IMG/VR virus record: IMGVR_UViG_3300031251_000970
Coordinates: 17,877 to 81,876 of that record
Strand: one strand, 5' to 3'
DNA length: 64,000 nt
DNA from: a virus
In this document: piece after piece, positions 1 to 64,000 of the stretch
Position numbering within the stretch: the stretch's first letter is position 1
Layout: every line of letters starts with the position of its first letter
The notes under the pieces: model-generated
The model's database searches: none
Told to the model about the DNA's origin: nothing
The model's input: only the letters and a program-made list of their open reading frames with translations
Made by a program: the position numbers and the translations under genes

Positions 1-63
1 TTCGACCATGTCTCCCTCGTGGAACTTTCGTCCCAGTGCCGCAGATTCATTTTGCGAACTCAT
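1..63 (-). CDS. partial hypothetical protein (5' end only, MSSQNESAALGRKFHEGDMVE...)
   Basis: ATG at 63 preceded by GAAAGGA RBS, just after the stop of the 234-aa gene; the frame runs off the window. Confidence 0.55.
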   Translation of the reverse strand, partial: MSSQNESAALGRKFHEGDMVE

Positions 64-75
64 TTTCGGTTCCTT

Positions 76-780
76 TCAAAGTCCTGATTGCCATTGATGA
101 GCGGGATGCTGATTTGCTTTCCGCCAGAAAAACGCTTCTCTTGCTCGGATCATGATGAGATGAGCGATGACTTCATCCGTCGGCACCATTGCTCCATATG
201 TGGTCCCTTCGTAGTACCCGAGCGGATGCAGACACAGAGCACAGAGAATCTTCATTTCTCCGTTCTGATCGGGAGCAAGAGCGATCGTCGGCTTTCCCTT
301 TCGCAGCCAATAGGTCACGCCCGATTTCTTTGATGATTCGAGAATCATTCCATGCAGCACATATGCCGCGAACAAATGCGGCTTGATCATCTGCCGCAGA
401 GTATCCATCGCAATCAATTCGGCTTCCATGTCCTGCACTTCGGCGACTTCGAATACCGCGAGTTGTCTTTTTATTCCGCCTCCCAGTCGTTCGCGGCATT
501 CCAGTTCAATGCCATGTCCGCGTTTTCCATTGTGCTCGAAAATCACGACGGTTCCGCCGCGTCGCGGACACCACCAGGAGTTGATGATTTTCCATTCGCC
601 GAGCTCGTCACTTATTGCTGATTCCTCGGCTCCGAGAGTCGCTCCATTCAATGTCGGAATCCCATACCCTTCCGCGATTGAAAGCGGGAAACTTGCGATC
701 GGAACTGGAGCACCACACCATTCGCCACGTTCAGCCGCGATCTCGCTTGCGACCTTCGATATTTGCAGCATTGTGACCAT
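76..780 (-). CDS. hypothetical protein with conserved-looking C-terminal domain (LCLHP...PTDEVIAH...WRKAN); partner of the Gly-Gly protein
   Basis: 234-aa ORF; its ATG directly abuts the TGA of the upstream gene. Confidence 0.75.
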   Translation of the reverse strand: MVTMLQISKVASEIAAERGEWCGAPVPIASFPLSIAEGYGIPTLNGATLGAEESAISDELGEWKIINSWWCPRRGGTVVIFEHNGKRGHGIELECRERLGGGIKRQLAVFEVAEVQDMEAELIAMDTLRQMIKPHLFAAYVLHGMILESSKKSGVTYWLRKGKPTIALAPDQNGEMKILCALCLHPLGYYEGTTYGAMVPTDEVIAHLIMIRAREAFFWRKANQHPAHQWQSGL

Positions 781-1086
781 TCAACCACCTGCCGTTCGAG
801 GGACGCCAATTGCCTTCGTTTTGTCCATCGCGACGCGGCGAGATTTGTATCCTCCCCGCTTCGCCGGAGTCGTCGCCGGTTCTGTGATGATGTATTCATC
901 GCGATCGGGGTCGAACTTTTTGACCGGATGAAGTTCTCCGTCAACTTCAATCGCAAGCAGATACCCGCGTTTCAGCATGTCGTTAATCATCGTTTTTGCT
1001 TTTTTGATGTCATCCGGTTTCGACTTGTCGATCTTCACTCGGATGTCACCCGCAGAGCAGTTCAAGATTCTCAATTCTCCAGACAT
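781..1086 (-). CDS. small protein ending in Gly-Gly (candidate ubiquitin-like modifier), 101 aa
   Basis: Start re-called at MSGELRIL (GAAAGGA RBS); ends PRTAGG-stop. Confidence 0.75.
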   Translation of the reverse strand: MSGELRILNCSAGDIRVKIDKSKPDDIKKAKTMINDMLKRGYLLAIEVDGELHPVKKFDPDRDEYIITEPATTPAKRGGYKSRRVAMDKTKAIGVPRTAGG

Positions 1087-1088
1087 CT

Positions 1089-1397
1089 TCAATTCCTTTC
1101 GGGGTCGTTTTCGAGCATGAATTCTTCCACGTATTCCTCCAAATTGCAGCCCAGATTTAATCCGATTCTCAGGCATTCTCTCGATTCAACGCTGTGAAGT
1201 TTATCTTTCGCACACACCGCTACGAATACTGCCGCAGAGAGCAGAGCTTGAACGGCGACCATCGCATCGACGTCTGACATTCGCCATTGCTCCAGAACGC
1301 CGTTAATCAACTCATCCGAGTATTCAGCGATTTGAGCGAGAAGTTTTTCGAAATCCTCATCGCTCATTTCGTCGCCGATGTTGTCCGCCTGTTTCAT
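1089..1397 (-). CDS. hypothetical protein (acidic, helical)
   Basis: Start re-called at MKQAD; ATGA overlap with the upstream 32-aa ORF. Confidence 0.65.
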   Translation of the reverse strand: MKQADNIGDEMSDEDFEKLLAQIAEYSDELINGVLEQWRMSDVDAMVAVQALLSAAVFVAVCAKDKLHSVESRECLRIGLNLGCNLEEYVEEFMLENDPERN

Positions 1398-1492
1398 TTT
1401 CCAATCCCCAGCAAAATAAACCCGTAGGTCGCGAATCCGAATCCGGCAACAATCGCCGAATCCATTAAAAGTCCTGACAGATATTTGTGCAT
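1394..1492 (-). CDS. 32-aa hydrophobic peptide (MHKYLSGLLMDSAIVAGFGFATYGFILLGIGK)
   Basis: Not in the ORF track; AAGGAG RBS, single hydrophobic stretch, ATGA coupling to the next gene. Confidence 0.55.
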   Translation of the reverse strand: MHKYLSGLLMDSAIVAGFGFATYGFILLGIGK

Positions 1493-1546
1493 GAGTCGAC
1501 TCCTTGAATGAGATATTCAATCATCGACAAAATGCATCTCCATTCT

Positions 1547-2065
1547 TCAGCTTATCGCCGTCAGCATGGAATCCGATCGCAGATAGAGCGGATGCTTCGG
1601 CTCGCCTGATTTCGTCAAGCCAAAATGATAAACCGTCCTGCCGAACAAAATTCTCTTCACGTCTCTTGATCGATTCTCGTGCGATCCATGATTACCCCAA
1701 GCGATGATTGTGCGGCCTGCTCGTGAAACAACGAATTGAATTGCTCGATCATTGTCAGGTCCGATCGGATGCGGATGATTCCTCATCGCGATTGGGCACG
1801 TCGATCGAAACGCGAACGCATTGAGCATGATCAATCCGTTGTATCCCCATCGTTTTGCGAACCCGATGCAGCGAGTGATTGTTGGATCGTTTTTGGTTTC
1901 ATCGGCCGTCGACGGATTCAATCCGATGACGCAGAGCATGTCGGAACAAATCGACTTATTGAACATATCCGGCTTTTCCCAGCGTCGCCATAGCGTGTAT
2001 CGATAGATTCGATCCTCGCTGAATACCGCTCCTGAATCGTCGTCGCCAATCCATTCCGAGACCAT
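1547..2065 (-). CDS. DUF1643 family protein
   Basis: Motifs YRYTLWRRW, IGLNPSTADE..DPTITRC, AWG..G, PKHPLY; start re-called at MVSEW (TGATG overlap). Confidence 0.85.
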   Translation of the reverse strand: MVSEWIGDDDSGAVFSEDRIYRYTLWRRWEKPDMFNKSICSDMLCVIGLNPSTADETKNDPTITRCIGFAKRWGYNGLIMLNAFAFRSTCPIAMRNHPHPIGPDNDRAIQFVVSRAGRTIIAWGNHGSHENRSRDVKRILFGRTVYHFGLTKSGEPKHPLYLRSDSMLTAIS

Positions 2066-2349
2066 CACGATACAACCTCGACTTCCGCTTTCGGCTTGGG
2101 TTTTCCGTCGGCATCCCACTGTGCGGAGAACAGTTCTTTCTTCGAACCGTAACGCATGGATAATTTTCCGAGCTTGTCGATGGATGCATCGATCGCGGCC
2201 ATGTCGACGGTTCCCGGTCCGCCGAGTTTCATCAGGGCGATGGCTTCCGTGAAAACATCCATTCGGCATTTCGCGACTTCGGCTCCCATCTCGATGAATG
2301 TTTTTTGAGCCTTGCTCAATTTCTTGGATTTCGGTTTTTCTTCCGTCAT
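2065..2349 (-). CDS. hypothetical protein
   Basis: 94-aa ORF, coupled to the DUF1643 gene. Confidence 0.65.
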   Translation of the reverse strand: MTEEKPKSKKLSKAQKTFIEMGAEVAKCRMDVFTEAIALMKLGGPGTVDMAAIDASIDKLGKLSMRYGSKKELFSAQWDADGKPKPKAEVEVVS

Positions 2350-2358
2350 TTTTTCTTC

Positions 2359-3720
2359 CTAAAACTGTCGGTCCACATAGTCTGAGAATTCACGTTGATT
2401 CCCATCGACTGGCAAAATCCGCTGCCGTTTGAAATCGCAAACCATCTCGATCGATTGTCCGCGACCCTCTCGATTTCGATTCTTGTCGCACAAGATTCGA
2501 TATTCGTTTTTGTTGGCGTAGGTCGGATCAAGCATGCTCGGAATGTATGGCAGCAAGATCACATCCGCATCGGCTTCGAGCGACCCCGAGCCTTTCAAAT
2601 CGCTCGACTGCGGTACGAGATTGTTTCGACCCTGAACTTGTCGATTGAGTTGAGCCAGCAACAAAATCACGATCTCGTGACGACCCGCGACCTGCTTCAA
2701 TCTCATCGATACGTTGCCGATTTGTTGTTCGAGCGTATCGCCTTTCCCCTCGACCATCTGAGCATAATCGACCGCGACGATCTGAACTCGGTGCGATTTC
2801 ACAGCCCGAGCGATTGTTCGTTCGACTTTCGCAATCGTTCGACATTTCTCCGAGACCAGTACCGGAGCCCGAACGCTGAAATGTTGCTTCACTTCGTCCA
2901 CGAGTGTTGTGATGTTGTCCCGCCAAGTTTCTTTCGGCATTTTCGACAAATAGGCGATTGTCCGACTGGCGACATTTTGCGTCGACATCTCCTCGCTGAT
3001 CATCAATCCCGCGATCCCCTTCCGCGAGGCTTCGTCGAGCCATTGCAACGCGACGCACGATTTCCCATGCGATGGTCTCGCCCCAATGACGATCAAATCT
3101 CCTTTGCTGACGCCCTGAATCAAATCGTCGATCTCTCGGATTCCCCACCAGAGCGAGGGCAACGCGCCGGTCGCGAGCGAATTCACTTCTGCCTGAGTGT
3201 GATCCTGCAAAGTTCGCGGACGTGATCTCTTGACCGACAACGACTCGGCCATTCGCATCGCGGCATCGTGAGCGTTTTCGATGATTTCCTGATCGTCCTT
3301 GGTCACGTCAAATGCCGATTGAACGAGTTGTTCGCCGATTGCGATCATTTTCCGACGCCTCGCACGCGAAACGACGATTGCGGCATAGCTGAGCATGTGC
3401 GATGAGTCGAATTCGGCCTCAAGAATCTCCAATAACGCATGCGGACCGCCAATTTCTGCCAAATCTCCGTTCGATTCCAGTTGATCTCCAACCAGGATCA
3501 CGTCCACATTGCCGTCATTCGCGTCGTAAACCTGCCAGATCGCTTTCTGAACCTTTCGACTCAAATCCGAGTAATAATCCTCGAGCGAGAGCGTTTCACG
3601 CAGTTTGACGACATCCTCGATGAATTTTGACGCTCCAAACTTGCCAGTGAGCATCTGCGAAGCCAAGAGGCTTTTCTCGGCTGCGAGGTTCTGAGGAGGG
3701 ATGCGGAGTTTTTGATTCAT
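2359..3720 (-). CDS. dnaB: replicative DnaB-like helicase
   Basis: N-terminal PPQNLAAEKSLL, Walker A GARPSHGKS, VDYAQ, LAQLNR, SDLKGSGSLEADAD. Confidence 0.95.
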   Translation of the reverse strand: MNQKLRIPPQNLAAEKSLLASQMLTGKFGASKFIEDVVKLRETLSLEDYYSDLSRKVQKAIWQVYDANDGNVDVILVGDQLESNGDLAEIGGPHALLEILEAEFDSSHMLSYAAIVVSRARRRKMIAIGEQLVQSAFDVTKDDQEIIENAHDAAMRMAESLSVKRSRPRTLQDHTQAEVNSLATGALPSLWWGIREIDDLIQGVSKGDLIVIGARPSHGKSCVALQWLDEASRKGIAGLMISEEMSTQNVASRTIAYLSKMPKETWRDNITTLVDEVKQHFSVRAPVLVSEKCRTIAKVERTIARAVKSHRVQIVAVDYAQMVEGKGDTLEQQIGNVSMRLKQVAGRHEIVILLLAQLNRQVQGRNNLVPQSSDLKGSGSLEADADVILLPYIPSMLDPTYANKNEYRILCDKNRNREGRGQSIEMVCDFKRQRILPVDGNQREFSDYVDRQF

Positions 3721-4739
3721 GATACGAACTTCTCAGCCGCTGTCAGGGGTTTCATTTTGGGAACTTCCTGCGAGTGTGAATCTCTGACATTTTCCCACGC
3801 TTCCGCCGAATCGGTGTCGTGGCGATTCTTAAAAAAAGACTTGAGTTCAATGCGACCTTTGGTCGATCTACCGTGGGGAGATTTCAAATAGTCCATTACT
3901 CGTTGAATCAAATATTCTCCGGCCTCGAATTCATCGCATTTCATCTCGAGCGATAATTCAAACCTCGCAACGTTGAATTCCTGAAAAACTCCCCGAGACC
4001 CTTTCTGAAGTTCCAGAGGAACCGTTTTCCAAAATTCGTCGAATTGATCATCAGTCGCGGTCGGAAATATCCTTTGAGCGGCTTCGAACCGTCTTCGTTT
4101 TTCTTCATCAGTTTCGAGAGAAATCGCCGGATCTTCTTTCTTTTCTTTAGTTCTTAAATTCTTAAATTCTTTAGATGTGCCGGTTAGCTGTTCATGTCTT
4201 AAACAGTCCGCTGCCGGTTTACTGTTCATGTCTGAAGCAGTGCACTGTTCAATAGGTTGTTCATTCTCAGAATCGTATTTTCCATTAACTGATTCTGAAT
4301 AACCATTTATGCAAATATCATCCTGTTCATTAGCTTGTGCAGACCGCTGTTCAAATTTCTGGTATTTCTCGTAGTTGCAAATCGTGATTATTGAAAAAAG
4401 GTTGTTCACATTTTCAATATTCAGAAAACCGGCTTTTTCGAGTTTTTCGAGCCTTCTCCAGAGCGTCGACTCGCTTGGAATGAAGTCGTGCTTGATCCGA
4501 AAACCGGCGTCGTCGTGAGTCCGGTAAAGTTTCTTATGGAGAGCGGATCGGCCCGTAATAAACGACCCTCGCGGAATCATCATTTTCGCCGTTGATCCGG
4601 AAACTCGCATCTCCGCATCTTTCCAGTTCGCTGACATGCAGCAGAAACACCATAGACGGCACATGCAGTCGCTCTCCCAAATGAGCGGCTTTTCCATTAC
4701 CGATCGATATATCTTGATCCAGGAACCGTTCTCGCTCAT
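3717..4739 (-). CDS. phage replication initiator (O-like/DnaD-like replisome organizer)
   Basis: WIKIYR...ANWKD...PRGSFITG...SIITICNYEKYQ N-terminal winged-helix signature; ATGA-coupled to dnaB. Confidence 0.8.
   Translation of the reverse strand: MSENGSWIKIYRSVMEKPLIWESDCMCRLWCFCCMSANWKDAEMRVSGSTAKMMIPRGSFITGRSALHKKLYRTHDDAGFRIKHDFIPSESTLWRRLEKLEKAGFLNIENVNNLFSIITICNYEKYQKFEQRSAQANEQDDICINGYSESVNGKYDSENEQPIEQCTASDMNSKPAADCLRHEQLTGTSKEFKNLRTKEKKEDPAISLETDEEKRRRFEAAQRIFPTATDDQFDEFWKTVPLELQKGSRGVFQEFNVARFELSLEMKCDEFEAGEYLIQRVMDYLKSPHGRSTKGRIELKSFFKNRHDTDSAEAWENVRDSHSQEVPKMKPLTAAEKFVS
4141..4408. repeat. putative replication origin: TGTTCA iterons plus AT-rich tract inside the initiator gene
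   Basis: Seven TGTTCA copies (4189, 4223, 4246, 4258, 4324, 4348, 4403); 22-bp repeat at 4178 and 4212 with 2 mismatches; TTCTTAAA/TTCTTTAG repeats at 4141-4174. Confidence 0.6.
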
Positions 4740-4742
4740 TGG

Positions 4743-5303
4743 TCAATCCGCAAGTTGATTTTCCGAGAGAGATCGAATCTCTTTGAAAATGATTCGTCGA
4801 TATTTCATCGCAAGTCGGTCTCGCGGTTTTCCATGCAGGAAATTTCCGCCATTGCGATCGATGTGAATTCGTTCGAGGACGATCATAAAATAAAGTAGGG
4901 ATGCACTCGCCAAAATGTCCAAATTGGAGCAACCTTCGATCTGGAGGAGATCATTTATCGAGTCGCAGATTCTGCCTTCGAGAGCATAAATCTCCTTCCA
5001 GTTTTCTGAAAACCATTTTTCGTCAGAAGTCGCCTTTCTGCGATTCAATATCGAATCTACTTCGGATTCGTCTAACGAGATTCCGATTCTCCCTTGATTG
5101 CATTCTCTGCAAACCGCGATCAAATTATCGAAGTACTCTCCTCCGCCGCTGGTCATCGGGCGAATATGGCCACACTCAAGTACAATTTCTGGACTTTTCC
5201 TGCCGCAAAATTGGCAGGTAAATGAATCTCGACTTAGAACTCGAAATCGCTCGGCTTTTGTTCTCCAAACCATCGGTCGACCTCCAAAACGAACAACCCG
5301 CAT
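4743..5303 (-). CDS. HNH endonuclease domain protein
   Basis: RFRVLSRDSFTCQFCG...LECGHIRP...GG...NLIAVCRECNQGR. Confidence 0.85.
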   Translation of the reverse strand: MRVVRFGGRPMVWRTKAERFRVLSRDSFTCQFCGRKSPEIVLECGHIRPMTSGGGEYFDNLIAVCRECNQGRIGISLDESEVDSILNRRKATSDEKWFSENWKEIYALEGRICDSINDLLQIEGCSNLDILASASLLYFMIVLERIHIDRNGGNFLHGKPRDRLAMKYRRIIFKEIRSLSENQLAD

Positions 5304-5471
5304 CTCTCAGGGAACGTCTGAAAAATGCGGGTCGTTGTATGGGCATGCCCACGATCTAATTGTATCGCATCGCAAACGGTCGTTCCTCCGAATGCGTTGA
5401 GCCGCTGATTATTCAATTGCCGGTCGGATTGTCAATCGATGATTGCTTAGAATTTCCGCCATTCTATTTCT

Positions 5472-5499
5472 GAGTTATTCATGAAATTGTGAATAACTC
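5472..5499. promoter_or_regulatory. perfect inverted repeat GAGTTATTCA-N8-TGAATAACTC (operator candidate)
   Basis: In the non-coding gap upstream of the replication genes, beside a minus-strand TTGACA (5505-5510). Confidence 0.45.
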
Positions 5500-5656
5500 G
5501 GTTTTGTCAATCGAGACTTTTCGCATCGACCGTTTTCCGTGGACGACCCATTGCAGGCCGATCCGACCAGGATTTGATCGCAAGTTCACGACTACTTTCG
5601 ACTATCGTCAATAAGTAGGCGTACAGTTTTTCGAGAATTCGGAAAGATTGGGGATT

Positions 5657-5914
5657 TTAGTCGTCGTCATTGCATCGACATCGAGTATCCAGGCTTCCGC
5701 AGTGACGGCAGCATTCGAATCGGTCGAGGAACGCCAATCGCTCAGAATCAGTGAGTTTAGTGAAGGCTAATGGGAGTTGTTCGACGGCAGCAATGGCGAC
5801 GGCATTAGCTGCGGCTTCCCATCGATCAATTGCATCGGGTATTGATAAATTGCAACCTGGAATGTTTTTCCAAAAAGCCTCGTACGCGATTTGCCCCGGT
5901 GTCTTTTCACTCAT
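5657..5914 (-). CDS. hypothetical protein (EKTPGQIAYEA leader, Cys-rich C-terminus)
   Basis: 85-aa ORF with AAGGA RBS; CCRHCG...CRC tail. Confidence 0.7.
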   Translation of the reverse strand: MSEKTPGQIAYEAFWKNIPGCNLSIPDAIDRWEAAANAVAIAAVEQLPLAFTKLTDSERLAFLDRFECCRHCGSLDTRCRCNDDD

Positions 5915-5924
5915 TGCTGATTCC

Positions 5925-6209
5925 TTATGGATTCTTAACCGTCACAGTTGGATTTTGTACGGTCACGTTCGGAAAATACAGATGAGACCAATTGCCGGTA
6001 TGCTGGTCTCCCGACAACTCCCAAGATGAGGGGCTGCACAACTCTTTCAAGAACTCATCGCGAATTGCCTCTGCGACCACTTCCCACATCGAACGACTAA
6101 GGGCCGTTCTCAGGCTCCAGCGAGAAGTTCCATCGCTCATTTCAAGGGGCTCTCCTTCAAATGTCAGCGATGCCTCGTACGCGATCTGTCCCGGCGTTTT
6201 CTCGGTCAT
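5925..6209 (-). CDS. hypothetical protein (EKTPGQIAYEA leader)
   Basis: Start re-called at MTEKTPGQ; AAGGA RBS. Confidence 0.7.
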   Translation of the reverse strand: MTEKTPGQIAYEASLTFEGEPLEMSDGTSRWSLRTALSRSMWEVVAEAIRDEFLKELCSPSSWELSGDQHTGNWSHLYFPNVTVQNPTVTVKNP

Positions 6210-6228
6210 TTTGTTAGGTTCCTTTTCA

Positions 6229-6414
6229 TTATTTCGATCGAGACTGCTGAAGGTTTTTGACCTTTTTCCGCAAGTGACGAATTTCATCGATCGAACAACT
6301 CGAACAAAAATCCAATGACCGTGATTCCGGCCATTCGTGCCCGTCCTTCAAGAAAATCGATACGTTACACCGGCAGCAATAGTGATCATCATCTGACAAT
6401 TTCGGTTTTTTCAT
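6229..6414 (-). CDS. small Cys-rich (zinc-ribbon-like) protein
   Basis: CCRC...CSSC; 61 aa. Confidence 0.6.
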   Translation of the reverse strand: MKKPKLSDDDHYCCRCNVSIFLKDGHEWPESRSLDFCSSCSIDEIRHLRKKVKNLQQSRSK

Positions 6415-6438
6415 GCTGTAATCCTTACTCCAATCTCG

Positions 6439-6672
6439 TCACTCACCTTGTGTTGGATTTGCCGACCAGTCTTCCCTCGATCTCATCCGGTGCTCCGGAA
6501 TCCTGACCGTACACCAACCCAGAATCCCCGGAAATTTCTTGCAATAACGATTCATCGCCGCCGACAATCGTCCCGCTGGCAATTTCGGTCCACTTTGCCG
6601 CCGACGCTTATCGCTTCCAAGAGCGTTTCCGAAGAACGTCTCCGCAATTTTCTTCGCCTGCCTGAGTCGCAT
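6439..6672 (-). CDS. hypothetical basic protein
   Basis: 77-aa ORF, GAGG RBS. Confidence 0.55.
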   Translation of the reverse strand: MRLRQAKKIAETFFGNALGSDKRRRQSGPKLPAGRLSAAMNRYCKKFPGILGWCTVRIPEHRMRSREDWSANPTQGE

Positions 6673-6675
6673 TGT

Positions 6676-6906
6676 TCAACCTCTTTGAATTTTGGGTTCA
6701 ACCGTCGTGATTTCGCCCGGTTCCACACCAAAGCTCTTGTCTGTAATTTCCGGATGTGAAACGTAGGCCGAGAAAAAATCACTTTCGGTCTTGCGAACGA
6801 TTAGCTTTTCACCACGACGGGCAAGAAGTTGTTCCGGCCAATCTCCGGATGCGTCATGAATGATGTCTCGTGTTGCATAAACTGTTTGACCTACTTGAAT
6901 ACTCAT
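6676..6906 (-). CDS. hypothetical protein (SH3-like beta-rich)
   Basis: 76 aa, ATGA-coupled. Confidence 0.65.
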   Translation of the reverse strand: MSIQVGQTVYATRDIIHDASGDWPEQLLARRGEKLIVRKTESDFFSAYVSHPEITDKSFGVEPGEITTVEPKIQRG

Positions 6907-7103
6907 GATTCCTCATTCGCAAAGTCGCTATCAAAACTGACATCTTCGGGTTCGCACGCTTCGCCGTTTGGGCCTTTGAAACGAACGAATACATATTTGG
7001 AATTCCAGGACGACAGCTTGCCAAATTCAATCCGGCAGAATTGGCGATGGTAGGTCACGTTTCGGCCGATGTCTTTTTCTGTAAGTTTCGCGATCTCGAT
7101 CAT
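6903..7103 (-). CDS. hypothetical protein
   Basis: 66 aa, tightly packed in the operon. Confidence 0.65.
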   Translation of the reverse strand: MIEIAKLTEKDIGRNVTYHRQFCRIEFGKLSSWNSKYVFVRFKGPNGEACEPEDVSFDSDFANEES

Positions 7104-7104
7104 T

Positions 7105-7386
7105 TCATCGCCCCTTCAAATTATCAAACTGTTCTTTGATTGCAGTTCTGGCGACTTTGATATGACTCAGACCAGGACGAACCACCTCCGTAATGCTGGC
7201 GAGAAACCGGCGAAGACCTTGTTCGTGACGAGACATATATCCTTCGCCAAGTTTTTCGTAAAAGGCTTTGATGAACGAATCGACTCCATACCCAGCAAGA
7301 TCAACAAGAGCCTCGGCCTCCTCTTCGTCGACCGTAAATGTGATCGCGACATCGATCGTTGGTTTACAATTTACTTTCGCCATCAC
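7105..7386 (-). CDS. hypothetical protein
   Basis: 93 aa, GAGGGG RBS. Confidence 0.7.
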   Translation of the reverse strand: MMAKVNCKPTIDVAITFTVDEEEAEALVDLAGYGVDSFIKAFYEKLGEGYMSRHEQGLRRFLASITEVVRPGLSHIKVARTAIKEQFDNLKGR

Positions 7387-7392
7387 TTCCCC

Positions 7393-7689
7393 TCATTTAC
7401 GAAACCAGTTGTGCAAAAACTTTCTGAGCGGTTCGCATCGCCGATCAAGTTCGTCGCACCATTTCGATTTGTCACTCGCGATTTGCAGAATCGTGCAATC
7501 AAAACTCAGTGATTCACGCCATGTGATCCATGATTGGCAGGCACGCTCAAGGTTGTGATACCTGCGGAGTTCTTCGCGTAGACTTTCAATTGTGCGAGCG
7601 TCTTCGCAGTTTTTGCAGACGCAATCCGCTTTATGTTTCGTCACTTCACTTCCCCCTGCCGCTATTCGGCTGAATTGGTTCTTCGCCAA
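7393..7689 (-). CDS. hypothetical protein
   Basis: 98-aa ORF; true start may be the GTG near 7644. Confidence 0.5.
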   Translation of the reverse strand: MAKNQFSRIAAGGSEVTKHKADCVCKNCEDARTIESLREELRRYHNLERACQSWITWRESLSFDCTILQIASDKSKWCDELDRRCEPLRKFLHNWFRK

Positions 7690-7961
7690 TCGATCTTGTT
7701 TTGAAATTCCGCGAACGCTTCGCCAATAGTGTTGAATTTTTTCTCAGCGGAAAGGCATCCCCAGCTTTCTCCAAGCCATGCTCGTTTTTCGCGATCGTCC
7801 CAAATGATGTATTTTCCTCTGCTCTTACCGACAGTCTGAAGGCATATTTGGATAGTTGACCCGTCGTAGACTTCCCGTGAAATCGGTCGAGGATATGCCG
7901 GACCTCCGACGCCGTTTATGCCAGTTCTTCGGGTATAATCCGCACCCGTTTCTCCGGGCAA
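7662..7961 (-). CDS. hypothetical protein
   Basis: 99-aa ORF; start uncertain. Confidence 0.45.
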   Translation of the reverse strand: MPGETGADYTRRTGINGVGGPAYPRPISREVYDGSTIQICLQTVGKSRGKYIIWDDREKRAWLGESWGCLSAEKKFNTIGEAFAEFQNKIDWRRTNSAE

Positions 7962-8034
7962 CGGCGGCGGAACCGGAGCGATCGGTCTCGCATTCCGATA
8001 TGAATTTTCTTAGCTCATATTCAAACCTTCCACA

Positions 8035-8316
8035 TCAGTCCAAATCGATTAACTCTTGGATCGACTCATCGAACCACTCTTGGTCTTGGATCCACCACAC
8101 GGCTACGTCGACGAGAATGAAGTTTGTCCTGGCTGCCGATCTCAGTTTTTGCAACGTGACTTCACGATCGAAGTCGTCTTCTTCGATACACTTTTTTGGA
8201 ACCCAGATTTGCATGTTGACGTCATTATCTTCGTCATCCCAGTGCAACTGGATTGCCTTTTCGGTTTCCCTGACCAAGTGGCAGAGAATCGTCAAAAAGC
8301 GTGATGAGTCAGCCAC
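8035..8316 (-). CDS. hypothetical protein (RETEKAI...WVPKKCI motif)
   Basis: GGAGG RBS before GTG at 8316; ETEKA...W.PK pattern is common in small phage beta-barrel proteins. Confidence 0.65.
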   Translation of the reverse strand: MADSSRFLTILCHLVRETEKAIQLHWDDEDNDVNMQIWVPKKCIEEDDFDREVTLQKLRSAARTNFILVDVAVWWIQDQEWFDESIQELIDLD

Positions 8317-8555
8317 GATCAATTCCCTCCATTCGCCGTTTAGCCTGTTTTCAAAGTTGGCCGTCTCTCCGGCCTGCCGCACCACTGAAACTTTCGTTTC
8401 AACTGCCTGCTTCTACTGGGAGGTGTCACCATCGACTCGACGTGTGGCAGATTCCGGGGGCCGGTAGCCAGCGTGCGGTACCCCATGAACTTTTACTGGC
8501 GTTCAACGACTCATCAAATTTCCTTATTCATTCGCCCGTGCAGCGGCATACAGCG

Positions 8556-8762
8556 TTAGATCGAATATTGAACGATTACATTGCCATCGGGTGACAGCCT
8601 CACGCGGTGGTTATCACTGTCGATTTCAAGCAACTTTTTTTCGTCGAATGATTCGACGAGCGGCCAGCATGCCTTCGACACATTTCGCCATCCATCGCCT
8701 GAGTCTCGCGATCGCATCAGCAGCAATAAAATTTCACGGTCTTTTTTCGTAATCATTTTCAT
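8556..8762 (-). CDS. hypothetical protein
   Basis: 68 aa, GAAAGGA RBS. Confidence 0.65.
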   Translation of the reverse strand: MKMITKKDREILLLLMRSRDSGDGWRNVSKACWPLVESFDEKKLLEIDSDNHRVRLSPDGNVIVQYSI

Positions 8763-8859
8763 CCTTTCTCGGTAGCGGCTGGCTACCTGTTTGCGGTTTC
8801 AACTAAGTGTTTCCCATGCGAGAGCAAACTGTTGCCGGGTTTTGATTTCAGACTCCGCA

Positions 8860-9084
8860 CTATTTCTGCTTCTCAATTTCCACGAGAATCTTTTCCATCT
8901 CTATGTCTTGCGAGATATCCGTCAGCAGTGACTCGATCACCTTCGAGATAAACTCAGAATCAGACATGCCCGGCTGCCATCCCTTTCGATTGAATTGCTT
9001 GATGCATTGTCTCAGAACTCTGCGAGTCCGCTTTCGAAGCTCATCAAGCGGCATGATTCTTTTGCGAAGCGGTGGTACTGACAT
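8860..9084 (-). CDS. hypothetical protein
   Basis: Start re-called at MSVPP after GAGGAG. Confidence 0.6.
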   Translation of the reverse strand: MSVPPLRKRIMPLDELRKRTRRVLRQCIKQFNRKGWQPGMSDSEFISKVIESLLTDISQDIEMEKILVEIEKQK

Positions 9085-9085
9085 T

Positions 9086-9520
9086 TCACGACTCCTCTTC
9101 CGAACCGGCCGCAATTTGTTCCACGATTTCATCGACGTTGATTACCGGCTTCATTTGCATCTTCCGTCTTGCCTTCGCGGCTGATTGCTGTCGATCGCGA
9201 ATATAGGCCGGATGTTCGACGAAATTCTTTTGCGGAACGAATGACATCTTCAAAATCTGCCGTCTCGGGATCGGCAACGATTGATGCAGGAATAGCCATT
9301 TGTTCCAGTCCAATCCGCGATGTGCGAATTCGACATGAGAGACCTGCGGAATATCGTGATCGTGATCTTTCCATACGATGCGGAAATGGAACGGACCTTT
9401 CCCGATTGTTTTGGCCGTATGCTCTTCAATCGCGTCGAGTCGCTTTTGAATTTCGGCATTGAGAGTGAATTCGCCCGCTGTATGTCTTGCGAGTCTTGAT
9501 TGCTGTCGTCGAAAACCCAT
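9086..9520 (-). CDS. hypothetical protein
   Basis: 144-aa ORF with AAGGA RBS. Confidence 0.6.
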   Translation of the reverse strand: MGFRRQQSRLARHTAGEFTLNAEIQKRLDAIEEHTAKTIGKGPFHFRIVWKDHDHDIPQVSHVEFAHRGLDWNKWLFLHQSLPIPRRQILKMSFVPQKNFVEHPAYIRDRQQSAAKARRKMQMKPVINVDEIVEQIAAGSEEES

Positions 9521-9522
9521 TG

Positions 9523-9693
9523 TTAATCCTTTTCAGTTAGTTGCCGCACATGCCCGTGCATTTCATCTTGCCATAACAGTTTTTGACCGTTGTCGACATC
9601 ATAAGTCGCGAGTTTGACTATTATGGCGACTATTACCGCGAGCAGACATATCCAAAACGATACCGTCAGGAACACATCCAGCCAATTCTTCAT
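9523..9693 (-). CDS. 56-aa single-pass membrane protein (MKNWLDVFLTVSFWICLLAVIVAIIVKLA...)
   Basis: Not in the ORF track; GAGGTG RBS, fills the gap exactly, one TM helix. Confidence 0.6.
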   Translation of the reverse strand: MKNWLDVFLTVSFWICLLAVIVAIIVKLATYDVDNGQKLLWQDEMHGHVRQLTEKD

Positions 9694-9698
9694 TGCAT

Positions 9699-10436
9699 TC
9701 ACCTCTGATTGAGAAATGTTTTGGCCGTATGAATCACATCTCGATCAGCATCTTCCATGCTGCGGAGAATCCATTGAAGATAATCCTTCGGAACTTCGCT
9801 CCACTTTCGGCCCTTGTGTTTTCCAAATCGTACGGTCGTCAACAGCATCGGTTCATTGACCCAGTGGATTAATTTTCGGATGTCGATTGTATCGGGCTCC
9901 CTAGATCGGCTGATGACCTCGTTCAACTCATGAATCAATAAAGTCGCCGTGACGATCGCATCTGGCAAAGCCCGATGAATTGGAGCATTCCTTTCGATCG
10001 GCGGGTTCAGTTTCAACTGATAGCGAAGAAACTGATTCGAGTGACTTTCGAAGTCCGGCCAGAGTTTTTGAGCGAGCCGCATCGTGCAGAGTGCCGGATA
10101 TTTCGGATTCAAAAACGCACCGTCTAATTCCGCATTATGAAACACGTTCACGATCGGTCCATATGAACCGGTTTCCAGATAGGATGATTCGAACTGCGGA
10201 CGATCGGCGACATCCTCATCGACGATATGGTGAATCGCGGAAGCAGATGCCGGAATCGGCATTCCCGGATTGAACAACCACGATCGGCTATTTTGGATTC
10301 CGTCCAGAGTGCAGGTCACGATTGCCAGTTCGACGATCTTGTCCTTCTCGGGCTCCAATCCGGTTGTTTCGACGTCACATACCTCGAAGGATACCCCTCG
10401 AATATTGAACAATGATGAAAATTCCGCTTGACTCAT
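9699..10436 (-). CDS. exoX: exodeoxyribonuclease X-like DEDDh 3'-5' exonuclease
   Basis: DVETTG, HNAELD, HRALPDA, C-terminal FGKHKG..W..VP..YL.W. Confidence 0.9.
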   Translation of the reverse strand: MSQAEFSSLFNIRGVSFEVCDVETTGLEPEKDKIVELAIVTCTLDGIQNSRSWLFNPGMPIPASASAIHHIVDEDVADRPQFESSYLETGSYGPIVNVFHNAELDGAFLNPKYPALCTMRLAQKLWPDFESHSNQFLRYQLKLNPPIERNAPIHRALPDAIVTATLLIHELNEVISRSREPDTIDIRKLIHWVNEPMLLTTVRFGKHKGRKWSEVPKDYLQWILRSMEDADRDVIHTAKTFLNQR

Positions 10437-10705
10437 CGCTTCTCCTTTTTCACTTCACCCGCTGGTCGACCCCGCTTGCCGCGTTCCGGAAGTTCGATCT
10501 TCAATTCCTTGATCGCTTCCAAAATCTGGCCATTCAGCCGCAAGGATTCCTCGATCACTCCGCCAATTACGATTCCTCGCGTTTTGTGCAGGTGATCCAA
10601 ACATTTCGCGATTTCATTCGTCAACGTAATCGACAGTTTGACCCATGATCGTTGAGCAGTTTTCGTTTTCTTTTTCATTTTCGCCTTCAATTTCCAGAGA
10701 CTCAA
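10433..10705 (-). CDS. small basic putative DNA-binding protein (RHH-like with AT-hook-like KRGRP)
   Basis: VKLSITL...IEESLR pattern; KRGRP. Confidence 0.5.
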   Translation of the reverse strand: MSLWKLKAKMKKKTKTAQRSWVKLSITLTNEIAKCLDHLHKTRGIVIGGVIEESLRLNGQILEAIKELKIELPERGKRGRPAGEVKKEKR

Positions 10706-10716
10706 TCAGTTGCAAA

Positions 10717-11271
10717 TTACGATTTGTATTTGGGCAACTCCTTCAAAACATGGTCGCAATAGGTCTCGAACACGGTTCCACGCAGCTTGGGGAGCAATAT
10801 CCCCTCAATCCGGCCTTCGATCGTCGGGCTGCCGCAAACCTTCGCCATTGCGGTTTGATTGACATGCAAGCGATTTGGTGCGATTTCACGATCGATGATG
10901 CCGCCTTCCGAGAGCAGTAGGTATTTCTCGTGGCGTTCCAGTTTTGCCATCAGGCTGCAAATCTCCAATGCGGGAGGATTCACATCGTGGCCGTAATTGT
11001 GGCTTGACTTGAAAATCTGCACGAGCGAGCAAAACCATTCGTGCTCCGATGGTCGACCGCGTCCCCAAATGTGATGGATTTCTGTTCGAGTCGCCATCCA
11101 GTTATTTGCCAATTCTTGCTTGCGAATCCAGGCTTTCGCGTCGTCGTCCTTTTTCAGGAAGTCTTCGACCTCGCAAACGTAGGCGGAGATTTGCGAACGA
11201 TATTCCGCACATTCCAGAGCGACTTCGGTCGGTTGTTTCGGCAATCGAGGTTTTGAGGATCGTTTTTTCAT
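10717..11271 (-). CDS. degenerate HNH-like protein
   Basis: TEIHHIWGRG...SLV.I...SHNYGH; start re-called at MKKRSS (ATGA overlap). Confidence 0.55.
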   Translation of the reverse strand: MKKRSSKPRLPKQPTEVALECAEYRSQISAYVCEVEDFLKKDDDAKAWIRKQELANNWMATRTEIHHIWGRGRPSEHEWFCSLVQIFKSSHNYGHDVNPPALEICSLMAKLERHEKYLLLSEGGIIDREIAPNRLHVNQTAMAKVCGSPTIEGRIEGILLPKLRGTVFETYCDHVLKELPKYKS

Positions 11272-11606
11272 TTCGATGACCGTTCCCGAATTTGATCCAT
11301 AATCTCTTGTGCCCGCATCGATCCGGGAGCACATCGGAAAAACTCGTTCCATAACGCATCTTTCGACGGTTTCGCCGCTTGAGTTTCAGCGATTGATTGC
11401 GGAGTTCTGCCTCTCCGCAACCATTGAGCAACCTGCTGAGTTTCGATGCCGATTCGCTCACCGGCCGCAAACGGGTCTTCGCCGGAAGACACACACGCTG
11501 ACCACAACTTATAAGCCGTCACGAACCATTTTCGCCGCAGATGCGGATGCTTTTTCGGAGGAATCTCTCCGAAATCGGCAGGAATCGGAATCAAACCTTC
11601 TAGCAT
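11268..11606 (-). CDS. hypothetical protein, possible HTH
   Basis: AAGERIGIETQQVAQWLRRG resembles an HTH recognition helix. Confidence 0.55.
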   Translation of the reverse strand: MLEGLIPIPADFGEIPPKKHPHLRRKWFVTAYKLWSACVSSGEDPFAAGERIGIETQQVAQWLRRGRTPQSIAETQAAKPSKDALWNEFFRCAPGSMRAQEIMDQIRERSSK

Positions 11607-11908
11607 GATTGTTCCTCTCGATGAGATTTGTTTTCAGCATCAGCGAGCATGTGTTGAGCGAGACGCATTTCATCCACCGGAGTCAATTCTCGCAGAAGTC
11701 CAGCGATCATCTCGACGGCCAGCAAGGAATCGAAACGAATCATCCATTCATCAATCTTCTCGGACGATGGGAATGGAATCACCGCTTCCGAATCGCGTGC
11801 CCATCCGTGACAAATCGGACAGACTTCCATCAGCGGCGATCTACTCGCACAATGCGGACAGGCTCCAAACCACGCTCGCACAATTCCGATGATCTTTCGC
11901 CAAAGCAT
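11600..11908 (-). CDS. hypothetical protein with CxxC...CxxC
   Basis: CPHC/CPIC. Confidence 0.6.
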   Translation of the reverse strand: MLWRKIIGIVRAWFGACPHCASRSPLMEVCPICHGWARDSEAVIPFPSSEKIDEWMIRFDSLLAVEMIAGLLRELTPVDEMRLAQHMLADAENKSHREEQSC

Positions 11909-11917
11909 TTCGTTCCC

Positions 11918-12151
11918 CTATTTAACGAGAGCGATTCCTCGAAACTTTGTCGCACTTCTGAACCATGTCGTCCTGCCGGTCCGCAGATTCGTCACCTGAT
12001 ATTTCGTTTGAGCCTTGATCACTCGGCGAGCATAGGTCGACTCCAGAACTCGCCCATCAATCTCTTCGATCGAATCCACTCGCACCGTCACGATGATTCC
12101 GCTGATCTTGGCGAGATATTCGCCACCGACTTTGATTTCAGATTTCTTCAT
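11918..12151 (-). CDS. hypothetical basic beta-barrel protein
   Basis: 77 aa, GAAAGGGA RBS; first gene after the promoter. Confidence 0.7.
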   Translation of the reverse strand: MKKSEIKVGGEYLAKISGIIVTVRVDSIEEIDGRVLESTYARRVIKAQTKYQVTNLRTGRTTWFRSATKFRGIALVK

Positions 12152-12184
12152 GATCAGTCCCTTTCTATGTTCGTCGCTGCATTA

Positions 12185-12231
12185 AATATACTGAACTTTA
12201 ACTTTACTTGTCAACAATTGTTCTGTATATT
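12185..12231. promoter_or_regulatory. overlapping divergent sigma70 promoters
   Basis: Minus strand: TTGACA(12214-12209)-18-TATATT(12190-12185). Plus strand: TTTACT(12203)-17-TATATT(12226). Confidence 0.65.
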
Positions 12232-12271
12232 TGTTTCGTTCGGAAACTTTTTCTTAATTGGAGTAGATCAA

Positions 12272-12733
12272 ATGTCAACCGTCGAGATCATTCAAAAGCA
12301 TCTGCCTACCTTGGATGAGGCGATAACAAGATTCCTCAAATTGGATCGAAGCATTCTCGACGATAGAGACACACTTCGCCTCGCAGCATTTCTCTCATCC
12401 GATCAACTGAGCAAACTTGATTTTGCGGTGATCGAAGGTGAAATTCATAATCCGCTTGAATGGACGGCGGATAATGTCTCAAAGGAATTGGCGGAAGACG
12501 TCGCGTTTGCTTTCGAGAAAGCACTCAATCGACGGGGAATCTCCGCCTACTTGATGGCTGGTGTTTTAGAAATGTGGCACGCGATTCTTCAACCGCCGTT
12601 CGACTTGCCAAAGTATCGCCATTATGGATTGCCGATTGCGAAGTCGATGGCCGTTTATTTCGAACTCGACAATCAAATCGGCGATAAGAATGGCGACGAG
12701 TTCGAGTTCTCAACTGAAGCGGAGGGAATTTAA
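12272..12733 (+). CDS. hypothetical protein (153 aa)
   Basis: GGAG RBS before ATG 12272; the 5' extension to 11609 overlaps real minus-strand genes. Confidence 0.7.
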   Translation: MSTVEIIQKHLPTLDEAITRFLKLDRSILDDRDTLRLAAFLSSDQLSKLDFAVIEGEIHNPLEWTADNVSKELAEDVAFAFEKALNRRGISAYLMAGVLEMWHAILQPPFDLPKYRHYGLPIAKSMAVYFELDNQIGDKNGDEFEFSTEAEGI

Positions 12734-13050
12734 TGCGACTTTCAGCGATGACGACCACAGAGAGAGATCGATTGACGCCGCATGTCATGAAGCGATGGGA
12801 TGATCTGATCGCTTTATTTCAGAGTTTTGGCATTACATCGAGCACGATTATCGGCAGCGATACGGATCGACAAATTGTCGTTTGGTTAATGGAGGACAAG
12901 GACATCATCGTCGACGACAGCAGGACCGTAATCAGCGAGGAAACTCTCTCTCGACGGGCGGAAGCCTACGATCTCGATGTCGAAATTCTGCGTCAATGGT
13001 ATATCAATTGGCACATTCTGAAACTGCCACCAAAAAACGCATCACAATAG
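12733..13050 (+). CDS. hypothetical protein
   Basis: TAATG coupling and GGAGG RBS. Confidence 0.7.
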   Translation: MRLSAMTTTERDRLTPHVMKRWDDLIALFQSFGITSSTIIGSDTDRQIVVWLMEDKDIIVDDSRTVISEETLSRRAEAYDLDVEILRQWYINWHILKLPPKNASQ

Positions 13051-14148
13051 TCCGCGTCGATTCAGTTCGTCGGTCAGATTCGAATAGGCTTTATCCGTCG
13101 GAAGCCGCTCGGATGCGAATGTTCTCGCATTCGCTTCGAATTGCTTTCGTCGCTTTCCATCCTGCAAAACGCTTACGACAGCCATCGCGAACTCATCCGG
13201 ACTATCCGTTATGATCGCACAATATCCGCTCGTTTCCTCAAATCCATCGATTCCATGAGTATTCGCAACTACGGCTTTCCCGTGCGAGAGAGCCGCGATG
13301 AACTTGAGTTTCGAACCACCGCCGTGAAATGTCGGAACGATGCAGACCCGAGTTTCCGCATATTCTTGCGTCAAATCTTCGACTCGGCCAAGCAGCTTGA
13401 CTCCCTGATATTGACCGACGTTGATTCCGTTGCAGACGTTCCCGGCAATATGCAGAGTCGCTCCGATCGAATATCGTCGAATCGTGGACCAGCAGTTTTC
13501 CAGGAACCTTTCAATCGCGATGCAGTTCTCGCGGACGCCTGACGCAACGTAGAAGATTCGGCCAGGATGCTGAAGCGATTCGTCCGTGAAGTTCAGTTCC
13601 GATGAGAGATTGACCCGCACGACGGAGGTTCCGTTTGTCATCCGCAGACATTCGAGTCGGTCTTGTTCCTGAATCGTGACGATCAAATCGGCTTTTTGCA
13701 GACATTCCGATTCTTCGGCTTCTGTCCATTGATGATGATGGTGATGGAATCCGTGCTTTTCGAAATCGGCGAGAACTCGTATTCGTAAATCCGGAACGAG
13801 GATTATTTTCCACGATCGCCAGTCGAGATAATCATGAACCGCAGCGATCCATGAATAATTCGCGACGACGATTTCAGGATTGATTCGCTCGAAAACCCAT
13901 TGAGTTATTCTGCATTCCCCTTCAGTCGCCGGAGAATCATAATGAGGCGGCTGCTGATTTCCGATGACCACCTTGGCGATGGATTCCAATTCGGGCGAGA
14001 TTGGCCGCGACATTCCCAAAAACAGATAGGTGATCTCGAATCCGACCGACTTCAGATACCGGCAGAAGTCCAGAATCATCGTATCGATGCCGCTTGATCC
14101 GGGCTCCGCGAGATTTCTCGCCACAAATAATGCCTGATTGATGATCAT
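13042..14148 (-). CDS. GT-B fold glycosyltransferase (GT4-like)
   Basis: LHIAG...LLGRVEDL...CIVP...GGGSKLKFIAALSHGKAVV. Confidence 0.85.
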   Translation of the reverse strand: MIINQALFVARNLAEPGSSGIDTMILDFCRYLKSVGFEITYLFLGMSRPISPELESIAKVVIGNQQPPHYDSPATEGECRITQWVFERINPEIVVANYSWIAAVHDYLDWRSWKIILVPDLRIRVLADFEKHGFHHHHHQWTEAEESECLQKADLIVTIQEQDRLECLRMTNGTSVVRVNLSSELNFTDESLQHPGRIFYVASGVRENCIAIERFLENCWSTIRRYSIGATLHIAGNVCNGINVGQYQGVKLLGRVEDLTQEYAETRVCIVPTFHGGGSKLKFIAALSHGKAVVANTHGIDGFEETSGYCAIITDSPDEFAMAVVSVLQDGKRRKQFEANARTFASERLPTDKAYSNLTDELNRRGLL

Positions 14149-14834
14149 TCCTTTCGCAAAATGAGATGGAATCCCTTGTGCGGTTCCTCCGCTACATCGA
14201 CATCAGAACCGCGACCGTTTCCGCGAACGAAATCGGTATGTCGAAACTGATGAGAAGCGACTTCGATCAATCCATTTTCGCAAAATCGATCGATCCACCA
14301 TTGCTTACTTCTTACGGTTTGATGGTAGATGATCTCGGGAGTGTCGGATTGATTTTCCATGCTGACCGATGCGACGAAAAGCCCGTTATTCGCCAAATGA
14401 GACTTGATGTTCTCGATCAATCCAAACAGGTCTGATTCGGCGATATGCTCCAGAACTTCCCACGCCGTTATGATCTTGAATTTCCGCTGGTTCGATAATT
14501 CGTCGACAATTTGAAATGGTTTCGTGATGTCGGCCGTGAAAAGATGATCCGCGAATTGTCCGCCCCATTCGGCTCGCTTCGTTTTTTGATTGATATCACT
14601 TCCTTCGACGCCGATCGAGTCGATTCCGGTTTGACACATCAATGCGACCATTCCGCCGCCAGCACATCCCAAATCGAGCATTCGTGGACGCGGAAAATGG
14701 CGAAGACACGCATCGACGAACAATGGATTGACCGAATTATCGTTGATCGTTCCGCGAGGGAATCGATGATCGATACTGTTGACCGCGACCGGATGCTTTG
14801 TGCGGATGAAAGACTTTTGAAGCATTTGACTCAT
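14145..14834 (-). CDS. class I SAM-dependent methyltransferase
   Basis: MLDLGCAGG, GVEGSD, ADITKP, AWEVLEHI; ATGA-coupled at both ends. Confidence 0.9.
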   Translation of the reverse strand: MSQMLQKSFIRTKHPVAVNSIDHRFPRGTINDNSVNPLFVDACLRHFPRPRMLDLGCAGGGMVALMCQTGIDSIGVEGSDINQKTKRAEWGGQFADHLFTADITKPFQIVDELSNQRKFKIITAWEVLEHIAESDLFGLIENIKSHLANNGLFVASVSMENQSDTPEIIYHQTVRSKQWWIDRFCENGLIEVASHQFRHTDFVRGNGRGSDVDVAEEPHKGFHLILRKE

Positions 14835-16516
14835 TCCGTGATTACGGGTTCCCATTCAATTTTCCGGCCACGAGCAACCCATGCTCGATAATTGGATTCG
14901 TCATTGATTCCGCGTTGCTTTCCGAGTTCGGCGGTTTCGTCCCAGTGAGCGAGTCCCATAGTGGCTTGGCGGTGGAGTATTTTCGACTTGAAACATTGAT
15001 GAGCACACGAGTTTTTGACAGCCAAATCGAACGTCGCCACATCATTAAACCATCGCTTGAAGAGATTGATACACAAAACTCCTCCAAGAACGTTTAGGCA
15101 AAATGGTCTCGTGACGATCGTTCTCGTAAATATCTGACCGCCGATGACTCTTAAATCCGGATCGTAAAGCCCGAAACAGGCGACGTCGGGATTTCCGATT
15201 TCCGCATGTTTCTCCAAAACCTTGTCGAACCAGTCGGCATGATCGTAAACCAAATCATCATCGGCGATTTTCAGCCAGAATCCTTTCGAATGCATCAATC
15301 CGACATTCCAGCAAGTGATCGGATCGGCATCATGGAAGACGACCTGCAATCCTGGATACGACTCCTGATCCTTTGCCATTTCCACCAGAATCGATGCAGC
15401 GTCTTCCGGATGGCTGATGCAGATGAATTCTCGATCGTGACCGCGAGTCGTCTCGTAGAAGCCCTTAATCGATTCCGCTGCTTGTGCCGAACGTCCACGA
15501 GTCGGCATGATTCCCGAAAGAATCGGCCGATTTGTTGTTTTGACATCTCGTCGCGAAAGCACATCTTGCCGGGTTTTCTTCAGCCATTTTTCATTGTGCG
15601 ACAATGGGCGAAGCTCGCATCCCTCGCAAATGAGTTGCGTTTGATCGCTGGAATGCTTCCACGGCGTGGCGAAACCGACTGGATTCTGCGGTTCCTTGCA
15701 CTCGAATATCGGGGTTTTCATGTCCAAAACATCGACAATCGAGCCGCGATAAACGCATGGCAATTGCTGCATCACCTTCGCTGTTCTGTCGAGCGGGACT
15801 TGTTCGCCGAAATCCCACCATTCCTCCGGCTTTAGAACTTGTTCTTCGCTGCCAGCACGTCTTGAAACGTCTGAAGCCCCCCCCCGTTGACCGATCAGCC
15901 ATCGCGTCGGAGCGTATGCATTAAAATCCGCGATCCAATGAGCGATCATCACGTCACAGTCACCGTGCTGCCATTGATGCCAGAATTTGTAGAGTTCTGT
16001 CATTCCTCGACCGAATGCCGCATAGGCATGACAACGATCAATTTGCGTGAGTTTGACCACATGCGGATTGATCGGAATCGGAGGTTGCATATGGTTTCCG
16101 CCAAGCCATACAAATTCGCGATCCGGCGGAAGAAATCGAAAGAACTCTTCGGCTGCTTCGGTGAAATCCGGTCTTAGAATCGCATCGTCTTCGAGTATCA
16201 ACACCGATTCGCAACCGTCATTTAACGCATCCTCCAATGCTCGCCGATGACTCTGCAAACAACCCCACACCCCGGCCGTTCGAACGAATCTCACGTTCAC
16301 GGAAACATTCATGCCGTTGTGTTCCGGCAATTGAATCTGATGTTCATCCGGAGGAGGGCATCTCTGACCGTCGATTGCTTTCATGAAGATCGGCGATTTG
16401 AAGGGCCAATTCAGCAATTCCGCTTCGATCGCTTCCCGTCGGTCGGTTCTGCGTTCGAGATTGATGACTACGACTCGATCGAAAATGTCAAACAGATTCA
16501 ATTTTCGCCCTTTCAA
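14831..16516 (-). CDS. glycosyltransferase fusion: GT25-like + Cys-rich linker + GT2-like
   Basis: VINLERRTDRR, GCLQSH, LILEDDA; then GIMPTRGR...ADDD; start is TTG at 16516 or 16501. Confidence 0.85.
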   Translation of the reverse strand: MKGRKLNLFDIFDRVVVINLERRTDRREAIEAELLNWPFKSPIFMKAIDGQRCPPPDEHQIQLPEHNGMNVSVNVRFVRTAGVWGCLQSHRRALEDALNDGCESVLILEDDAILRPDFTEAAEEFFRFLPPDREFVWLGGNHMQPPIPINPHVVKLTQIDRCHAYAAFGRGMTELYKFWHQWQHGDCDVMIAHWIADFNAYAPTRWLIGQRGGASDVSRRAGSEEQVLKPEEWWDFGEQVPLDRTAKVMQQLPCVYRGSIVDVLDMKTPIFECKEPQNPVGFATPWKHSSDQTQLICEGCELRPLSHNEKWLKKTRQDVLSRRDVKTTNRPILSGIMPTRGRSAQAAESIKGFYETTRGHDREFICISHPEDAASILVEMAKDQESYPGLQVVFHDADPITCWNVGLMHSKGFWLKIADDDLVYDHADWFDKVLEKHAEIGNPDVACFGLYDPDLRVIGGQIFTRTIVTRPFCLNVLGGVLCINLFKRWFNDVATFDLAVKNSCAHQCFKSKILHRQATMGLAHWDETAELGKQRGINDESNYRAWVARGRKIEWEPVITE

Positions 16517-16770
16517 ATTCGTTCGAAGATGTGCCAGACGACCACGCCATTTTGAACGGTTCCGCGATAATAGGTTTCGGTTGTATCGAATTCTTGCCCC
16601 GTGCCGATTATCAAAAATTCACGATCGACTTCGATTCGATCAGGATTGCAAATTGCCCACATGCAAATCTGGCCATTTTGCACTTGAACATCGACAATCA
16701 CCGAGTCTCTCGGCATTCGAATTCGCTGTTCCATTCGCACTTCAAGAGGAAACTTCCAAATAACCGACAT
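16513..16770 (-). CDS. conserved small phage protein (IWKFPL...QVQ...MWA...GTG...GTVQ...VWHIFE)
   Basis: Motif pattern widespread in phage hypotheticals; GAAAGGA RBS. Confidence 0.75.
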   Translation of the reverse strand: MSVIWKFPLEVRMEQRIRMPRDSVIVDVQVQNGQICMWAICNPDRIEVDREFLIIGTGQEFDTTETYYRGTVQNGVVVWHIFERI

Positions 16771-16884
16771 GATTGATTCCTTTCCAAAATAAGAAATGCT
16801 GCTTTATCGCCGATGATCATCAGGCGGTCATATATTCGATTTCGTCTATCAGTTGCAGAGATTCCGCACCATCGTATTCTTCGA

Positions 16885-17136
16885 TTACGAACCGCTTTCC
16901 TTTCTCGATCCATACAACATAAAGGCCATGGGAGCCGCCGGTATAAAAATACATCCGCATTTTCTTTCGGCGATTTCTACCGCCTTATCGATATCCTCGT
17001 CGATTACCGCTTGGACAATTTCCGAATCCATCGTCAATAACTCTTGAATGTCATCGTCGGCCCATGTACTCCATCCGGCTCCGAATCCCGCAGAAATGAG
17101 TACGCCGATCTTTCCATCTTTCTCGATTTTTTCCAC
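16885..17136 (-). CDS. hypothetical protein (VLISAGFGAGWSTW motif)
   Basis: TAAGGAG RBS, GTG start; motif common in phage hypotheticals. Confidence 0.7.
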   Translation of the reverse strand: MEKIEKDGKIGVLISAGFGAGWSTWADDDIQELLTMDSEIVQAVIDEDIDKAVEIAERKCGCIFIPAAPMAFMLYGSRKESGS

Positions 17137-17190
17137 TTAACCACTCCTTATTTTCAATGAGTTCTCTGTCGACCGTGCTTCGCGATATTA

Positions 17191-17219
17191 TTGTTACTGA
17201 ATATTTGATTCAATTGCAA
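17191..17219 (-). promoter_or_regulatory. putative sigma70 promoter
   Basis: TTGCAA-17-TAACAA in an AT-rich gap. Confidence 0.4.
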
Positions 17220-17228
17220 GAGCACAAA

Positions 17229-17263
17229 CGAACAAACCTCGACTGATCAAACAATCGAGGCTT
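17229..17263 (-). terminator. putative intrinsic terminator after the GT25 gene
   Basis: Stem AGCCTCGATTG/CAGTCGAGGTT followed by TGTTCGTTTG. Confidence 0.5.
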
Positions 17264-17306
17264 ATCCGCGTCAAGTTGTCACCGAGACATCGGCATCGTA
17301 TCTCGG

Positions 17307-19121
17307 CTATCCGGCGTTTCCAAGCATCTTGGCAACGTATTCTTGCTCAGTCATCTCCAATTGGTCGCGAACGGTTTGAATCGCCAAATCGAGCAATCCG
17401 GGACACGGGTCGAACCAGTTGATTTTGAATGCGAGACCTGTTTGAACCGCTTTTGTCGCCGCAATTCGATAGGTCTCCCAAGAAGTTTCCTTCATCTTTT
17501 CCCGCAACCGAAACACGATATCGTTTCGATTCTCCTCGCAGCCTGTCGGCCCCCACTGATTCATTTTCTGAATCCAGTCGATGCAGCCGAAACAGGCTTC
17601 GATACCGATGGACTTCAATATTTTCGCAACCTCTGTTCCGACTCCCTGCGAGATCGGAATGCTTGCCTTATGAACTGGCTGAAACGGCAAAACCTGAACT
17701 GGATGTTTTTTCGCGTACGATTCCGGGTCGACGATTTGATCGGCATCTTGCCAATACGATTCGGGATTGATTCGACCGTTGATCGACGAAAGTCCGCTCG
17801 CTTGGCCGCACATCCATTCGCCGGGAATGCGAACTTTGATTCCGCCGATTTCGTGCAAATGTCCCATGTGATGATCTATGTGAGACGGACTGCCATCGCT
17901 GTTCGGCGGGAAGGGAGTATTCAGAAAATGCTTGTACAGTTTCTCGAATCCGCTCCGATGAACCGCATAGGCGTGAGTTCGATTCACATTGTAGGGGATG
18001 AATGATTCCGACGAGAATCGTTTCGGCGGGAATTGTTGTTCGGCGAGCATCTGCCCTCCGAGATACGCCTGCTCCCAATTACTCTGAATATCCGACATGA
18101 ATCGGTCGAGTCGATCTTCGAATTGATCTCGGAAAATGACGTCATCTTCGAGGATCAAAACCGATTCGACGCCGTCACTGAAACATCTTTCGATGATCGC
18201 CAAATGGCTTCGATAACAGCCAAATGCACCTCCGCCCGCTTTCCACCAATCTGGAATCGCGATCTTGTCCGCATCGATCGCCGAGAAAACTTCGTATTTC
18301 ATCCATTTCGGACATCTCGATTTGAAGGCTTCCAAACGCTCAGGCCGCGATTTCAGATTGATGACAAACGTTTTCTCGAACGGCGATTTGAACTCGGTTC
18401 CTTCTCCGAGAAACTTGAGATTCTGAAAGAAGTCGATCGATTTGTCTTGTCCATTGATGTCGGAGACTCCGCCCCGTTGTCCGACCAGCCATTTCTCGTG
18501 GGCGTAGACCTTGAATTCGCTCAAATGGCGATTCAACGCCCAATCGCAATGATCCCGATGACCCTTCGACCAAATCGTTTCAAGTTTTTCCATCCCGCTT
18601 CGAGAGAGGGCGTAGGCATGAAGCCGGTCGGTTGAAATTGGCCGCACGAGTCCGGATTCGATTCGATAGGGTCGCTGTCGATGTTCGCCGCCAAAAAAGG
18701 CGAGTTCCCAATCTGTCGGCAGGTTTTCAATAAACCGCTCCGCCTTGAACTCGAAGCTGTCGCAAAACGTCGCGTCGTCCTCCAAGATGAGGATTCGCTC
18801 GCAACCCTCCCGCAATGCCTTCCTGACGCATCCTAGATGACTTTGGCCGCACGCATAGGCGGCAGAACCATGATCGAAGTTCTGAACTTGAACCGTTTCG
18901 CCATCGATTGCCGTGAAAAACTCTGGATCGGCATAGAACGGCCATCCTTTCGCGAATTCGGCTTTCATCTGTTCGCGACGATCCGAACGTCGAGCGAGAT
19001 TGATGACGAAAACTCGGTCGAAAAAGTTCGCAATCTTCATTTTCTCGATTCCGTCATCATTATCTTGCCAATCGTCGAAGTCATCGCTCCAAATATCGCG
19101 GGGAGGTTCGTCATCTGGCAT
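17307..19121 (-). CDS. tandem GT25-like glycosyltransferase (two domains) with C-terminal Cys-containing domain
   Basis: Two copies of FVINL..R..R / C..SH / LILEDD / HAYA; start MPDDE after AAAGGAG. Confidence 0.9.
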   Translation of the reverse strand: MPDDEPPRDIWSDDFDDWQDNDDGIEKMKIANFFDRVFVINLARRSDRREQMKAEFAKGWPFYADPEFFTAIDGETVQVQNFDHGSAAYACGQSHLGCVRKALREGCERILILEDDATFCDSFEFKAERFIENLPTDWELAFFGGEHRQRPYRIESGLVRPISTDRLHAYALSRSGMEKLETIWSKGHRDHCDWALNRHLSEFKVYAHEKWLVGQRGGVSDINGQDKSIDFFQNLKFLGEGTEFKSPFEKTFVINLKSRPERLEAFKSRCPKWMKYEVFSAIDADKIAIPDWWKAGGGAFGCYRSHLAIIERCFSDGVESVLILEDDVIFRDQFEDRLDRFMSDIQSNWEQAYLGGQMLAEQQFPPKRFSSESFIPYNVNRTHAYAVHRSGFEKLYKHFLNTPFPPNSDGSPSHIDHHMGHLHEIGGIKVRIPGEWMCGQASGLSSINGRINPESYWQDADQIVDPESYAKKHPVQVLPFQPVHKASIPISQGVGTEVAKILKSIGIEACFGCIDWIQKMNQWGPTGCEENRNDIVFRLREKMKETSWETYRIAATKAVQTGLAFKINWFDPCPGLLDLAIQTVRDQLEMTEQEYVAKMLGNAG

Positions 19122-19147
19122 GCAATCCACTCCTTTAACCGCGAGAT

Positions 19148-19327
19148 TCACTCGTGCGACCAACCGACATAGAGTTCGATGGCGTAACTCAGCTTTCGCA
19201 TTTCAATGGATTCGCTGATGTCGAAATACGCATTGGAAGCGGAATTGATCATGGGACTGACATTGCTGCCGACTACCAGGATCACCCACAAGATAAATAC
19301 CTCCGCGACGGGAATGGATTTCAACAT
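19148..19327 (-). CDS. 59-aa membrane protein (MLKSIPVAEVFILWVILVVGSNVS...)
   Basis: Not in the ORF track; AAAGGT RBS, one N-terminal TM segment. Confidence 0.55.
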   Translation of the reverse strand: MLKSIPVAEVFILWVILVVGSNVSPMINSASNAYFDISESIEMRKLSYAIELYVGWSHE

Positions 19328-19355
19328 TTGATTGACCTTTCTGAGAAAATGAGTT

Positions 19356-20018
19356 CTATCCGAGACTAGAACAATAATACACAGTTACTCTCGCTCCGAA
19401 AATGCTCGGCGTTCGCGAAGACAGTGCCGTTGCATGAACTACGATTGCGAAACCGAAATTGCTTGCATTCACCTGAGCCCCGGTTACCGCCGTTCCCCAC
19501 AGTTCCGAACTATTTCCGAACGAGACGATCGCCGGCGGATTCGGAACGGAAACGATTAGCTTCGGTGTTGATGCGAGATTTGTTCCCGTTGTTGACCCGC
19601 CGATGACTAGATTCGCATGAGTGACGTTCGTCGCCGTGCTGCTCGATTGGCCCATGATTTCTGCCATGATGCCCGTAACCGCTGCATCGGCTGGCAGTGC
19701 AAATCCGAAATTCGTGAAATAGAGCCAATCGGAATCCGATAGAGCCGGAATTGTTACCGTTGCAGCTGCCGCCAATCCGAACCAGTTCGTTGATCCTTCA
19801 GCATTCGTGACGTTGCTCCATGCTGTTCCACCAGCGAAAACGACATCCGCGGCGGTTCCGCAATAATCCGGACCGGCCGATAGTCCACATATTAACGGAA
19901 TTGGAGCCATGCATGGAAAGCAATCGAGACCTGATGGAGCAGGGATCGTCGAACGATGGATCACAGCCAGCACTGACGGACAGACCGGCGAAAATCCTTT
20001 TTCTGAGATGATTCGCAT
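19356..20018 (-). CDS. tail-tip accessory protein: Cys leader + jelly-roll/lectin-like domain
   Basis: Leader MRIISEKGFSPVCPS...PAPSGLDCFPC; TNFGFALP.A.VTGI...LWG...VNASNFGF pattern of phage beta-sandwich domains. Confidence 0.7.
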   Translation of the reverse strand: MRIISEKGFSPVCPSVLAVIHRSTIPAPSGLDCFPCMAPIPLICGLSAGPDYCGTAADVVFAGGTAWSNVTNAEGSTNWFGLAAAATVTIPALSDSDWLYFTNFGFALPADAAVTGIMAEIMGQSSSTATNVTHANLVIGGSTTGTNLASTPKLIVSVPNPPAIVSFGNSSELWGTAVTGAQVNASNFGFAIVVHATALSSRTPSIFGARVTVYYCSSLG

Positions 20019-20021
20019 GGT

Positions 20022-20600
20022 TTACCACCAGAATTCCACAACGGAAGGGACTGGCGTTCCGAAAGGATAGGTAACTCCGTCAACTGTTACAGAGAAGGTA
20101 TAGGTCGAATAATTTGTGTCTTTAATATAGTTTTCTGCATAAATACAAGTTCCGCTGAATGTAGGGTCTATGAAATATTGTGATCCAAATCGAGTCCCCA
20201 AATAACAAGTGAAACACTGCGGGGGATTAGGAGTGTATGCGAAATATATGTAGAATCCCAATCCTGTCGGAACCTGAAAGGCATTCGCATCCAATTGTGC
20301 TCTAAATACGTTCCCCGTACTGAAAGGCAAATCATTCGCCCCATATGTGAGATAGTATATCGTTGATGCTGGAGCAATACTCGGATTGGCAGACGCAATA
20401 TTGCTGAAGACTGTTGTCCTGCATTTCAAGGTCTGCCAAGTCGCTGGTGGAACAATCTGATCGCACGCTAATAATGGCGGCGGCCGACTCATGCAAGGCC
20501 TGCATGACAAACCGCTTGGAACTGGTATCGTCTGTGCGTTCGCGATCTCTAGCGGAGATTCGCAAAGTGGGTCGAAATCGAATCCGCTGATTAACCTCAT
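20022..20600 (-). CDS. tail-tip accessory protein: Cys leader + aromatic-rich domain (192 aa)
   Basis: Start re-called at MRLISGFDFDPLCES (ATGA overlap); the 3' part is AT-richer. Confidence 0.7.
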   Translation of the reverse strand: MRLISGFDFDPLCESPLEIANAQTIPVPSGLSCRPCMSRPPPLLACDQIVPPATWQTLKCRTTVFSNIASANPSIAPASTIYYLTYGANDLPFSTGNVFRAQLDANAFQVPTGLGFYIYFAYTPNPPQCFTCYLGTRFGSQYFIDPTFSGTCIYAENYIKDTNYSTYTFSVTVDGVTYPFGTPVPSVVEFWW

Positions 20601-20746
20601 GATGAACTGCTCGAACTTGATGGACCGACAGGAGTCACGCACGGTTTGCAATTCAATCCGGTAGGAGACGGAACGGTCTCGCGATTCATCATAACGAGCC
20701 GCGATTCGCAAAGCGGATTGAATGTTCCGAGGTTTTCCATTCGCAT
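20597..20746 (-). CDS. 49-aa peptide: Cys leader + poly-Ser tail
   Basis: MRMENLGTFNPLCESRLVMMNRETVPSPTGLNCKPCVTPVGPSSSSSSS; TGATG and ATGA coupling at both ends. Confidence 0.7.
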   Translation of the reverse strand: MRMENLGTFNPLCESRLVMMNRETVPSPTGLNCKPCVTPVGPSSSSSSS

Positions 20747-21717
20747 CACAGCGTCTCCGCGATGCCAAGCCAGTCTGTTCCGCTGATCAGAACTGGAACG
20801 CACTTGAACGCCGGATTCCCCGACCCGTCGGTATAAATCTGCCCTTGGAATTGATAGCAACCCGTGGCAGGCGATCCGCTCGAGGATGAGGAACTCGACG
20901 AAGATGATGATTGAGTCACGCAATAAATACACGACACCCACGTACAAGCATCGGCCACGCAGCCCGTACTTGACGACGATGACGACGAACTTCCGCATCC
21001 GGTCGGGCATTGATACGTCAGCGTCACATATCCGCTTGGCGTAAAAATCGGATACGCCGTCCATGCTCCCGTGTTGATCGTGTATTGATAAGCCGCCCCA
21101 TCCGGAGCCGATGAACATCCTCCGACAGTCGCTTGGCTCGGAGTCAGGCAATTGAAGCAGTTGCAACATCCGCAACCCGTTCCACCTCCTCCTCCGCTTC
21201 CGCTTCCGCCCGTTGATGCGGTTCCTCGCATGAATATCGCGAAAACTCCGTCTGGAACGGACGTGTCTGAACTACTTGACCCGGCGAAGGAAGTTCCCGT
21301 AGGAAATCCATCCGCGAAGAACCCGCTGCCGCCGCGAGTGATGTACCACTTTCCAGACTTCGGTCCCCATTGTTCTCCGGGAGTAGGAACCGCAATCGTC
21401 TGATCAATCGCGACTTGAATTCTCGCATCGGCATAGGCTCGCCCATAGGATTTTCCAGAACTCCACCATCCGCTTGCCGCCGCTGAGGATGAGCTGGAAC
21501 TCGATACGGTTGCTTTATCGATCGTTTCGTCCGATGTGACGAGAATATTCCCGCTGCTGCCGTCGTATTGTTTGACGTGTACGATTTGAACGGTCTCGCT
21601 TGTATCGGTTTCGGGAGTGTTCTCAACGTATGTGACCATCACGACTGAATAGGGCGGGATATCCATGCCGCTGTCGTTTTGGATGAGAACTGCGATCTCT
21701 GGTGTTTCCGCCGTCAT
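20746..21717 (-). CDS. tail-associated Cys-rich, poly-Ser/Gly protein
   Basis: IQNDSG..IPPYSVV N-terminal domain; three poly-Ser runs; GCGCCNCFNC. Confidence 0.75.
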   Translation of the reverse strand: MTAETPEIAVLIQNDSGMDIPPYSVVMVTYVENTPETDTSETVQIVHVKQYDGSSGNILVTSDETIDKATVSSSSSSSAAASGWWSSGKSYGRAYADARIQVAIDQTIAVPTPGEQWGPKSGKWYITRGGSGFFADGFPTGTSFAGSSSSDTSVPDGVFAIFMRGTASTGGSGSGGGGGTGCGCCNCFNCLTPSQATVGGCSSAPDGAAYQYTINTGAWTAYPIFTPSGYVTLTYQCPTGCGSSSSSSSSTGCVADACTWVSCIYCVTQSSSSSSSSSSSGSPATGCYQFQGQIYTDGSGNPAFKCVPVLISGTDWLGIAETL

Positions 21718-23636
21718 TCTGGGAATCCCGTAAAGCCCGTACTGATACCGCCTCTCGCCATCGCTCCACGCTGACTCATCAACTCCTTGATGAGATTGAG
21801 TCGTTGATCGATGTTTCGCCTGCCATCGCGTTGACGTCGTTCTGCATAAGGCGGAATGTCGAAATCGTGCTCGGTATTCACGGAGGCAATCGTATCGTAT
21901 CCCTGTTTTCCAAGTCGATAGCTCACTTGCTGAATCGCCCCATCCATGTCGATCGGGAACAATCCGTAATAGGTTCGGCTCCCCGTCGATTGCGTGATGA
22001 ATTGCTGCGAAATCTGCTGAGCGTAATAAAGCGATTGCCTTTCCACTTCGTCCGCATTATTTGTAGTTTTTCCGACTGTCAAATCTTGATCGTACCGATA
22101 GATGTCAGGCTTCAGCGGATAGCTGGTAATGTACCACGGAAGGATATCGTTTTTCACGACTTCGAGGCAGAAATCTCTGTCGCCGCCACCGCCAAGTGGG
22201 TAGTAGTATTCGTTTCGAACCGGTTGCCATGTCACCAAATCGCGAATCTGAACAGCACACATCAACCACAATCGAGCGGGCTGATACGGATAGTCGGCCA
22301 CGTTGTAGCCGGGACTGTTCGGAACAGGGCGATAGATCATGATGTCCGAAAATGTGATGATCGTTCGATCGGAATCAATCGGATTGCATTGAAGATTAAA
22401 GCTCCGTTGCTCCTCCTTGCTGATCTGAAGCGAGTTTCTGACCTGAGCATCGATTCGCGTGCCGAATGGGTAGTTATTACTCGGCCTTTGAGCTTTTTGG
22501 CCTCGGAATTGACCGAATACGAAGGCACTTCGCTTGTGCAGTTCTCCGTAGGGATCGGTATAGGATGTGACGAGTTCATTCGACAAGATCATCTGCTTGC
22601 GAAAGACTTTGCCGTATCCCGGAACGAGGATTGATGCTTGATTCGGTTTTGGTGTTTTCGAAGATTGTCCGGTTTTCGGCGTAGAGCCTTGAGTCGTGAA
22701 TTTCCCATACGGCTGCGGATCATAAATCCGAAATGCCTTAAAGATCGTTTCTACCGCGAGTTCTCGCGGGCTTTTCAGTGTTCCATCAGCCAAGGTTCGG
22801 CGATTCGCATCAATGGATTGAAATCCGCCGAACATTCCCTGATTGAATCCCCATGCGGGCGGCACGTAATATTGCGTTCCAGGGCCGCGACCATTGTTGC
22901 TATAACTCAGTTCGTCGAGTTCTACCCATGCTAAATCGGTATCTTTAGCGACAGGAGAGAGCCGAACGGCCATTTGAAATCGCACGGGAGCCGATACGAT
23001 CTTGATGAAATCGGGAATCTCTTTCGGATCGATTCCGTCTCCCGCATCATTGAAGGGGAACGTCTCCGGCAGATTCGCTCCGACGCCAGTCACGCAAATC
23101 GTCCAAACTCCGGTCGATCGAATGGGAACGATTCGGCATCCGAGATCGTCACAAATCTTCGCCATTTCCTCCGCCGGATTCGCGTGATCCCAGTCAATGT
23201 CCGGTCTCGCATCATTCGGCAATTGCGATACGTCGTAGGCTTGAACTCCGAGAGCATCGAAGCACATCGAGACGAGCGTCTGCGGGTCTCTCTCATGGGC
23301 AGGGTCGACGAAATTATCCGGGAATCGAATGTTGTACCGACCCGTGATATTCGCGTATTTCCATGACCACCGCTCATCCAGAAAACTAACCGTTACGATC
23401 TTTCCGCCGGAGTTTCGCTGATACGAAAAGCTGTCCAATCGGCAATTCGGAAAGGTAATTTGATATTGATTGTATGTCAGTACGATGTCGCCATTGACGT
23501 CGGGAATCCCATACTGCGGATACATTTCCAAGACGCCGCGAGAAGGCGTGATTCCGCTCACATCCGTAATCGAAAACGATTCGTACGCGACGACTCCCGG
23601 ATACGAAAACTTTCCGAAATTTCCTCCGCTTGACAT
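21714..23636 (-). CDS. tail tip/hub (Tal-like) protein
   Basis: 640 aa beta-rich, downstream of the tape measure; DERWSW...L..IC...GCRIV hub-like pattern. Confidence 0.65.
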   Translation of the reverse strand: MSSGGNFGKFSYPGVVAYESFSITDVSGITPSRGVLEMYPQYGIPDVNGDIVLTYNQYQITFPNCRLDSFSYQRNSGGKIVTVSFLDERWSWKYANITGRYNIRFPDNFVDPAHERDPQTLVSMCFDALGVQAYDVSQLPNDARPDIDWDHANPAEEMAKICDDLGCRIVPIRSTGVWTICVTGVGANLPETFPFNDAGDGIDPKEIPDFIKIVSAPVRFQMAVRLSPVAKDTDLAWVELDELSYSNNGRGPGTQYYVPPAWGFNQGMFGGFQSIDANRRTLADGTLKSPRELAVETIFKAFRIYDPQPYGKFTTQGSTPKTGQSSKTPKPNQASILVPGYGKVFRKQMILSNELVTSYTDPYGELHKRSAFVFGQFRGQKAQRPSNNYPFGTRIDAQVRNSLQISKEEQRSFNLQCNPIDSDRTIITFSDIMIYRPVPNSPGYNVADYPYQPARLWLMCAVQIRDLVTWQPVRNEYYYPLGGGGDRDFCLEVVKNDILPWYITSYPLKPDIYRYDQDLTVGKTTNNADEVERQSLYYAQQISQQFITQSTGSRTYYGLFPIDMDGAIQQVSYRLGKQGYDTIASVNTEHDFDIPPYAERRQRDGRRNIDQRLNLIKELMSQRGAMARGGISTGFTGFPE

Positions 23637-23644
23637 CGCGAATC

Positions 23645-24886
23645 CTACGTAAAGACGATCGTTGTATTTCCGCCATGAGCAACGTTGACGCCGACTAACG
23701 AAGATGTCGCGAGGCTGAGAGTTCCGGAATTGACCGTCTTTTCAGGATCGTTGATCGTCACATTCTCCGAATAAACCTTGATTGGATTCGTAACAGTTTT
23801 TCCCCGCGTATCCCGTGAGCAATCGAGCGTTGCGGAACCATAGAGATTGATCGTTCCGATTGTGCCGGTCGTGCTCATGATCACAGTGCCGTTCAGAGCA
23901 TTGACGGTTGTCGCCGTGATGTCTCGCAGCGTGAGCGTGCCCCCCGCAACTCCCAAACTGATCGTAGTCACATTCGATCCGATGGTCGCTGTCCCGCCGT
24001 TTTGCGTGATCGTCGTCAATGTGCATCCCGAACCGCAATTCAGAATGACGTCCGTCTGCGGACTGTTGTTGTACCCGGTGTTGATGATCGGGAAAGTGGC
24101 CGTTGTCCCCTGATAATAGGCGACTCCCACATCGCCCTGCGAAATATCGATTTCGCTCGAACCGTTTCCGCCGATGATCAACACCACGGGAGTATAGGTA
24201 TCAACTCGCCTTCCCGTCGAAATCACTCGAATCGTTGCCGTGTTCGCTCCGAATGCGAAATTTGCTTTCGTAATTGTCGGACTGTTTATCGTGACGGTCC
24301 CGCCCGCGAGCGTTAAGGATGTTGTTCTGTATTCCGCGTAGGACGTCTGGTTGTCGGTATTGATGAAGGAAAGGCCAATGTCGCCCGAGAATCCCGGCGA
24401 CACGAGAACAGTCACTCCCGTTAAACTCGAACCGAGATTGTATTTGCAATCGACATTTCCATTGTCGAATACGAGCGTGTCTGAATTCGCGGGAGCCGAG
24501 CCACCGGACCAGTTCTGAGCGTTCGTGAAATCGTTCGGACCGGTCGCCGATGTCGTGTGAGTAATCGCATACGTCGCACCGCCGCCGGTCGATACGGAAA
24601 TCGTAGATGGCCTGCCCGCGAGATTTCCCGTCGCTACGATCGTCGTAGAAACGATGACTGGAGTCAGTTCCGAGAATTCGGGAGGCGGCGGAACTGAGAC
24701 CGATGTCCATGCCGCAAGAATTCCCGCCAGGACGGATGCGACAGTATCCCCGCCTCCGGCCGTATAGGTGATGGATTTACTGTTGATCGTCACGGAGTAT
24801 GTTTGACTTGTGACGGTTCCGGAAAGTGTGATTGTCCAGACATCAAATGTTCCAGCGGCATTTCCGAGCCAACGCTTTACGGACAT
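23645..24886 (-). CDS. virion structural protein, beta-helix-like
   Basis: Thr/Gly-rich; GPNDFTNAQNWSGGSAP.NSDTLVF motif; tail module position. Confidence 0.7.
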   Translation of the reverse strand: MSVKRWLGNAAGTFDVWTITLSGTVTSQTYSVTINSKSITYTAGGGDTVASVLAGILAAWTSVSVPPPPEFSELTPVIVSTTIVATGNLAGRPSTISVSTGGGATYAITHTTSATGPNDFTNAQNWSGGSAPANSDTLVFDNGNVDCKYNLGSSLTGVTVLVSPGFSGDIGLSFINTDNQTSYAEYRTTSLTLAGGTVTINSPTITKANFAFGANTATIRVISTGRRVDTYTPVVLIIGGNGSSEIDISQGDVGVAYYQGTTATFPIINTGYNNSPQTDVILNCGSGCTLTTITQNGGTATIGSNVTTISLGVAGGTLTLRDITATTVNALNGTVIMSTTGTIGTINLYGSATLDCSRDTRGKTVTNPIKVYSENVTINDPEKTVNSGTLSLATSSLVGVNVAHGGNTTIVFT

Positions 24887-24895
24887 GTTCGATTC

Positions 24896-25618
24896 CTATC
24901 CTAATGCATTCGGCGAACCGATGAGGGGCGTGGCACTGATAAAATTGTAGGACCAAGTGATTCCGTATTTAATCGGATAACCCTTGATCGTCGTCGGGCT
25001 TCTCGTGACAACATTTGAGGCTGCATTTCCGGACGTTTGCAACAGGTTCAGCCCAAATATCGGAGCCATTGGCGTCGGATTAGGACCGGACTGCTCCAGG
25101 ATTCCCGATTGGGTGGCTTTGTACCATGACGCCTGCGTGACCTGCTGCAACAGCGGAAGTCCGATTGCGGGAATGCGTTCGACATAGATCGGCAGCCCGA
25201 GATTGTCGGTGAACGAGATTTGTTCGTTGAAATTCAGAACATCCTGAGCCTTCGACCAGAGGAAATCCGCTTCCAATCCAAACGTATATCGCAGATAGGT
25301 GATTCCCTCTGCTCCAGCTAATCCCTCGTGACTCACTGGATTGGTGACTCTGCATCCTCCGAGAGCGTTTTGGCCTCCGAGTTGAAAAGGAGTTCCATTG
25401 AATCCGGCATTCGATCCGTCGACATACAGAGCATTCTGGATCGCGGTGTATTCCGCCCAGATGTCGGATTGCAAGTTTCGGACGATCTTCCCTCGCATCT
25501 GCCAATTCACATGCAGCAGGTGTAAACGCTGAGTCTGACCGCGAGTGAATGTGCGATTGATGCTCGCATAATTCACCGAGTTGTCGTCGAACGTAAATGA
25601 CCCGTAATAAAACTGCAT
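24896..25618 (-). CDS. distal tail (Dit-like) protein
   Basis: 240 aa beta-rich, immediately after the tape measure. Confidence 0.55.
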   Translation of the reverse strand: MQFYYGSFTFDDNSVNYASINRTFTRGQTQRLHLLHVNWQMRGKIVRNLQSDIWAEYTAIQNALYVDGSNAGFNGTPFQLGGQNALGGCRVTNPVSHEGLAGAEGITYLRYTFGLEADFLWSKAQDVLNFNEQISFTDNLGLPIYVERIPAIGLPLLQQVTQASWYKATQSGILEQSGPNPTPMAPIFGLNLLQTSGNAASNVVTRSPTTIKGYPIKYGITWSYNFISATPLIGSPNALG

Positions 25619-25630
25619 ATTTGACTTGCT

Positions 25631-27967
25631 CTAAAGAACCCGGTTTTGATTCATCCGGAAAGTTTCGAACTCTCGCTGCTTTTCCTCGAATGCTTGCTTA
25701 AATTTCTCGAACAGAACATCAAATTTGAATGCGTTTTTGAATCCTTCTACGATATTGTCGGCCGTCTCCTCGTTTTCTTTCTGGAGTTCCGAAATTTTAT
25801 CGATCGCGCCCGCCGCATGTCCTCCAACTTTTCCGTTTGCTGCATCTGCGCGATAGGCCTTGCTCTTTACGTCTAGATCATCCTTGAGAACGGAGATATC
25901 GCTCACCATTTCTATGCCAAGATTTCCGCCTCTTTTATGACCTTCTCGGTCGGCATATTCCGCGAGTTTCGTACCTCGACCGGCCGATGCAGCTCGCTGA
26001 AGTTCCCATTGAGATAGCTCATCAACGGGAAGAAGGTCGGCTCGCCCCGCTTTCTTGCGTTGCTCATTTTCGGCCTCTTTCGCCTCAATATCCTTTCGCT
26101 TTTCGTCGATCTCTTTCAGTATCGATTGGTCGCCTTCGTTCAGTAATCCGTGCGAAATCTGCGTGCGATCGTGTGCCTCTTTTTCTTCTTCATAGGCCTT
26201 TCTAGCCGCGTCGTAGGCCTCTTTTGAGACCTTGACCTGCTGCTCCGTATTTGCGACCTTCGCCTGTCCGATCTGAAGGCTTTGTTGTTGCAGCCGAATT
26301 GTTTCTTCTTCCTCAGCCTTCAGTTCTTTTTTCCGATCGGCCAAGGCCTGGGCGAGATCAACTTTAACTTTCTCGTTATTGATCTCTGCATCGGCGACGC
26401 TGATCCCTCCGGCGGCACTGATGACTTTTCCCTGAGCCTTATGCAGCGGATTGGTGCTGTCGTAATCGGTCTTCGGCTCTAGAACTCCGGCACCCCCGCT
26501 TGCCAGAAGTGAACCCATCCCCGCTGGCCCCGTAGATGCGACAAAGGCAGCGGTAAGAAGTTCCTTTGCTCCGAAAACTTTGCCGGAGGCCTTCTGTCGG
26601 CTTGATCCCGGAACATCGGTTTCGCCATTTCCGGGAATCGCGATCTTTCTCTTTTCAATTGCGGCGATCTTGCCATCATAGGCCAACTCGCTGGCCTTCT
26701 GCAGATCGGGCAACTTTTTGAGAGTTTTTTTATTGATTTCGGATTGCTTGTCGAGATGTTCTGATCTTACCTGCAATGCCTCCTGCATATGCTCAGTCCT
26801 GAGATTCTGTTCCGCTCTTTCTCTAACCGAATGCCGACGCTGCCAATTGACTCCATATTCTTCCTGTCGCCGCTGAATGCCCTTCTCTTCATTCGCCGTT
26901 TCGTATACTTGTCTAGCCGTAAATCTATGGACATTTTCAGGAAGCTCGGCTGCCATTCGATGCCCGGATTGCATTGCCGCAATGCCGATTTTATGAATCG
27001 CTGAATACGATCCGGCTGAAGTCGCAGCGGCATCTTCCAGCATCTTTTTGAAACTGTCTCTCGTAAATACCAGCGATTCTCGAAGGATAGCGAGTCCAGC
27101 GACAACGCCGGTAATCGCAATCGCCCACGGCGTTCCAAATGCCGCCGAAGCATTTTTCGCGATATTCGCGAATCCTTCGATTGCGACAACGCCATGAACC
27201 ATTTCGTTGGTCATCAGTCCGGTTGACGCGGCGACCTGAGCGATTCCCTTGGCCGTTTGAATTGCGGCTTGGTTTTGATCATTCAGAGCCGATGTTTCCT
27301 CTTTGATTCGCTTCGTGGTTTCTGCGTCTTCTTTTTTAGCTTTTCTTTCCGCAACTTTTTTCCCACGCGACCATTCGCGAACGCCCGACTGAGCCTCTTT
27401 ACGAGCTTCGTCTTCCTTTTTCTTCTGAGCCCGCTCTGATGCGGCGACCTCTGCATCCGCAACTTTATTCGCTCTTTCAATGGCTCGCTGAGCGGCAGAC
27501 TCTTCCCGGTCCTGTTCTCGAATCAGCAATGCGGCCTTTTTCGCGAGTTTTTCTTGCAGTTTCCCCATTTCCGCATCAGAAAATCCAACATCTTGCCCTT
27601 CGGCCGCCATCTTCTCTAATGCCGCTTTTTCCTCGGCCTGCATCTTCCCATGAAGAGCTTCCAGTTTCTGAATCGCACTCATTCCAGTCATCTGGCTTTT
27701 CGCAGCATCGGCCGCACGATCTCGCACGCTTTGGCCGTATCCCGGCATCCCGACATTAACCATTGATGACGAGATCGAACGTTGGGCACTAGAGGATGCC
27801 GGACGATAACTCGAGCCGGAATTGCTGATTCCACCGAGAGACGACCTGATATCGTCCTGAATTGATTTCACGGCAGACTTGACCGCCGACGTGTCAACGG
27901 GACCGATCTTCATGTTTCCGCTTTCCAGCGAAATCCGAATCAGAACGTCTCTCGTTACGTCGACCAT
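25631..27967 (-). CDS. tape measure protein
   Basis: 778 aa, Ala/Glu/Lys-rich coiled coil with hydrophobic segments; follows the chaperone pair. Confidence 0.8.
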   Translation of the reverse strand: MVDVTRDVLIRISLESGNMKIGPVDTSAVKSAVKSIQDDIRSSLGGISNSGSSYRPASSSAQRSISSSMVNVGMPGYGQSVRDRAADAAKSQMTGMSAIQKLEALHGKMQAEEKAALEKMAAEGQDVGFSDAEMGKLQEKLAKKAALLIREQDREESAAQRAIERANKVADAEVAASERAQKKKEDEARKEAQSGVREWSRGKKVAERKAKKEDAETTKRIKEETSALNDQNQAAIQTAKGIAQVAASTGLMTNEMVHGVVAIEGFANIAKNASAAFGTPWAIAITGVVAGLAILRESLVFTRDSFKKMLEDAAATSAGSYSAIHKIGIAAMQSGHRMAAELPENVHRFTARQVYETANEEKGIQRRQEEYGVNWQRRHSVRERAEQNLRTEHMQEALQVRSEHLDKQSEINKKTLKKLPDLQKASELAYDGKIAAIEKRKIAIPGNGETDVPGSSRQKASGKVFGAKELLTAAFVASTGPAGMGSLLASGGAGVLEPKTDYDSTNPLHKAQGKVISAAGGISVADAEINNEKVKVDLAQALADRKKELKAEEEETIRLQQQSLQIGQAKVANTEQQVKVSKEAYDAARKAYEEEKEAHDRTQISHGLLNEGDQSILKEIDEKRKDIEAKEAENEQRKKAGRADLLPVDELSQWELQRAASAGRGTKLAEYADREGHKRGGNLGIEMVSDISVLKDDLDVKSKAYRADAANGKVGGHAAGAIDKISELQKENEETADNIVEGFKNAFKFDVLFEKFKQAFEEKQREFETFRMNQNRVL

Positions 27968-28372
27968 TTATCGCCCCACGACTAATCGGCACAAAATATT
28001 TTCAAATTCTACTTGCCGATGCCTCGCAATTCCGTCTTCCGCCTCGCGGATGATTGCAGCGTTTCTCCGCACGATTGGATCATCTGGAAAACTCCCGACC
28101 GCCTTGCATTCCATATAATGACGATAGCAGTTTTCGTTTTCCGGCGTTAGAGAGAGTTGTTCCTCGGGAGCTCCCTTTTTGCATCCTATTCTCGTGCGAC
28201 ATGGCGGCAGGCAGGATTCTCCGAACAGGGACCGCAGTTCGGGCTTTCCATCGCGACCCTTCGTCATTTGCCCGGTTTTCTCATCGAACAAATACAACTG
28301 GCACAATTCGCACGATCTCGTAGCCACAAGCGGGTATCTGAACAGAGTCCAAATACCCGTTCTCAGTTTTTT
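27968..28372 (-). CDS. tail assembly chaperone, frameshifted C-terminal part (gpGT-like)
   Basis: -1 frame is open from the slippery site: KLRTGIWTLFRYPLVATRSCELCQ... Confidence 0.75.
   Translation of the reverse strand, partial: KKLRTGIWTLFRYPLVATRSCELCQLYLFDEKTGQMTKGRDGKPELRSLFGESCLPPCRTRIGCKKGAPEEQLSLTPENENCYRHYMECKAVGSFPDDPIVRRNAAIIREAEDGIARHRQVEFENILCRLVVGR
28331..28372 (-). other. programmed -1 ribosomal frameshift signal
   Basis: A AAA AAC heptamer (28372-28366), 6-nt spacer, 13-bp hairpin CGGGTATTTGGAC-TCT-GTTCAGATACCCG. Confidence 0.8.
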
Positions 28373-28782
28373 TCTTGATCCGAATCGCTGATTTTTGGCT
28401 CGGCTTTTGGCTTGGGGTCGCTAGTCTGAACCCCTCGAATAATCCGGTAGAGCCTTCCGAGCAATGCATTATTCAGCCGCATGCACGTATCCGCCGAGAT
28501 CGGAACTTCCGCTTGCTTACGATCCCTCAAGTCCCACAAAAAGAGATGTTTCGCGACGAATTCGCAAAGGAGCTTTTCCTGTTTGTACGAGCAGTCCGGA
28601 TCGACCAGTTTCTTCTCTTCGAGAATTTCAATTTGATTGTCGAGTCGCAACCATTCGGCTTTCGTCGCGACGCGATAATGAAACGAAAGCGAATCGTAGA
28701 GCGTTTCTCCGTTTTCGGATGGTTCGGCTCCCTTGATGAATCCGTCATCCCGCGTATACCCGTCATCGATAAACTGTGGCAT
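28363..28782 (-). CDS. tail assembly chaperone (gpG-like)
   Basis: Position between tail tube and tape measure; ends EKN on the slippery heptamer. Confidence 0.8.
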   Translation of the reverse strand: MPQFIDDGYTRDDGFIKGAEPSENGETLYDSLSFHYRVATKAEWLRLDNQIEILEEKKLVDPDCSYKQEKLLCEFVAKHLFLWDLRDRKQAEVPISADTCMRLNNALLGRLYRIIRGVQTSDPKPKAEPKISDSDQEKN

Positions 28783-28850
28783 CAAATAACCCTTTCAAAT
28801 GTTCCGTACTCGACCTATGATGGAATTGTTGCTTAACAATTGGAGCCATC

Positions 28851-29084
28851 ATGTCAGAGCCGGATTTTCTCAAGTTCCATCTCGAAGTCCATGCCGATGG
28901 AGTTCCCCGCGAGGTTTTCGAACTCGCAGTCATGCTCCGAGACGATCCTAATGCCAGTCTTCGAGAGCGTCAAATGGCATGGTTGATCATCAAACTCGCG
29001 ACAACCGTCAACAAGCTGATTTCCGAATTGGAAACGGGCACGACGACTTTAGTCGTGCACGAATCCAATATGAGGCGAGATTGA
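28851..29084 (+). CDS. hypothetical protein on the opposite strand (moron-like)
   Basis: GGAG RBS, upstream TATGAT, fills the gap; stop abuts the HNH stop. Confidence 0.55.
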   Translation: MSEPDFLKFHLEVHADGVPREVFELAVMLRDDPNASLRERQMAWLIIKLATTVNKLISELETGTTTLVVHESNMRRD

Positions 29085-29921
29085 TTATCGTTTTGACTTC
29101 TGGCCGCGATAGACCGTCGGAGTTGTCAATGCTTTTTCGATCGGCCATCCTTTTTGCAATCGAACCGCGAGCGTTCCGAACGCCAGTCCGACCTCTCTGG
29201 CCCAATCCGCTACGGATTGCGTTTTTCCATTAAAGCTGATCATTTTACGATTTGTTTTTCTCTTTTGAATCGGATTCTTAAACGCATCTTCGATCGACCA
29301 TCCGGATTTCAATCGATTGGAGACGGCATTCTCTGTTATTCCGTAAATTTCGCACAATTCGACCAAGCATTTCGTCATTCCATCAATAGTGATCAAGCGA
29401 TTTACTCGGGTATTGCGGCTCTGTTCTTTTTGGGTCGCCCATCGCACATTTCCGGGTTCGTAATTTCCATTGTTATTTGGAAATCGGTCTATCGAATGCC
29501 GACTTGACGGCCTCGGTCCGATATGAGCCAAGAATGCGTCGAAGTCCTCGATCCATTCATCGCAGACGCTAATCCCGCGTCCGCCATAATTGTGCCATTC
29601 CTTTGAGTTTTGATTTGAGCACCGTTTATTCATTGATGCCCAGCATCGATATTCTGCGGTTCTCTTTCCTACCCGATCATGCCCATGTTTAACATTTGAC
29701 TTTTGGATTTGATCGAGCATAAAGCAGCCGCATGACTGCGTATGTCCACTTACGAGAAATTGGCTTCGAACATTGACCACATTCCCGCACGAGCATTGGC
29801 ATTTCCATTCGGTCCTGCCATTCCGCTTTCCGGCATATTCCAAAACTGTCAATCTGCCAAATGGCGGGGAACCGATAAGATTGCGGAACCGCCAATTTGA
29901 AGGTACTTTTATCTCTGTCAT
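29085..29921 (-). CDS. free-standing HNH (His-Me finger) homing endonuclease
   Basis: WKCQCSCG, SCGC, YGGRGISVCDEW, SIDR..NNGNYEPGNVRWAT; duplicated C-terminal HTH-like repeats. Confidence 0.9.
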   Translation of the reverse strand: MTEIKVPSNWRFRNLIGSPPFGRLTVLEYAGKRNGRTEWKCQCSCGNVVNVRSQFLVSGHTQSCGCFMLDQIQKSNVKHGHDRVGKRTAEYRCWASMNKRCSNQNSKEWHNYGGRGISVCDEWIEDFDAFLAHIGPRPSSRHSIDRFPNNNGNYEPGNVRWATQKEQSRNTRVNRLITIDGMTKCLVELCEIYGITENAVSNRLKSGWSIEDAFKNPIQKRKTNRKMISFNGKTQSVADWAREVGLAFGTLAVRLQKGWPIEKALTTPTVYRGQKSKR

Positions 29922-29952
29922 TTCCGTGTTCCTGTTAAACATGGTTTTGAAA

Positions 29953-29987
29953 GCGAGGCTCGGAATTTATCAGATTCCGAGCCTTGC
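29953..29987 (-). promoter_or_regulatory. 14-bp hairpin with CTGATAA loop upstream of HNH
   Basis: GCAAGGCTCGGAAT-CTGATAA-ATTCCGAGCCTCGC. Confidence 0.6.
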
Positions 29988-29998
29988 GTCTTTTAAGA

Positions 29999-30871
29999 TC
30001 AGGAGTTTGTCAAAATCATTTCTTTGTTCGCACCTACTCCGAAGCAATAGAACTCGAGAGGCAAACGAACATGATCTCTTCCGGGAATCGCAGCACTTCG
30101 TGGAGTTGCTACAAGAGCCGCAAATGTAAACGAAAGTGTATTCGTCCCATTTGTAAAGGCGATACTCGCCGTGAGAGGAGAACCAATTATCGGACCTGCT
30201 CGCTCAATAACTAACAATCCTGACTCGGTCGGAGTGTATTTTGTCTGGCATGCGAGAGTAATAACTCTGTCCGAACTTTCCAAATCTGTTGCCGTACGTC
30301 CCTGTAGGAACGTGGGGTTAATCTTATTGTCGCAGGTGAATTCGAACTTGTCGAACGAGTATTGCGTGCCGCCGATCGTGATCCCCGAACCGCTGTCCGA
30401 GAACATATATTCTCGCTGCGTTACATCGGCCGCCGTCGAAATCGTTCCACCCGATCCAATTGCGAGCGTTTTTCCGACGAAACTCACCGTCAATTTCATC
30501 TTTTCGCCCGGACCGCCCTCATATTTCACCATGCTGAATCGGCCGACATATGTATAACCGATATTCGCTCTCGCTCCCAAATCTAGCACGATTGTGACAT
30601 CGGCCATTTGATCGGTCAGCGTGTAATTCGCCGATGACGAGTTGAGAGCGTAGGGCAGGATATATCCGAGTTCGACTTGTGTCGGACTGAAGACAATATC
30701 TCCTCCGACTTTCGTCTGACCAAGTGCAACACGTTCCATCTGTCGCGTTCGCGTGCCTCGAAGTCCATCGTCTTGGATGATTTCGCTGACTTCTGTAATC
30801 GAACTGCTGATGAACTCAACGACATTGCCGTTGATCGTCATTCTCGCTTCCCAGCCGTTAATATCGGTCAT
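29999..30871 (-). CDS. major tail tube protein
   Basis: 290 aa beta-rich; DDGLRGTR...VGGDIVF; between neck genes and chaperones. Confidence 0.8.
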   Translation of the reverse strand: MTDINGWEARMTINGNVVEFISSSITEVSEIIQDDGLRGTRTRQMERVALGQTKVGGDIVFSPTQVELGYILPYALNSSSANYTLTDQMADVTIVLDLGARANIGYTYVGRFSMVKYEGGPGEKMKLTVSFVGKTLAIGSGGTISTAADVTQREYMFSDSGSGITIGGTQYSFDKFEFTCDNKINPTFLQGRTATDLESSDRVITLACQTKYTPTESGLLVIERAGPIIGSPLTASIAFTNGTNTLSFTFAALVATPRSAAIPGRDHVRLPLEFYCFGVGANKEMILTNS

Positions 30872-30972
30872 GTTACGACCTATTCCTTCAAGGCCCCTCG
30901 ACGATTGTTTGATCGTTTTGCGGCGGTTTCATTGACCGATACCGGAATTATTCCTGTTAGGCTGACGGTTTT

Positions 30973-31542
30973 TCATTGTCTACTGCGTCGAATTTTCGAA
31001 GCCGTATCTCCATGCTCTTTCGCCATCTTCTGATGATACTTGTGTTCCTTGCTTTCGGAATCGTGACTCTCCGATGCTCTTAAATGGGCATCCTGAGCCG
31101 ATTGATGATTAGCGAGAGATGGAGTTTGTTTTGCATTTTCCGACATCTTTTCCGCATGCGAACTCGCATGTTCCATTTGGTTCTTGGATGCGGCGGCATG
31201 ATGTGCGAGCGATGCGGAAAACAGTCGCCCGGCATTCGGATGATTGATGTCGCCAATTTTGGCAATGGCATCGGCGGCTCGCAAGTGGGCTTCGGCGGCT
31301 TCTTGATGCTTTCCGTTCTTGGCGTGGGAAGTTGCCGCAGATGATTCCTTCAAAGCATCCTTAGATTCTTTCATTCCGCCAATCAGTGACTGTGTTCGCT
31401 TGTGAGCATCTTCCGACGATTGAGCCGCAGAAGATGATCCGCTCGTCCATTTTCCATGATCGCGGGCTTCGCTCGGATTAAAAGACTTCAGAACCGTGAT
31501 TCCATCATCGATTACGGGATAAAGGAGAGACTTGAATGACAT
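30973..31542 (-). CDS. His/Ala-rich helical protein with GKWTS tag (putative internal head protein)
   Basis: LKSFNPSEARDHGKWTSG; repeated H..A..AHLRA. Confidence 0.7.
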   Translation of the reverse strand: MSFKSLLYPVIDDGITVLKSFNPSEARDHGKWTSGSSSAAQSSEDAHKRTQSLIGGMKESKDALKESSAATSHAKNGKHQEAAEAHLRAADAIAKIGDINHPNAGRLFSASLAHHAAASKNQMEHASSHAEKMSENAKQTPSLANHQSAQDAHLRASESHDSESKEHKYHQKMAKEHGDTASKIRRSRQ

Positions 31543-31543
31543 A

Positions 31544-31804
31544 TTAGACGCTCAATCCTTCTGCGGGCAACTCGGGACTTGAATCGGTTTTTTGAGGATC
31601 GATTTTTCCGGTATCGGTTTTTTCGTCGGAATTCGGCAACGATGGCGGATTTGCTGCATCGATCCATGAACGGGCATACGCGATTGCTTGGGTCGTTCCC
31701 AAGATCGGTCCGACCGTCATTTGCTCGCGAGTCGCCGTGTACGCGAACCCATCTGGCGATTCGCCGTTGAGAGTCGCGATCAGATGCACACCGTTGATAT
31801 CCAT
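31544..31804 (-). CDS. hypothetical protein
   Basis: 86 aa, GAGGGG RBS. Confidence 0.6.
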   Translation of the reverse strand: MDINGVHLIATLNGESPDGFAYTATREQMTVGPILGTTQAIAYARSWIDAANPPSLPNSDEKTDTGKIDPQKTDSSPELPAEGLSV

Positions 31805-31806
31805 CG

Positions 31807-32259
31807 CTATCCCCTCAGAAGTTCTACCGTCGCGTCTGCAACCTGATTTACGATCTTGTCGAGTGTTTCGTCGCTGATGCCAACCGGAGGCCGAGCGGGC
31901 ATCCTTGACGTTCCCTCTTGAAGATACCCAGCATAATCGATTCCGGTTCCGTACACGAGACCAGATCGAGTCGTCTCATGGACATTGCTCGGACCGCCGA
32001 CAGCCACGAGAGACTCTCGCAATGCTCCCGTTTCGACCAAAATCCGATCGTGCTTCTTTCGCCGAATCGTCGATTCTTTCAGCGGCTTCCAGTCGACGAG
32101 ATTCGAATCGTATTCGCCTGCGAACATTCCGGCATGCTGTTCGGCGAGCGATTGTTCGCCTTGTTCCATGACTTCGGTGTAATCGGCATTCTGGACAGCC
32201 GTTTCGATCGATTCGAAAAGCGAGTTCAGTTCGCCGATGTCGTCGACAACGAATGTCAC
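31807..32259 (-). CDS. virion morphogenesis protein (Mu gpG / P2 gpS-like)
   Basis: WKPLKEST...IL.ETGALR.SL...YA.YLQ.GT.RMPARP. Confidence 0.85.
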   Translation of the reverse strand: MTFVVDDIGELNSLFESIETAVQNADYTEVMEQGEQSLAEQHAGMFAGEYDSNLVDWKPLKESTIRRKKHDRILVETGALRESLVAVGGPSNVHETTRSGLVYGTGIDYAGYLQEGTSRMPARPPVGISDETLDKIVNQVADATVELLRG

Positions 32260-32699
32260 AATCTCGGCTCCTGAAAGTTCGCTCGCACCACAAATCCGCT
32301 GACGAATCCATCTCGGTCAAAATAGACTTTCGGCTCAACGACGTTTCCGGGCTCAACCTTCAATCGGTAACACATCGGCAACCCTGAGAGGGCGACGTTA
32401 TTCAATCGCCGTCGCATAGTCTGACGCCATCCAAGCCGTAATTCGAGGCTTTGAATATCCGGCATAGCCATGATCGCAACGAGCGTTCCGTAATAAACTC
32501 CGTCTCGATCATTCAATTCGTCGCCGACTTTTTCCGGTCCATACGGCGAGACCGAAATAAATGGCAGCGGAATCTGCTTATCCTGAAACGTCGCGACTTC
32601 CTGAAGCACGACTCCGCCCGTGATTCCAAACATTCCCATGCCGTCGATCAGAGCTTTGATCGCAACCATCGTATCGAAATGATTGGAGATTCCCGGCAT
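32256..32699 (-). CDS. tail terminator protein
   Basis: 147 aa, LPFISVSP motif, neck position. Confidence 0.6.
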   Translation of the reverse strand: MPGISNHFDTMVAIKALIDGMGMFGITGGVVLQEVATFQDKQIPLPFISVSPYGPEKVGDELNDRDGVYYGTLVAIMAMPDIQSLELRLGWRQTMRRRLNNVALSGLPMCYRLKVEPGNVVEPKVYFDRDGFVSGFVVRANFQEPRL

Positions 32700-32702
32700 T
32701 GA

Positions 32703-33320
32703 TTAGCTTACTTTCTGACCGCAGACGCACACCCAATCCGTCAAAACCGATTTGAGCGTTGTTCCTGCCGCTTGAACGACGAATGTCTGACCGCCGAAAA
32801 CAATGATGTCCCTCGATCGAATCTGCCGACCGTTTGAAGCGGGATTCAGTTCATGATCGGGAATGTGAAGCAAGGTTTCGTCGCCTTGAACGTTCAAATG
32901 TCCGTACTCTTTCAGTTTGCCACTGATCGGCTTCTGCCAAGCGTTGTACACGTTCACAGTCGACGTTCTGTCGGCGTAGAAAACCGCTCCGGCGAAGCTC
33001 AGTCCAGTCTGCAAAACGGTTAATGACGTATCGGAAGCGACTGAGACGACCGTTAACGCGGTTCCGGCCGTGACTGAGTTGAATCCGCTGGCGACGTAAT
33101 TCAGCGTTCCGCCCGTCGAATTCGCGACAATCACACTTCCTGAAACGAGCGGAACCGGTCCGGTTTTGAAGAATGTGCCGACTCCCGTGATTGTCGAACC
33201 GGAGCCCGAGATTGTGCCAATTTGCGGAACGGCTCGTGAATCCGCATCGAGCGTCAGCGTTGCCGGACCCCGCGAAGGAACCAGCCGCATTAACGCTCGT
33301 GCTTTTTGATGAGTCATCAC
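32703..33320 (-). CDS. head closure protein with inserted beta domain
   Basis: Position after the adaptor; C-terminal D.I..GGQTF.V...W.C.C pattern. Confidence 0.55.
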   Translation of the reverse strand: MMTHQKARALMRLVPSRGPATLTLDADSRAVPQIGTISGSGSTITGVGTFFKTGPVPLVSGSVIVANSTGGTLNYVASGFNSVTAGTALTVVSVASDTSLTVLQTGLSFAGAVFYADRTSTVNVYNAWQKPISGKLKEYGHLNVQGDETLLHIPDHELNPASNGRQIRSRDIIVFGGQTFVVQAAGTTLKSVLTDWVCVCGQKVS

Positions 33321-33332
33321 GATCGATTTGCC

Positions 33333-33989
33333 TTAAATCACCGGCATCGTATAGGCTGCAAGATTGTTCTCGATCGAACCGAAAATCGACGCGAATACAT
33401 CCGGCGAGAAATAGGATTCCGCCGCATCTTCGTAGGAATTGCTCTGAGCGGGTAACCCACTTGCCGACATCGCAATCATCCGCATCACGGCCATGTTGAC
33501 CGTCATCTGAATATCCGCCGGAACCACCGCATATCCGGCCGTGTAAACGACCTTCACGTTTCCATTGTTGATCGGTGGCTGTCTCGCCACCTTGCCATAT
33601 TGTCGCGATGGATATTGATAAAATCCGCCGTTGATTCTGCGGATGAGACCGGCCGATCCAACGCCATTGAATCCCGATTCCAAAACCCAATCGACTCCCT
33701 GAACCAACTGAGTCGCCGATGCAAAAGCGTTCGAGGCCTGTCCGAAAAAGCCTTGCGGATCAGACCAGAGACTCGTCACCGAAATGACCGGGAATTGATT
33801 CAAATAGAACGCGACGCAGTTATTGACGGAATAGTATTCGGTATAGATAGTCGCTTCGATGTCGCGATTCAATTGCCGCTTGACTCTGCTCGTCAATCCA
33901 ACGATGAACCCGTCGATTTGCGCATCCATCGAAGTATCCGTCGAAGCGATTCCCGCTTGCGATTTCACGGAATTTCGAGTGGTCAACAT
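33333..33989 (-). CDS. head-tail adaptor (HK97 gp6 / SPP1 gp15-like, extended)
   Basis: LTT..SVK, FPVISVTSL, VKVVYTAGY..VPADI. Confidence 0.85.
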   Translation of the reverse strand: MLTTRNSVKSQAGIASTDTSMDAQIDGFIVGLTSRVKRQLNRDIEATIYTEYYSVNNCVAFYLNQFPVISVTSLWSDPQGFFGQASNAFASATQLVQGVDWVLESGFNGVGSAGLIRRINGGFYQYPSRQYGKVARQPPINNGNVKVVYTAGYAVVPADIQMTVNMAVMRMIAMSASGLPAQSNSYEDAAESYFSPDVFASIFGSIENNLAAYTMPVI

Positions 33990-34849
33990 GCGGTTTTTGC
34001 TTTCTCAGCTTTTCGAGCCTGATGCCGGTTGTATGTCCTGATTCGATGACAATTCGCACAGACAACTTCGCATTTTTCGATTTCTGCCAGTATCGACTCA
34101 ATTGATCCCTGCACGCTGGACACATGCATCTTCTTCACTCCGTGAACATGATCAAAATCCATTGCCTCCGGAGCTGATTTATATCCACAATCCGCACATC
34201 CTCGTTCTATTTTCAGATCGGCGATGAATTTCTTCTTTTTATTGCGATTTTCGCGAGACAGAGTATTTCTGCGATCGTTTTTTGGTTTTGTAGCCCATGC
34301 ATGTTCGCCATTTAGCATCCGTTTTTTTGTCGCAATTCTGTGACACCGGAGGCATCTGATCTCGCATTTCGCAATTTCTTCTCGAACTCGTTTCAACGAG
34401 AATGTTCCCATTGCTCCAACGTTAATCGTCTTCTTGCCGATGACATGATCAAAATCGAGAGCGACGGGGTTTTCCTTATATCCGCAATCGATGCATCCCG
34501 CTTCCATCTTCAAAGCGGAAATTCGGCCTTTGTGCCGGAGTGCTCTCCTACGTGATTTCATCACGCTCTTGCATCGAAACGCCGGATTTTCGGAATTCTT
34601 TCTCGCCCGCTCTCGAATCTTTTGTCTTCCGTTTTCCGTCGCACGATGCTTTCGCGAAATATCTCGGTGGTAATTCGGATCGATTTCTTTCCGCTTTCGG
34701 ACATATCTTCGATAATACGATCTTCGCTCGGAAACGCACCATTCACATCGGCATCCGCGTCGATAGTTAGACCGCCACGACAATCCATTTTCAGGATGCT
34801 TTTCGACTTGTGCAAACAAACCATCGAACGTAAGTTGTTTTTCAGTCAT
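33983..34849 (-). CDS. HNH endonuclease with two tandem HNH/Zn domains
   Basis: Two copies of GC.DCGY...A.DFDHV.G.K...EI.KCE..C..CHRI.T. Confidence 0.85.
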   Translation of the reverse strand: MTEKQLTFDGLFAQVEKHPENGLSWRSNYRRGCRCEWCVSERRSYYRRYVRKRKEIDPNYHRDISRKHRATENGRQKIRERARKNSENPAFRCKSVMKSRRRALRHKGRISALKMEAGCIDCGYKENPVALDFDHVIGKKTINVGAMGTFSLKRVREEIAKCEIRCLRCHRIATKKRMLNGEHAWATKPKNDRRNTLSRENRNKKKKFIADLKIERGCADCGYKSAPEAMDFDHVHGVKKMHVSSVQGSIESILAEIEKCEVVCANCHRIRTYNRHQARKAEKAKTAC

Positions 34850-34880
34850 TTCAGCCTCTCGCAAAGGTTGATTGTGATTA

Positions 34881-34914
34881 GAGCCAGAGAACCGTATCAG
34901 CAGTTCTCTGGCTC
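34881..34914 (-). promoter_or_regulatory. 14-bp hairpin with CTGATA loop upstream of HNH
   Basis: GAGCCAGAGAACTG-CTGATA-CGGTTCTCTGGCTC. Confidence 0.6.
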
Positions 34915-34939
34915 GAATTTTAACATCTTCGGATGAAAA

Positions 34940-35851
34940 TCAGAATGTGGAAGCGGTTCCTGCGGTTACCCCAGCGGCTGCGGAATATTTATTCCCAGCG
35001 ACGAACCCAGCCGCCGCCGTAATTGGCGTTGTACCGCTCGGAACGTTGATGGCATTGTTCGTAATAAACGGCGTTGATGCGGCCGCCATCGTAATGGCCA
35101 CCGTCCCAGTCCCAATGACGAATCGATTGTTGTCGATCGATCCACGAAGCACGGTTCCGACATTCAAAATCGCCTGAGTCATCTTGCCGCAAAAATAATT
35201 ATTTTGAATTAAATAGTCGACACCCGATTCGTGTCCGATTTGGCAAGTCGTTGTCGTACCGGAGTTGATGGCTGGCCCAAGGAATCGGCAGTTCGTGACA
35301 GTGAATCTGTCTGCGGTCGCAGCCGTCAAGATTCCCTTGACAACTCCCGCCGCAGCGGCATTGCAGATGAAGTCGCACTGGTCGAATTTGACATCGACCC
35401 CGGTCACGCTGATTGCCGCGACGATCGCATCGATCCCCGTAAAGTCGAACACGAAGTTCTGAAACATCACGGCCGCACCAGTGATGATCATCTGAGCGGC
35501 TGTCGAGGTTGAAAACGTGATCTTCGGTCGCTGTCGACCGTTGCCCATGCCGATATAGCTGACGCCGGGTTTGCTGAAGGTCATACCAGCCGCACCGACG
35601 ATCGTTTCCGCATGACCAGCCCCGACGAAAACGATATCGCCGTAGTTCGTCAGAAACGTGGGAGCATTGCAGAGAGCTTGAGCATTGATCAGCGTATCGA
35701 CGGGAACGTCTGCACAATATCCGCCATTGCTCGAAGAGTTCGTACTGGCATTGTTTGCGAAATAGACATCGCCCATGATTGGGTGAGTCGTGAATCGCAA
35801 TGCTCCACGAGCACGATTGAAATTGCTGGCATTGGTCGCTTGAGAGGTCAT
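34940..35851 (-). CDS. right-handed beta-helix structural protein (head spike/fibre candidate)
   Basis: GDIVFVGAGHAETI, repeating I..N.F stacks; head module position. Confidence 0.7.
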   Translation of the reverse strand: MTSQATNASNFNRARGALRFTTHPIMGDVYFANNASTNSSSNGGYCADVPVDTLINAQALCNAPTFLTNYGDIVFVGAGHAETIVGAAGMTFSKPGVSYIGMGNGRQRPKITFSTSTAAQMIITGAAVMFQNFVFDFTGIDAIVAAISVTGVDVKFDQCDFICNAAAAGVVKGILTAATADRFTVTNCRFLGPAINSGTTTTCQIGHESGVDYLIQNNYFCGKMTQAILNVGTVLRGSIDNNRFVIGTGTVAITMAAASTPFITNNAINVPSGTTPITAAAGFVAGNKYSAAAGVTAGTASTF

Positions 35852-35895
35852 TCAGCACACTCCGTCTCAGGTGGTGTAAAAGTTCGAAACTTGAA

Positions 35896-36345
35896 TCAGT
35901 TGACCGATGCGGCAGGTTTCAGGATGCCCGCTCGCTCGAGCACGGCCGGGAACAGTGCCCGTGCCTTATTGCATTCGTCGAGGTTCCAATCGTATTTCTC
36001 GTACGATTGGACTCCCGGCGATTTGATCATCTCATATGTTTCCTGAACGAGTTTCACGCTGCCGAGTTCTCGTGAAATCATGTTGCAGGGATGCGTCTTT
36101 TTCAGATTCGGAGCATAGGCTTCGTCGAGAGGATTGTTGTCGATGGCAACAATATCGATCGAACCATTCATGATCTGATCGGCGGTTTCCAGAAACGCGG
36201 CCGCATCTCGGAAGCAGCGAATCGCCACTTGCTTCGGCGAGTTATTGTTCTGCCGAGCATTCTGGAACAATTGGAACGCGGTCTTTTCCAGCCGAGCCGA
36301 GTCAGACGATGACTCGACATCCGGCCTTTTCTTTTCTTCTGCCAT
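35896..36345 (-). CDS. hypothetical protein (head module)
   Basis: 149-aa ORF, AGGA RBS. Confidence 0.65.
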   Translation of the reverse strand: MAEEKKRPDVESSSDSARLEKTAFQLFQNARQNNNSPKQVAIRCFRDAAAFLETADQIMNGSIDIVAIDNNPLDEAYAPNLKKTHPCNMISRELGSVKLVQETYEMIKSPGVQSYEKYDWNLDECNKARALFPAVLERAGILKPAASVN

Positions 36346-36390
36346 GACAACTTTCCTGAGTGAACTCTATTCCGATCCGAACGATCCGGA

Positions 36391-36903
36391 TCAGGCTAAG
36401 AAATCGATACCGGTCTGCTGTGGCTGCTTGAGTCCGACAGCGATATAGATCGCCGTTCCCAACTGGGCATTCGTGCCAGTATCGGGAATCGTGATTTGCA
36501 CATAGGCGAAGCCGTTCGCGAGGTCCAGGTCTTTCCCTTGAATCTCGACGACGACGATCGCGGCCGATGCCGCAGCACCGGTCAGAGTCGCCGTACCGGC
36601 CGCTGCCTGAGTCGTGATCGTCCAGATTCGATTCGCTGCCGTCGCGATAGCACCGATCTTGCTTCGGTATTTCGTGAACGTCAGAGCCTTGGAACTGCCA
36701 CCGGCATTGTCCTTGGCTTGATTCACGGTGAAAACCGGATCGTCACCGGCCGTCCCTGCCGCCTTGAGCAGAACCAAAGCAACCCGGTCACACATGGCCA
36801 TTTTGTGCCAGTTGGCACCATTGTTGCCAGTCTGCATATCGACCGGAATGAATGCGAAATTGATATCACAAGATTCCGTGAATTCCTGATTCAGTGTCGT
36901 CAT
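36391..36903 (-). CDS. capsid decoration/cement protein
   Basis: 170 aa directly after the MCP; V.QA.D..G...KAL...DL.NGF.YV jelly-roll pattern. Confidence 0.7.
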   Translation of the reverse strand: MTTLNQEFTESCDINFAFIPVDMQTGNNGANWHKMAMCDRVALVLLKAAGTAGDDPVFTVNQAKDNAGGSSKALTFTKYRSKIGAIATAANRIWTITTQAAAGTATLTGAAASAAIVVVEIQGKDLDLANGFAYVQITIPDTGTNAQLGTAIYIAVGLKQPQQTGIDFLA

Positions 36904-36945
36904 AATCGTTTTCCCGAAAAAGAGTTGAAATCATGCCGACAAAAA

Positions 36946-38289
36946 TCAGCGAGCGGCCACGCCCACGAAACTGGATTGGGTATTCGTACCCTGATAAGGA
37001 GTCGTCGGAGCGTTTTCCCAAGGAATCGCGTTCATTCGCATCGTGAACCGCAACGCCATCTGATCCGTCAGGAATTCGACGTGCATCGAGACGGCTTGCT
37101 GAATTCCACCCTTGGAGATCGACAGCACCTGCCCGAGATCGGCGAGCACGATATCGCCAGCGGTTCCCAGCGTGGACGCGAATTCGATCGGTTTCATCGG
37201 CAGTCCGCACAGCGTTCCGAACGGCGTCCCGGACATTCCACCAGGAGGCATGTAGGTTGCCACACCGGCCGCACCGATGCCCAAGGTCATCAGCATCAAT
37301 TGCTGTTGAATGTCCTGATTGTGATACCACTTGGCGTTGTTGAGGAACGGAGCGAAGAACCGTCCGAAAATTTTGGCAATATTCTCCGTGACGACCGTTT
37401 TCGGAGTTTGTCCGACTTCGGCCGAGATCGAGAGATAGCTCGGGGCGTTGATGATCCCCAGCGGTTTCGCCACGCCATCACCACGGAAGAGGGCCGCACC
37501 GATCAGGAAGTTGAATTCCTCGGAGGCCTTCCGGGTCACATATTGTTCGAGAGCGGCCGAATTGTCATTGATCAGTTCGTCGGTCAGATAGACGACAACG
37601 GCGACTTTTTGCAGTTTCAATTGGACTTCGCGAAGGGTCGGTTTGCTGGCGGTGATCGTATTGCCTTCACCCGTCCAATAGCCTCGCAGTCCACCATGAC
37701 GAGAACCGTCAACACGGCTCGTTTCGGCGTTCGCCCAAAACGTCATGTTGTTCCCGGCAACCGTGTAGGCGTCGGTCGAGTTGACCAAATCGTTCGAGTA
37801 GATTCGGCTGAAAATCTTGGTCGAGAACTCGGGCAAAACCGTAAAGCCGCCGTCCGCTCCGATACCTTCCGACATCCCTTGGACGGCTTTCATGGCCGAA
37901 CAGGATTTGTAATGGTTGCGAACCCGCTCTTGGAATCCGTTCGAGGCATGACCGTCGAGACCTGCTCGAACGAAGTCGTTCAGTGACTTGAATTCGGACT
38001 TGGGAACATATCCATCCTTAATCAGAGCGGCCATTTGCGATTTGCGGCTGGAAATGCGATTTGCGACCGGTCCGCGAATCTCGTTCGGAGATTGCACGAT
38101 TGTGACCGTGTCATCGTCGTCGCCTTCCGACCATTCGCCAACGATTCGGCCCTGTGCGTCGCGATGAACGCCGCCAAAGTTCGGAGTTGATCCGAGAATC
38201 GACTTGAGAGATTTCAATTCGGCCGACTGCTCGTCATTTTTCTTGATCAGTTCGGCTTGGAGTTTTTCGAGAGTGGCGATGTCAGCCAT
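36946..38289 (-). CDS. major capsid protein, HK97 fold with N-terminal delta domain
   Basis: GADGGFTVLPEF, WTGEG.TI..S, L.KVA..V..TDELI.D, GDG..KPLGI, F.TD..ALRF..R. Confidence 0.95.
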   Translation of the reverse strand: MADIATLEKLQAELIKKNDEQSAELKSLKSILGSTPNFGGVHRDAQGRIVGEWSEGDDDDTVTIVQSPNEIRGPVANRISSRKSQMAALIKDGYVPKSEFKSLNDFVRAGLDGHASNGFQERVRNHYKSCSAMKAVQGMSEGIGADGGFTVLPEFSTKIFSRIYSNDLVNSTDAYTVAGNNMTFWANAETSRVDGSRHGGLRGYWTGEGNTITASKPTLREVQLKLQKVAVVVYLTDELINDNSAALEQYVTRKASEEFNFLIGAALFRGDGVAKPLGIINAPSYLSISAEVGQTPKTVVTENIAKIFGRFFAPFLNNAKWYHNQDIQQQLMLMTLGIGAAGVATYMPPGGMSGTPFGTLCGLPMKPIEFASTLGTAGDIVLADLGQVLSISKGGIQQAVSMHVEFLTDQMALRFTMRMNAIPWENAPTTPYQGTNTQSSFVGVAAR

Positions 38290-38346
38290 GTTAAAAATCC
38301 CTTTAAGAGCGTGGTACAAAACAGATGGCCGCTTTGGCCACGGTCC

Positions 38347-39783
38347 TCAACTTGCCGACAGTCGCCGCTGAAGTTCCTCGGCGAGTTTCCTCATTTTCTC
38401 ATCTTCCGGAGCCATCGCGGGTTTCGATTCCTCGACTTTCGGAGTCATCGATTTCATTTTCGCCCCGTGAATCTCGGCTTGTCGCACGAGTCGCTCGGCA
38501 TGATCGATCGTCGATTGCAACGATTTCCGCTGCGATCCGTTCAAATTCTTGTCGGACTGCAACGATTTCAGACGATGAATGATTCCGTACATCTCGTTTT
38601 GCCGACCGCTCGACGCGGCGAGAAACGATTTCATCTCGGTATTGTCGTCGTCGCTGGAATCTTCGGTTTCGTCGCCCATGTCTTCCGACTTGAGATCGCA
38701 TTTCATCTTGGGGTAACACTTTACGTGTAATCCTTCGAGTTGCGTCATCCCGGCTTTCATCATGTCGTTGACGTCACCAACGCCTTTCTTGACCGCCTCA
38801 TTCTCTAGGTGATCCCCGAGGCATGAATTGGTCGACTTGACGCCCGATTTGATGTGAGCGTGAAGGCATTTGATGACCTGCGAGCCGTACGGCTGTTTTG
38901 CAGGATCGACGCCCGGTTCGTTTTCTGGAGCCTGCATCGTCGCCCCGTTGTTCACATTCGATTCCGTCGCTTGATCGGCGGGAATCGTCGCGGGATTTTG
39001 ATTGTCGGTTTTTCCGGAACCCGTTGAACCGGTCTCGGAGTTTTCTTTGTCTTCAGGCACGTTATCGTCGCCCATATCGTCTTTTTTCATTTTCGACTCC
39101 TCGAATCCGGTTCCGTATTTTTTGGGCTTCGGAGCAATGGCAGTGAGTGATTTGTAAATCGACTCGTGGATCGGTCGTCCGTCCAATCGATTTTTTGAGA
39201 GGCATTTCGTGATCGCTTGCGGATTGACTCCGAGAACGGTGAATGACCATTCCTCCAAGTCCCACAAGCTGACTTCGGTGATCGTCCGACCGTTTTTGAA
39301 CACCGGACGTGACTTCAAGGGAGTTTCCCGAACCGAAACGCCGCGAATGACTCCGTCTGCGATCAGTTCGAAAACTTGCATCGCGGTCTGGTCTTTTTGT
39401 GCGAAAAAGCATGTCCCATAGACCGAATCGTCGATGATTTGGATTGCGAGGTTTCCATCCGGGTCGCTGCTGGTTCCCATCGGCAACGGAATTCCTTCCG
39501 TCAGTCCGTGATTCCAGAGCACGACCGGATTCAGGCGATAATTGTCGAGCTTGCAGCCCGATGCCAAAAGTACATCGCCGACGCGGTCCGGTTCGGCATT
39601 CGAGATTCTCGCTCGGACACTGACCGCCGATCGATCGACATACGGCGGATCGTTATCCACCGAATCCAGCATGAGCGATGGAGAATCAACCCCGAGAGCT
39701 TTCGTCGAATACAACCAATTCATTCCTCGATTGGTCGAGAGAATGTCGTCGAGGGATTCGAGGAATGGTTGTTCGGCTGGCAT
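38347..39783 (-). CDS. HK97-family prohead protease with C-terminal scaffold-like extension
   Basis: DRVGDV, NPVVLWNH, GVIRGVSV, EEWSFTVLGVNPQA. Confidence 0.9.
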   Translation of the reverse strand: MPAEQPFLESLDDILSTNRGMNWLYSTKALGVDSPSLMLDSVDNDPPYVDRSAVSVRARISNAEPDRVGDVLLASGCKLDNYRLNPVVLWNHGLTEGIPLPMGTSSDPDGNLAIQIIDDSVYGTCFFAQKDQTAMQVFELIADGVIRGVSVRETPLKSRPVFKNGRTITEVSLWDLEEWSFTVLGVNPQAITKCLSKNRLDGRPIHESIYKSLTAIAPKPKKYGTGFEESKMKKDDMGDDNVPEDKENSETGSTGSGKTDNQNPATIPADQATESNVNNGATMQAPENEPGVDPAKQPYGSQVIKCLHAHIKSGVKSTNSCLGDHLENEAVKKGVGDVNDMMKAGMTQLEGLHVKCYPKMKCDLKSEDMGDETEDSSDDDNTEMKSFLAASSGRQNEMYGIIHRLKSLQSDKNLNGSQRKSLQSTIDHAERLVRQAEIHGAKMKSMTPKVEESKPAMAPEDEKMRKLAEELQRRLSAS

Positions 39784-39810
39784 ACCCGACGATTAGACGG
39801 GCGAAAGAAT

Positions 39811-39827
39811 ATTGACGTAATGTCAAT
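39811..39827. promoter_or_regulatory. palindrome ATTGAC-N5-GTCAAT upstream of the protease-capsid operon
   Basis: Perfect dyad 28 bp upstream of the protease ATG; includes a minus-strand TTGACA. Confidence 0.45.
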
Positions 39828-39861
39828 GCCGAGAAGTTTTACAGACGTCTAGAAAACTTTC

Positions 39862-40080
39862 TCACTTCAATTCCGACTGAGGCGGAATCGGAATTTTGAT
39901 CGAATGCGGGCATTCCGAGCAGTAGCGATGCTGGATGCGTGATCCGTCGGAAAGCTGTTCAACGGTGCCGACTTTGCAGATTGTGCCACACTTTGGGCAG
40001 ATCGGAACCGGTTTCAGATTGTACCAGTTGACATACTTTCGCTTCGATAATCCGTTTTCCGAATCCTTCACGAATGTCAT
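39862..40080 (-). CDS. small zinc-finger protein (Ogr/Delta-like candidate)
   Basis: CPKCG...RYCSEC.H; directly upstream of the head operon. Confidence 0.55.
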   Translation of the reverse strand: MTFVKDSENGLSKRKYVNWYNLKPVPICPKCGTICKVGTVEQLSDGSRIQHRYCSECPHSIKIPIPPQSELK

Positions 40081-40153
40081 CCGAGATTTCCTGAGAGCGA
40101 ATTAACCGCGACTCGGATTGTTATCGCGAATTCGACGGGATTTGACAACATGA

Positions 40154-40192
40154 AATGAAAAAGCCGATCCGGTTTTGATGCCGGATCGGCTT
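40154..40192 (-). terminator. intrinsic terminator closing the early-gene island
   Basis: 12-bp stem AAGCCGATCCGG/CCGGATCGGCTT followed by a T-rich tract on the minus strand. Confidence 0.8.
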
Positions 40193-40224
40193 CGCATTCC
40201 ACTGTCGAATATCAATCAGCGACG

Positions 40225-40620
40225 TTAGTCGTTCATATCCAATTCCGCTCCGCTGATTTGCTTTTCGAACAAATCAAACAGTCGTCGTCCGATTTCGTCG
40301 GGAATATTCGCGACATGCTCCCCTTTCGCCAGCAATTCGGCAGACTCGAACAATCGCTCGTCATCGCCTTCGGGTGCCCATCCGAGATTCTCCCAGCCGC
40401 CGTACATTGATCCGGGGTCGTAATAGCCCGTCGATGTGAAATGGATTGCGAGTTCCAAGCAGGGAGTCGAATCGAAATCCATCGGCAAATAGGGTCGCAA
40501 GAATTCGAGAGCGTCGCTTCCGCAGCCGATCTCGGTTTGCAGGTCGCAGATGAAGCCGTCTTCATCGCTGTCGAGTTCCAGGTAAATCACTCCGGCGACA
40601 TTTGACCAACTGTTTTTCAT
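40225..40620 (-). CDS. acidic hypothetical protein (GYYDPG..YGG.E...APE.DDER)
   Basis: AAGGAG RBS, own promoter. Confidence 0.75.
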   Translation of the reverse strand: MKNSWSNVAGVIYLELDSDEDGFICDLQTEIGCGSDALEFLRPYLPMDFDSTPCLELAIHFTSTGYYDPGSMYGGWENLGWAPEGDDERLFESAELLAKGEHVANIPDEIGRRLFDLFEKQISGAELDMND

Positions 40621-40660
40621 TTTATAACTCCTTCGTTGCGGTTACTGATCGCACGAACAA

Positions 40661-40689
40661 ATATTACAGAACAATTTATCGGCTGTCAA
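40661..40689 (-). promoter_or_regulatory. sigma70 promoter
   Basis: TTGACA-17-TAATAT. Confidence 0.75.
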
Positions 40690-41189
40690 CTCGCAATCGA
40701 TTGACCCTCATTCGCCCATAGTCCTGACATTCCGCCATATCGTGATCCGGTCGTTCGAAATTCAGCGGTCCATTCCCAAACATCGCGAACGAAACACTGA
40801 AACTCGGCTCCGGAGAGTTCAAGTTCTGGACGCGTGTCGAACTCCGCCATGTCAATCGCGGCGTCATACGCATCGCGATAACTTTTCGGGACGACCAACT
40901 GAACGGATATTCCATTCAAAATCGTCAGATGATCGCTGAACTGATCGGCCGTATCGGCTGTGAAGGAATTGATCTTCGCGATGATCCTGGATTTCTGTTC
41001 GGCGATTTGCGAATCCAGATTGCGAAATGTGGCCTCCACTTTTTCGAGTGATTGAGCGACATAGCCTTTCATCGCCTCGTCGAACAGCAGTACGTGCCGT
41101 TCGCGATTTGCCTTGAGTGTTTCGATCAGTCTCAGCCGGTCAACGACGACGGTTCTATTCATCTGATTGCTTAATGCTCGGTTTGCCAT
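40686..41189 (-). CDS. hypothetical protein (L..NR..H...Y..AIDM.E......L...EF..FV.D.W.W)
   Basis: Start MANRAL after AAGGA; pattern seen in phage hypotheticals. Confidence 0.75.
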   Translation of the reverse strand: MANRALSNQMNRTVVVDRLRLIETLKANRERHVLLFDEAMKGYVAQSLEKVEATFRNLDSQIAEQKSRIIAKINSFTADTADQFSDHLTILNGISVQLVVPKSYRDAYDAAIDMAEFDTRPELELSGAEFQCFVRDVWEWTAEFRTTGSRYGGMSGLWANEGQSIAS

Positions 41190-41223
41190 GTTCGATTCCT
41201 TTGATCTGTTTGAGAAAGCGGAT

Positions 41224-41424
41224 TCAATCAATCATGCATGATCGGTCGTAGGCATCTTCGAGGCACGAATCGACGATGCGTTTATTCTCTTCGGCTGTTA
41301 CGTTCAGTTCTGATTTTTCGTAGCCGATCTCGTCGAAGTCCCATTCGATCTCGCATTCGTACATTGCGATGACTTTGTTGTGATATTCGATTTCAACTTG
41401 TTTGCCGCGAAAGTCGACGATCAT
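41224..41424 (-). CDS. acidic hypothetical protein
   Basis: 66 aa, ATGA-coupled. Confidence 0.65.
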   Translation of the reverse strand: MIVDFRGKQVEIEYHNKVIAMYECEIEWDFDEIGYEKSELNVTAEENKRIVDSCLEDAYDRSCMID

Positions 41425-41888
41425 TTGGATTCCTTTGTGAGTTCGGCCAGCAAACGATCTGCGGACTCAATAGCCATTGCTGCACAATTTCCAGAGCCGA
41501 ACCGCTCATAACCATCACAGGAGAGCAATCCGCTTAACGCCGCCGTTGCAATCGTTTCTCGTGTCGCTCGTCCTAATGCAACTAATTGCAACTTTTTCAA
41601 GTTATCGGCGATGTTTTCGAGCAGTGAATCCGTCTTACTGTATGGACCCTGGCCGATCGCCCACAGTTCCACCAACGCGAATTCGGCTGACTCACGTTCG
41701 ATTGGTCGACCATCCGCCTCAGTGATGATTTTTCCAGAAGATGAAAACGCAGTCCAAATGCCGACTTTGCAGGTTATTGGATTTTGCACCCGAACAATCC
41801 GACTTCCATCCCGAAACACGTATGAACCGTTGGACAGCAGCTTGCCAAGGTCTTTCTTCAACTGCTTGATAGAGGGCTGTCTATTCAT
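41421..41888 (-). CDS. hypothetical protein with RETIATAALSG..ADRLLAEL C-terminal module
   Basis: C-terminal module paralogous to the upstream gene. Confidence 0.7.
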   Translation of the reverse strand: MNRQPSIKQLKKDLGKLLSNGSYVFRDGSRIVRVQNPITCKVGIWTAFSSSGKIITEADGRPIERESAEFALVELWAIGQGPYSKTDSLLENIADNLKKLQLVALGRATRETIATAALSGLLSCDGYERFGSGNCAAMAIESADRLLAELTKESK

Positions 41889-42339
41889 TTGATCCCTTTT
41901 TGAGTTCTGCAATGAGGACATCGGCCATTTGAACGGCCATCTGAGATAGAAACTTGAAGTCGCAGTCGAAGTCTTTTCCGACGGTCGTCGCGAATCCTTG
42001 CAATGCCATTGCCGCGAAATGCTCTCGCTTCGTGAGATTGGATGCGAGTTCGGGAATCGGTTCTGTGGGTTTCGGCCGAGCGTTGCTTTCGCGGTATGAT
42101 GCGAATGGTCCTTCTCCCGCTTCCCAATAGCACATCAAGACGTCCTCGATATGATCGAAGAATTTTGGCGTCTTTCCATCATCGTCTAGCATGAACGATC
42201 CGTCATCCCAGGTTGCGACCCATTTTCCGTCTTCTTTCTCGACGATTGAGCATCGATCCGGAAAAGAGTAATACGACCCCTCGTCGCTTTCGTGAAGTTC
42301 ACCTAGTTTTTCTCGAAGTTCTCCCATTCCCGGCTTCAT
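41881..42339 (-). CDS. hypothetical protein with LTKREHFAAMALQG..ADVLIAEL module
   Basis: Widespread phage motif LT.R..FAA.A.QG. Confidence 0.75.
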   Translation of the reverse strand: MKPGMGELREKLGELHESDEGSYYSFPDRCSIVEKEDGKWVATWDDGSFMLDDDGKTPKFFDHIEDVLMCYWEAGEGPFASYRESNARPKPTEPIPELASNLTKREHFAAMALQGFATTVGKDFDCDFKFLSQMAVQMADVLIAELKKGSNE

Positions 42340-42500
42340 CGCGTTTTTCCTTTCTCTTGTTCAGTCAAGTCGATCTCGACTAGCCTGTCGAGAAGTTTTT
42401 GAAACGTGTCATTCAGATATGGCAGGTTCTTCGGATCGCGTTCTTTTGCGATCAGAGATTCGATGTAATCGAGGCGGGTTTCGAGCTGTTCTTTTGTCAT
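42336..42500 (-). CDS. small helical hypothetical protein
   Basis: Start MTKEQ, ATGA-coupled. Confidence 0.6.
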   Translation of the reverse strand: MTKEQLETRLDYIESLIAKERDPKNLPYLNDTFQKLLDRLVEIDLTEQEKGKTR

Positions 42501-42685
42501 GAGTCTCTCGCTTCGCGTGCCAGTTCGTCGCGTTGTTCTTCGGTCAGCTTGAATCGGTCGCACAGGATTTCTCGTTCAAGATTCGCTTGATGGAATCGTT
42601 CTTGGAAATCATTTGACCTTCTTCGGCTTCGTTCGAGTTCATTCTTGAGACTGTCGATTTCTTGCTGATCTTTTTTCGTTCGCAT
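42497..42685 (-). CDS. small coiled-coil hypothetical protein
   Basis: 62 aa, AAGGTG RBS. Confidence 0.6.
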   Translation of the reverse strand: MRTKKDQQEIDSLKNELERSRRRSNDFQERFHQANLEREILCDRFKLTEEQRDELAREARDS

Positions 42686-42688
42686 GGA

Positions 42689-42901
42689 TCACCTTTCCAC
42701 GATCATCAGAGCGAAATTCTCTCTACGACAATCGGACGTCTCGATTGGCGTTCCGTCGATCGTGCTGAGGATGACCCCGCGATGCAGAATCGTTGCCGCC
42801 GTTACTGTTCTGTCGTCGTAATACGAGTCCTGCATAACGACATACGGATCAATCCCATTCGCCAATTCATCGCCCAGTTTCTTGAACTCAGACCATCTCA
42901 T
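42689..42901 (-). CDS. hypothetical protein
   Basis: Start re-called at MRWSEF. Confidence 0.55.
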   Translation of the reverse strand: MRWSEFKKLGDELANGIDPYVVMQDSYYDDRTVTAATILHRGVILSTIDGTPIETSDCRRENFALMIVER

Positions 42902-43274
42902 CGGAACCGCCTTCCTGCTGAGACTTCGCGATTTGTTCTCGCTCGTAGGCTTCGTCGAGCAATCTGTTTTCTTGGTCCGACAGGTCGATAAAGTGTTGAG
43001 CGGCATCGTCGAAAATGTCCTTCAGACCATCGGTCTCGCCGTCGCAAACGACGCAGATCGCATCATCCTCCGGCCAATTTCCTTCGGCGACAACAATTCC
43101 GACAATCTCGCCGCACAATGCGATTAGCTCGTGAGCCGCCTTCAGTTCATCCTTTTCGAGAACAGTATTGTGGTCGGCCTTTCCTGACTTCGACATGATC
43201 GCTTTGATCACGTCTCGACAATCTTTCAGATCAGTGAGCGTATAGCGGAAGCGGTTTGTATAACGGTGAGACAT
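42888..43274 (-). CDS. hypothetical protein
   Basis: Start MSHRY after GAAAGGA. Confidence 0.65.
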   Translation of the reverse strand: MSHRYTNRFRYTLTDLKDCRDVIKAIMSKSGKADHNTVLEKDELKAAHELIALCGEIVGIVVAEGNWPEDDAICVVCDGETDGLKDIFDDAAQHFIDLSDQENRLLDEAYEREQIAKSQQEGGSDEMV

Positions 43275-43350
43275 GGTTTTTCCTTTCAAAAGTCTTTCGA
43301 TTCACAACAGTCCCCGCCGATCCATCAACGGGGAGAGCAGTGAACCGCGA

Positions 43351-44094
43351 CTAGATTGCAGAATACTTCGTTTCAGCGTCGATCAATCCATACAGTTTCA
43401 TCGTCAACAAGGTGAACTTCGTTGGATTCGATTCGCGGGCTTTCATGGCGAATGTTCCGGCGTTGAACAAGCTCCAAGCCGTTCGCGGTTCGAACGCTGA
43501 GAATGATGGCTTCCGCCATTCCGCAATCGCTTGCGGCAGAAGTGTTGAACTCAGGATTCCTTGCTCGTAGGCGTGAAGCAAACAACTTGCGGCCTGCTGT
43601 TCGGTCAGTTCGCATGCCTGATAATGTTCGATGCGTTTCGCTTCGACCTGCTGAAACTGAGCGAGAGCGACGATCGACTTTGAAATCCCTTCGTCGAATC
43701 GATTCATACCGAATCGTGTGTGACGCTTGCTGACATAGATTTCCGAGTTGAATGAGAGATTGTCGCATACGAATACTCGGGAACCGGCCGTCATGCCGAT
43801 TGGGAACACTTTGTCGACTGAATTGCGAACGCCAACAGCGAGAGAAACTCCTTCGACAATTGGACTCGCCAAATCGAGCGTCGCGAAGAACTGAGCATTG
43901 TCGGCCGACAGAGCGAACTGCGATTTGCGGATCGAGAACCCCGCATTCGTCAGCGATCCTTCAACCGTTTCCAAAACCGTCTTGTGTGGCGTCGGAAACC
44001 ATGTCGATGTGCCTTCGACGTGTTCGCAGGATTCGACTTCCGAACGTTCGACTTTTCGTGATCCGCGATGAAGGATGAGAGTTGATTCGGTCAT
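43351..44094 (-). CDS. DUF932-like domain protein
   Basis: TWFP.PH, GVRNSVDK, GSRVFVCDNLSF, KRHT, RTAWSLFNA. Confidence 0.8.
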   Translation of the reverse strand: MTESTLILHRGSRKVERSEVESCEHVEGTSTWFPTPHKTVLETVEGSLTNAGFSIRKSQFALSADNAQFFATLDLASPIVEGVSLAVGVRNSVDKVFPIGMTAGSRVFVCDNLSFNSEIYVSKRHTRFGMNRFDEGISKSIVALAQFQQVEAKRIEHYQACELTEQQAASCLLHAYEQGILSSTLLPQAIAEWRKPSFSAFEPRTAWSLFNAGTFAMKARESNPTKFTLLTMKLYGLIDAETKYSAI

Positions 44095-44134
44095 TCTGTT
44101 TTCCCTGTTCAGGAGTCTCACGCAATTCGTCGAG

Positions 44135-44152
44135 CACGGTTACTGTTTCGTG
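44135..44152 (-). repeat. 18-bp leader motif CACGAAACAGTAACCGTG, copy 1
   Basis: Exact match to 46648-46665; both copies lie between a promoter and the first gene. Confidence 0.8.
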
Positions 44153-44171
44153 TTCGCGTCGTGATGAAATA

Positions 44172-44200
44172 ATGTTATCGAAGTTTATCGGATTTGTCAA
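44172..44200 (-). promoter_or_regulatory. sigma70 promoter of the early-gene island
   Basis: TTGACA-17-TAACAT. Confidence 0.75.
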
Positions 44201-52632: not shown

Positions 52633-53131
52633 GTATCCACTCCAAGTATGCTGGCTCGGACGCCATTGCTTGCTGAACCTGCTGAGAAATATTGACCTCG
52701 ACGTTCAGATTCACGTCGGTCTTGACGCCGAGATTTGATTTGGCGGCATCAATGTCCGATTGTTCTCGGCGGGCGTGCAATGAATCTGCGGCAATGATGG
52801 TTCGTCCGGCGGAGATCATCTCACGCAAACGCACCGGCCTTCCATTCGGCGATTCGCCTTTAATAATGGATGCCATTTTCCCGATCACAAGCTGTCGCGT
52901 CTCGGGATCTATTCCCCAATCATTTCGAATTGCTCGACGTGCAATCCGGATATCCCCGTTCTTCGGGTCGCCCCCCTCCCCAAACAATTCAGCAATCACC
53001 GATTTCGGCTCGGATTCCAATTGTTCGGTTTGCGGCTTTTTACTTACGGATAATTCAGCATTACCTTGCTGTCGCCGCAATTTTCTCTCTTCACGTTCCT
53101 GCTTTCGGATCGCTCTTCCTCTTGCAGACAT
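52520..53131 (-). CDS. putative terminase small subunit
   Basis: 203-aa helical protein immediately upstream of terL. Confidence 0.6.
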   Translation of the reverse strand: MSARGRAIRKQEREERKLRRQQGNAELSVSKKPQTEQLESEPKSVIAELFGEGGDPKNGDIRIARRAIRNDWGIDPETRQLVIGKMASIIKGESPNGRPVRLREMISAGRTIIAADSLHARREQSDIDAAKSNLGVKTDVNLNVEVNISQQVQQAMASEPAYLEWIREQRLRECGHADALGDSSIAAEILDASAHSGDGQGGN

Positions 53132-53321
53132 TTTCTTCTTTCTAGAGCTTCCCTTTGTTGTGCCCCGAAGAGAGGTTTTCCCTGCTCTTGGTTCTTAACA
53201 TCTTCTACTCTTTTTTCTAGCGATTCGGCATTAGGTTTCCCCTTAATGCTCTTTCAATCTATCTTGATTTCGTTGTTTCCGTCAATCGAATCTCGTCGAG
53301 AACTTTTGGGCGCGGATTCTT

Positions 53322-53711
53322 TCATTCGGATGCGAGAGCTTTTTCCATTGCAATTCGCTGCTCGTCTGTGATGTTTTGATTGGATATGAGGATGTTCATG
53401 ATTGTCGTTGCCGAAACGAGTTTTGTGAGCGGAACTCCTTTTAGATCCCATTCGTATTTGTATTCGCCGACTTCGTTTCGGTATCGGATGTCGATGGTTT
53501 TAATTGGAATCGGTTCCGGCTGTTGATCTTCGGAGAGCATTGAAATGGCGAGATTTAAGGATTCAATTTCCTCATGCAACTCTTTTCGATATTGATCAGA
53601 TTCACCTCCCCGATCGGCAATAATTCCGATTTGATTTTGAATATATTTGATTTCTTCTCTCAAAATTCCGCTCGCATACGTTCGAGCTTTTTCCCGCAAT
53701 TCTGCTGTCAT
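53322..53711 (-). CDS. hypothetical protein
   Basis: Start MTAEL, ATGA-coupled to HNH. Confidence 0.6.
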   Translation of the reverse strand: MTAELREKARTYASGILREEIKYIQNQIGIIADRGGESDQYRKELHEEIESLNLAISMLSEDQQPEPIPIKTIDIRYRNEVGEYKYEWDLKGVPLTKLVSATTIMNILISNQNITDEQRIAMEKALASE

Positions 53712-54127
53712 GATTCTTCCCTTACGATGTCTAAAAGTTTTTGATACTGCTCCGGCGTCAAAAGCGGCTGCATTGCACGATCCCCGACGGCATCTGTGGA
53801 ATCGAGATATCCGATTCGCGAACTGTGCGTTTCTGTCCAGCGGATGTATTTCAACTTCTCTTCCGCGACTTTCTTCGCTCTGCCGAGAGTTCCTTGAGCG
53901 GCGATGGCTTCCCGTCCTCGATCGCGATTGCATTCGTGGCAGGCATTGACCGTAATCCCCGACAATTCGTCAGGTCGATCGAGAGAGTTGATCAGATGAT
54001 CGATCGTCGCCGTAAGTGGATGCAAGCCGCCATTTTGCATCTGGCCTTTTAGCTTCGTGCGACGCCCGCACCAAAAGCACTTTCCCTCGTGCTCCTGCTG
54101 GAGATGTCTGCGATGTTCATTTCTCAA
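53708..54127 (-). CDS. HNH endonuclease near the terminase
   Basis: CFWCG...ATIDHL...ACHECNRDRG. Confidence 0.8.
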   Translation of the reverse strand: MRNEHRRHLQQEHEGKCFWCGRRTKLKGQMQNGGLHPLTATIDHLINSLDRPDELSGITVNACHECNRDRGREAIAAQGTLGRAKKVAEEKLKYIRWTETHSSRIGYLDSTDAVGDRAMQPLLTPEQYQKLLDIVREES

Positions 54128-54163
54128 GTTGTATTTACTCCACGGTTAAATTGATGACCGGCA

Positions 54164-55309
54164 TCATGATATCGCCTGAGTCACATCGGCGGAAATGGAG
54201 AAGGTGCCATTGATCGGCGTCGTCACATTTCCCGATCCATCGATCCATTGACAATCCCAGAGCAGGTCTTCAATCGGAATCTGAGATGTCGCAGATGCCG
54301 CGATGCTGAGAATTGCCGATCCGGTCGTCGCATTCGTCACCGTCAATGATCCCCATGCCGCCGTGACGCCGCTTGTCGATCCGTTTAAGATCGTTAGGCC
54401 GGTTCCTTCGACAACTTGAAGGATTGCCTGCGAATCCGTATTCGAGGCGTTTTGGATGATTGATGGAAGTTTGGCAGTGAATACGAGCTGCGTACGGCTC
54501 GTAATCGTTCCCAGAAGCGGCAGAACGCGGGAAAGTTGATCGCCTCGAACGCATGGGATCGTTCCCGCCGATTGCAGCGACTGAACGACCGACGCCGGAA
54601 TCGTGATGTTCGCGATCGAATCGGTAATCAAAACTCCAGCCGCATCGACCGATTGGAGATTTCCTAAAGCGAGGTACAAATCCGCTTTCGTGGCCTCGAT
54701 CAGCAGAAACTGAGTCGTATTGTCGGGCACAATCGCCCACGGTCGATCCACCGTGAATGCTTTGGAACTCGGATTGTAGCTCGTAATCGTCCGAGTTTGC
54801 GTGAAATGCGTGGAATCGACCGCGTGTCCGGGAGGTGCCCCGCCCGTGCCGCCGATCGTGATGATTCGCGTACCGACATACGAACCCGCAACCGTCGTCG
54901 CTCCAGAATCCAGCGTACCGCCGTTAGTTGTTCCCGCTTGGAGTGTTCCGAGTCTGCCGCAATCGATTATGAGTCGCATGATTGCGGCTCCGACTGTTCC
55001 GGCAGCGTAGGTCAATGGACTGATTTGAGTGTAATCGATCTGGACCTGCCGCATATCGGTCGTCACGCAACTTCCCGTCGAGGGGATGTTTGCCCATTGG
55101 GGGACATAGCACGAACCTCCGATTAAAATCTGGAGCTTGTACAGACCGGCCGCGAGCGTCGTCGGAGCGGAATAGGTGCCAAGATCGGTCCCATACTCCG
55201 AAAATGTCAGAGTCGTTCCCGCAGCGTCTCCCGCACCATCAGCCACAGCAGTCGCTGTAACCCCGGTAATTCCCGTCAATCCGAGCGGATAAATAATCGT
55301 GACAGTCAT
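54164..55309 (-). CDS. virion accessory structural protein (multi beta-domain; C-terminal BppU-like adaptor)
   Basis: Thr/Gly-rich; C-terminal ..RGD...FTAK...WD.Q...G.V.T...G.F.I.ADVT. Confidence 0.65.
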   Translation of the reverse strand: MTVTIIYPLGLTGITGVTATAVADGAGDAAGTTLTFSEYGTDLGTYSAPTTLAAGLYKLQILIGGSCYVPQWANIPSTGSCVTTDMRQVQIDYTQISPLTYAAGTVGAAIMRLIIDCGRLGTLQAGTTNGGTLDSGATTVAGSYVGTRIITIGGTGGAPPGHAVDSTHFTQTRTITSYNPSSKAFTVDRPWAIVPDNTTQFLLIEATKADLYLALGNLQSVDAAGVLITDSIANITIPASVVQSLQSAGTIPCVRGDQLSRVLPLLGTITSRTQLVFTAKLPSIIQNASNTDSQAILQVVEGTGLTILNGSTSGVTAAWGSLTVTNATTGSAILSIAASATSQIPIEDLLWDCQWIDGSGNVTTPINGTFSISADVTQAIS

Positions 55310-55319
55310 TTCAATTCCT

Positions 55320-57743
55320 TCAGGATGCCACGATCAGAGACTGAGAAACGTTTTGTGCGGATGCCATTGATGCCGCTGCTGATTGATGAACGCCGTCCGT
55401 ACTGTATCCGTCATAAATCGAATAGGTCGCACCCGATGACGGCGAGACCGACCATGACGAGTCGAGAAGGGCGACCGTACTCGTATTGCCGATGATCGTT
55501 TTGACCTGTCCGACTGAGGATGGCGTCGTTCCATCGACATCGATTCGAACGAGATAGCCACGGTATTGATCCGTCGACCATGCTTGATTCGTATCGTTGA
55601 TTGCGTTTGAACCGGTCGACGTCAACGTACTGTTGACGAGTTTCGTCGAGACGGATTTCCACCAGCCGCCGTTGAGTGCCTGAGCATTGTTTGCATCGAC
55701 TTCGCAGGGTGCCGCGATTTCTGCCAGTGCGACGCGAGAACCAAAAATCGTCGTCAGTCCCGCGATCGAGGTATAGCTCGCAATGACCGACAATCCGTTT
55801 CCGGGAGCGGAAACAAAGGTGAATCCGCTCGCATAGTTCACGCCGCCAACCGTCGCTGTGAACAGATACGTGTAATCGGTCGTCAGGACTTTCGTGACGC
55901 CATTGACTTTGACTGTTTCTGTTCCTTGAACGAACAGATTCGCCGCTGTGAACTTCGTAGTGCTCCCATCGCCACCCGCGAAGAGGTTTGTCGAGGGAGT
56001 GATTCCAGCGATCGTGTAACAACCGAGCAATGCTTCATTCGTGATCGTCTGCTGTGCTCCACTTGATCGCAGAAAGTTGTTCCACTGCCGTCGACATCCC
56101 TCGAACGTGACCTGTGCTGATCCCGGAGTTTGATTGCTAACGGTTCTCCATCCATCAGTTGAACTCGTTCGCGGAAGAAGCGTCGGAATGAGATAGTTTC
56201 GCGGAACCGGCGTCACATTTTGGAACCGCGTCAGGATGATCGAATAGTAGCCGAGCAGCGTTGCCGCTCCCGTGCTTCCGGCGTTCAGGTCGTTCGTGCC
56301 ATAGCCGATCGAAATCGTGGTCGCGAAGAGAGCGTCTGTGGTTCGCTGGTTTCCGGTCGTGTTCGAGAACGATAAAGCCGTTTCGCCGAATGTCGCCAAA
56401 TTCATATAGCCGCAAAAGGGTGACCGGGTGACATCGTAATAGCGTGTCGATTGGTGGTTCGACGCCAATCTTGCCAGCCATCCGCCTCGTGAGTTGTAGC
56501 AGTATCCTGCGTCGCCGAATCCGGTCGTGATCGAATCGCCGATACCTGCAATTGATGCGTGAATTTTATTCGGGTCCAGTCCAAGAGCGAACGTGGGACC
56601 ATAAATCCGATTGCCGGTGATCGACGTGCCGATCGCGCCCTCTCCGCAGTAGTCGGAATTCGTGTAGGCATATTCCCCGTTGTTCGCCCAGCCGCGAATG
56701 TTCGTTCCACCGGCCGAGTAATCACCGATAATCAAATTGGCATCGATTCCATTGGTTACTCGTTTGATGCTTCCGCTGGTCGATGCACTCAATGTCGTCG
56801 CTGCGGTGATGACGTAGTTCGTTCCAAATGGAACCTTGCCGCTTGCGGTTTGATAAAGCGGAGTCGTAAACCCAACTTGCGACATCCAAACGCGGTATCC
56901 GACAACTCCCGACCATGATGCAATCGCCGTTGATTGCGTTGGTGCCGTGACGGTAATCGATGAAGTCGATCCGGTTGTGGTCACACTTGTCGCAGTGCTC
57001 CCAACTGTTTCCGAGCCGTCCGGCCACACGAGCGTATAGCCGACGACATACGTACCCGCCGCGATGGTTCCACCACTCGTTGATCCCGCGAGGGAGGGTG
57101 CGGTCGGAATCCCGGTGACCACATCTGCCGTGACTCGATACCAACTACGAGTATTCGCTTTCAGTCCGACTCGCATGGGATTCGACATCGCCATCATTCC
57201 GCCCGGAATCACGCAATGATCGCGACCGCCGAAGATCAGATGACGCAATGACCCCGCCAAATCGGCCGTGTCATTGACGCCTGCGACGAGAGTTGAATTC
57301 GTAGGCTGAAGGGAGGCTCGTACTCGAATTGGATTCGTATTCGGCTGCTCTCCCGTTGATCCCGCGACTCGGTTTTCGAACGCCAATACGACAGCGGAAA
57401 CATCGAATGCGGGAACGAGTTCGATCTTCGATGAGTTCGAAAACATGGACGCCAGATTGTTCGTTGGCGACGATGGATGCGAAGTGATGACCGACCATGC
57501 GGCGAATTCATTCAGCGAATTCTGCGGACCGAACCACGATTGATTCCCGCTCGCATCGGCAACGAGATTCTGATTCGCGGATGTCGGCAATGTCGACGGA
57601 TAAACCAATGAATATGTTGTCGGAGATGCTGGAGATTTCAGCCGAACTTCTTGGCCGTTCGTTCCACGCAATGCGACGCCGATACCCGACAAGATCGGTC
57701 TCAGTACGCTATTGGCGATGTCTAAGAGCCACGGATTTGCCAT
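55320..57743 (-). CDS. virion-associated SGNH/GDSL esterase multidomain protein
   Basis: Blocks GDSIT, G(ET), GYGTND, DGVH. Confidence 0.8.
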   Translation of the reverse strand: MANPWLLDIANSVLRPILSGIGVALRGTNGQEVRLKSPASPTTYSLVYPSTLPTSANQNLVADASGNQSWFGPQNSLNEFAAWSVITSHPSSPTNNLASMFSNSSKIELVPAFDVSAVVLAFENRVAGSTGEQPNTNPIRVRASLQPTNSTLVAGVNDTADLAGSLRHLIFGGRDHCVIPGGMMAMSNPMRVGLKANTRSWYRVTADVVTGIPTAPSLAGSTSGGTIAAGTYVVGYTLVWPDGSETVGSTATSVTTTGSTSSITVTAPTQSTAIASWSGVVGYRVWMSQVGFTTPLYQTASGKVPFGTNYVITAATTLSASTSGSIKRVTNGIDANLIIGDYSAGGTNIRGWANNGEYAYTNSDYCGEGAIGTSITGNRIYGPTFALGLDPNKIHASIAGIGDSITTGFGDAGYCYNSRGGWLARLASNHQSTRYYDVTRSPFCGYMNLATFGETALSFSNTTGNQRTTDALFATTISIGYGTNDLNAGSTGAATLLGYYSIILTRFQNVTPVPRNYLIPTLLPRTSSTDGWRTVSNQTPGSAQVTFEGCRRQWNNFLRSSGAQQTITNEALLGCYTIAGITPSTNLFAGGDGSTTKFTAANLFVQGTETVKVNGVTKVLTTDYTYLFTATVGGVNYASGFTFVSAPGNGLSVIASYTSIAGLTTIFGSRVALAEIAAPCEVDANNAQALNGGWWKSVSTKLVNSTLTSTGSNAINDTNQAWSTDQYRGYLVRIDVDGTTPSSVGQVKTIIGNTSTVALLDSSWSVSPSSGATYSIYDGYSTDGVHQSAAASMASAQNVSQSLIVAS

Positions 57744-57755
57744 CGAATGGGATTC

Positions 57756-59480
57756 CTAGAAATTGCCAATAGCAGACGGAATTGCGAATGTGCTCGATTG
57801 TCCCAAATAGGTTTGCCAAGGCCCATTGTTGACCGAGACTTGATACGTCGCTCCGGAATAATGGCCGAATTGCACGAGGCCGGAGGAGTTTGAAATTTGC
57901 GTTTCAACACTTCCCGTCAGCCCGAGCCCGGTCGATCCGGATGCGACGATTGTTAATTTTACCGATACCGGAACTCCGGCAAGAGGATTGTTGCTCGTGT
58001 CCTCGACAACCAAATAACCGGTATACATCGGCGGAACGCTTGGATTGATCGACAGTGCCGTCAGCGTGTAGGTCGGGGTCGCGTTTCCGCTGACGACGAG
58101 AGTTTGGATTGATGGCTGATAACCATCCATTGTGATGTGAACCGCGTAGGTTCCATTGTCGAGAAGCGTCGACATCTGACCATTCGAATCTGTTAATTTC
58201 GTGTCCTTGAGCGTTGAACCGCTGAGTGTCGAGACTTTGGCGAACTGAATCGGAACCGCTGAACCGTCGACGATCGTGATCGTGATTGTATTCGCTCCGG
58301 TCACGCCACCGCCGCCGCCGCCGTTCGTCAGGTTTGTGGTCGTATCGACAAGTGTGATTTCATTCATCGTACTTGTAGGCGATGCAACGTTAAAGAATTT
58401 CTTGAACGCCGCCGCCAGATATCCGGCGACCGATTCGGTCAATGCGGTTCCGAGAATCGATACGAGGCTTGCGTTGACAGTCGCTACAACGCTGCCAACA
58501 GAACCCGTTACGCTACCGACTGCTCCGGTGACACTGCCCACACTTCCCGTAACGTTTCCGCCAACATTGCCCGTTACAGAACCCACGGCTCCAGTGACGC
58601 TGCCGACTGCTCCAGTAACGCTCGCAATGGCTCCCCCCGCATATGTCGATCTGGTAGAAACCGCCGCGTCAAGATTGGCTATTCTCGCGTCGCCCAATGC
58701 TGTAAGTCCTGCTCCAGCGGAACCAATCCTTGCAAAAGCATCCCCCGTCATTGCCGGTGCGGTCGCGGCTTTCCAATCCTCGACGTCACCCTTCACGAAT
58801 CCATTTCCATCAAATAGTACGGCTTGAGTAATACGCGTTAAAAGAGTGGTTGTGCCTGGAGTATCTCCGCCGCTCGCATTGGTCAAATTCGTCGTCGTAT
58901 CGACCAACGTAATTTCGTTCATTGTACTTGTCGGCGACGCGACATTGAAAAACTTCTTAAAGGCTGCCGTCAAATATCCGGCAACCGATTCCGTCAATGC
59001 CGTGCCGAGAATTGAAACGAGACTGGCGTTGACCGTCGCTGTTACACTGGCAACGCTTCCCGCGACGTTTCCATTTATATTCCCCGTCACGGTTGTGACC
59101 GTTTGACTTGTGCTGATCGTAGTTCCGGTTAGTGCGACGGTCGCGGTCGGATTGGCAATGGCTGATTGATCAGTTCCGAAGTAGCCTGCCGCTCCTTGCG
59201 ATTGCGTGCCCCTGACATAGGTCACATTCGTGTTGTTGTCCGTCGCTTCGGTCGTCCCATTCCAACTGATGTGACCACCCGGCAAATAAATCCCATTCCA
59301 CACCGGGACCGCTTCGTATTCGCCCGATGCAATCCCGGTCATGCTGCCGGAATAGGTTCCGGACGAACCGATTTCCGCTGTAGCAATCCCGGATTGAAAT
59401 ACTGCACCAGCCTGAAGTAACGAGAACGTTACTCCGGTCAGTCCGGTAATCCCAATTTGTGCGTTAAGTTCATTGGCCAT
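57756..59480 (-). CDS. fibre-like structural protein with internal repeats and C-terminal carboxypeptidase-regulatory-like (Ig) domains
   Basis: VTG.VGS heptads, duplicated 54-aa block, TDSNG...L.NGTY.V.I...GY. Confidence 0.75.
   Translation of the reverse strand: MANELNAQIGITGLTGVTFSLLQAGAVFQSGIATAEIGSSGTYSGSMTGIASGEYEAVPVWNGIYLPGGHISWNGTTEATDNNTNVTYVRGTQSQGAAGYFGTDQSAIANPTATVALTGTTISTSQTVTTVTGNINGNVAGSVASVTATVNASLVSILGTALTESVAGYLTAAFKKFFNVASPTSTMNEITLVDTTTNLTNASGGDTPGTTTLLTRITQAVLFDGNGFVKGDVEDWKAATAPAMTGDAFARIGSAGAGLTALGDARIANLDAAVSTRSTYAGGAIASVTGAVGSVTGAVGSVTGNVGGNVTGSVGSVTGAVGSVTGSVGSVVATVNASLVSILGTALTESVAGYLAAAFKKFFNVASPTSTMNEITLVDTTTNLTNGGGGGGVTGANTITITIVDGSAVPIQFAKVSTLSGSTLKDTKLTDSNGQMSTLLDNGTYAVHITMDGYQPSIQTLVVSGNATPTYTLTALSINPSVPPMYTGYLVVEDTSNNPLAGVPVSVKLTIVASGSTGLGLTGSVETQISNSSGLVQFGHYSGATYQVSVNNGPWQTYLGQSSTFAIPSAIGNF
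58323..59039 (-). repeat. intragenic 54-codon duplication (58323-58484 and 58878-59039)
   Basis: Protein copies differ at one residue; the DNA differs at many third positions. Confidence 0.85.
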
Positions 59481-59544
59481 GATTGTCCCCGCGAGTCAAA
59501 GGCGGGTACGAATTGCACCCGCCATATCAACCAGCCGACAACGA

Positions 59545-60237
59545 TTAGACTGGAACTTCTTCCCACAGCAGACGTCCGTACACGCTGTGGGTTGTGACGG
59601 ACAAAGTGTTCATCAGAGCGAGCACGCCGCCCGGAGGAACGATCAAACTACCGTCGAAGTTGACGATCGACCCAACCGAAGGCGTAGGAGTCGCTGCCGC
59701 AATGGTCGTCGTCAGCAAGCCCGATGCCTGTGGCAATTCAATTGCTTCCTGAACTGTCAGTGAGCCCGTCATACCGGTCAGAGCCGTCGCACCGGCAAAG
59801 CCTTTTGCGGCTGAACCGGATGCCGCCAAACTCTTGCGGTTCCACGGTGCCAAACCGGTCGAAATCGCGGTCTGACCAGTCGTGACGCACAATACCCACG
59901 CACCGAGAGCGACGGATGTGACGTTGTTCAAGAAATCCTGCAACGCGATCTGAGCAATCACGAGATTGACGGTCGATGTCGACGGATTATAGACACCGAG
60001 CACCGGCTGAGCCGTTGACGTCAAACCTGTCGCGGTCGCATTGGCCGCGACGAGTGCGAAAGCCGCCGTGTGACCCGTTGAAAACATCGAGGATCGGTAA
60101 TTGGCTTCGTAAAATCGGCCGTGCAATTCGCTGATGATCTGCTCGCCCATATTTCCGGCACGCTGAGTAACCGGAGTACCGGCTCCGATCGAAGCACTGG
60201 TCGCGACTGGACCGACTGACTGTACTGAGAGAGGCAT
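59545..60237 (-). CDS. virion accessory structural protein
   Basis: 230 aa Ala/Thr-rich; AGGA RBS. Confidence 0.7.
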   Translation of the reverse strand: MPLSVQSVGPVATSASIGAGTPVTQRAGNMGEQIISELHGRFYEANYRSSMFSTGHTAAFALVAANATATGLTSTAQPVLGVYNPSTSTVNLVIAQIALQDFLNNVTSVALGAWVLCVTTGQTAISTGLAPWNRKSLAASGSAAKGFAGATALTGMTGSLTVQEAIELPQASGLLTTTIAAATPTPSVGSIVNFDGSLIVPPGGVLALMNTLSVTTHSVYGRLLWEEVPV

Positions 60238-60249
60238 GATCTAAAATCC

Positions 60250-61434
60250 TTAGTTTAGGGAAAACTGGTCCGGGTTGTTACGATTCAACGCCGGGTCGTC
60301 AAAAACGGATTGGAGACCAAACCGCTGTTCGTACTGTTGCTGAGATATGATTCGAAGTTCGGTAAGAATCAAATTCATGATGTCGATCATTCGATTGCCA
60401 TTGTCATCAATCGTGACATCCGATACCGCAATCGTGCTCGTGCCGAATAAGTTGACGTTCGCCAATGTTGCGGCCGGGATTGCAGTCTGTAATCGCCCGA
60501 CAGTATCGGTCAGAACGCTGCGAATTTTTCCGTTTCCATCAATTCCGGAAACGTTAATTGGAAACGCCGTCGGAGCCGAACCTGTAGCAACGTTGCCGCC
60601 GACAGCCAACATGCCCGCGATGTTTGCCGTGACGACGTTCGTTCCGCCGATCTGCGTCACCCCAATCGGAGGAGCTGGGCCAATCGCTTGAACAGGCTCA
60701 ATGATTTTCAGATATGCGACACCGATTCCGGCGGTCGAGATTGTCAGTCGGATATATCGGGCATTGCATGGCCAAAATGTAGAGACGCCTGCTGTGGCCG
60801 AAGTCGTATTCGCACCGGCCGTCGTAAATCCGTTCAGAGCAGTCCACGTGACTCCGTCATTCCCGGTCGTCATTGTCGCCGCGAATGTCGACGATGTGAT
60901 CGACAGTGTTTTGTACCCGGTCGTATCGATGATGATGATCGCACCGACTGACCCGGACACACTGATCGGTCCGTAGGAGTCGCTAAGCACGAGAGCATTG
61001 TTGACGTCACGCTTGAGGCCAGCCGCGAGATTGACATTGAGTGCCGCTGCCGATTCCGCATCCATCGCCTGCGTCAGTCGGTCAACTGCTTTCGCCGGTG
61101 CCGTAGCCCGCCCGATGACCAACCAAGACAATGATCCGCTGATCGCCGTGCAGTTGTACCGGACATAGAGAGAAATCACGTTGAGCGAATAGATTCCATT
61201 GACTTGCAGTGTGTCGGTCAGCGTCAGCGATAAAGCGTCGATGACCGTCAACGTCTGCCAATTGGAATTGTCGTTGCTTCCCTGGATTTGGATATTTCCG
61301 TATCCGGTTCCCGAGACCTGAATCGCAAGCGATCGCTGGCCGGACGTATTGATCGAGGAACCCGTCGATACCGTACTGATCGTCGATGTTTGAAGCGTTG
61401 CACCGTCGAGCAAGCCGACTGAGTTTGACAACAT
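60250..61434 (-). CDS. virion accessory protein with two jelly-roll-like repeats
   Basis: Two copies of I.T.G...L.I...(S/G)ND...W..L...Y.R. Confidence 0.7.
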   Translation of the reverse strand: MLSNSVGLLDGATLQTSTISTVSTGSSINTSGQRSLAIQVSGTGYGNIQIQGSNDNSNWQTLTVIDALSLTLTDTLQVNGIYSLNVISLYVRYNCTAISGSLSWLVIGRATAPAKAVDRLTQAMDAESAAALNVNLAAGLKRDVNNALVLSDSYGPISVSGSVGAIIIIDTTGYKTLSITSSTFAATMTTGNDGVTWTALNGFTTAGANTTSATAGVSTFWPCNARYIRLTISTAGIGVAYLKIIEPVQAIGPAPPIGVTQIGGTNVVTANIAGMLAVGGNVATGSAPTAFPINVSGIDGNGKIRSVLTDTVGRLQTAIPAATLANVNLFGTSTIAVSDVTIDDNGNRMIDIMNLILTELRIISQQQYEQRFGLQSVFDDPALNRNNPDQFSLN

Positions 61435-61760
61435 TAGTACAATCCTCCGAGGACCGCTGCGGTGCTAAACTGGTTGATCGCAATCACGTCGAAGCGTTCA
61501 TCGAATACGTCGGTAGAAGCTCCGGTCGCGTGTATGATCAATGCTCCGAGTGTGTTTTTGTCCGTCGAATTAGCGGCGATTTTGTACCAGCCGTTTCCGA
61601 TTTCACTGATCGCTCCCGCTGGAGTCACAAACGGTCCGCCGTTTTTGCTGATCGTGACTGTAGGCGTCAATCCGGTCGATCCGGTAATGTGATCCGAAGA
61701 CAGAACCATTGGTCCGAATGGAATTGGAAATTGACTATCGCCTCGGTAAAGATTCTTCAT
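61434..61760 (-). CDS. small Ig-like structural protein
   Basis: TGLTPTVTISKNGG...SEIGNGWY; coupled at both ends. Confidence 0.7.
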   Translation of the reverse strand: MKNLYRGDSQFPIPFGPMVLSSDHITGSTGLTPTVTISKNGGPFVTPAGAISEIGNGWYKIAANSTDKNTLGALIIHATGASTDVFDERFDVIAINQFSTAAVLGGLY

Positions 61761-64000
61761 ACTGAACTCCTCGATCCGGTGCGATTGCTGAATGCTCTAC
61801 GAATTACCGCTGAAGCCGCTGGCGGTTGAATGGCACCAATCGAGCCGTTTCCGTTGTTCAGTACCGGATTGCCGTTGATGTCGTATTTGATCGGTGCGTA
61901 TCCGGAGGCGAGGGCTTTCAGGAGTGACGATCCTGCTGCCGGTGTGTAATCGCCATTCCCCGCACCCGTCCCGCTGACGGACTTGTCAGAGGTGAAGTTC
62001 ATCGTCGCTGAGCCGCCCGTACCGGCCTGATTTTGCAATAGGGAAAATGAGCCGATTCCGGAGAATTCATTCTCGAATGCTCCTCGAGCTACTGCTCCCG
62101 CGTTCGAGACGTAATCAACTCCATACAACTCAGGCCAGTTGCCGACGCGATTACCCGACGCACCACCATCGGCGGTGAATGTATCCGTCTTGATGTTGTA
62201 ACTGTCTGCTGAAGTGGAGGTCGAACCGAAGGCGTTTCCAATCACGCTGACGTCGGACAGCAAGTAGGAAACGGTCCCCTTGCTGTTGTAGCACATATTC
62301 GCTCGCTCGCCTGCGACCGTGTTGTGCCATACGACCGTGTGAGGCATTGTCGCTGTCATCGAGTCATTGTGGATTGCGAGGGCGATGCTCGTTCCTGATT
62401 TCACCTCGACGATGTTGCCGACGCAAGCTATCCCGACCGCAAACGCGGTGGAGTTTTGGCCCGCGTTGAGTCCGACTCCAGCACTCGTAAGTGCAAGCCC
62501 CATGACTTTGTTGTACTCGCAGAAAAATGGATCGCTGAGCGGTCCGGTGGTGGACTCTCCCTGGAAATCAGTCGATCCAATTCCAGCATTTTGTACGTAA
62601 CAACCAACATAGCGATAGCAGCCGAAAAAATGTGTGACGGCGGCCGAGCAAGGCAGCGAGCAACCATCGAACCAGTGACAAATGCGAGCCCCAAACGAAT
62701 CTCCAAATCCAAATTTGCTTGCGTCATTGAATGTGCAGCCCGAGAAAAACACGGCAGCGGATCGATAACCAAAACCAGATACTGTTGTATTGTCGGCTTG
62801 GCCGTTCGAATCCATCGTGCAGTTCAAGAAACTCAAGTAGTTTGTTCCGCTCGAACCGTCGAACCAGTTCGCTCCGGCTGCGAGTTGGTATTTGATTCCC
62901 TCGTATGACAAATGAGGCGTGCTGTATGCCGCCGTCCCCGTCAATTGCAACGTGACCGTTCCGTCACCAGGATAAACTTGGACTTGTCGAAAGTAACCTT
63001 TAGATGGAGGGGTCGTGACAGACGCCCCGAGGACGTTCCCCGTGCCTGCTCGCACATAAATAATGTTCGCACTCGCAGCGGTTATAGCTCCCGCGATAGT
63101 CAGATAAGGGGAAGCGTTCGCGGTCACTAGATTTGAACTACTGACGCCTGATCCGTCACTTCCAGTCGAGAAATTAACAACGGCATAAACGTTCATTGAG
63201 GCAGATTTGTCGTTGTAGTAGGTATAATTGCATTGCCCGGTCAAAATATTGTTGTCTGTGACCGATGGTGTGTTTGAGTCAAATACCGCTCCGGAGTCTC
63301 CGACCTTCGGGTAAACAACATATCTGGCTGTGATCGCATCGCCCTGCGTCAGCGTCGACAGATTGCATGTCGCGGCCCACTCTTCGACGTAATAGCCAGT
63401 CGCTGATCGCAATCGACTTTGGATCGTTGCCGCCGTTGTTACCGTATGCGAATGGGCATCTGTCAGAATGATGTCTACGGCCGCGACCCCGTACATATGC
63501 CGAGCAGAAACGGCTAATGTTGGATTCGATTGCCACCGATCAAAAGGCCGTTGAGCCCACTGAGTAATGCATTTTGGATAGCTCAGTCCACTCGAATTCG
63601 TGCAAGACAACCCTGAGACCGCATTCGACGTTTGAGCAGAACCTCCGGTGTTGATAAAGCACCCGGCTGCAATTGAAATCGTCACTGTGTCCGTCGATCG
63701 AATGCGGCTATTCAATGCCACCCGAACGATAATGTCTGAACCGCTGACCGTCTCATCGTTGCTGGCATCACTGGGATACGCCTTCCGAACGACATGGTCT
63801 AAATACAACGTGCGAGTTGGGGCTGTAACGTTTTTACTGCCGTCATATCCAGTCGCTGTGACGGTCAAAACGCCCTTGACAGTCCCTGCGACAACATCAC
63901 CAAACGAAAACGTCTCGCCGGTTGTAAATCCGAGAACTTTTATGTTCGCGGTCCATCCGTCAGCGTTAATCGTCACTGAGCTAATATCGCCAGTCGCCAT
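61757..64000 (-). CDS. right-handed beta-helix (pectin-lyase-like) protein, putative depolymerase/spike
   Basis: SPYLTIAGAI...IIYVRAGT; Asn ladders; C-terminal cap GDYTP..GS.L...DINGNP...SIGAIQ; the ATG sits at the window edge, so the start may extend. Confidence 0.7.
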   Translation of the reverse strand: MATGDISSVTINADGWTANIKVLGFTTGETFSFGDVVAGTVKGVLTVTATGYDGSKNVTAPTRTLYLDHVVRKAYPSDASNDETVSGSDIIVRVALNSRIRSTDTVTISIAAGCFINTGGSAQTSNAVSGLSCTNSSGLSYPKCITQWAQRPFDRWQSNPTLAVSARHMYGVAAVDIILTDAHSHTVTTAATIQSRLRSATGYYVEEWAATCNLSTLTQGDAITARYVVYPKVGDSGAVFDSNTPSVTDNNILTGQCNYTYYNDKSASMNVYAVVNFSTGSDGSGVSSSNLVTANASPYLTIAGAITAASANIIYVRAGTGNVLGASVTTPPSKGYFRQVQVYPGDGTVTLQLTGTAAYSTPHLSYEGIKYQLAAGANWFDGSSGTNYLSFLNCTMDSNGQADNTTVSGFGYRSAAVFFSGCTFNDASKFGFGDSFGARICHWFDGCSLPCSAAVTHFFGCYRYVGCYVQNAGIGSTDFQGESTTGPLSDPFFCEYNKVMGLALTSAGVGLNAGQNSTAFAVGIACVGNIVEVKSGTSIALAIHNDSMTATMPHTVVWHNTVAGERANMCYNSKGTVSYLLSDVSVIGNAFGSTSTSADSYNIKTDTFTADGGASGNRVGNWPELYGVDYVSNAGAVARGAFENEFSGIGSFSLLQNQAGTGGSATMNFTSDKSVSGTGAGNGDYTPAAGSSLLKALASGYAPIKYDINGNPVLNNGNGSIGAIQPPAASAVIRRAFSNRTGSRSSV

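What the first reader, a model, noticed from the sequence alone, without database searches (positions are those of the whole stretch)
76..1086. Coupled pair: small C-terminal Gly-Gly protein plus Cys/His partner, a candidate phage ubiquitin-like conjugation module
Seen: a 101-aa alpha/beta protein ends in a short tail ...GVPRTAGG-stop, and its TGA abuts the ATG of a 234-aa gene. That gene's C-terminal domain has LCALCLHP, PTDE, H and WRKANQH residues in an enzyme-like arrangement. Established: a terminal diglycine marks ubiquitin, ThiS/MoaD and SAMP modifiers, which are activated and passed to a catalytic Cys. No E1 (ThiF), E2 or JAB gene is recognisable in the window. From memory (unverified), both proteins resemble widespread hypothetical families (GD...A...GY...FDP...P..GG and LC..P...D...E..F...AN) that I recall co-occurring. 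Inference: a two-component conjugation or transpeptidation system with a non-canonical ligase, or a decoy against host Ubl-type antiphage defences.
Basis: partly seen in the sequence, partly recalled or inferred. Interest (0 to 1): 0.75.

Follow-up and report, generated by a model that had tools for sequence, protein, structure and literature searches.

The report
Phage Gly-Gly-tail protein, Cys-His partner
A tailed phage carries a widespread, unnamed pair of genes: a small protein that ends in a free Ala-Gly-Gly tail, and a partner with an invariant Cys-x-His-Pro site predicted to hold that tail, which looks like a stripped-down ubiquitin-type or carrier-protein system with no activating enzyme, though no chemistry has been shown.

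Summary
On the minus strand, a 101-aa protein (781-1086) ends ...PRTAGG-TGA, and its stop abuts the ATG of a 234-aa gene (76-780).

Both belong to large unnamed families with no Pfam, PHROG or PADLOC match. They are mutual neighbours:
- 58 of 64 viral loci seeded with the partner hold the small gene.
- 30 of 33 loci seeded with the small gene hold the partner.
- 37 of 52 bacterial-genome loci hold both.

The free Gly-Gly end is kept in 138 of 150 family representatives. It uses all Gly and Ala codons and all three stops, so selection acts on the protein, not on a ribosome site.

No ThiF-type E1 reaches the family cut-off in 11 phage records. A beta-grasp fold of the small protein was not tested, and no profile similarity to ThiS/MoaD was found.

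Best reading: a tail-in-pocket pair whose reactive group is the Gly-Gly carboxylate, nearest to E1-less E2-CBASS. A non-covalent complex is nearly as likely.

This scan had already noted the same pair on other genomes.

The parts
781..1086 (-). Gene of the small Gly-Gly-tailed protein (101 aa plus TGA at 781-783)
   Evidence: ORF and translation. Eight close homologues share the start and the end. A profile search found 608 family representatives at E<=1e-3.
877..1086 (-). Conserved N-terminal globular domain of the small protein (residues 1-70; G13, G41, F58, Y65 invariant)
   Evidence: Conservation in A4. Residues 6-15, 33-45 and 51-54 lie in the predicted interface. The fold was not determined here.
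838..876 (-). Variable basic linker (residues 71-83 here; median 33 aa in the family)
   Evidence: median K+R fraction 0.24 and a GRP motif in 38 of 112 members; weak Pfam AT_hook matches in 10 of 112 members.
784..837 (-). Conserved C-terminal tail RRVAMDKTKAIGVPRTAGG, ending in a free Ala-Gly-Gly
   Evidence: Synonymous codon variation shown. Residues 93-101 lie in the predicted interface.
76..780 (-). Gene of the 234-aa partner (stop at 76-78); its ATG at 778-780 abuts the TGA of the small gene
   Evidence: 99 homologues. AF2 model with pLDDT 93.5.
442..780 (-). Partner N-terminal domain (residues 1-113): helix, conserved G23-x-P25-x-P27 loop, NSWW motif, three-stranded meander, long helix
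   Evidence: Residues 8-25 and 34-39 lie in the predicted interface.
79..441 (-). Partner C-terminal domain (residues 114-234): two helices, a four-strand meander, a flap, then two helices; weak E2/RWD/UEV-like arrangement
223..234 (-). Cys183-Leu-His185-Pro186 motif at the end of strand 4 (TGT CTG CAT CCG)
   Evidence: C183 88/88, H185 88/88, P186 85/88. Residues 183-189 lie in the predicted interface.
172..183 (-). Pro200-Thr-Asp202-Glu203 at the start of the helix that the tail is predicted to run along
   Evidence: P200 87/88 and D202 87/88. D202 contacts L8, N9 and G13 of the small protein with the least expected error.

Best explanation
The two genes encode an obligate two-protein unit of tailed phages, expressed within the early replication and recombination operon. 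The small subunit has a globular head, a flexible basic linker (AT-hook-like in part of the family) and a conserved 18-residue tail that must end in a free Ala-Gly-Gly carboxylate. The large subunit binds the head. It threads the tail along the helix at residues 200-213 towards the invariant Cys183-x-His185-Pro loop of a divergent E2/RWD-like domain. I take the Gly-Gly carboxylate to be the reactive group and Cys183/His185 to be the catalytic pair. On this reading the tail becomes an acyl-thioester, or a related covalent intermediate, on Cys183 and is then passed on or processed. This is how a stand-alone E2 in E2-CBASS handles the C-terminal glycine tail of its cyclase without an E1. Activation would come either from a host enzyme acting in trans or, in the minority of members with 10-40 residues after the Gly-Gly, from cleavage of that extension. 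Shown by computation: gene reality, co-occurrence, protein-level selection on the free AGG end, invariant Cys and His, and a complex model that passes its controls. Inferred: that the last glycine reaches Cys183, any covalent chemistry, the energy source and the target.
For: Mutual adjacency: the small gene lies next to the partner in 58 of 64 viral loci and 37 of 52 bacterial-genome loci. The partner lies next to the small gene in 30 of 33 loci seeded from the small protein. No third gene is conserved alongside them; the next most common neighbours each occur in at most about 12 of 64 loci. Free Gly-Gly end: 138 of 150 representatives, 57 of 58 viral and 35 of 37 genomic neighbours. It is kept in 4 of the 5 loci where the gene order is reversed; the fifth, L041, has the extension. 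In 86 distinct tails all four Gly codons, all four Ala codons and all three stops occur. Seven of the 12 exceptions keep ...AGG followed by a 10-40 residue extension, as ubiquitin-like precursors do. C183 and H185 are invariant in 88 of 88 and 97 of 97. Complex model: ipSAE 0.77 (runs 0.77, 0.73, 0.80) against a best control of 0.00. That mark was reached by 58 of 80 solved complexes and 2 of 110 mismatched pairs (roughly applicable, as my own alignments were used). The runs agree in at least 90% of contacts and the partner's pLDDT is at least 84. The model supports binding but does not show it. Its interface holds partner residues 183-189, 197-199 and 202-214 and small-protein residues 93-101. 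Fold: 17 of the 50 best VIA-align rows for the C-domain are E2, Atg10, UEV or RWD domains, including CdnG-E2 8hsb_B. Precedent: passages of bioRxiv 10.1101/2022.05.25.493364 describe a stand-alone E2 with Cys101/His87 that takes the cyclase's C-terminal tail into its pocket, cleaves after Gly406 and forms a thioester and then an isopeptide bond without an E1.
Confidence: 0.38

Rival explanations
1. The pair is a non-covalent obligate heterodimer. The large subunit is a catalytically inert RWD/UEV-like adaptor, its Cys and His are structural or line a tight pocket for the C-terminal carboxylate, and the complex works through the basic DNA-binding linker as a replication, recombination or regulatory factor of the early operon.
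For: The confident interface is large and includes the head as well as the tail. Many invariant residues on both sides sit in that interface: D202 against L8/N9/G13, and E121/A124 against G13. RWD and UEV domains are among the structural matches. The linker is basic and AT-hook-like in part of the family. The genes always sit among DnaB, ERF, YqaJ, RuvC, DUF5131 and C5-methylase genes. No E1 is present.
Against: From general knowledge, an invariant Cys and His across about 35% mean identity is unusual for a purely structural pocket. An invariant terminal Gly-Gly is typical of reactive tails and not of known C-terminus-binding modules. A second conserved polar patch (E148, S153, Y157, R160, T165) lies outside the predicted interface and is left unexplained. 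The extension variants would block a carboxylate pocket.
Confidence: 0.3
2. The pair is a sulfur-carrier type system, like MoaD-MoaE or ThiS-ThiG. A host MoeB/ThiF-type enzyme adenylates and thiocarboxylates the Gly-Gly end. The partner then uses that sulfur on a substrate, perhaps phage DNA or a nucleotide.
For: The arrangement matches MoaD-MoaE as I recall it: a small Gly-Gly protein encoded beside a larger partner that receives the tail, with the E1 encoded elsewhere. Five host genomes that carry the pair all encode ThiS/MoaD proteins. All 13 that I translated end in GG, and 5 of them in AGG, like the phage tail. The genomic context is DNA metabolism and modification.
Against: There is no profile similarity between the small family and ThiS/MoaD (hhalign probability 0.8%) and no Pfam ThiS hit in 112 members. 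The tail is separated from the head by a long linker, so recognition of the body by an E1 is doubtful. Nothing links the partner to sulfur chemistry.
Confidence: 0.1
3. The pair is an enzyme with a cognate plug. The partner is a Cys-His hydrolase or transferase that acts on a host target, and the small protein keeps it closed by placing its tail in the active site until a signal releases it. This would be an inhibitor-effector or toxin-antitoxin-like pair.
For: The two genes are tightly coupled in translation and strictly co-occur. The tail and the Cys-x-His loop share one predicted interface. In 2 of the 3 loci where the small protein has no partner, it also lacks the tail.
Against: No protease, deamidase or transferase fold was recognised. 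No PADLOC match was found. The head domain is as conserved as the tail, which is more than a plug would need.
Confidence: 0.1
4. The small protein is a decoy that mimics the Gly-ended tails of host ubiquitin-like or CD-NTase substrates, and so saturates defence systems of the Bil, Bub or type II CBASS kind.
For: The tail resembles ubiquitin-like C-termini. The genes lie in the early region of phages, where counter-defence genes are common (general knowledge).
Against: A decoy needs no dedicated, equally conserved partner with an invariant Cys-His. The pair occurs in phages of many phyla, whatever defences the hosts carry. No test here bears on it directly.
Confidence: 0.07
5. The conserved Ala-Gly-Gly is a by-product of a Shine-Dalgarno sequence (GCA GGA GGT reads AGGAGG) for the coupled downstream gene, not a protein feature.
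For: In this window the last codons GCA GGT GGT place AGGTGG 5 nt before the partner's ATG. GGA is common at the first Gly codon (32 of 86).
Against: GGC is the commonest codon at both Gly positions (35 and 32 of 86), and all four Gly codons, all four Ala codons and all three stops are used. The AGG end is kept in 4 of the 5 loci where the partner lies upstream, not downstream.
Confidence: 0.01

Closest known systems
E2-CBASS (type II 'short' CBASS): a stand-alone E2 with its CD-NTase, Serratia marcescens; PDB 8hsb; bioRxiv 10.1101/2022.05.25.493364 (abstract and passages read)
   Different: It is a bacterial defence system, not a phage gene pair. The tail-bearing protein there is a nucleotidyltransferase, whereas here it is a 100-130 aa protein with no enzyme domain. 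The partner here has an extra N-terminal domain, no sequence similarity to E2 families, and its invariant Cys lies before the His-Pro instead of about 14 residues after it.
Bacterial ubiquitin-like conjugation operons (Iyer et al. 2006 classes 6a-6e, PMC1779556, passages read; Bil and Bub systems, seen as listings and abstracts only)
   Same: They have a small protein with a C-terminal glycine and an E2-like protein. That paper reports prokaryotic E2-like families whose Cys and His sit at shifted positions, and RWD-like inactive E2 folds.
   Different: Those operons always include an E1-like protein and usually a JAB peptidase. Here no ThiF match reached the family cut-off in 11 phage records, and the one record searched for Prok-JAB had none.
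MoaD-MoaE and ThiS-ThiG (sulfur-carrier protein with its synthase; recalled knowledge)
   Same: A small protein with a free Gly-Gly end is encoded next to a larger partner that receives the tail in a stable complex, and the activating enzyme is encoded elsewhere.
   Different: There is no detectable sequence relationship to ThiS/MoaD. The tail follows a long linker rather than the last strand of a beta-grasp. The partner shows no recognised likeness to MoaE or ThiG.
Lambda-type tail assembly protein I, with its ubiquitin-like domain, and gpK (JAB plus NlpC/P60); PMC1779556, passages read
   Same: It is a phage-encoded ubiquitin-like domain with a conserved C-terminal glycine next to a peptidase.
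   Different: Those genes lie in the tail module and the partner is a JAB/NlpC peptidase. This pair lies in the early replication module, and its partner is unrelated.

Membership tests
Ubiquitin-like / ThiS-MoaD modifiers | Free C-terminal Gly-Gly (or Gly) | tested here: met
   138 of 150 representatives, 57 of 58 viral neighbours and 35 of 37 genomic neighbours end in GG.
Ubiquitin-like / ThiS-MoaD modifiers | Beta-grasp fold of the body | not tested
The Atlas's own model of the small protein is poor (pLDDT 0.50). Earlier scan notes on other genomes claim a ubiquitin fold, which I did not check.
Ubiquitin-like / ThiS-MoaD modifiers | Sequence membership in ThiS/MoaD (PF02597) | tested here: not met
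   No ThiS match among the 25 most-matched of 49 families listed at E<=1 for the 112 members scanned. hhalign of A4 against 11 host ThiS/MoaD sequences gave probability 0.8%.
Ubiquitin-like / ThiS-MoaD modifiers | Tail follows the last strand of the fold directly | tested here: not met
   A variable basic linker (median 33 aa, range 13-54) separates the head from the tail.
Ubiquitin-like conjugation cascade | E1-like (ThiF/MoeB) adenylating enzyme encoded with the system | tested here: not met
   0 of 11 phage records have a PF00899 match over the cut-off; 8 of the 10 other records are at least 90% complete. No third gene is conserved next to the pair.
E2 / UBC superfamily | UBC fold (helix, four-strand meander, flap, helices) | tested here: inconclusive
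E2 / UBC superfamily | His-Pro-Asn motif after strand 4 | tested here: not met
   His185 (88/88) and Pro186 (85/88) are present at the end of strand 4, but the next residue is I, L, V or M, never Asn. That His185 matches the HPN histidine is inferred from the order of elements, not from a residue-level superposition.
E2 / UBC superfamily | Conserved catalytic Cys in the flap, after the HPN motif | tested here: not met
   Position 199, which is 14 residues after His185 and just before the next helix, is Cys in 29 of 88, Val in 51 and Ala in 5. The invariant Cys183 lies two residues before the His.
E2 / UBC superfamily | Sequence match to UQ_con, Prok-E2, RWD or UEV profiles | tested here: not met
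   None of these is among the 25 most-matched of 26 Pfam families listed at E<=1 for the 88 members scanned. The profile search of PDB sequences gave only chance-level rows.
E2-CBASS-like stand-alone E2 with a tail substrate | Substrate tail held in the E2 pocket next to the Cys/His | tested here: inconclusive
   The complex model passes its controls (0.77 against 0.00). It lists partner residues 183-189 and 197-199 and tail residues 93-101 in the interface. The contact of G101 with C183 is not itself listed.
E2-CBASS-like stand-alone E2 with a tail substrate | Covalent thioester or isopeptide between the terminal Gly and the E2 | not testable with these tools
   This needs protein chemistry.
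E2-CBASS-like stand-alone E2 with a tail substrate | Tail-bearing protein is a CD-NTase | tested here: not met
   The small protein has 101 aa and no nucleotidyltransferase domain.

The most novel reading that the evidence does not exclude
Tailed phages of many bacterial phyla carry their own E1-independent protein-tagging system. A DNA-tethered Gly-Gly-tailed protein is charged on Cys183 of a highly diverged E2-like enzyme and transferred to host or phage targets early in infection. This would be a third, viral branch of ubiquitin-type conjugation, with a relocated catalytic cysteine.
Probability: 0.18. Interest if true: 0.9.

Novelty: new variant of a known kind. Interest (0 to 1): 0.7.

Why it matters
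The family has hundreds of diverged members: 608 representatives of 50%-identity clusters at E<=1e-3. It occurs in phages and prophages of Verrucomicrobiota, Planctomycetota, Proteobacteria, Acidobacteriota, Chloroflexota, candidate phyla radiation bacteria and others. Even so, it has no Pfam or PHROG family, no match among 50,697 deposited phage records, and no paper that my searches could find.

If the tail is reactive, this would be the first ubiquitin-type or carrier-type system owned by phages rather than by their hosts' defences. It would also work without an E1.

If the pair turns out to be only a tight complex, it is still a universal two-subunit factor of phage early operons with a very unusual recognition rule, an obligatory free Gly-Gly end.

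Either way the question is easy to test, because two small soluble proteins can be co-expressed. Two cultured hosts carry the pair as prophage genes: Sphingopyxis flava R11H (L092) and Verrucomicrobium sp. BvORR034 (L096).

Tried and rejected
Family and sequence searches that found nothing useful:
- Pfam, PHROGs and PADLOC on both proteins gave only chance-level rows.
- Pfam on all 88 partner and 112 small-protein members gave nothing beyond noise, apart from weak AT_hook matches.
- Profile searches of PDB sequences gave only chance rows. The designed Kelch-like SAKe proteins scored through a repeated DG...DP..DEY word with no single significant stretch.
- The ESM Atlas returned only unnamed viral clusters. 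For the small protein, its structure rows to FkbM methyltransferases (TM 0.47-0.49) rest on a poor Atlas model.
- tblastn against the INPHARED phages gave no match.

Structure searches:
- Foldseek against the PDB gave no hit at E<=0.001 for the whole model or the C-domain.
- BFVD gave one unnamed hit, A0A1P8DIP4 (E 4e-6).
- MoaE, ThiG, papain-like, JAB and sortase folds did not appear among the 50 listed rows. That is no proof of absence.

Other tests:
- The search for longer forms of the partner found one 426-aa protein with an N-terminal extension only. It found no fusion to the small protein or to a known domain. The tool calls this weak evidence.
- hhalign of the small family against ThiS/MoaD gave probability 0.8%.
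- Tail-partner mutual information was only a weak enrichment, and I treat it as inconclusive.
- Sequencing runs: no RNA holder is listed.
- The Shine-Dalgarno artefact idea was rejected.

Literature: the searches (listings and abstract starts only) returned no description of this pair.

Rows left out before counts:
- A2 uses 40 of the 99 partner homologues.
- A3 uses 88 of 99. Partial-coverage and long forms were dropped: P0024, P0071, P0078, P0081, P0083, P0089, P0091, P0092, P0095, P0097, P0099.
- A5 uses the query's C-domain plus 96 homologues (P0099 dropped).
- A4 uses 112 of 158 small proteins. They were chosen because they end in GG and match in one stretch, so the invariance of G100/G101 in A4 is by construction. 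The unbiased count is 138 of 150.
- Searches list 59 rows that include the window's own locus L001. The viral count is therefore 58 of 64.
- Of the 15 genomic loci without a small-gene hit, 5 have the partner match within about 200 nt of a contig end, and 10 are partial matches, at least two of them (L097, L113) frameshifted.
Full report
WHAT IS THERE. The window is the last 64 kb of an 81.9-kb IMG/VR provirus record. It is a tailed phage: large terminase at 51145-52632, portal at 46892-50143 and major head protein at 36946-38319. Nearly all genes run on the minus strand. The finding lies in a tightly packed early operon. Reading along the minus strand, that operon encodes the following:
- an HNH nuclease (4743-5303) and a 340-aa protein;
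- DnaB (2359-3720) and a 94-aa protein;
- DUF1643 (1547-2269) and a 143-aa protein (1089-1520);
- the 101-aa protein (781-1086) and the 234-aa protein (76-780);
- 12 nt further on, a 238-aa protein ending ...SDIPF;
- further downstream, ERF, YqaJ and RuvC homologues.

The 101-aa gene ends ACG GCA GGT GGT TGA, and the next three bases are the ATG of the 234-aa gene.

TWO LARGE, UNNAMED FAMILIES. Neither protein matches Pfam, PHROGs or PADLOC, and neither do 88 partner homologues or 112 small-protein homologues scanned one by one. The partner has 99 homologues in the word-indexed search, none with a Pfam domain or a source name other than 'hypothetical'. A profile of the small protein finds 608 representatives of 50%-identity clusters at E<=1e-3 and 452 at E<=1e-10. 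tblastn against 50,697 deposited phage records finds nothing. In bacterial genomes the partner turns up in 52 loci. Nearly all are metagenome-assembled genomes of Verrucomicrobiota, Planctomycetota, Alpha-, Beta- and Gammaproteobacteria, Acidobacteriota, Chloroflexota, Saccharibacteria and others, plus two cultured strains.

THE GENES STAY TOGETHER.
- Seeded with the partner, 58 of 64 viral loci hold a small-protein homologue beside it. It lies upstream in 53 and downstream in 5.
- Two further viral loci have weak hits. One of them, L049, ends ...APVAGG followed by two extra residues.
- In the bacterial-genome set, 37 of 52 loci hold both genes. Of the 15 that do not, 5 have the partner at a contig end and 10 are partial matches, at least two of them frameshifted.
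- Seeded the other way, with the small protein, 30 of 33 viral loci hold the partner.
- In the three that lack it, two small proteins also lack the tail. In one of those, L147, a TnpB-like gene starts just inside its 3' end (my reading of the sequence).
- Clustering of all neighbouring ORFs shows no third conserved gene. The next most frequent neighbours are DUF5131 (about 12 loci), DnaB (8), C5 DNA methylase (7) and DUF2303 (6).

So this is a self-contained two-gene unit that travels within phage DNA-metabolism modules.

THE TAIL. The small protein has three parts:
- a conserved head of about 70 residues, with G13, G41, F58 and Y65 invariant;
- a variable basic linker (median 33 aa, K+R 24%), with a GRP motif in 38 of 112 and weak AT_hook matches in 10 of 112;
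- a conserved 18-residue tail, roughly R-[VI]-P-[AM]-x-x-[AT]-[KR]-A-[TV]-[AG]-[VI]-[AG]-[RP]-[TS]-A-G-G.

Of the 150 best representatives, 138 end in GG (61 in TAGG, 51 in SAGG). Seven of the 12 exceptions keep ...AGG and continue for 10-40 residues, several with a related G-[LF]-G...F-[FP]-P start. That is the pattern of a modifier precursor.

I tested whether the Ala-Gly-Gly could be a shadow of a ribosome-binding site for the coupled gene. It is not. In 86 distinct tails the two Gly codons are GGC 35 / GGA 32 / GGG 11 / GGT 8 and GGC 32 / GGA 22 / GGT 21 / GGG 11. All four Ala codons and all three stops occur. The end is also kept in four of the five reversed-order loci. Selection therefore acts on the protein's free Gly-Gly end.

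THE PARTNER. AlphaFold2 models it confidently (pLDDT 93.5; C-domain alone 95.2). The N-terminal domain (1-113) carries a conserved G23-x-P-x-P loop and an N67-S-W-W motif. The C-terminal domain runs helix, helix, four-strand meander (145-183), a flap, then two helices (200-221). These residues are conserved:
- invariant in 88 of 88: E121, L128, S153, Y157, R160, T165, L182, C183, H185;
- 87 of 88: A124, Y140, E148, P200, D202, E215, W219;
- 84-85 of 88: S150, H207, N223, H225.

C183-L-H185-P186 sits at the end of strand 4.

By the order of elements, His185-Pro186 falls where E2s have His-Pro-Asn, but the Asn is missing. The canonical catalytic position just before the next helix (residue 199) is Cys in only 29 of 88, while the invariant Cys183 lies two residues before the His. 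I therefore call the domain E2/RWD-like in arrangement and do not file it as an E2.

DO THEY BIND? The complex job gave ipSAE 0.77 (runs 0.77, 0.73, 0.80) against 0.00 for the best of three controls. That mark was reached by 58 of 80 solved complexes and 2 of 110 mismatched pairs, counts that hold only roughly because I supplied my own alignments. The runs agree in at least 90% of contacts, and the partner chain's pLDDT is at least 84. The model supports binding but does not show it.

The interface joins the small protein's first hairpin (6-15), helix end (33-45), residues 51-54 and tail (93-101) to partner residues 8-25, 34-39, 116-127, 183-199 and 202-223. The best-defined contacts put D202 against L8/N9/G13, tail residue 93 against 209, and residue 95 against 206. 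The tail thus runs along helix 200-213 towards its N-terminal end, where the Cys-x-His loop and positions 197-199 lie. That the last glycine reaches C183 is my inference by elimination, since the tool did not list that pair. A simple covariation test between tail and partner columns in 88 pairs was only weakly enriched for interface positions: 10 of the top 30, against a 21% baseline.

NO ACTIVATING ENZYME. The ThiF family (PF00899) has no match over its cut-off in this record or in 10 other phage records that carry the pair, 8 of which are at least 90% complete. Two sub-threshold matches of 15.8 and 12.1 bits look like generic Rossmann similarity (my reading). Prok-JAB is absent from this record. 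The hosts do encode ThiS/MoaD proteins: 5 of 5 genomes tested. Of the 13 I translated, all end in GG and 5 end in AGG. But the small family shows no profile similarity to them (hhalign probability 0.8%).

HOW IT MOST LIKELY WORKS. What the computations show is an obligate pair, in which a free Ala-Gly-Gly end under protein-level selection is predicted to lie in one interface with an invariant Cys-x-His-Pro loop on an E2/RWD-like domain.

The closest worked example is E2-CBASS. In the passages I read, a stand-alone E2 with Cys101 and His87 holds the C-terminal tail of its cyclase in its pocket. It removes what follows Gly406 and forms a thioester and then an isopeptide bond, all without an E1. 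I therefore favour, at 0.38, a reading in which the Gly-Gly carboxylate is the reactive group and Cys183/His185 the catalytic pair. Activation would come from a host enzyme or, in the extension variants, from cleavage.

The main rival, at 0.30, is a permanent non-covalent complex that works through the basic linker on DNA. The size of the interface, the lack of any energy source and the genomic context speak for it. The invariant Cys, His and Gly-Gly speak against it. Lesser rivals are a sulfur-carrier system that uses a host E1 (0.10), an enzyme with a tail plug (0.10) and a decoy (0.07). A second conserved polar patch on the meander (E148, S153, Y157, R160, T165) lies outside the predicted interface, and no reading explains it.

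WHAT IS KNOWN. Five full-text searches (listings only) and the passages of Iyer et al. 2006 that I read (PMC1779556) gave no description of an E1-less phage pair of this kind. The prokaryotic systems described there all include E1-like enzymes, and the phage example there is the unrelated tail-assembly protein I with gpK.

Within this scan the same pair has been noted before on at least six other genomes. Those notes reach similar conclusions. They are AI notes and not independent evidence. Two of them state that the small protein has a ubiquitin fold, which I could not test.

VERDICT. This is a real, widespread and undescribed phage module. It is built like a minimal ubiquitin-type or carrier-type pair, but it fails the sequence and motif tests for membership in the E2 and ThiS/MoaD families, and its chemistry is unknown. 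I rate it a new variant of a known kind, with interest 0.7.

Noticed in passing
window 1-63 and L066:17223-17939 (minus strand): The gene 12 nt downstream of the partner encodes a 238-aa protein with no Pfam match. It ends ...EDYKSDIPF, like the acidic C-terminal tip of bacterial SSB proteins (a recalled motif), so it may dock on SSB-binding host proteins.
   Followed up: partly
L066:15629-16369 (same record, minus strand): This 246-aa protein has a long run of C-S-[GDR]-C repeats (CSGCYGCSRCSDCSDCSGC...) and no Pfam match. It is an unusual Cys-rich repeat protein in the early region.
   Followed up: no
window 13042-19163 (minus strand): The phage holds a cluster of glycosyltransferases (GT1-like, and two or three GT25 domains) and a SAM methyltransferase. 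These may modify the host surface polysaccharide, or possibly the DNA.
   Followed up: partly
P0126, P0137, P0140, P0159, P0163, P0184, P0209; L041:6654-7124; L088, L107, L049: A minority of small proteins keep ...AGG but continue for 2-40 residues, several with a related G-[LF]-G...F-[FP]-P start. L041 has a Cys-rich extension. They may be precursors that need cleavage.
   Followed up: partly
L097, L105, L110, L112-L115 (Verrucomicrobiota genomes): These loci hold partner-gene fragments, C-terminal domain only, without a small gene. At least two (L097, L113) are frameshifted. They look like decaying prophage remnants of one closely related subfamily (...MRGSEEKFWANANQHP...).
   Followed up: partly
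L147:1134-4988: Here the small protein lacks the tail and the partner, and a TnpB-like gene starts just inside its 3' end. The upstream gene is a PP-loop (SGGKDS) PAPS-reductase/DndC-like protein that itself ends in ...TLGG. Both labels are my reading of the sequence and were not tested.
   Followed up: no
BFVD entries A0A1P8DIP4 and A0A1P8DIR1: Two unnamed viral proteins with neighbouring accession numbers both resemble the partner model (E 4e-6, and probability 0.99). One virus may carry two copies of the partner.
   Followed up: no
window 46892-50143 (minus strand): The 1083-aa portal protein carries an extra central domain (residues about 520-720). That domain matches PHROGs annotated variously as DarB-like antirestriction, minor head protein and endolysin.
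   Followed up: no
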